This document shows, piece by piece, positions 1-28,136 of a stretch of DNA of 28,136 bases. The stretch comes from a virus (taxonomy: Duplodnaviria > Caudoviricetes). The notes under the pieces were generated by a model. It was given only the letters and a program-made list of their open reading frames with translations, was not told the origin of the DNA and ran no database searches. The stretch spans positions 1-28,136 of IMG/VR virus record IMGVR_UViG_3300005805_000357; one strand, written 5' to 3'. A program made the translations under genes and the position numbers. Every line of letters starts with the position of its first letter. The first letter of the stretch is position 1.

Positions 1-1136
1 CCTGTACTGAGTATAACATGTTTTAATCTATAATAATTTTTATCTTCTTTTAAATTATCTTCAATTGATTTTAAAACATCTGAAGTATTTCTACCTTGCA
101 GTCCATCACCATCTATTTTTCCAGTTTCAATTAATCCAGATGCAATATCATCTCCAACGGCTAATGTTCCACTTAGATTTTGCGTATCTCCAGGAACAAC
201 ATCTGGTATAATATCTTTTGGAGATACTTGGCCAGATGTTTGTTTTAAATATTCTTTTTCATCATTATAAAATATTCCTGTAGATAAACGAGCATCACGA
301 ACTAAATCCGGCTCTTTTGTTGTTAAAGCTCCTGTGGCATATCCCATTTTTATTTTGTTTATATCAACATCTCTTTGTTCTAATTCTGATCTGTCTGGTG
401 CAAATTTATACAAAGCTGCAACAATACCAGCGGTTAAAATTAATCCAATGCCGACTTTACTAAAAACAATAGCTAATAAAGGTTTTAATAAACCTAAAAG
501 TAAACTACTGGCAAAATAAGCTATTCTGAACAACCCTTTGAATCCATCAACAATACCTGTTACTATTTTTTCTGATAATCCTAATAATGTTTTTGTCACT
601 AGATTGGCAATATTGGATAATGCGCTAGTTAATAATCCAATTAAAGTTGCAAAAAATGATTTTCCATCATCATTTTCAAGTTTTTCCATTCCAACTGAAG
701 AATTTGTACCAATAGTTTTTGTTAAAACTGGAGTTGTTTTTGTTATAGGAACAAATTTCTTTTTAACCTGCATAGTCTTAACAATTTTCTTTAAAGTTTG
801 ACTAATTAGATTAGTATCTTTTTGAATCAAGGGCAAAGCCATACTATTTTTTGCTATGATCTTCGTGTTGAAATTGATAGATTCAAATAACGGTTGTGTT
901 TTAGATGCGTCAGATTCAGACACAGCAGATTTTAAATTTTTATCAGAAATACTTTTTGATTGATAGGCACGAAGCTTAGGAAATAAAGCCGTCAACAACC
1001 CACCTTGAGGCAATATTCTTCTAGGATCAAATTTCTCTCCTAGTCTTTCTTTCACACCCCCAGCTAACGAACTAGCAACGCCTTCACCAGATTCACGGCG
1101 AGCTTTGACAATATCTGTTAATCTTCCTGTTGCCAT
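1..1136 (-). CDS. Probable tape-measure / tail-length protein (gp29-like position); 5' part only, runs off the window
   Basis: Not in the ORF track, which fits a frame with no stop inside the window. ATG at 1136 (MATGRLTDIVKARRESGEG...) follows AGAAGATAGGAA, and the frame was open wherever I checked it down to base 1. It is helical with a hydrophobic stretch (LLLGLLKPLLAIVFSKVGIGLILTAGIVAALYKF) and lies directly after the gp54/gp26/gp51-like genes. Confidence 0.6.
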   Translation of the reverse strand, partial: MATGRLTDIVKARRESGEGVASSLAGGVKERLGEKFDPRRILPQGGLLTALFPKLRAYQSKSISDKNLKSAVSESDASKTQPLFESINFNTKIIAKNSMALPLIQKDTNLISQTLKKIVKTMQVKKKFVPITKTTPVLTKTIGTNSSVGMEKLENDDGKSFFATLIGLLTSALSNIANLVTKTLLGLSEKIVTGIVDGFKGLFRIAYFASSLLLGLLKPLLAIVFSKVGIGLILTAGIVAALYKFAPDRSELEQRDVDINKIKMGYATGALTTKEPDLVRDARLSTGIFYNDEKEYLKQTSGQVSPKDIIPDVVPGDTQNLSGTLAVGDDIASGLIETGKIDGDGLQGRNTSDVLKSIEDNLKEDKNYYRLKHVILST

Positions 1137-1139
1137 TTC

Positions 1140-1277
1140 CTATCTTCTTTGTTGGTTAGCAGCTTTAACTTTCTCATTTTCTTCTTCAAGATATCGTATT
1201 AGCATATTCACATAGATATCTTTTTCCCAAGGAATCATATTTTCTAACTCTGTCAAACTATACTTGTGGTGTTGCAT
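1140..1277 (-). CDS. gp51-like short ORF (annotated as baseplate hub assembly catalyst in T4-like cyanophages); probably the -1 frameshift extension of the upstream gene
   Basis: Manual translation gives MQHHKYSLTELENMIPWEKDIYVNMLIRYLEEENEKVKAANQQRR*. The family-like sequence continues upstream of this Met (..DNLGNHYKTNFAL-MQHH). There is no SD before ATG 1277. Confidence 0.8.
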   Translation of the reverse strand: MQHHKYSLTELENMIPWEKDIYVNMLIRYLEEENEKVKAANQQRR

Positions 1278-1327
1278 TAGAGCAAAGTTTGTTTTATAAT
1301 GATTACCTAGATTATCATAACGAAATA

Positions 1328-2062
1328 TTAACCGAAAAAATTTTGTATGCCTTCTACATCAATTTTTTCTTCATATCCACATTTTCCACATTTAAAATCT
1401 AAAATCTTTTTCATTTTTGGCATAGTATCAAAGAATTGTTTAATGTTCTCCAAATCTTTTGATTGCAATGTTTCCAAAAATTCAACCAGCTCTTCTTTTG
1501 TGCTATCTTTGGCATAATACAAATTATTTTCATCGTAAATGTAATCAATACAACTAACAATCATCTGCAAAACAGAGTCAATACCCTCTTGATTATCCAC
1601 ATTTACAATAACATCCATTTTTGGATATTTCATAACAATACCAAGCTTATTGTTTATTTCAATTTTATTTGAGTGATTTGAACTCACTTCAGGCAAAACC
1701 TCTAAAACATTCACATCAATCCCCACTTCGTTACCACATTTGTGTTCTTTTCCATCATCCTCTACGATGTTATTATTGCACTTATATTTTAACTGAACAA
1801 TCTCACCGATAGAGCGAGCTCTTAAATTCAAGAATAACATTTCAATATCAAACAAAGGCAATGAATCAATATCGGTATCATCAAGGATACAGTTATTCAA
1901 AACCTGTTTGATTGTTGTGATTGTGGATTGAGGATCATCCGATTCTGAAGCTATCAGAAATAACTTCTCCTCTTTGACAGTAAAAGGTCTAAATTTTACT
2001 TTCTTATCTGTTGAAAATAATTTAACCTCAAAAATAGGTACATCAATTCGTGGTAAAGCCAT
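1328..2062 (-). CDS. gp26: Baseplate hub subunit / assembly chaperone, T4 gp26-like
   Basis: MALPRIDVP..VKFRPFTVKEEKLFL, DIEMLFLNLRARSIGE, Cys pairs (KC..KC, CGKC) and C-terminal VEGIQNFF; GGAG SD upstream. Confidence 0.88.
   Translation of the reverse strand: MALPRIDVPIFEVKLFSTDKKVKFRPFTVKEEKLFLIASESDDPQSTITTIKQVLNNCILDDTDIDSLPLFDIEMLFLNLRARSIGEIVQLKYKCNNNIVEDDGKEHKCGNEVGIDVNVLEVLPEVSSNHSNKIEINNKLGIVMKYPKMDVIVNVDNQEGIDSVLQMIVSCIDYIYDENNLYYAKDSTKEELVEFLETLQSKDLENIKQFFDTMPKMKKILDFKCGKCGYEEKIDVEGIQNFFG
1334..1343 (-). other. Candidate -1 ribosomal slippery site (overlapping A_AAT_TTT and T_TTT_TTC heptamers)
   Basis: The minus strand reads CAA AAT TTT TTC GGT TAA. Both heptamers fit X_XXY_YYZ in frame, and the -1 frame is open from here to TAG at 1140. 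Confidence 0.7.
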
Positions 2063-2074
2063 AATTACTCCATA

Positions 2075-2830
2075 TTAATTAATTAAAAATCTTGATCTAG
2101 CACCAAATAGTTCATTCAATTTTGCGGAAACATCGCCTGCGCTACCAAATTGTTCATCATAAATTACTTTATATCGTTGATAAGCAAAGTTAACAGTTAA
2201 TCTTTGAAACCCATCATCACTCCAAGATAATGGTTGTGGAGCTATAGCAGTTGGAAAAGCATCAACTAGTTGAATAGCATAGATTCTATTTACAGTTTCA
2301 TCATACTGTGTTATGGTAATATTGGTTAGATAGCTGCTTGTAGCGCCTTTAGGAAACCTAACATTATTTGTATCAGAAGGAATAATAGCTTCAATCCATC
2401 GGTCAAATATTTTGCGCTCAGCATAATCATTTGTGCAAAGAAAAGTCAAGTTCATATCTGCATAATTTGTTAAATATGGAACTTGAAATCCTGGACCATA
2501 TATCTTCACCTTTTCTGTCACTAAACTTTTTCCTGGCATCTCTGCATTTTCACACATCATAGCTAAATGTCGTGTTGTTTCAGGATTAGCTGTCAATGCT
2601 TGTCTACTAATTGGATCTTGCCCAATAAATGTTCCTATAAATGAAGGCAATGCAAAAGTTATATCTTGGATAACACTATCTCTTAGAGCAACAAGTTTAT
2701 CAACAATACTATTTGTTACAAAATTATTGATATATTGTGGCAAAGGAATAATCACATCATATCGGCTAGCTTTAGCTAATCCGCCACGCTTATTGACCTG
2801 TGATAAAAACTTATCTGGTGAAAATGACAT
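2075..2830 (-). CDS. gp54: Baseplate tail-tube initiator, T4 gp54-like (tube-protein fold)
   Basis: GGLAKASRYDV, CENAEMPGKSL, PY...YADMNLTF, FDRWIEAI, LVDAFPTAIAPQPLSW, LTVNFAY. Start placed at ATG 2830 (MSFSPDKF), overlapping the gp2 stop (TAATG), rather than the track's 2857. Confidence 0.8.
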   Translation of the reverse strand: MSFSPDKFLSQVNKRGGLAKASRYDVIIPLPQYINNFVTNSIVDKLVALRDSVIQDITFALPSFIGTFIGQDPISRQALTANPETTRHLAMMCENAEMPGKSLVTEKVKIYGPGFQVPYLTNYADMNLTFLCTNDYAERKIFDRWIEAIIPSDTNNVRFPKGATSSYLTNITITQYDETVNRIYAIQLVDAFPTAIAPQPLSWSDDGFQRLTVNFAYQRYKVIYDEQFGSAGDVSAKLNELFGARSRFLIN

Positions 2831-3408
2831 TAGAATTTTTTCCTTGATTCCGACCAAACTTTTGAGCTTGAAGCTCCAATAAAACTTTCAAACGGCAATA
2901 ATGCAGCAATATCCCACTCATCAGCTTCAATCTTTAAAAATCTACTTTCTATATTTGAATAGAGGTATCTTTTTAGGCAAGCTGATTGTTCATATATTTT
3001 TCCTGCAGCCCGTAATGAATCATAAGTTAATCGTAATCTTGTTGTTTTATCATATTTTGAATTGGTGGCAAATTCACTAAGCTTATCTAAAAGGACGATT
3101 CGTTGCTTTGGGCTAATGTAATGCAAATTCAACCCTAAAAAACCATTCTGGTATTGTTCAATTGGTAAAACCAATGGGAACCTATCGTAATATGGCAACT
3201 TGTCCTTCGTCTTGGCTTCATAGAAATAAAAGTACATATGTCCTATCAAAGTATCGTCTACGAGTCGTCCTCTGTCGCTTAGGAGTGATTGGCGTGACGG
3301 TTTTAACTTACTTATTTTATTCAACAACCAATCTCTAGCTTGCCAAGAACGAGGTTGGTAACCTTCCTTGGTAAGTTGTTGATTAATTCGGTCGAGTAAA
3401 TATGCCAT
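2830..3408 (-). CDS. gp2: DNA end protector protein, T4 gp2
   Basis: GHMYFYFYEAKTKDKLPYYDRFPLVLP, GFLGLNLHYI, CLKRYL, EWDIAALLP and VWSESR are characteristic gp2 motifs. Confidence 0.92.
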   Translation of the reverse strand: MAYLLDRINQQLTKEGYQPRSWQARDWLLNKISKLKPSRQSLLSDRGRLVDDTLIGHMYFYFYEAKTKDKLPYYDRFPLVLPIEQYQNGFLGLNLHYISPKQRIVLLDKLSEFATNSKYDKTTRLRLTYDSLRAAGKIYEQSACLKRYLYSNIESRFLKIEADEWDIAALLPFESFIGASSSKVWSESRKKF

Positions 3409-3412
3409 GTTC

Positions 3413-3420
3413 TATTTATA
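3413..3420 (-). promoter_or_regulatory. T4-type late promoter TATAAATA upstream of gp2
   Basis: Perfect TATAAATA on the - strand, 4 nt before the gp2 ATG. Confidence 0.85.
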
Positions 3421-3495
3421 TTAGGTGAAAACAATTAATTACCATAGATTCTCAGTTTTAAACACATAAGTAGCGGTGCTGCTTTAAATGATTAA

Positions 3496-3939
3496 TTAGA
3501 TACCTAAATCTTTTTCCGTCAGTACCAAGAACTTCCATCCATGTTCTTGACAAAAGATATCAGCTGCTCGCCATTTTTCTTGGTTAACAGCATAAGTTGC
3601 AGCTTCTTGAATAAATCGTTTGGTCTTTTTCTTTTGAACTGGCATTCTGGTTTGTGCGTCAGGTTTGACCTCTATTACATAGGTCATTACAGAACCATCT
3701 TTTTGTCTCATTTTGGTAATAAAATCAGGAAAGTATCTGTGCATTTTATTATCTACTGGACTTCTATAGGGAATTACAAGTTCTTCTGAGTTCCACCATA
3801 TCACATTTGGATGAATATCTAGCCATTTCATCACTCTCAATTCCCACGTGGAACGATAGATGATATTGGTTGAATCACCATTATATTTCTTTGGATTCTT
3901 TGGATTGAAGAATCCTTTGTAAGATTTGCCATATGTCAT
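3496..3939 (-). CDS. gp4: Head completion protein, T4 gp4 (TnsA-like nuclease fold)
   Basis: YKGFFNPKNPKKYNGD, IYRSTWE, WNSEE..IPYRSPVDNKMHRYFPDF, IEVKP, VNQEKW.AA, F.VLTEK.LG. Confidence 0.93.
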   Translation of the reverse strand: MTYGKSYKGFFNPKNPKKYNGDSTNIIYRSTWELRVMKWLDIHPNVIWWNSEELVIPYRSPVDNKMHRYFPDFITKMRQKDGSVMTYVIEVKPDAQTRMPVQKKKTKRFIQEAATYAVNQEKWRAADIFCQEHGWKFLVLTEKDLGI

Positions 3940-3946
3940 ATAAATA
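3939..3946 (+). promoter_or_regulatory. T4-type late promoter TATAAATA for the rightward baseplate operon
   Basis: Perfect TATAAATA about 33 nt upstream of the gp48 ATG, with an AGGA SD in between; it touches the gp4 start codon on the opposite strand. Confidence 0.8.
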
Positions 3947-3979
3947 TATAGATGCCAATTTTAATGTAATAGGATAAAA

Positions 3980-5266
3980 ATGTCATTTTTCAAAATCATA
4001 GATGTAATAACGAACTCTAATGGTAATAGATTGGGTGGCCCATCATCGCTTGGCGGAAAACAATATGAAAGAAACACTTATCGTTTTCCCGAAGATGTTG
4101 GAAGTTATGACAAAGGACATTACATCCTATTTAACATTAATGAACAAGTCAACACTCAGTTTTACAATTCTCCAGCTACAGGCGATAAACCTACTGTAAT
4201 TGCAAATAATGAAAATTTGATTGCAAGAAGGGGTGCTATAAATGTAGCAGGAAGTGCCACCCAACTTGGAACACAACTTTCATCGGCAATTCAATCTGGA
4301 ATTTCAAATTTCCAATCTGGTGTTAATCCAGCAATAGCTGCAGTTGGTGGTTCAATTGCCTCAGCAACAAATCAAGCTGTTAATCAATTTATTCCAGAGC
4401 CAATTCAAAATACTATTAGTGGTGGTGTTAGTGGAGCTGTTGAACAAGTAAAATCTGTTAGAGGTGAAAAATTTCTAAGAAAAATACAAAGGACAAGAGA
4501 TACTATTGCTTTGTATATGCCAGACACACTAAAATTTAGCTATGGTCAAACTTATAGACCTTTAGAATTAGGTGGCGCCAATATTGGAGCAGCTGCTCCA
4601 GCTATTCTATCATCACTATCAAATAGTGTAATGGGAGATGTAAACAATGCAGGCAGTTTTGCTCTGAATTTGGCTGCTCAAAATTCACCTGTTGCTCGTA
4701 ATCAATTAACAGCATTAGCTGCAGCTGCAACAGGCCTTGTTAACAATCCAATGCTAGAAGTAATTTATTCTTCGCCTAAATTTAGACAATTCTCTTTTAA
4801 TTTTATGTTATATCCTAGATCCGAAAAAGAAGCGGAACAGGTTCAAAAAATATTAGATACACTAAGATTCCATTCGGCTCCAGAGATTAAAAGAAATACA
4901 GGAGGATTTTTTCTTATTCCGCCATCAGAATTTGATATTTCATTCATGTATAATGGCAGACCTAATCCCAACATTGATAAAGTTTCAACTTGTGTTTTAA
5001 CGGATATATCAGTTGACTATGCACCAAAAGGATTTCATGCATATGAAGTTGGTGGAGAAAATGATGCAAAACTTGGTAGAACCGGTATGCCAGTTGGCAT
5101 TGGTCTGTCATTAACATTTATGGAAACACAAATTCTCACTAAAGAATATCATAGAGGAGAGGGGTTAGAAAAAAGTTTTGGTTTGGATGATGGTCTTGGT
5201 GGGTCAGCAGTCGCACAGGCCTTTCCGGTTAATACGAACAATCCAGTAAGCAAACCATTACCTTAA
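3980..5266 (+). CDS. gp48: Baseplate tail-tube cap, T4 gp48-like
   Basis: YRFPED...HYILFNI, IALYMPD, NPMLEVIYSSPKFRQFSFNFMLYPRSEKEA, PSEFDISF, CVLTDISVDYAP, GMPV...LSLTFMETQILTK. Confidence 0.88.
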   Translation: MSFFKIIDVITNSNGNRLGGPSSLGGKQYERNTYRFPEDVGSYDKGHYILFNINEQVNTQFYNSPATGDKPTVIANNENLIARRGAINVAGSATQLGTQLSSAIQSGISNFQSGVNPAIAAVGGSIASATNQAVNQFIPEPIQNTISGGVSGAVEQVKSVRGEKFLRKIQRTRDTIALYMPDTLKFSYGQTYRPLELGGANIGAAAPAILSSLSNSVMGDVNNAGSFALNLAAQNSPVARNQLTALAAAATGLVNNPMLEVIYSSPKFRQFSFNFMLYPRSEKEAEQVQKILDTLRFHSAPEIKRNTGGFFLIPPSEFDISFMYNGRPNPNIDKVSTCVLTDISVDYAPKGFHAYEVGGENDAKLGRTGMPVGIGLSLTFMETQILTKEYHRGEGLEKSFGLDDGLGGSAVAQAFPVNTNNPVSKPLP

Positions 5267-5281
5267 AATACAAATTAAAAT

Positions 5282-5926
5282 ATGGCAAACTATTTCTATA
5301 ATTTTCCAACGACATACTACATCAATTCAGATGATAATTCTGATTTAGATGTTGTTACCGATATAACAAAGCGTGTAGCTTTTGAAGAAGAATTCAAAAA
5401 GAATTCCGCTGCTTATATTAAATTTGTTGTTACAGATGAAGATACACCAGAAATTACAGCATTTAAATTTTATGGTGATGCTGAAAAACACTGGATAGTT
5501 TTGATGATGAATGACATTATTGATCCTCAATTTGATTGGCCAATGAAAGAAAGAGATTTAATTAAATTTATTAATAACAAATATTCAGCTAATGCTTCAA
5601 ATACTCAAACTGGTTTAGAGTGGGCTCAGTCTAACATCCAATCTTATTACAAAGTGGAAACCAAAACTATAGTTTCCACGGGTGAAAAATCAGAAGATAA
5701 AATTAAGGTTGATAGTGGAACATATGCAAACATTACACCATCAAATGTAACATATACATTAGAGAATGGTAAACAACTAACCATTGCTATAACAAAAGAA
5801 ACGGAAACATATTTTGAATATGAAACTGAACTAAATGATGAAAAAAGAAATATAATCCTTTTAAGAGATGAATTTGTGCCAGCTGCTATGAGAGAACTAA
5901 AAACTATTTTTGAAATAAACAGTTAA
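5282..5926 (+). CDS. gp53: Baseplate wedge subunit, T4 gp53 (LysM-like)
   Basis: YFYNFP, DTPEITAFKFYGDAEKHWIVLMMNDIIDPQFDWP, YEYE-like YFEYETELNDEKRNIILL. Confidence 0.92.
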   Translation: MANYFYNFPTTYYINSDDNSDLDVVTDITKRVAFEEEFKKNSAAYIKFVVTDEDTPEITAFKFYGDAEKHWIVLMMNDIIDPQFDWPMKERDLIKFINNKYSANASNTQTGLEWAQSNIQSYYKVETKTIVSTGEKSEDKIKVDSGTYANITPSNVTYTLENGKQLTIAITKETETYFEYETELNDEKRNIILLRDEFVPAAMRELKTIFEINS

Positions 5927-5929
5927 TAC

Positions 5930-7183
5930 ATGGCTGATTCAATTATACAATCAAGTGAATTTGAAATAAAATCTTTAGTGATTTTATCTCCAAATGAAAA
6001 AATAGAAATTGATATTCGTGCTATTTTTGAAGAATTGAATATATACGATAGCATTCTTGTAAACACCATATCAGGTAATATTGTTGTTGTGGATTCTCTT
6101 GGAATTTTAAGAGGATTTGAGTTTGACGGATCTCAATTGTTGTATGTTAATATGTCAAAAAATGGTGATACTTTTACCTATGAAAAAGTTTTTCACATTT
6201 ATAAACAAACATTAAAAGATGTTGTTAAGCCAGGAGCTATTTCTTATAAATTAGATTTTATTTCAGATGAATACACGGTATCTGAACAAACTAGAGTTGC
6301 ACAACATTATGAGTTTCCTTATTCAAAAATAGCACAATTAATTTTAAAAGATTATTTAAAAGTACCGGCAAAAAAACTAGGAATATTTACCGAATCACAA
6401 GGTATAAGAAGTGTCATTATTCCCACAATGACTCCTTTAAACGCTATTACTTGGTGTTCAAAAAGAGCTTTGGATGTAAATGGTAAACCAACATTTTTGT
6501 TTTTTGAAAATTATGATGGTTTTAATTTCATGTCTTTAAATGATATTTTTAAACAGACCCCATTAGTTAATATTAATATGTCACCAAAAAATATAGTGGA
6601 TGATATGGATATTGAATTTCTTGGCGTCAGGTCTTATGAAGTTATTGACCAACATGATATTATTCAAAACATAAAATCGGGCATGTATGCTAAAACTGGA
6701 AGGTTTTATGATATCAAAAACAGAACACTTACAGTAATAAAAAGTGATTATAATAAAGATCAAATTGGTGCTGTTTCTTTAAATACTGATAAATTAAATC
6801 AGAGTTCTATTCCCACAAAAATAAACAGGCATGGATTAGCTCTCACTCAAGCCACAGATAGTAAAATACAATCATATTATTACAATTCAAGACCAAAAGG
6901 TAATGAAGAAACTCCTGAAAAATGGTTATTGCAGAGAGAATCTATGATACAAAATCTATTTGCTAGAAGGCTTAGAATTGAAACTTCTGGTGTATTTCCT
7001 TACACCTCTGGAAAACTAATGCGGGTTTTGGTTCCAAAGTTCTCAGTTGATACCAATGAAGATGATGGATCAAATGAATTTTTAACGGGAAATTACTTAA
7101 TTATGTCCACAAGGCATACCTTGTCAGCAGCTAGAAGGGAACACACAACAACAATGGATTTAGTGTCGGATAATAGGTATTAA
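5930..7183 (+). CDS. Baseplate hub protein (gp27 / Mu gp44 / P2 gpD-like)
   Basis: Lies between gp53 and the spike. EELNIYDSI..ISGNIVVVDS, FLFFENYDGFNF.SL and C-terminal LTGNYLIMSTRH...TTMDLV are typical of hub proteins. Confidence 0.7.
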   Translation: MADSIIQSSEFEIKSLVILSPNEKIEIDIRAIFEELNIYDSILVNTISGNIVVVDSLGILRGFEFDGSQLLYVNMSKNGDTFTYEKVFHIYKQTLKDVVKPGAISYKLDFISDEYTVSEQTRVAQHYEFPYSKIAQLILKDYLKVPAKKLGIFTESQGIRSVIIPTMTPLNAITWCSKRALDVNGKPTFLFFENYDGFNFMSLNDIFKQTPLVNINMSPKNIVDDMDIEFLGVRSYEVIDQHDIIQNIKSGMYAKTGRFYDIKNRTLTVIKSDYNKDQIGAVSLNTDKLNQSSIPTKINRHGLALTQATDSKIQSYYYNSRPKGNEETPEKWLLQRESMIQNLFARRLRIETSGVFPYTSGKLMRVLVPKFSVDTNEDDGSNEFLTGNYLIMSTRHTLSAARREHTTTMDLVSDNRY

Positions 7184-7189
7184 ATAATA

Positions 7190-7525
7190 ATGTTACTATC
7201 ACAATCATATTTTGGAATTGGAATTGTTGAAGATAATAATGACCCTGAAAAATTTGGTAGGGTCCGTGTTCGTATATTTGATATTCACGGAAATGATAAG
7301 GTAAGAATTCCAACGGATAAATTACCATTTGCTCATGTGCTTCATGCTGCAAACAATAAGAGTAAATTTGAAACAATAGCCATTGGAGATTGGGTTTATG
7401 TAACAACTCTAGATGGACAAAATGCACAAGAAATTTTAGTTCTTGGTGTTTTACCTGGACTTGTTCCACCAAATGCAGCCGCTAGAGCTCTCTCGGCTGC
7501 TGGCGGTTTAACTGGCCCACCTTGA
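7190..7525 (+). CDS. Stand-alone gp5 N-terminal OB-fold domain
   Basis: GIVEDNNDPEKFGRVRVRIFDIH...IPTDKLPFAHVL...IGDWV...DGQNAQEILVLGVLPG matches the gp5 OB domain; the ORF ends after 111 aa. Confidence 0.85.
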   Translation: MLLSQSYFGIGIVEDNNDPEKFGRVRVRIFDIHGNDKVRIPTDKLPFAHVLHAANNKSKFETIAIGDWVYVTTLDGQNAQEILVLGVLPGLVPPNAAARALSAAGGLTGPP

Positions 7526-7530
7526 AAAAT

Positions 7531-7536
7531 TAAATA
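7531..7536 (+). promoter_or_regulatory. Possible late promoter core (atTAAATA) 4 nt before ATG 7541
   Basis: TAAATA-aaat-ATG, the same spacing as at gp2 and gp25; imperfect match in AT-rich DNA. Confidence 0.4.
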
Positions 7537-7540
7537 AAAT

Positions 7541-8434
7541 ATGGCAATTACAACTATAGATATAACAGCTCAACAACAGTATGTTAGGACAGCTGCGTTT
7601 AACAAGGCTTTGTCTGAAGGCAAAACGGAAGCTGAAGCCTCAAATATTGCAGCTGCAGCTGGCAATGAAATTGGAGCACAACTTCTTTCTCAGATAGATT
7701 TGAATAATGACCTTCAAGATCCTATTGGCCCCGTCAATGTATATTCAGGTGCTAATAGTGTATCTGGTGTATCAAATACAGCATCAACTACCTTTGGTAC
7801 AATTATATCCTCTATTAACCAACAACTCACACATGAATGCGGCACGACTCCGTACATTAGACAATTTGCAGGTTTCTGTCATGGCATAGCCCAACAAATT
7901 GCGAATGGTATCAGGTTTGCAATAAACAAAGTTTTAGAAGCTTTTGGACTAGATCCAGCCTTGTCTGGAATTGCTGCTACGATAAGAAGAATTGCAAATA
8001 CAATATCAGAAATTGCAAATGTTGCTAAGTTAATTAACAAATTCATTAATGAGGTTGTTTTAGTTATTGCACAAATTAAGGCCTTAATTGAATATATTTT
8101 AAGTTTACCAGCAAAACTTCTCGCACTTTTCAAAAAATGTTTGCAAGAAGCTCAAGCTGAACTTACTAGAGCTATTTTTGATACACTTAATACCGGTACA
8201 GATAACCTTATTGGTCAAACAACAAGAGAACTTAGTAATTTAGCCGAACAAACACAAAGTTTGGTAAATGAAACCAATAAATTAATAGACGCTCCGGGTA
8301 GAATTATTTCTGGCATTGCTGATCCAGCTACACTAAGTACAAGTGAAAGAAACGATTTAATAATAAAACTTTTTCCTAATAATCCGCCACCAGATGAAGT
8401 GTTTAATTCGTTTGGTAATGGAGCAACTGCATAA
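7541..8434 (+). CDS. Hypothetical alpha-helical virion protein within the split-gp5 locus
   Basis: 297-aa ORF with long amphipathic helices (IAQIKALIEYILSLPAKLLALFKKCLQEAQAEL); no lysozyme motif recognised. Confidence 0.7.
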   Translation: MAITTIDITAQQQYVRTAAFNKALSEGKTEAEASNIAAAAGNEIGAQLLSQIDLNNDLQDPIGPVNVYSGANSVSGVSNTASTTFGTIISSINQQLTHECGTTPYIRQFAGFCHGIAQQIANGIRFAINKVLEAFGLDPALSGIAATIRRIANTISEIANVAKLINKFINEVVLVIAQIKALIEYILSLPAKLLALFKKCLQEAQAELTRAIFDTLNTGTDNLIGQTTRELSNLAEQTQSLVNETNKLIDAPGRIISGIADPATLSTSERNDLIIKLFPNNPPPDEVFNSFGNGATA

Positions 8435-8436
8435 TC

Positions 8437-9294
8437 ATGGCTGACACAAACACTACATTCACACCAGAAGAAGAAGCTCTATTAGTTAAAGGAGAATCTT
8501 TTGGTGGATTTACACAAAGACCAATTGGAATTGGTGAGTATCCGTATGTTACTGTTGAAGAAACAGCATCAGGCCATACAAAAATTGAAGATAACACTGT
8601 TGGTTCTGAAAAACTTGTTGAAATTCACCGAACTGGAACTTACACAGCAATACTTCCTGATGGATCACAAGAAAATAAAATTGTAGGTAGAAATGTTGTT
8701 ATTGTTGAAAAAAATAATGAAGTAACAATATTAGGTGCTTGTAATATTACCATTCACGGAGATTCAAACATTGAGGTGAAAGGTAACAAATATGAAAGAG
8801 TTATAGGCAATTATATATTAGAAGTTCAGGGAGATTTTACAAAAACTGTTATTGGAGATGATAGCACCTCTGTTGGCGGTGATGCTAATCTTCTTGTTAG
8901 TCCAACAGGAACAGGAAAATTTAGAATAACCACAGGTGAAGCTGGGTCAGCTATTAATAGCTCTTTATTTGTTGATGGAGAAGTACAGGCTACATCAATT
9001 TCATCAAAAACATCCGTCACCGCTGGCACAGGAATTGTGGCTGGTATTCCAGGATCAAGTGTTACAGGATCAGAGTTTGCGGGAATTAGAACTTTAGGTG
9101 GAATCACAGTTGGTGCAATGACGCCAGCATTACCAGGTTGTGTTGACGCTGTTGTGAATGTTAAATCACCATTAATTACTGGTGTGCAAGTTTTAGATAT
9201 TAGAGGTCCAATGGAACTAATAAGACAGATGTTCAATGGACATATACACCCAACTCCAAGAGGTCCATCGGGTCCTCCTATACCTTTGATGTAA
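8437..9294 (+). CDS. gp5 C-terminal / central spike beta-helix protein with HxH apex
   Basis: YPYVTVEETASGH..EDNT.GSEKL.EIHRTGTY..I.PDG followed by V.G-type beta-helix repeats, ending FNGHIHPTPRGPSGPP. Confidence 0.82.
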   Translation: MADTNTTFTPEEEALLVKGESFGGFTQRPIGIGEYPYVTVEETASGHTKIEDNTVGSEKLVEIHRTGTYTAILPDGSQENKIVGRNVVIVEKNNEVTILGACNITIHGDSNIEVKGNKYERVIGNYILEVQGDFTKTVIGDDSTSVGGDANLLVSPTGTGKFRITTGEAGSAINSSLFVDGEVQATSISSKTSVTAGTGIVAGIPGSSVTGSEFAGIRTLGGITVGAMTPALPGCVDAVVNVKSPLITGVQVLDIRGPMELIRQMFNGHIHPTPRGPSGPPIPLM

Positions 9295-9304
9295 TGGAAT
9301 TATT

Positions 9305-10132
9305 ATGGCCGCAAATAGTGTATTCGCTCGTTTAAATTATAGTTTTGATGATAAAAAGTTTGGCGATAGCATTTATCTAACCGATCAAGCGAAAAAATTT
9401 CTAGAGCTTGCTCCTCCTGATGTTACAGAATGGCAACAAAATGATATTGCTGATGATGTAGTATCAAGAAGTAGATATTATGTAAATCCAACAGCCGATG
9501 TTTGTTCTACACTTTTAGCTAATGCTAATATAATTTTTGAATCTGCTAATAATGATCCAGCAAACACATTCACACAGACTGGTGCTGGTAATGCTGCTAT
9601 GGATTTGGCAAATACAACAGCATTATTCATCACAGAAATTATAGCATTTAAGTCTCACACAGATAATATATCCGGACTAACAATTGCAACATCTAACAGC
9701 ACAACAATTCCACAATTTGATTCGGTTGTTAGTATTGGCCAACAACTTTTAACTTTAACTAATACAACAGACGGCATCTCCAATTCAACACCAATGCTTG
9801 GTAGTTTAACTAGCCTGTTTATTGGTGACGATTTAGCTAATAATAATTTAATTATCCACACCGATAGGCTTGCTATGGATGCTGCCAATGTGGGTGGAAT
9901 ATCAAGTTTAACGGCAAATCAAATTAACCTTATTATAACTCATGTGCAAACAGCCAATACTTTAGTTAGTACCAGAAGATATCACGATTGGAATTTTTAC
10001 GAAAAATCATATCAAATTTTAAGTGATTATTACTTTGTTAAAAAATTCACGAATATGGGTAACACAAGTACATATTTGGTTAATAATTTGATTGGAACTG
10101 ACCTTATAAAGACTAATATTGCCAACACATAG
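9305..10132 (+). CDS. Hypothetical virion protein (Ala/Asn/Thr-rich)
   Basis: 275-aa ORF tightly packed between the spike gene and gp25; GGA SD-like sequence upstream. Confidence 0.7.
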   Translation: MAANSVFARLNYSFDDKKFGDSIYLTDQAKKFLELAPPDVTEWQQNDIADDVVSRSRYYVNPTADVCSTLLANANIIFESANNDPANTFTQTGAGNAAMDLANTTALFITEIIAFKSHTDNISGLTIATSNSTTIPQFDSVVSIGQQLLTLTNTTDGISNSTPMLGSLTSLFIGDDLANNNLIIHTDRLAMDAANVGGISSLTANQINLIITHVQTANTLVSTRRYHDWNFYEKSYQILSDYYFVKKFTNMGNTSTYLVNNLIGTDLIKTNIANT

Positions 10133-10140
10133 AATAAATA
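10133..10140 (+). promoter_or_regulatory. Late promoter variant AATAAATA upstream of gp25
   Basis: 7/8 match to TATAAATA, followed by GAAC-ATG exactly as at gp2. Confidence 0.7.
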
Positions 10141-10144
10141 GAAC

Positions 10145-10543
10145 ATGGCATCCTCAATAATCAATAGACAGTATAGTGATCTGGACCTGAATTTCACAAT
10201 TCATCCAGTCAGAAAAGATATTAATAGATGGACAGATGAACAAGCTGTCATACATTCTGTTCGGAATCTATTGGTTACAAATCATTACGAGAGACCATTT
10301 CAACCGGACTTGGGTTCTAATGTTCGTAGGATGCTGTTTGAACCATTAGACAATATTACTGCATCAAACTTAGAAAGAGAAATAAGACAAACCATTAGTA
10401 ATTTTGAACCTAGAGTTACAATAACAACTTTACAGGTTGCACCAAATGAGCAACAAAATGCATTTGGTGTATACATGGAGTTTGAAATTATTAACAGAAC
10501 TGAACCAATAACAATAAGATTTTTGCTGCAACGGATAAGATAA
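10145..10543 (+). CDS. gp25: Baseplate wedge subunit / sheath initiator, T4 gp25
   Basis: YSDLDLNF..HP, AVIHSVRNLLVTNHYERPFQPDLGS, LFEP, I.NFEPRV. Confidence 0.95.
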   Translation: MASSIINRQYSDLDLNFTIHPVRKDINRWTDEQAVIHSVRNLLVTNHYERPFQPDLGSNVRRMLFEPLDNITASNLEREIRQTISNFEPRVTITTLQVAPNEQQNAFGVYMEFEIINRTEPITIRFLLQRIR

Positions 10544-10544
10544 A

Positions 10545-12596
10545 ATGGCTAATAGACTCCGTGTAACGGAACTTGATTTTGATCAAATCAAAAATAATTT
10601 AAGAACATTTCTAAAACAACAATCTCAATTTCAAGATTATGATTTTGAAGGTGCTGGTTTAAACATTCTTTTAGATTTGTTGGCGTACAACACACACTAC
10701 AACGCATATTATCTTAATATGGTTGCCAATGAATCATTTTTAGATACTGCTATTCTAAGAGATTCTGTTGTGTCTCATGCTAAAATGTTAAACTATGTTC
10801 CATTTTCATACACTTCACCTAAAGCTATTATTAATGTGACAATTGATTCCGGGACAACAACTCCTGAAGAAGTAACTATTCCTAAAGGTTACATTTTCTT
10901 ATCAAATCCAATTGACGGCACATCGTATAGTTTTGTGACACTCAATCAATATACGGCTACAAAATCTGGCACATCTTTTTTCTTTGAAAATGTGGATGTG
11001 TATGAAGGACAATTAGCTACATTCAACTACACATATACTGAAATTGATAATCCAAAAGGCATCTTTATTATTAATGATACTAATATTGATACTAAATCTA
11101 TTAGTATTACTGTTCAACCAAATTCATCAAATACAGCATCAAGCATTTATTCAAAAGTTGATGACATATTAGATGTTACATCTGAGAGTGAAGTTTTCTT
11201 CCTACAAGAAGGCCGCAATGGAAATTATGAAGTTTATTTTGGTGATGGTGTTGTTGGTAAAAAGTTACCAGACGGATCAATTGTTTCAATTCAATACCTG
11301 ATAACAAAGGGTGATATTGCCAATGGTGCTGATGCATTTATTGGATCACAACTCATTGGAACATATTCTGATTTTACAATCACTGTTGCTGATGTAGCTG
11401 CTGGGGGTGCAATTAATGAATCTGTAGATTCTATTAAATTTTCAGCTGCTGCTCAATATGCTACACAAAATAGACTTGTGACTGTTAAAGATTATGAATC
11501 ATATATCAAGAGTAAATATCCAAGTGTAGACAGTTTATCTGTTTGGGGTGGTGAAGATAATATACCTAAAGTTTTTGGTAAAGTTTATATTGCACTAAAA
11601 CCAAAAACAAATTATTTTATTTCTGAGACTGAAAAACAAAGAATCATTGACGAGATTATTAATCCAAAAGCTATCGTTTCTGTGCAGGCAGAAATTCGTG
11701 ATCCGCAATTTTTGTATATTCTTCTTGAAAATTCAGTTCAATACAATGCGAAAAAAACAGCCTTAGATGAACAAACAATTAAAAATAATATTAAACAAGC
11801 TATTTTGTTGTATAAAACCACAAACTTAGATAAATTTAATTCAACATTTATTCAATCAAAATTACAAGAAATTATTGATGCAACAAATGGCAATTCAATT
11901 GTTGGCTCAGAAACAAATGTTAGAGTACAAAAAAGATTTCAACCTAAATTAAATGAATCAGCTAGTTACAGGATTGAATATAATGTTCCGTTATTTCGTG
12001 GAACAACAGTAAACAAATTAACTTCAACTCCATTCACAGTGAATGACATTACTGGAGTTAGTAGAGTTGCTTTCTTTGAAGAAACTCCACAATCATTTAC
12101 AGGAATTTCAGAAGTTCAAGTTACAAATTCTGGTGCAGGTTACATAACAGAACCCACAGTTACGATTAGTGGTGACGGCACAGGCGCTACAGCTAGAGCT
12201 ATTATAGTGAATGGTAAAATACAAAGAATAGATGTTGTTAATCGTGGTGTTGATTACACAAGAGCAATTATTACTATATCTGGTGGAAGTGGATTTGGTT
12301 CAGAGGCCGTTGCAGTTATTGATGGTAGAACAGGCACATTGAGAACAATTTATTTTGATAGTTTGGCACAAAGACAAATCATTAATTCAAATGTAGGAAC
12401 AATTGATTATGATAATGGTATTATAACTATCAATAGTATTAATTTCTTAACTGTTGACTCTGATGATGGATTGGTAAGGCTGACGATCCAATCAGACAAA
12501 GGTATTATTCAATCAACAAGAGATACGATTGTGACTATTGATGCTGATGATCCTGTTTCTATTTTGACTGAACTAGAAAAGAAATCTAACGTATAA
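10545..12596 (+). CDS. gp6: Baseplate wedge subunit, T4 gp6
   Basis: TELDFDQIKNNL..FL..Q..FQDYDFEGAGLNILLDLLAYNTHY, NESFLDTA..RDSVVSHAK, QNRLVTVKDY, VWGGED, GKVYIALKP. Confidence 0.95.
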   Translation: MANRLRVTELDFDQIKNNLRTFLKQQSQFQDYDFEGAGLNILLDLLAYNTHYNAYYLNMVANESFLDTAILRDSVVSHAKMLNYVPFSYTSPKAIINVTIDSGTTTPEEVTIPKGYIFLSNPIDGTSYSFVTLNQYTATKSGTSFFFENVDVYEGQLATFNYTYTEIDNPKGIFIINDTNIDTKSISITVQPNSSNTASSIYSKVDDILDVTSESEVFFLQEGRNGNYEVYFGDGVVGKKLPDGSIVSIQYLITKGDIANGADAFIGSQLIGTYSDFTITVADVAAGGAINESVDSIKFSAAAQYATQNRLVTVKDYESYIKSKYPSVDSLSVWGGEDNIPKVFGKVYIALKPKTNYFISETEKQRIIDEIINPKAIVSVQAEIRDPQFLYILLENSVQYNAKKTALDEQTIKNNIKQAILLYKTTNLDKFNSTFIQSKLQEIIDATNGNSIVGSETNVRVQKRFQPKLNESASYRIEYNVPLFRGTTVNKLTSTPFTVNDITGVSRVAFFEETPQSFTGISEVQVTNSGAGYITEPTVTISGDGTGATARAIIVNGKIQRIDVVNRGVDYTRAIITISGGSGFGSEAVAVIDGRTGTLRTIYFDSLAQRQIINSNVGTIDYDNGIITINSINFLTVDSDDGLVRLTIQSDKGIIQSTRDTIVTIDADDPVSILTELEKKSNV

Positions 12597-15184
12597 TGAT
12601 TGATCAAGCAACTTCTTTACTGGTAAACAGTCAGTTACCCGAATTTGTTCGTGAAGAACATCCAAATTTTATTGCTTTTCTGGAAGCATATTATGAATAT
12701 TTGGAAAACAAACAAGGTACACAGTTAAATGATCTTGTAAAACAATCAAAACAAGCCAGATATTTTACCGATGTGGATACATCTGTTTCTGACTTTGAAG
12801 AAAACTTTTTCAATACATATGCAAATTTATTTCCTCAAGATGTTGAGGTTGATAAGTCTGTTTTACTAAAACATGTATTGCCGTTGTATCTTGCGAAAGG
12901 TAATGAAAAATCTTTTAAACTGTTGTTTAGATTGTTGTATAATGAAGAAGTTGAGGTTCTTCGGCCAAAAACAAACGTACTCAAACTATCTTCAGGTAAT
13001 TGGTTAATTGAAAATATTTTTAGATCATCTCAAGAAGTTTATAGCACATATACGGGTAATGGCACAGAAAAAACATTTAAGTTAGCTCAGGTTGCTTCAT
13101 ATGATGAAGTTACGGTATATGTGAACGATGTTGTACAAACATCTGGTTACGGCATTAGAAAAGAGTTAAGAAAATTAGTTTTTGATACAGCGCCAGCTAA
13201 TAATTCAGTAATTAAAGTTTTATATGATAATTTTAATTTTAGGTTATTAACAAACAGAAAATTAATTGGTGAAATTTCTGGTGCTTCTGCTCTTATTGAA
13301 AAGGTAACTCAAAGAACAGTTAATGCTGTACCTGCATTTGAATTATATGTAAACTCAAAAACTTTAGTCGGCGCCTTTGAAAACGGTGAATCGGGCACAA
13401 TAGAAATAATTGACCCTGAAGATGAAACTCTAATTACAATTGAAGTTTTAGGGTTGTCTAATTTAAGTGCAATTACTATTCTTAACGGTGGATCTAGCTA
13501 TAATGTTGGTGATCCTGTTATAATTACCGGCGGCGGTGCTTCAGAGGATGCTGAAGCTATTGTATCAGAGGTGTTTTCTGGTTTTATAGACAAGGTTACG
13601 GCTGTTGCTGGTGGAGCAGGATTTAAAGTTGGATCAAATGTTAACGTGGTTGGACTTGCTGCAAACTCAGCATTAGTATTGGCAATAGACGGTGTTGACA
13701 CAAGTGGCCAAAACACAGCAAATAGTTTTACTGTAAACACGGATAGAATTGCTGATCTTGCAACAATTAATATTTCAGATGCAAATTACGGTTTCAATTC
13801 TTCAGTTATACCTGGTGGTGAAAATGCAAACACAAAACTCATTGATGCATTTTCTTTCACCACAATAACTTCTATTGGTGCTATTACCAATGTTGCTATT
13901 TTGTTTTCAAACACAACATTTGCAACAGTTCCAACACTTGATGCTGATTCAGCACAGTATACTGCAAACTCAACAACTCATTTTGTATTAAGTTCTGGAT
14001 CATTGGGTAGAATTGGAATCAATAATGGTGGAAATGGGTATCAAATTGGCGATGAAATAATTTTTAGTAATAAAGAGATGCAGTTTGGAATTGGTGCAGC
14101 AGCTGCTGTAACAAATGTTTCTTCTAACGGAGCTATTACTCAGGTAGAATTACAGCCATCAAGAATTATAGGAACAGCTAATACCTTTGGTACAGCAAAC
14201 TCAACGGTTATTGGAACAAATACATTATTTGAAACTACGTTGCGTGTTGGTGATAGAATTATAATTAATAATGAATCACGATTTGTTAACACCATCACAT
14301 CAAATACATCACTTAATGTCAATGTGAGTTTTAGTAAAGCTTCAACAAATAAACCTATTGGCAAACACGGACAACATTTGATTGGTGGCCAAAATTATGT
14401 AGCTGATAAATTACCAACAATAACAGTATCGTCATTAAACGGTGCAAATGCTAATTTATCAGTAATAGCTCTGATGGGCGATGGCGAAAATTTATCAGGT
14501 TTGTCTACTAGCCCGTTAGGTCAAATATTGAATATTCGTATTACTGACGGTGGTTTTGGTTATGAGTTTCCGCCACAAATTATTTTAACGGGTTCTGGTG
14601 ATGGTACTGCTCAAGCAAACGGTGTTATTGAATCAACATATGTAACTCTTCCTGGTCGTTGGACTACATCTGATGGCATTCTCTCAGCCTCTGAACGAGT
14701 CGTACAAGGCCGTGAATACTATGTTGACTACTCATATGTCCTATCTTCATCGGTTGAGTTCCGTAAATTTAAAGAAATATTTAAGAATTTAGTTCACCCA
14801 GCTGGTTTTATACAATATGCAGAGTATAAAATTGATGAAGTTATTGCTGCAAATAATTTATCAACATCAACAATCACTCCTGCTAAAACAATTTCTGGCG
14901 TTGTTAATGTAAATAACAGCATTTATATAACAGGTATAAATACTAAGTTCCTTTCTGCTCAATCTTTAGATATTATTTCTGTTGGTACTAGTGTAGCTGT
15001 TAACACGGAAATTAGATACATTGATAGTATTCTAAGTGATACTTTATTGACAGTTAATCCAGCATTTAGCCAAACAGCTAATTTACAAGAAATGGTTATT
15101 TTTAGTGGCGTTGAACCTTTGTTGGTATTCACTGAAAACAATCTGCCACTTGTCACAGAAAATAACGAAATAATAATACTATAA
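12596..15184 (+). CDS. gp7: Baseplate wedge initiator, T4 gp7-like
   Basis: QLPEFVREEHPNFIAFLEAYYEYLE, YLAKGNEKSFKLLFRLLY, YYVDYSYVL, K.LVHPAGF; directly after gp6. Confidence 0.82.
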   Translation: MIDQATSLLVNSQLPEFVREEHPNFIAFLEAYYEYLENKQGTQLNDLVKQSKQARYFTDVDTSVSDFEENFFNTYANLFPQDVEVDKSVLLKHVLPLYLAKGNEKSFKLLFRLLYNEEVEVLRPKTNVLKLSSGNWLIENIFRSSQEVYSTYTGNGTEKTFKLAQVASYDEVTVYVNDVVQTSGYGIRKELRKLVFDTAPANNSVIKVLYDNFNFRLLTNRKLIGEISGASALIEKVTQRTVNAVPAFELYVNSKTLVGAFENGESGTIEIIDPEDETLITIEVLGLSNLSAITILNGGSSYNVGDPVIITGGGASEDAEAIVSEVFSGFIDKVTAVAGGAGFKVGSNVNVVGLAANSALVLAIDGVDTSGQNTANSFTVNTDRIADLATINISDANYGFNSSVIPGGENANTKLIDAFSFTTITSIGAITNVAILFSNTTFATVPTLDADSAQYTANSTTHFVLSSGSLGRIGINNGGNGYQIGDEIIFSNKEMQFGIGAAAAVTNVSSNGAITQVELQPSRIIGTANTFGTANSTVIGTNTLFETTLRVGDRIIINNESRFVNTITSNTSLNVNVSFSKASTNKPIGKHGQHLIGGQNYVADKLPTITVSSLNGANANLSVIALMGDGENLSGLSTSPLGQILNIRITDGGFGYEFPPQIILTGSGDGTAQANGVIESTYVTLPGRWTTSDGILSASERVVQGREYYVDYSYVLSSSVEFRKFKEIFKNLVHPAGFIQYAEYKIDEVIAANNLSTSTITPAKTISGVVNVNNSIYITGINTKFLSAQSLDIISVGTSVAVNTEIRYIDSILSDTLLTVNPAFSQTANLQEMVIFSGVEPLLVFTENNLPLVTENNEIIIL

Positions 15185-15200
15185 CAGGAAATATAAAAAA

Positions 15201-16280
15201 ATGTCAACAGCTAGCTACGCTAATAGTGCTTTTGAAGCTGCCAATTCAGCTGGTAGCTACGCTAATAGTGCATTCATTACTGCTAATACTGCTAATGCAG
15301 CTATTAATACTAAAACAACAATCAATGCATTAAACTTTCTTTCAGCTCCATCTTCTAATACATTAAACACGGTATTTCTAGTTGTTGACCTGCAAACAGG
15401 AACACCAACAACTAGAAAAATGTCATTGTCAGTTTTGTCAGAAAGATCAGCAAACTTTGCATTTGAAGCCGCTAATAGTGCTGGGTCATATGCGAACGCA
15501 GCCTTTGCTGCCGCTAATAGTGCATCTGGTGCAGCAGCTGCCAGTTCATATGCTAACTCAGCCTTTGTTGCCGCTAACAGTGCTGGTTCATACGCCAATT
15601 CAGCCTTTGTTCATGCGAATGCAGCATTTGATGCCGCTAATAGTTCTAGTGGTGCAGCAGCTGCCAGTTCATACGCTAACTCAGCCTTTGTTGCAGCTAA
15701 TAGTGCTGGTTCATATGCCAACTCAGCTTTTGTTGCAGCTAACAGTGCTGGTTCTTATGCTAACGCAGCTTTTATCGCAGCTAACGCTGCTACAGATACA
15801 GATGCAACACAGAACAACAGCATAACAGCATCCTTTATTCATGCTAACTCTGGTTTTAATTTTGCTAACGTAGCTGCAAACCTTGCATTATCATTTGGTG
15901 CTACAACAATATTGGAAGTAACAAACAACGGAGCTGCTGCTTATAGATTTAGCCAATATGGTGTATTAGATAATCCTAATGTATCTACCTTTAGTGCTAC
16001 AACTTTAGGTTTTAAATTAAATGTTACTGGTCATCCATTTCACATTAGATTAGGTGATAATTCTACTGATTTTGATACAGGATTGGTACATGTTTCACCC
16101 ACAGGAACACTATCTTATGATTCAGCTGCACAAGGTCAAGTAAGTGGAACATTGTTTTGGAGAATACCACATACTTCTGTTGGTAATTATAAGTATCGTT
16201 GTTCTATTCATACAGCTGCAATGCTTGGTGAAATTAATGTTGCTAACACAGCAGGTATTTACCTTGCTTATAACACTTAA
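15201..16280 (+). CDS. Fibre-like virion protein: ANSA-heptad stalk plus C-terminal cupredoxin-like domain
   Basis: Repeated ANSAGSY/ANSAFVA heptads, then GHPFHIR...YKYRCSIHTAAMLGEINV (His...Cys-x2-His-x3-Met). Confidence 0.7.
   Translation: MSTASYANSAFEAANSAGSYANSAFITANTANAAINTKTTINALNFLSAPSSNTLNTVFLVVDLQTGTPTTRKMSLSVLSERSANFAFEAANSAGSYANAAFAAANSASGAAAASSYANSAFVAANSAGSYANSAFVHANAAFDAANSSSGAAAASSYANSAFVAANSAGSYANSAFVAANSAGSYANAAFIAANAATDTDATQNNSITASFIHANSGFNFANVAANLALSFGATTILEVTNNGAAAYRFSQYGVLDNPNVSTFSATTLGFKLNVTGHPFHIRLGDNSTDFDTGLVHVSPTGTLSYDSAAQGQVSGTLFWRIPHTSVGNYKYRCSIHTAAMLGEINVANTAGIYLAYNT
15210..15790 (+). repeat. Intragenic tandem repeats (21/42-nt units; 123-nt duplication)
   Basis: GGTGCAGCAGCTGCCAGTTCATA(T/C)GCTAACTCAGCCTTTGTTGC occurs at 15528 and 15651; many GCTAA(T/C)AGTGC units. 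Confidence 0.9.
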
Positions 16281-16286
16281 TAAATA
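16279..16286 (+). promoter_or_regulatory. Late promoter variant AATAAATA upstream of gp8
   Basis: 7/8 match in the short intergenic gap, 10 nt before ATG 16297. Confidence 0.6.
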
Positions 16287-16296
16287 GATTATATCC

Positions 16297-17847
16297 ATGG
16301 CAACTAATTACACTTCCAAAAAACTGTCGTTTAATAACGCAGAACAATTCAAAGAATCATTTTCCGAACCAGAACCAGCGACTGTTGGTTATGTTTTCAT
16401 TGGAAATCATGTTCCGTATGCCAACGAATCTTCTCCTGATTCAATCATAGATTCCACGTTTGATGAAAAAACGGTTTGGGATAATATGTTTGCAGCCAAA
16501 AAAGTTACAGGCAATGATGTTGAATTGGTTGCACCTCGGGTCAATTGGACAGCTAACACAAAATATAAACAATTTGATGATAAAATTGACATTGATACAC
16601 TACTGACAGGCAACACAACATTAAATTTAAAACCAATGTATGTGATTACTTCTGGTAGAAATGTGTATAAATGTTTATCTAATAATGCATCAGCTAATTC
16701 AACCGTTGAACCAATTGATGACTTTGTGACTTCTAATGGTACAATTTCAACAGCTGATGGATATATTTGGAAGTATCTATTTAATGTTAAACCATCAAAT
16801 AGATTTCTAACTAATGATTGGATTCCTGCACCTGTATCAACATCAAAATTGGATTACGGTGTCAGTTCAACCAGCCCTGTTGACGGAGAATTAACTACAA
16901 TTATTGTTGTTAATGGTGGCACTGGTTATCAAAATCCAACGATAAACACCACAGCATTTTTAAGTGGAGTATCAACATTAACTCTTGCAAACACGGCAAA
17001 TGTGGCTGCAAATATGATAGTTTCTGGAACAGGAATAGCTACAGACACATTGGTTAGTTCAGTAAACACATTAACAAATATTGTAACCCTATCTACACCA
17101 ACAATTGCTGTTGGCGGAGGGTCAGGAAATACAACAACATTTACAACAAGAATTTATATTGAAGGTGATGGAATAGGAGCTGAAGCTTCTGCAAATATTG
17201 TCAATAGTTCAATAGCTAAAATAACTGTTGATACTTTTGGGACAGGATATACTTTTGCAAATGCTTTTGTTTTTGGTTCTGGTACAAATGCAAATACACG
17301 ATGCATAATTCCACCAAAATGGGGACATTCATTTAATCCAGCCAAAGAAATAAATGCAAGTAATGTTATGATAAACGAAAGAATAGGTTCTGTGAATTCT
17401 ACGGAACAAGGATTGATATCGGTAGACACATCAATTAGACAATATGGATTGTTAAGAGATCCGTATAAATACGATAGTATAACACCAGCAATTAGTTCCA
17501 ATGCGAATAGTGTGATTTCACAAACAACCAATCTAACACTAGTTGCCGGCACTGATTTCACATTAAATGAGTTTGTTTATCAAGGATCTTCCGCAAATAC
17601 AGCTACTTTTTACGGTAGAGTTAATGCTCAGTCCAGTAACGAAGTTAGGTTGTCGGGGGTGAGAGGAGTATCCACAGTTGGTGGAACACTTATTGGTGCA
17701 ACATCAGGTGTTATAAGAACAGTTGTTAAAGAAGCTAAACCAGAATTTGAACCGTATACTGGTGATATTTTATATGCGGAAAATGTTACAAAAATAGATA
17801 GAGCAGATGGACAAGCTGAAAATATCAAGTTTGTTATTAGATTCTAA
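16297..17847 (+). CDS. gp8: Baseplate wedge subunit, T4 gp8-like
   Basis: NAEQFKESF, YVFIG, WDNMFAAKKV, PRVNW, VYKCLSNN..STVEP, DGYIWKYLF, WIP, GDILYAEN..I.RADGQ.ENIKFVIRF. Confidence 0.9.
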   Translation: MATNYTSKKLSFNNAEQFKESFSEPEPATVGYVFIGNHVPYANESSPDSIIDSTFDEKTVWDNMFAAKKVTGNDVELVAPRVNWTANTKYKQFDDKIDIDTLLTGNTTLNLKPMYVITSGRNVYKCLSNNASANSTVEPIDDFVTSNGTISTADGYIWKYLFNVKPSNRFLTNDWIPAPVSTSKLDYGVSSTSPVDGELTTIIVVNGGTGYQNPTINTTAFLSGVSTLTLANTANVAANMIVSGTGIATDTLVSSVNTLTNIVTLSTPTIAVGGGSGNTTTFTTRIYIEGDGIGAEASANIVNSSIAKITVDTFGTGYTFANAFVFGSGTNANTRCIIPPKWGHSFNPAKEINASNVMINERIGSVNSTEQGLISVDTSIRQYGLLRDPYKYDSITPAISSNANSVISQTTNLTLVAGTDFTLNEFVYQGSSANTATFYGRVNAQSSNEVRLSGVRGVSTVGGTLIGATSGVIRTVVKEAKPEFEPYTGDILYAENVTKIDRADGQAENIKFVIRF

Positions 17848-17859
17848 GGAAAAATTTTA

Positions 17860-20800
17860 ATGTCGTTAAATACTAATTTTAATGTTGATCCATATTATGA
17901 TGATTATAATGATGATAAGAAATTTTTACGGATATTATTTAAGCCAGGCTATGCTGTCCAAGCTCGTGAATTAACACAATCACAAACTATTCTACAAAAA
18001 CAAGTAGAGCGCTTTGGTGAACACATTTTTAAAAATGGTTCGGTGGTTTCTGGCGGCCAACTTTTTATTCACGACTCAACTTATTTAAATGTATCAACTG
18101 ATTTTGCCGGAACAGCTGTCAATGTAAATAATTTTAATGGTAAAACAATTACCAACACAACAGGAACAAAAACTGGTCAAGTTGTTGTTGTGTATGATGC
18201 TGATTCTGGAACTGGTGACCCAAAAACAATCTATGTAAAACAAATTTCAGGTGTTACTTTTGCAGCAGGCGAAACAATTACTACCGTTGAAGATACTCCG
18301 GTTTTTGCCAATATTGCAACAAGCGGCGTAGGAACAGGACAAGTATTTTCTGTAAGTGATGGTGTATTTTTCTATGATGGTTTTTTTCTTAGAAATAGTG
18401 CTCAGACAATTGCGCTCAGTAAATACAACACATCATCTAATGTGAGAGTTGGTTTTGAAATTACCGAATCTATCGTAGTTTCTACACAAGATACATCTCT
18501 ATTGGATCCAGCACAAGACGCTTCTAATTTTCAAGCTCCTGGAGCTGATCGTTATAAAATTGATTTGATTCTATCTAGTAGACCAACAAACTCCACCGAT
18601 GATACCCAATTTATTGACTTAGCTAGAGTTGAAAACGGCACTTTATCTTATGCGTTGATTTATCCGCAATATGCCGTTTTAGAAGATACTTTAGCCCGAA
18701 GAACATATGATGAATCCGGTAATTATACGGTTAGACCATTTAAACTTGCATTAGAAACTAGTTCAGCTAATACTGCGAAGGCTAATGTCATTTTGTCACC
18801 AGGCAAAGCCTATGTTTATGGTTATGAATATGAAAGCATTGCACCAACAACAATCACATTTGATAAACCCCGAACAACTGATTCTGTAAATAATAAAAGA
18901 TTAACAGCTGATTATGGTTATTATGTTTATTCAAATACACATTTTGGATCTTTGCCGATTGATAGTTTACAACATATAGATTTGCATTGTGTATCTAATA
19001 GCACAATTAATGTAGCATCGGCTGGTAGTATTTCAAACACCAAAATTGGTACAGCTCGTGTTAAATCTATAGCATTTGATTCGGCAACTGACACTTCAAA
19101 TTCAGCAACATACACCTATCGCACATACTTATTTGATGTGAATGTAGGATCAATTGCAGGTGGTAATTGTAATAATAGTATTGTCGCAACAAACACAACA
19201 TATGTTCAAATTGCAAATACACTAACTGGTTTAGTTTACTCTACGGCTAATAATGCATATGATGGAGCTAAATTTAGAATTGTGGCTGGACCAGGAACTG
19301 GTGAAACACCAAAAACCATTATAAATTATAATGGTGCAACACAAACAATTCAACTAGCAGAACCTTTTGTTGCAAATGTAAGCCAAGGAACTTCTAATTT
19401 TGCTATTGATTTTGAACTTAATGATGTTAAATCTTTGTCGGTAACTAGTGGTACAACTCGCCTTGCAGCAGCTGACATTGATACGTCATCTAAAGATTCA
19501 GCTTCAACATTTAATGATACATTCATTTCAGATACAAATCTTGAACCATTGTTGTTTCCTCTTGGCCAAAATTTTGTTTCGCAAAATACAATTTCTGATT
19601 TTTCATATTCATATAAACGACTATATGCTTCACAGTCATTTTCAACATCACAGTCTCCAGCACTAACAGTTGGTAGTGGTGAAACAATTTCTGCAGCTAC
19701 AAGCACTTCAGCAAAAGCAGAAAATTATCAAGTTGTTGTGACGAACGCTGGATCATCACCATATACTGTTGGTCAAATTATTCCTGCTAACTTGTATACA
19801 GTTGATACTGGCACCCGTAAGATTACCGTAACATCTGGTAACAATATGGTTGCAAATATTACTGCAACGATTGATGCAAGTAATCCTGGTTCAAAAGGAA
19901 AAACATATATTTCTGCTAATTCTACCATACAAACTTCAGGTGGAACTAGTATTTTTGCAAACAACGGTGTTATACTTTACACAGCTAATGGTCAAGTTCA
20001 TATTATGGCCAATACAGTTGTTAAAGTGCCAAATATACCTCAATCATTATTTGTAGCTGATGTTGTTGAACTAGATTCTGTTTTAGATTTTGGTGGTTTA
20101 GATATTACTACTGCCAATTCTTCTTTAGCCACAAATGTCACATCAAGATATACATTAGATACTGGACAAAGAGATTCATTTTATGATCACGCATCTATTA
20201 AATTGAAGCCTGGTTTTTCTGCCCCATCCGGCCCATTACTTGTTAAGTTTGATCACTTTGATTCTTCAGGTGCAGGATTCTTTACCGTAGACTCTTATGT
20301 TGGATATGATTACGGAAGTATTCCTTCATACACAGCTCAGGCAACAGGGCAAGTATACCAATTAAGAGATTCTCTTGATTATAGACCCGTTAGGTCAACG
20401 CCAACATCAGCTGCAACAGCAAACACAGTCAGTTTTGATGTTGATTCAACCACGACTGGTCCAAAGATTCCTGAGAATGGTTCCGACATACTTTTAGACT
20501 ATCAATATTATCTACCAAGAATTGACAAGGTAATATTGAATAAGAATCGTACCTTTGAAGTTGTTGAGGGTGACCCATCTTTGACGCCTGTTGTGCCTAA
20601 TGATAAAGATGGTGCAATGACATTGTATATCCTCCGTGAAGCTCCTTTTCTTTCCAATGTTTCTGATATTGATGTTGAATATATTGATAATAAACGATAT
20701 ACGATGCGTGATATTGGCAGCATTGATCGTCGTGTTGGCAATTTGGAATATTACACATCACTCTCATTGCTTGAACAAAATGCATTTAATAAACAAGATT

Positions 20801-23800
20801 TGACTATATTAGATTCTACAAATCTACCACGATTTAAGAATGGTATTGTTGTTGATTCTTTTGATGGTACATCGGTGGCTGATGTTACAAATTCAGATTA
20901 TTCTGTTTCTGTTGATCCAAAAAGAAAAGAAATTAGACCAACATTTAACATCACATCACATCTTTTAACATTTGATGCAGCTAATTCTGCTGCTACTATT
21001 TTAAAAGCTGGTCCTGTTCTTTTACCACAGGCAACACATACTGTTTTTGTTGATCAAAATAAATCATCAAAAGTTTACAACATAAATCCATTTAACATTG
21101 TAAACTATATTGGAAAAATTCAGCTTGATCCACCATCAGATGTTTGGATTGATACCAGCAAACAACCAGATGTTCTTGTTAACCTTGAGGGTGATAAGGA
21201 TGCATGGGCTTTAATTACAGAAAATGCATACAATTATGAGTGGGGTAATTGGCAAACTTACTGGACTGGATCAACAGTATCATCAAGTAGTTTTGTTCGT
21301 GACGGATGGTTAATTCAATCCGACAGGACAACTACAAAACAAGATCAAACCAGATCAGGCGTATTATCACAAGTTGTTCCATCTACGATTACAGAATCAT
21401 TAGGTGATCGTGTTATTGATGTTTCAATTATTCCTTATATGCGTGATCGTGGTGTATTGTTCACCTGTTCAGATTTCAAACCAACTACAGCACTTTATGG
21501 CTTCTTTGATAATATTAGTGTAAACAAATATATTGCTCGTGCAAATAAATTTATACTAAGCTCAAACAATTTAGGTTACATAACACAATCTGGCAATCCT
21601 GAAGCTGTTAATGTTACAAACACAGCAACTAGCACAGTTAATGCCACAGCATTTGTTGTTCGTACATCAAACCGAGAAGCTTTTGTAGTTAATTTAAGTC
21701 CAACAACATTGTTAAATGGCGCAACCATGAATTTGGTTGGCCAAACTAGTGGTACATCAATCAAGGTTGATGGATATGATCACTATTCTGGATTCGTAAG
21801 TTCTGCCACAGCTAACACAATTGTTCTATCAATTGATGCTACAAGCGCAAATAATACCGGTGATTACGGTGGTTCTCCAGTTTATATTGTATCTGGAACA
21901 GGTGCTGGTCAAACGGCAACAGTTTCCTCTTACACAGCTGGCACAAGAACACTTACAATCACTGGAACATGGACAACAACTCCAACATCAAACTCAGTTT
22001 ACTCAATTGGTGATTTAACAACCACAGCTGCAGGCGATACTGCTGGTGTGTTTAATATTCCAAACGGAGTATTCCGGGTTGGTGAAAAGAGTTTTAGGTT
22101 AATTGACACTTCAACTGGTGATATTGGTTCTTCTTCAACAAATGGAGATGCTACATTCTTTGCACAAGGTGTTTTACAGAAAACAGAAAATACAATTATC
22201 TCTGCGACTGTACCAACAACACAGCGTGTGGCCGTTAAAGATAACAGAGTCGTTACAACAACAGCTGTTGCAGAAAGAGTTATAGGTTGGTATGATCCGT
22301 TGGCACAAACATTCTTAGTGTCGCCATCAAATTATCCACAAGGTATTTTCTTGTCTAAGGCTCGTTTTTGCTTTAAGTCAAAAGATCCAACTGTACCAGT
22401 TACATTACAAGTTCGTTCTGTTGTAAATGGATATCCATCAACATCATTGATTTATCCATATTCAACAGTAACATTGACACCTGATAAAGTTAAAACAACA
22501 ACATCACCTGATTTGGATGATGCAACCAAATACACAGAATTTGTATTTGATTCTCCATTGTTCTTGCAACCTGGAGAACATTGTTTTGTCTTGTTATCCA
22601 ATTCAAACAAGTATGAAACTTATGCTGCTGAAATTGGTAAGTTGGACACCGTATCAGCTAGGCAAATTTCAGAACAACCATATCAAGGGTCTTTGTTCTT
22701 ATCACAGAATGGTTCTACATGGACAGCTGAACAAAATGCTGACTTAATGTTTAGATTGTTCCGTTATACATTTAGTACAACACCTACTGAAGCTAGATTC
22801 AATGTTAATTATCCATCATCTAACACAGCATATGATTTGATGCATTTAATTGCAACTGGTGTGTCTGTTGAAAACACTTCAATTACCTATCAGTTTAATT
22901 CTGAAAAAGATTTAACCGGAGGCCAAACTGGTTTTCTACCATTTACTCCGTTGACTGACTATGCAATGACAGATGGAAATGGACGCCGTGTATTGAATCC
23001 AACAACAGGCAATACAACTTTGACTGTTAAAGCGACAATGACAACCAGTAGTCCTGATATTGCACCATTTATTGATACTTCACGCATGAGTTTGATTGCT
23101 GTTGAAAATATCATCAATGATTTACCACTAAGTAATTCAGATATTGTATTGTCTACAGGTGGTTCTGGTTATACAACCAATGCTAATGCGATTGTAACTA
23201 TTACAGGTGGAGGTGGTTCAGGTGCAACTGCTGCAGCTGTTGTAACAGCAAATGTTATCACATCGGTGTATTTAACTAGTGGTGGTTCTGGTTATGAAAC
23301 ATCACCAACGATCACAATTGTGGATGCGAATACGACTCCTGGCACCGGTGCAACAGTTTCATATAATGGTGAAGATAGTAAATCCGGAGGCAATTCTGAT
23401 GTTCGTTATGTAACTCGTAAAATCAATTTAGCTGATGGCTTTGATTCAGGTGATTTGCGTGTTTACTTGACAGCATATAAACCTTCAGGTTCAAATATTC
23501 GTGTTTATTATAAACTGTTATCTATTTCTGACCCTGATACATTTGAAGATAAGAATTATCAATTGATGACACAGTTAAACAATACAAACTTTGTATCGGC
23601 TAACTATAATGATTATCGTGAAATTTCTTATGCTCCAGGTTTGAGTGGCACAGCTAATAATTCTGTGAGCTATTCTTCAGGATCAACTGCATACAGCAAC
23701 TTTAGAACATTTGCAATTAAGATTGTAATGAACGGAACTTCAACTGTTGATGTTCCTAAAGTGCGTGATTTTCGTGCAATTGCTCTACCAGCTGGTGGTT

Positions 23801-23802
23801 AA
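17860..23802 (+). CDS. Large virion structural protein, DUF4815 / VrlC-like
   Basis: FNVDPYYDDY...ILFKPGYAVQARELTQSQTILQ.Q, APGADRYKI, LARRTYDESGNY, PGKAYVYGYE, YYLPRIDK, RYTMRDIG..RV.NLEYYTSLSLLE, FKNGIVVD.F, DPLAQTF, GSLF.SQNGSTW, P.VRDFRAIAL. Confidence 0.85.
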   Translation: MSLNTNFNVDPYYDDYNDDKKFLRILFKPGYAVQARELTQSQTILQKQVERFGEHIFKNGSVVSGGQLFIHDSTYLNVSTDFAGTAVNVNNFNGKTITNTTGTKTGQVVVVYDADSGTGDPKTIYVKQISGVTFAAGETITTVEDTPVFANIATSGVGTGQVFSVSDGVFFYDGFFLRNSAQTIALSKYNTSSNVRVGFEITESIVVSTQDTSLLDPAQDASNFQAPGADRYKIDLILSSRPTNSTDDTQFIDLARVENGTLSYALIYPQYAVLEDTLARRTYDESGNYTVRPFKLALETSSANTAKANVILSPGKAYVYGYEYESIAPTTITFDKPRTTDSVNNKRLTADYGYYVYSNTHFGSLPIDSLQHIDLHCVSNSTINVASAGSISNTKIGTARVKSIAFDSATDTSNSATYTYRTYLFDVNVGSIAGGNCNNSIVATNTTYVQIANTLTGLVYSTANNAYDGAKFRIVAGPGTGETPKTIINYNGATQTIQLAEPFVANVSQGTSNFAIDFELNDVKSLSVTSGTTRLAAADIDTSSKDSASTFNDTFISDTNLEPLLFPLGQNFVSQNTISDFSYSYKRLYASQSFSTSQSPALTVGSGETISAATSTSAKAENYQVVVTNAGSSPYTVGQIIPANLYTVDTGTRKITVTSGNNMVANITATIDASNPGSKGKTYISANSTIQTSGGTSIFANNGVILYTANGQVHIMANTVVKVPNIPQSLFVADVVELDSVLDFGGLDITTANSSLATNVTSRYTLDTGQRDSFYDHASIKLKPGFSAPSGPLLVKFDHFDSSGAGFFTVDSYVGYDYGSIPSYTAQATGQVYQLRDSLDYRPVRSTPTSAATANTVSFDVDSTTTGPKIPENGSDILLDYQYYLPRIDKVILNKNRTFEVVEGDPSLTPVVPNDKDGAMTLYILREAPFLSNVSDIDVEYIDNKRYTMRDIGSIDRRVGNLEYYTSLSLLEQNAFNKQDLTILDSTNLPRFKNGIVVDSFDGTSVADVTNSDYSVSVDPKRKEIRPTFNITSHLLTFDAANSAATILKAGPVLLPQATHTVFVDQNKSSKVYNINPFNIVNYIGKIQLDPPSDVWIDTSKQPDVLVNLEGDKDAWALITENAYNYEWGNWQTYWTGSTVSSSSFVRDGWLIQSDRTTTKQDQTRSGVLSQVVPSTITESLGDRVIDVSIIPYMRDRGVLFTCSDFKPTTALYGFFDNISVNKYIARANKFILSSNNLGYITQSGNPEAVNVTNTATSTVNATAFVVRTSNREAFVVNLSPTTLLNGATMNLVGQTSGTSIKVDGYDHYSGFVSSATANTIVLSIDATSANNTGDYGGSPVYIVSGTGAGQTATVSSYTAGTRTLTITGTWTTTPTSNSVYSIGDLTTTAAGDTAGVFNIPNGVFRVGEKSFRLIDTSTGDIGSSSTNGDATFFAQGVLQKTENTIISATVPTTQRVAVKDNRVVTTTAVAERVIGWYDPLAQTFLVSPSNYPQGIFLSKARFCFKSKDPTVPVTLQVRSVVNGYPSTSLIYPYSTVTLTPDKVKTTTSPDLDDATKYTEFVFDSPLFLQPGEHCFVLLSNSNKYETYAAEIGKLDTVSARQISEQPYQGSLFLSQNGSTWTAEQNADLMFRLFRYTFSTTPTEARFNVNYPSSNTAYDLMHLIATGVSVENTSITYQFNSEKDLTGGQTGFLPFTPLTDYAMTDGNGRRVLNPTTGNTTLTVKATMTTSSPDIAPFIDTSRMSLIAVENIINDLPLSNSDIVLSTGGSGYTTNANAIVTITGGGGSGATAAAVVTANVITSVYLTSGGSGYETSPTITIVDANTTPGTGATVSYNGEDSKSGGNSDVRYVTRKINLADGFDSGDLRVYLTAYKPSGSNIRVYYKLLSISDPDTFEDKNYQLMTQLNNTNFVSANYNDYREISYAPGLSGTANNSVSYSSGSTAYSNFRTFAIKIVMNGTSTVDVPKVRDFRAIALPAGG

Positions 23803-23804
23803 TT

Positions 23805-24041
23805 ATGTTCGCAAAAGTAAAAGACCATGATAATTTAGTTAGAGATATGAACTCCAAGGCTGTTCTAAATACAGACAGAGCTGGCCTTCAAGAGTATTAT
23901 CAAAAAAGAGATAGTGCGAAAAAAGAGCAATCTGAGAAAATAGAAACTAAACAACGCATTGACAAAATAGAAAAAGATATGTCTGAAATAAAAGAACTAT
24001 TGTATGAGATTGCTAAAAAAGGTGTAAACAATGGCAATTAA
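23805..24041 (+). CDS. Small coiled-coil protein following the DUF4815 gene
   Basis: KVKDHDNLVRDMNSKAVLNTD then a heptad-rich C-terminus (RIDKIEKDMSEIKELL). Confidence 0.75.
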   Translation: MFAKVKDHDNLVRDMNSKAVLNTDRAGLQEYYQKRDSAKKEQSEKIETKQRIDKIEKDMSEIKELLYEIAKKGVNNGN

Positions 24042-24405
24042 TCAGCTAACCACAGCAAACACTTTTGAGCAGTGGTTAAGTGCTACTCAAAATCTAATTG
24101 CTACAGCCAACACTCTTACCGATGGTAATGGTGCTACATTTGTTGCAAACACGAAACTTGATGTTTCTGGCACAGGTTCCACACTCAATGTTCGTACATC
24201 AGGTTCTATCAATGTTCTATATTCAAATACTTCGTTTTTAACAACTTCTAACATAACTACTTTAAATTATACAACAGCAAATGGAAACACGATTACCGCT
24301 ATGGATATAACAGCGACAAATTCAGCAAATATTCAACTAATTACCGGTCAAGCCGTGCAACAAATAAATGATGCAGCTGTTGCATTTTCAATTGCTTTGG
24401 GTTGA
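24031..24405 (+). CDS. Short fibre/stalk protein with C-terminal hydrophobic motif (AAVAFSIALG)
   Basis: N-terminal T.NTFEQW attachment-like motif, Asn/Thr-rich beta repeats; AGGTG SD upstream. Confidence 0.7.
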   Translation: MAINQLTTANTFEQWLSATQNLIATANTLTDGNGATFVANTKLDVSGTGSTLNVRTSGSINVLYSNTSFLTTSNITTLNYTTANGNTITAMDITATNSANIQLITGQAVQQINDAAVAFSIALG

Positions 24406-24412
24406 TATAACA

Positions 24413-24420
24413 GATAAATA
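24413..24420 (+). promoter_or_regulatory. Late promoter variant GATAAATA
   Basis: 7/8 match in the intergenic gap, followed by AGGA SD and ATG 24447. Confidence 0.6.
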
Positions 24421-24446
24421 GACAATAGATAATAGGAACTAATTAA

Positions 24447-24773
24447 ATGGCTAACACCTTCAAGAATTATTTTTTAAAGAACGCAACAACCACAGCGGCT
24501 AATGCATACGTTACTCCTGCGGCAACACAAGCAACAATTATTGGCATGACAATTGGCAACACAACATTGTCTCCAATTAGTGCAAATGTGACCGTGGTAT
24601 CAGGCGGAACAACATACTTTATGGTACAAAATGCAACTATTTCTAACGGTGGTGCATTAGTACCAGTTGGCGGAGACCAAAAACTCGTTATGGAAGCTGG
24701 TGATTATATGCAGGTACAAACTTCTGCTACTAACTCAGCCGATGTAATTGTATCAGTCCTGGAGATTGCATAA
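24447..24773 (+). CDS. Small beta-rich virion protein (putative adaptor, 'MANTFK' type)
   Basis: 108 aa; YVTPAATQATIIGMTIGN...KLVMEAGD...VSVLEIA; paralogous to 25469 and 27006. Confidence 0.75.
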   Translation: MANTFKNYFLKNATTTAANAYVTPAATQATIIGMTIGNTTLSPISANVTVVSGGTTYFMVQNATISNGGALVPVGGDQKLVMEAGDYMQVQTSATNSADVIVSVLEIA

Positions 24774-24774
24774 C

Positions 24775-25467
24775 ATGTCATATATCGGTAACGAACCAGG
24801 AGTAACAAACTTTATATTTGGAGTTGACCGATTTAATGGTACCGGCGCTTGTACTCAATTTACACTAACCAGAACAACTGATGATGCAAACACAGTAGAA
24901 GTTTTGGTCAATAGTATTCAACAAGATCCAATTAATTCATATTCGGTTTCAGGTGGTGTAATTACATTCACTGAAGCACCATCATCTGGTGCTAATAATA
25001 TTGTTGTTGTTTATCGTGCAACATCGGTTATATCATTTACTAATGTTGGAACAGCACAGATTGTAGATGGTGCAGTAACTTCATCAAAATTAGCATCAGG
25101 TGTTATTCCTTCTACGGTAGCGGTTTTTAATACTGCTAATGCAGCATTCTTACAAGCAAATACTCCTAGTCATGTTGCCAACTCAGCAGCAATCTATGCA
25201 AACGGTGCCTTTACAGCTGCTAATGCTGCTTCACTAACTAATGTAACACAAAACAATAGTATTACGGTTGCATTGAACACAGCTAACGCTGCTTTTGCTC
25301 AAGCCAACACAGACTTTACGACAATAACAGCAACAGCTGCAACATATGGAAATGCAATATCAATTCCATCAATAACACTTACTGCAAACGGCCGTGTTAG
25401 TGCAATCAGTAACACAGCAATCGTTATTGACCCAATACCAAATATTTTAATGTTATCAGGAATGTAA
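24775..25467 (+). CDS. Fibre/stalk protein (small beta-sandwich, DGAVT.KL shaft motif, AN heptads, hydrophobic C-terminus)
   Basis: Start placed at ATG 24775 (MSYIGNEP) after GGAG, rather than the track's 24748. FNGTG..TQFTL...ITFTEAPSSG domain; ends IPNILMLSGM. Confidence 0.75.
   Translation: MSYIGNEPGVTNFIFGVDRFNGTGACTQFTLTRTTDDANTVEVLVNSIQQDPINSYSVSGGVITFTEAPSSGANNIVVVYRATSVISFTNVGTAQIVDGAVTSSKLASGVIPSTVAVFNTANAAFLQANTPSHVANSAAIYANGAFTAANAASLTNVTQNNSITVALNTANAAFAQANTDFTTITATAATYGNAISIPSITLTANGRVSAISNTAIVIDPIPNILMLSGM
25175..25265 (+). repeat. 91-nt dispersed repeat, copy 1
   Basis: TTGCCAACTCAGCAGCAATCTATGC...; 81/91 identical to 26771-26861 by hand alignment. Confidence 0.9.
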
Positions 25468-25468
25468 A

Positions 25469-25807
25469 ATGCCAAATGCTTATAAAAGATTAGGGGCTAT
25501 CAACCCAAGTGCAAACACACAAACGAACGTATATGTTATACCAGCTGCAACACAATCGGTAATTTCAACAATTACTATTTGTAACCAATCTGCTAGTAAT
25601 GCTTCATATAGTTTAGCTTTAATGAATAATTCGGAGTTTGCTTCTCCTGCTGGAGCTGCGACTTTCTTGGTTCGTGGTGCAATTGTACCTGCTGCAGATT
25701 CTATTATTTTGACAATTGGACTAACTGCAAATGCTGGTATGGTTTTAGCAGCTAATACTAATTTAGGTAATCTTTCATTTGCAGCTTTTGGTACGGAAAT
25801 AACCTAA
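25469..25807 (+). CDS. Small beta-rich virion protein (putative adaptor, 'MP.AYK.LG' type)
   Basis: 112 aa; YVIPAATQSVISTITICNQ...LTIGLT...SFAAFGTEIT. Confidence 0.75.
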   Translation: MPNAYKRLGAINPSANTQTNVYVIPAATQSVISTITICNQSASNASYSLALMNNSEFASPAGAATFLVRGAIVPAADSIILTIGLTANAGMVLAANTNLGNLSFAAFGTEIT

Positions 25808-25808
25808 T

Positions 25809-26612
25809 ATGGCAATTAGAAAAACTTCTGATATCACCTTTTCGTCTGTAAACAGGAAAGGTGTTAGACCTGCAGGATATGCTTTTCCTATTGGATTAAA
25901 TACGGCTGTAAATACTTTAAGCATAGACTATTTAATATTAGCTGGAGGTGGAGGCGGCGGACAAAACGTTGGTGGATATAGAGGTGGTGGTGGAGGTGCA
26001 GGTGGTTATTTAACTGGTAGCACAACCGCAAATTCGGCCACATCTTACTCATTTACCATTGGTGCAGGTGGAGGAACTAATAGTAATGGTAGTAATTCTA
26101 CAGGTTTAGGTCTAACTGCTATCGGTGGTGGAGGAGGTGGATATCACGATGGTATAGCAATTGATAACTCTGGTGGTCGTTCTGGAGGTTCAGGCGGTGG
26201 CGGAGGTGGCGCAGGCGGTGGAGGTTCTCCTGGAGGAGCAGGAACAGCAGGACAAGGAAATAATGGAGCCGGAGGCGGAACTTTTGCTGGTGGAGCAGGA
26301 GGTGGAGCTGGCGGAACTCCAACTGGTGCATCTTCTAGCATTTCAGGTTCTTCAGTTACGAGAGCGGTTGGTGGTGGCACAGATACAGGAACATCAATTG
26401 CGGCAAATAGTGGCGGTGGTGGAACAGGATCTGGTGACACTGGAAACGGACAGCCAGGTCCAACAGGGGGAGGATCTGGTGTCATAATTGTTAGATATTC
26501 TGGTTCACAGCAAGCAACAGGCGGCACTATCACATCATCAAGCGGTAACACAATTCACACCTTTACAGGTTCTGGTACATTTCAACCATCTGGAATTTTT
26601 CTAATCAATTAA
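25809..26612 (+). CDS. Glycine-rich domain protein (putative fibre tip / receptor-binding)
   Basis: DYLILAGGGGGG..GGGGGAGGY..G, Y.FTIGAGG, GGSGVIIVRY, HTFTGSGTF. Confidence 0.8.
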   Translation: MAIRKTSDITFSSVNRKGVRPAGYAFPIGLNTAVNTLSIDYLILAGGGGGGQNVGGYRGGGGGAGGYLTGSTTANSATSYSFTIGAGGGTNSNGSNSTGLGLTAIGGGGGGYHDGIAIDNSGGRSGGSGGGGGGAGGGGSPGGAGTAGQGNNGAGGGTFAGGAGGGAGGTPTGASSSISGSSVTRAVGGGTDTGTSIAANSGGGGTGSGDTGNGQPGPTGGGSGVIIVRYSGSQQATGGTITSSSGNTIHTFTGSGTFQPSGIFLIN

Positions 26613-26617
26613 ACCAG

Positions 26618-26625
26618 CATAAATA
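26618..26625 (+). promoter_or_regulatory. Late promoter variant CATAAATA
   Basis: 7/8 match in the intergenic gap before ORF 26653. Confidence 0.55.
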
Positions 26626-26652
26626 TTGTAACATCAATAAGAGAACAGACAA

Positions 26653-27000
26653 ATGCCATTAAATAGAATAACAGCAGATTCAATCACAGACGGCACCATT
26701 GTTGCTGCCGATGTGGCCGATGGTACTATTACCTTAGCAAAATTAGTTAGTGGTCTGTTACCACCAGCAATTGCCAACTCAGCAGCAATCTATGCGAACG
26801 GTGCATTTACATCTGCTAATGCTGCTTCACTAACAAATATCACACAGAACAACAGCATCACAGCTGCATTCACAGCAGCAAACACACCAAGTGCCACAGC
26901 AAACTCAGCAGCAATCTATGCAAATGGCGCATTCACAACAGCAAACTCAGCAGCATCAACAGGCAAAGCTATTGCCATGTCAATAGTATTCGGGGGATAA
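26653..27000 (+). CDS. Short stalk protein with AN heptads and C-terminal TGKAIAMSIVFGG motif
   Basis: ITDGTI..ADVADGTITLAKL repeats, ANSAAIYANGAFT twice. Confidence 0.75.
   Translation: MPLNRITADSITDGTIVAADVADGTITLAKLVSGLLPPAIANSAAIYANGAFTSANAASLTNITQNNSITAAFTAANTPSATANSAAIYANGAFTTANSAASTGKAIAMSIVFGG
26771..26861 (+). repeat. 91-nt dispersed repeat, copy 2 (partial third copy at about 26902-26937)
   Basis: See copy 1; ACACAGAACAACAGCAT is also shared with 15807. Confidence 0.9.
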
Positions 27001-27005
27001 TTTAA

Positions 27006-27380
27006 ATGGCACAGCCAAACATTGTAAGTGTAACAACAATTCGTGGTAATACTGCCGTTGCAGCTGTTACGAATGTATCATCAAACCTTGTCGTAAACTC
27101 TGTTAATAGTGGACAGGTTCTGAAACTTAATGCACTGTATATTTCTAATATTCATGCAACAGGAAATACAGCATTAGTGACGGCTGCATTGTTACGAAGT
27201 GGCGTTTCATATGAAATAGCACACAATATTGCTGTATCAGGTAACACAACATTGGATGTTATTAGTAAGTCCATATACTTGGAAGAGGGTGATTGTTTGA
27301 GAGTTTCAGCAAATACAACATTTTCAGCAAACGCTAATAATCTTTGTGAAGCTGTTTGCTCTTATGAGGCTATATCGTAA
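27006..27380 (+). CDS. Small beta-rich virion protein (putative adaptor, 'MA.PNIV.VTTI.G' type)
   Basis: 124 aa; KLNALYISNI, IAHNIAV...TLDVISKSIYLEEGD, CSYEAIS. Confidence 0.75.
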   Translation: MAQPNIVSVTTIRGNTAVAAVTNVSSNLVVNSVNSGQVLKLNALYISNIHATGNTALVTAALLRSGVSYEIAHNIAVSGNTTLDVISKSIYLEEGDCLRVSANTTFSANANNLCEAVCSYEAIS

Positions 27381-28136
27381 TGGCCAGAAGTAACAATGGT
27401 TTTATTGGTAAAGCCTTAAACTTAGATTTCGGCACGACTCAAGGATTGTCGTCACTTTCGTCTATTCAACAAAGTAAAGGTGCTGGTTATGTTATAAATT
27501 ATCTTATTGTTGCAGGCGGCGGTGGCGGTGGCTCTAAAAACACCACTGGTGGGGGTGGTGGTGGTGCTGGTGGTTTTGTCTCTGGTATATTAACCGTTTT
27601 TTCAGGCACTTCTTATACAATTACGGTAGGCGCTGGAGGATCAGCTGGCACCGCTGGCGGAACCGGAACAAATGGTTCTACAGGTTCAAACTCTACATTT
27701 TCTAATATTGCAACAGCATTGGGCGGCGGTTTTGGTGGTAATACAACTGGAGGCACTGGTGGTTCTGGCGGAGGTAACGGTGATGCTGGAGCTCCCGGAG
27801 GGGCTGGAACGGTAGGTCAAGGTAACAATGGTGGTATTGGAGCTGGTCAAGTTGCTGGCGGCGGTGGTGGAGCCACCGCTGTTGGTGGTAACGGTGTTAC
27901 CTCAAACCGAGGTGGTGCTGGTGGTGCTGGATTACAAAATTCCATTACTGGCACATTAATTTATTACGCAGGTGGTGGTGGCGCAGGAACTTTAAATGGA
28001 ACAGCAGGCGCAGGCGGTTTAGGTGGCGGTGGAGCAGGTGGTTACACAGGTGCAGGCACGGCGGGAACTGCCAATACAGGTGGCGGTGGTGGTAGTGGCG
28101 GTGCTTGGAACGGGTCGGATGTTCAGGTATTTGCTG
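27380..28136 (+). CDS. Second glycine-rich domain protein, truncated by the window end
   Basis: Not in the track. ATG 27380 overlaps the upstream TAA; MARSNNGFIG...NYLIVAGGGGGG...GGGGAGGF...YTITVGAGG...YYAGGGG...ANTGGGGG. Confidence 0.85.
   Translation, partial: MARSNNGFIGKALNLDFGTTQGLSSLSSIQQSKGAGYVINYLIVAGGGGGGSKNTTGGGGGGAGGFVSGILTVFSGTSYTITVGAGGSAGTAGGTGTNGSTGSNSTFSNIATALGGGFGGNTTGGTGGSGGGNGDAGAPGGAGTVGQGNNGGIGAGQVAGGGGGATAVGGNGVTSNRGGAGGAGLQNSITGTLIYYAGGGGAGTLNGTAGAGGLGGGGAGGYTGAGTAGTANTGGGGGSGGAWNGSDVQVFA

Follow-up and report, generated by a model that had tools for sequence, protein, structure and literature searches.

Small predicted beta-barrel proteins of about 110 residues, encoded between fibre genes of a T4-like phage, are likely to be the joints of modular fibres whose shafts and host-binding tips come from separate genes. 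In three gene sets the type of small protein agrees with the last ten or so residues of the fibre protein encoded before it, and this pairing is kept in hundreds of related phage loci. The window, that is, the whole stretch of DNA analysed, comprises 28,136 nt of IMGVR_UViG_3300005805_000357 (Caudoviricetes, T4-like phage), and the gene sets were read near its 3' end.

Three stalk-adaptor gene sets in the window

The original prediction described three sets in a row, in each of which a stalk protein with a hydrophobic tail is followed by a protein of about 110 aa. All seven ORFs of these sets are present where they had been placed (Table 1), but the gene order does not link the third set to the second, as a tip rather than an adaptor precedes stalk 3. 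Spacing was expected to be mostly 0-5 nt; five of the seven junctions measure -1 to 5 nt, whereas the other two measure 41 and 40 nt. Both long junctions contain ATAAATA, which we take to resemble a T4-type late promoter, and the same motif recurs in 35/44 of the long spacers that precede type-A adaptors.

Table 1. Features of the three gene sets and their upstream context in the window.
Feature	Position	Strand	Basis
Virion structural protein, 78 aa (context, directly before stalk 1)	23805..24041	+	phrog_473 match
Stalk 1, 124 aa	24031..24405	+	ORF
Type-A tail AAVAFSIALG, end of stalk 1	24373..24402	+	family motif A-[VL]-A-x-[AS]-I-A-L-G-stop
ATAAATA, spacer before adaptor A	24414..24420	+	presumed resemblance to T4-type late promoter
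Adaptor A, 108 aa, predicted single jelly roll	24447..24773	+	phrog_1276 match and structure model
Stalk 2, 230 aa	24775..25467	+	tail-fibre phrog_18673 match
Type-B tail IPNILMLSGM, end of stalk 2	25435..25464	+	tail motif
Adaptor B, 112 aa	25469..25807	+	phrog_1276 match
Gly-rich tip 1, 267 aa	25809..26612	+	Pfam PF21722 Gly_rich_2 above cut-off
ATAAATA preceding third cassette	26619..26625	+	motif match
Stalk 3, 115 aa, satellite stalk, start MPLNRI	26653..27000	+	ORF
Type-C tail GKAIAMSIVFGG, end of stalk 3	26962..26997	+	tail motif
Adaptor C, 124 aa	27006..27380	+	phrog_1276 match
Gly-rich tip 2, at least 252 aa, runs off window end	27380..28136	+	PF21722

An ORF of 70-76 aa occupies the place of the 78-aa ORF in related T4-like loci, and stalk 1, judging by its gene position, is likely the virion-anchored first segment. 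Stalk 2 starts with M-S-Y-I-G-N-x-P, as is usual for genes after adaptor A, and consists of a shared N-terminal domain of ~95 aa followed by Ala/Asn-rich repeats; a 138-nt repeat (80%) is common to stalks 2 and 3. The likely ribosome-binding site for adaptor C coincides in part with the Gly codons of the type-C tail. The two tips score 32.5 and 70.6 bits against PF21722 (Pfam cut-off 24.3), which indicates a polyglycine-rich tip domain as in T-even gp38-type tips. Tip 1 is likely receptor-binding; a sequence search of solved structures with tip 2 gave no match.

The adaptors form one family with a predicted jelly-roll fold

As had been proposed, the ORFs at 24447, 25469 and 27006 are, by profile comparison, divergent paralogues of one ~110-aa family. 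All three match the first ~110 positions of phrog_1276, a single HMM picks up all of them, and hhalign profile-profile comparison joins A to B (96.8%) and A to C (97.0%), with B and C joined directly at only 9.4%. The motif L.(M/L)E.GD that had been quoted for two of the adaptors needs correction, adaptor C having IYLEEGD. Pfam gave no meaningful match for 44 family members, and none of the 44 matched its C1q/TNF families at E 0.01. A sequence search of solved structures with the adaptors gave no match (best E 0.087), and the ESM Atlas returned only unnamed 'virion structural protein' clusters. Nor did the adaptors match the gp10-like branching-domain family in Pfam or PHROGs, and fold lists do not decide the matter; 'T4 gp10-like' is the label that we take to apply to the Klebsiella branching domain.

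The model of adaptor A (108 residues, pLDDT 95) is built of nine strands without any helix, and the predicted fold is a single jelly roll. Its neighbours in a PDB fold search include the KHP40 cement protein (7dou, Z 9.8), the nucleoplasmin-like HDT1 (7vrr, 9.2), Ena1 (7a02, 9.2), the HFTV1 turret (8qpg, 9.0) and Ena3A (8pdz, 9.0). The likeness to these single jelly-roll virion and appendage proteins is one of fold (rmsd 2.4-3.0 over 92-101 residues), at tied scores and 7-13% identity, and because such neighbours form different oligomers, neither adaptor function nor oligomeric state follows from it. C1q/TNF proteins, which share the jelly-roll fold, stand below the best matches (Z 7.5-7.6), and Sf6/HS1 needle knobs are also among the neighbours. 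Pam3 gp24 was not among the matches listed in two PDB fold searches, an absence that is compatible with gp24 likeness.

The B-type profile alone retrieves 3,900 protein clusters at 50% identity. Family members are present in the cultured phages HTVC010P, HMO-2011, P-SSM2, S-TIM5, S-SCSM1, Melnitz and YerA41, labelled merely 'hypothetical' or 'structural'; S-CRM01 gave no family match (1 of 5 genomes searched). In S-SCSM1 and P-SSM2 they sit among annotated tail-fibre genes. S-SCSM1 gp27 is a 'virion protein' by GenBank annotation, and this phage has a virion proteome; the available portions of PMC9602691, PMC9023294 and PMC12014285 contain no confirmation of family members by virion proteomics.

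Upstream tails are paired with adaptor type

A total of 245 related loci were collected, and the covariation of tail and adaptor across genomes, which had been named as the main test of the original prediction, was strongly borne out. With homologous stalk bodies excluded, the last 14 residues of the upstream gene predict the adaptor type in 230/236 pairs, a covariation that is inflated by tight linkage (tail and adaptor genes are usually ≤45 nt apart, so recombination moves both together, binding or not) and that comes from pairs that are not independent, because the nearest 80 loci were sampled per scan. Permutation gave a mean of 73 and a maximum of 102, which excludes chance. Independent contrasts amounted to only four pairs, all concordant (p 0.125), and a second set to one pair, numbers that are too small.

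Conservation is limited to the last 9-12 residues of the tails, which are followed by spacers of 0-45 nt; because the residues are conserved while synonymous codons vary, the tails are conserved at the protein level. Mean Kyte-Doolittle values over the last 10 residues are 1.84 (A), 1.04 (B) and 1.98 (C), against a background of 0.2. The expectation that tails terminate in Gly holds for A (70/74) and C (72/86) but not for B (4/67), in which the usual last residue is M, A or S. The view that such tails serve small genes instead of one long fibre was too narrow, as the same tails also terminate long fibres of 600-1800 aa.

The loci follow a consistent gene grammar. After an ORF with a tail motif, the next gene encodes the cognate adaptor in 59/61 (A), 59/63 (B) and 73/78 (C; 3 of C at a contig edge) cases, and a non-cognate adaptor in none of 191 motif-adaptor adjacencies, the tail and start motifs used for these counts being derived from the same data set. 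Cognate pairing is kept despite 1-3 inserted genes in loci L084, L190, L142 and L127, and L141 is similar. Exceptions are a single B-tail stalk that is not followed by an adaptor, B adaptors that follow an upstream end ..NNLIFIKT (L120, L126), and type-F adaptors with no stalk directly upstream (4 loci). Homologous stalks exchange tail and adaptor jointly: among 47 homologues of the stalk 2 N-domain, 19 precede B and 5 precede C, a fusion with B is seen in 3, and the remaining 20 have no adjoining adaptor; 18 of these 20 also have no tail.

It seems rather improbable that the joints are real and their orthogonality is not, with every socket accepting every hydrophobic tail and the match of types arising from linked inheritance and co-drift. 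All main tail types are indeed short and hydrophobic and the paired genes adjacent, and in Klebsiella branched systems RBP2 still docks on a non-cognate branching domain, as the available text of PMC13352976 has it, so orthogonality here is not to be assumed. It is favoured nonetheless by the lack of non-cognate adaptors among the 191 adjacencies, by type-specific residues that are kept while their neighbours drift (the Lys of GKAIAM, in 97% of 71, and the Pro and Asn of B tails), and by the occurrence of up to six family members in a single locus.

The downstream side and natural fusions indicate a probable two-sided joint

The start of the downstream gene also covaries with adaptor type, which makes the proposed joint two-sided and goes beyond the original reading. 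Genes starting with M-x-[YF]-[ILV]-G make up 65/71 after A, 0/77 after B and 4/74 after C, and a Gly-rich motif is found in 59/77 genes after B and 55/74 after C; 17/65 YIG-starting genes are not preceded by an adaptor. Natural stalk-adaptor, adaptor-tip and adaptor-adaptor fusions occur, with the adaptor fused to the part on either side. Among the best 150 B-like representatives, 98 are single-domain proteins (all three window adaptors are likewise separate ORFs), 32 contain two adaptor domains, 12 carry an N-terminal stalk-like extension and 9 a C-terminal one, several of these Gly-rich. The adaptor tree used was a quick tree. Four of nine 'longer' A-type proteins were left out of the fusion count: P0002 and P0006 have Q exactly at the tail's stop and are probably read-through gene calls, and P0001 and P0003 look chimeric. 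The single-sequence fold of the L004 stalk-adaptor fusion (pLDDT 36) was not used.

The fusions speak for a permanent connector and against a chaperone that is later released, and they support the connector role in the original interpretation, which as a whole is partly supported. The adaptors, paralogues with a predicted jelly-roll fold, have subtypes that match the C-terminal peptide encoded upstream and the N-terminal peptide encoded downstream, and we consider it probable that they form lasting two-sided fibre joints in the virion. Three stalk chains would gather three hydrophobic tails, which the matching adaptor would bury as an oligomer; another adaptor face would receive the N-terminal peptide of the following stalk or tip. 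The main chain would run from the anchor stalk 1 through adaptor A, stalk 2 and adaptor B to Gly-rich tip 1, and a side branch of stalk 3, adaptor C and Gly-rich tip 2 would be attached, possibly at A. Type A would form the inner hub, with B and C holding the tips further out. Distinct tail and socket types would keep every tip on its own stalk when the phage makes several sets simultaneously.

Transient assembly chaperones of the Tfa or Pam3 gp25 type, which cap the stalk C-terminus during folding and then leave, are an unlikely alternative that the gene order brings to mind: the adaptor gene directly follows the fibre and covaries with its end, like the variable N-domain of gp25/Tfa (PMC9608196, available portion). 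The all-beta model of adaptor A, however, has no C-terminal helical trimerisation domain of the kind that, according to the same text, defines gp25/Tfa, tip domains, Gly-rich ones and others, occur with an adaptor domain fused in front of them, and the downstream start covaries as well; moreover, L120 has a separate small tail-fibre-assembly PHROG gene (1 of 4 such genes scanned). Even less likely is a terminal receptor-binding knob, needle-knob or C1q-like, with the downstream proteins attached elsewhere. Although needle knobs and C1q/TNF proteins are among the fold neighbours, one phage record names a family member 'c1q globular head like', and stalk-adaptor fusions have the adaptor domain at the end, type-C adaptors are 72-86% conserved among 80 loci with diverse tips, far above the expectation for receptor binding, the downstream N-terminus is type-specific, and adaptor-tip fusions are found. 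That the tails are degradation tags or by-products of signals in the RNA or DNA, such as a ribosome-binding site or translational coupling, is scarcely credible, and a signal-only origin is rejected. GGA is indeed enriched as the tail Gly codon at spacers ≤12 nt (A 21/28, B 38/53, C 61/73, versus 498/2088 elsewhere in upstream genes), as expected if it doubles as a Shine-Dalgarno site, but the Gly is retained at spacers ≥18 nt (41/44, 8/10 and 8/8), the remaining motif positions use all synonymous codons, and neither signal nor tag accounts for the type match.

Relation to known fibre systems

Our literature search found no description of a tail-peptide/adaptor system, and the available portions of PMC7468147, PMC7824862 and PMC13730344 do not describe it. 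Peptide-docking fibre systems are known in principle: in the Klebsiella podophages KP32 and K11, a branching domain of RBP1 receives a conserved peptide of RBP2 (PMC13352976, in part). The adaptor system works like this docking and like T-even gp37-gp38, and is a member of neither. As in KP32/K11, a short conserved terminal peptide would dock a separately encoded fibre part and let modules be exchanged, and the secondary part carries a conserved N-terminal peptide, which in the genes after adaptor A is a candidate for docking. In the Klebsiella phages, as far as that partial source goes, the socket is a domain within RBP1, the plug is only N-terminal and a non-cognate socket is functional, whereas the socket in our loci is in most cases encoded by a gene of its own and agrees with its neighbours on both sides, in at least three main and several minor types. 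In phage S16, gp38 makes direct contact with the gp37 trimer by means of three conserved tryptophans located on its N-terminal helical bundle (PDB 6F45; PMC6851490, available portion). A separately encoded polyglycine-rich tip on the fibre end is common to both systems, as are, on our reading, hydrophobic contacts, but neither of the window's tips has a Trp in its first 30 residues, and in the window the gene of a third protein stands between those of stalk and tip.

Pam3 gp24 combines a helical shaft, a beta domain and a Gly-rich domain in one chain, with gp25 as a small partner from an adjoining gene (PMC9608196, in part). Part order and small neighbouring gene are alike, and the adaptor gene, like those of Tfa and gp25, lies next to a client fibre with which it covaries. 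Gp24, on the other hand, is one gene. Its TNF-like domain is the base for extending Gly-rich loops, and the likelier counterpart of this domain is the beta part of the tips, not the adaptor. According to the available text, gp25 carries a helical domain at its C-terminus and is missing from virions, whereas the adaptor A model has no helix. The cyanophage A-1(L) neck fibre, gp82-gp81-gp80, in which about 14 copies of one bead protein follow one another head to tail, is likewise a chain of small, separately encoded trimeric parts from one operon with a distal binding module (PMC10966104, in part); the available portion describes no tail-peptide code or paralogous sockets, and the likeness drawn here is one of architecture.

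Implications

More tentatively, the jelly-roll hubs may constitute a widespread undescribed family, with orthogonal tail/socket pairs (three or more main ones and four or more minor ones) and matching N-terminal plugs, that builds branched, many-tipped fibres in aquatic myo-, podo- and siphoviruses. Paired domains may be arranged in a ring to form the hub and so carry several different tips per stalk, an idea prompted by the double-domain fusions, tandem B1-B2 genes and the putative extra late promoter. If the adaptors are the joints that we propose, the ends of genes would reveal fibre architecture, a role would be assigned to thousands of unnamed genes in host-recognition islands, and there would be a mechanism for the shuffling of host-binding tips; the natural pairs of 10-residue peptide and 110-residue socket would also be usable in protein assembly.

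Tail peptides and adaptor types are paired across loci

Five viral-contig scans (in three of them, the best 80 of 390–579 relatives each) and two annotated records supplied 245 loci related to the window, with 384 adaptor family hits, of which 279 were distinct. The 236 stand-alone adaptors having an upstream gene were counted; 22 that were second in tandem, 11 with no upstream gene and 10 that were fused or lacked a start were left out. A nearest-neighbor rule applied to the last 14 residues of the upstream protein (the tail) predicted adaptor type correctly in 232/236 cases, and in 230 when neighbors with a homologous body were barred, as compared with a mean of 73 and a maximum of 102 over 2000 label shuffles. 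The proposal that each tail type has its own adaptor type thus holds across loci. The proteins upstream are anything from about 60 to 1800 aa long, and among tails that could be anchored (A, 70/74; B, 38/67; C, 71/86) conservation drops to 15–40% beyond about 12 residues from the C-terminus. Among 7,662 distinct ORF ends in the collected loci, ORFs ending in a tail motif, with motifs derived from the same data on which they were scored, have the cognate adaptor as their next gene in 59/61 (A), 59/63 (B) and 73/78 (C) cases and a non-cognate adaptor in none.

Different tail-plus-adaptor types are found on homologous fiber bodies, one A versus C pair being 52% identical over 546 residues. The N-domain of stalk 2 is common to 47 of 72 proteins following an A adaptor; the next gene is a B adaptor in 19 of the 47, a C adaptor in 5 and a fused B in 3, and the other 20 lack an adjacent adaptor, two of them carrying a B tail at a contig edge. 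Next-adaptor state switches at least 10 times in a 42-row tree, and the independent contrasts for tail/adaptor change number only four, all concordant (p 0.125). Because adjacent genes are inherited jointly, loci where other genes have come between tail and adaptor are more telling: the cognate type is kept in L084 (homing endonuclease), L190 (three genes), L142, L127 and L141. Unannotated genes separate a B-tail Gly-rich stalk from the adaptor in the last three loci, and the first such gene of L142 has no PHROG match. Exceptions are a B-tail stalk in L120 that no adaptor follows, B adaptors preceded by ..NNLIFIKT in L120 and L126, and type-F adaptors, which have no directly upstream stalk. 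Minor types D, E and G each have their own upstream tail.

Coordinates of cassette components and associated features
Feature	Source	Position (nt)	Detail
phrog_677-matching ORF	window	15201-16280	baseplate wedge tail-fiber connector; Ala/Asn-rich repeats
Stalk 1	window	24031-24405	type-A tail
ATAAATA	window	24414	between stalk 1 and adaptor A
Adaptor A	window	24447-24773	108 aa
Stalk 2	window	24775-25467	type-B tail
Shared stretch, stalk 2	window	25175-25312	138 nt, 80% identity to stalk 3
Adaptor B	window	25469-25807	112 aa
Tip 1	window	25809-26612	Gly-rich
ATAAATA	window	26619	
Stalk 3	window	26653-27000	type-C tail
Shared stretch, stalk 3	window	26771-26908	
Adaptor C	window	27006-27380	124 aa
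Tip 2	window	27380-28136	Gly-rich; reaches window end
Junction ORF	L084	4683-5279	scans as GIY-YIG homing endonuclease
Junction ORF	L002	6338-6928	
Junction ORF	L138	6121-6390	
Inserted genes	L142	686-2951	332 aa and about 424 aa
Further-type adaptor	L214	508	
Further-type adaptor	L175	3153	
Further-type adaptor	L154	8091	
Further-type adaptor	L158	402	
Further-type adaptor	L258	2297	
Gene after tips	L082	7340-8161	
Gene after tips	L050	6910-7353	

Further-type adaptors comprise D, E, F, G and one type from marine MAG contigs. Junction ORFs are extra genes lying right at the tail/adaptor or adaptor/next-stalk boundary.

Cassette layout in the window

The window is the baseplate and fiber region of a T4-like myovirus. 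ORFs upstream of the cassettes include a gp8 Pfam match, a baseplate-wedge match, the phrog_677 connector and a 1980-aa phrog_358 protein. All seven ORFs of the original prediction were recovered, and its description of the layout needs three corrections: stalk 3 of the supposed three consecutive cassettes is preceded by a tip, not an adaptor; spacing is tight except at 2/7 junctions, which span 40–41 nt and hold ATAAATA; and tails are rarely Gly-terminated in type B (4/67). ATAAATA is present in 35/44 long spacers preceding type-A adaptors in the collected loci; its location ahead of adaptor A suggests extra transcription of the adaptor and downstream genes. Stalks 2 and 3 have a stretch in common, and their repeats are related at the DNA level to those of the phrog_677-matching ORF, so there may be recombination among these genes.

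The adaptors are divergent paralogs

Adaptors A, B and C all match the first ~110 positions of phrog_1276, and one HMM recovers them together. Profile comparison gave 96.8% for A-B, 97.0% for A-C and only 9.4% for B-C, bearing out the predicted paralogy; the quoted motif L.(M/L)E.GD takes the form IYLEEGD in adaptor C. No Pfam family matched the adaptors among the window ORFs. In a quick tree of 110 family members, type B splits off with support 98, and type C (support 97) forms a long branch nested among A-type rows. The AlphaFold2 model of adaptor A (pLDDT 95) has nine strands and zero helices, and resembles 205 predicted viral structures at E 0.001 or better, with TM up to 0.95. Its solved-structure neighbors (KHP40 cement, Z 9.8; HDT1, 9.2; Ena1, 9.2; C1q/TNF, 7.5–7.6) all have the unspecific single jelly-roll fold and tie in score, and therefore do not point to one oligomeric state for the adaptor.

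Genes downstream of the adaptors

The start M-x-[YF]-[ILV]-G is found in 65/71 genes after A, 0/77 after B and 4/74 after C, and a Gly-rich motif in 59/77 after B, 55/74 after C and 7/71 after A. Seventeen of 65 genes with a YIG start are not preceded by an adaptor, 11 of them in an A-containing locus. Tips starting R-P-x-G are located directly after B (40), further downstream of a B (24) or in a locus without B (1). In L082, L120 and L050, two or three Gly-rich tips come after a single B adaptor, all sharing the start R-P-x-G-[YF]-x-[YF]-P; the arrangement fits several putative branches or tips per socket, that is, per adaptor joint. Small conserved genes after the tips of L082 and L050 (phrog_7759, phrog_9114/1787) may be tip chaperones.

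A proposed joint and its alternatives

The stalks are taken to be trimers, as is established for fibers. An oligomer of the cognate adaptor would enclose all three tails of such a trimer, and the part that follows, stalk or tip, would dock through its N-terminus; we consider this mechanism, with its predicted binding, orthogonality and virion location, reasonably probable. A joint without orthogonality is unlikely.

A B-profile search returned 3,900 clusters, of which the best 150 comprise 98 single-domain and 31 double-domain proteins, 12 with an N-terminal stalk-like part, 8 extended at the C-terminus by a further part, in several cases Gly-rich, and 1 double domain plus Gly-rich part. The 32 representatives with two adaptor domains per chain (within P0010-P0159) include two with a long repeat insert within the first domain. 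Stalk-B fusions also occur in the collected loci, and three A-type proteins have a C-terminal domain, one RCC1-like. Fusions on both sides of the adaptor are predicted by a lasting connector and not by a released chaperone, and a transient chaperone is a still weaker candidate. That the adaptor is a terminal knob is improbable. Least credible is a nucleic-acid signal in the tails: the tail Gly codon is mostly GGA at tight junctions, where it probably doubles as a ribosome-binding site, but the Gly is retained even with long spacers. All synonymous codons are used in tail motifs, and tail-adaptor spacers range from 0 to 45 nt.

Distribution and relation to known systems

The cassette grammar is present in HMO-2011, CRP-9, YerA41, S-TIM54, OC, phiPsal1, Melnitz, P-SSM2 and S-SCSM1. 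In the genome-collection loci, an IALG tail is directly upstream of the first scan hit in 11/14, plus one variant ending AMILG; one of the 14 has no HMM hit. Adaptor homologs are found as sequence matches in HTVC010P and PhiW-14, and S-CRM01 has no adaptor family match. S-SCSM1 gp27 is a family member flanked by two tail-fiber genes; 'virion protein' is its annotation label, and the virion proteome of the phage as a whole counts 45 proteins.

The cassettes would work in much the same way as the branching-domain/conserved-peptide system (PMC13352976) and gp37-gp38 (PMC6851490). The socket here is a separate gene, unlike in the former, and the window tips have no N-terminal Trp, unlike in the latter; on these defining features the cassettes match neither. 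The adaptor also differs from Pam3 gp25/Tfa (PMC9608196) in having no counterpart of their helical domain. Chaining fibers from small genes is possible, as the A-1(L) neck fiber demonstrates (PMC10966104). In the literature, mostly that outside subscription journals, we found no description of the adaptor family as a system. The cassettes are real, and they are both strongly conserved and widespread; what is new is an uncharacterized socket family within peptide-docked modular fibers, the docking itself being predicted from sequence.
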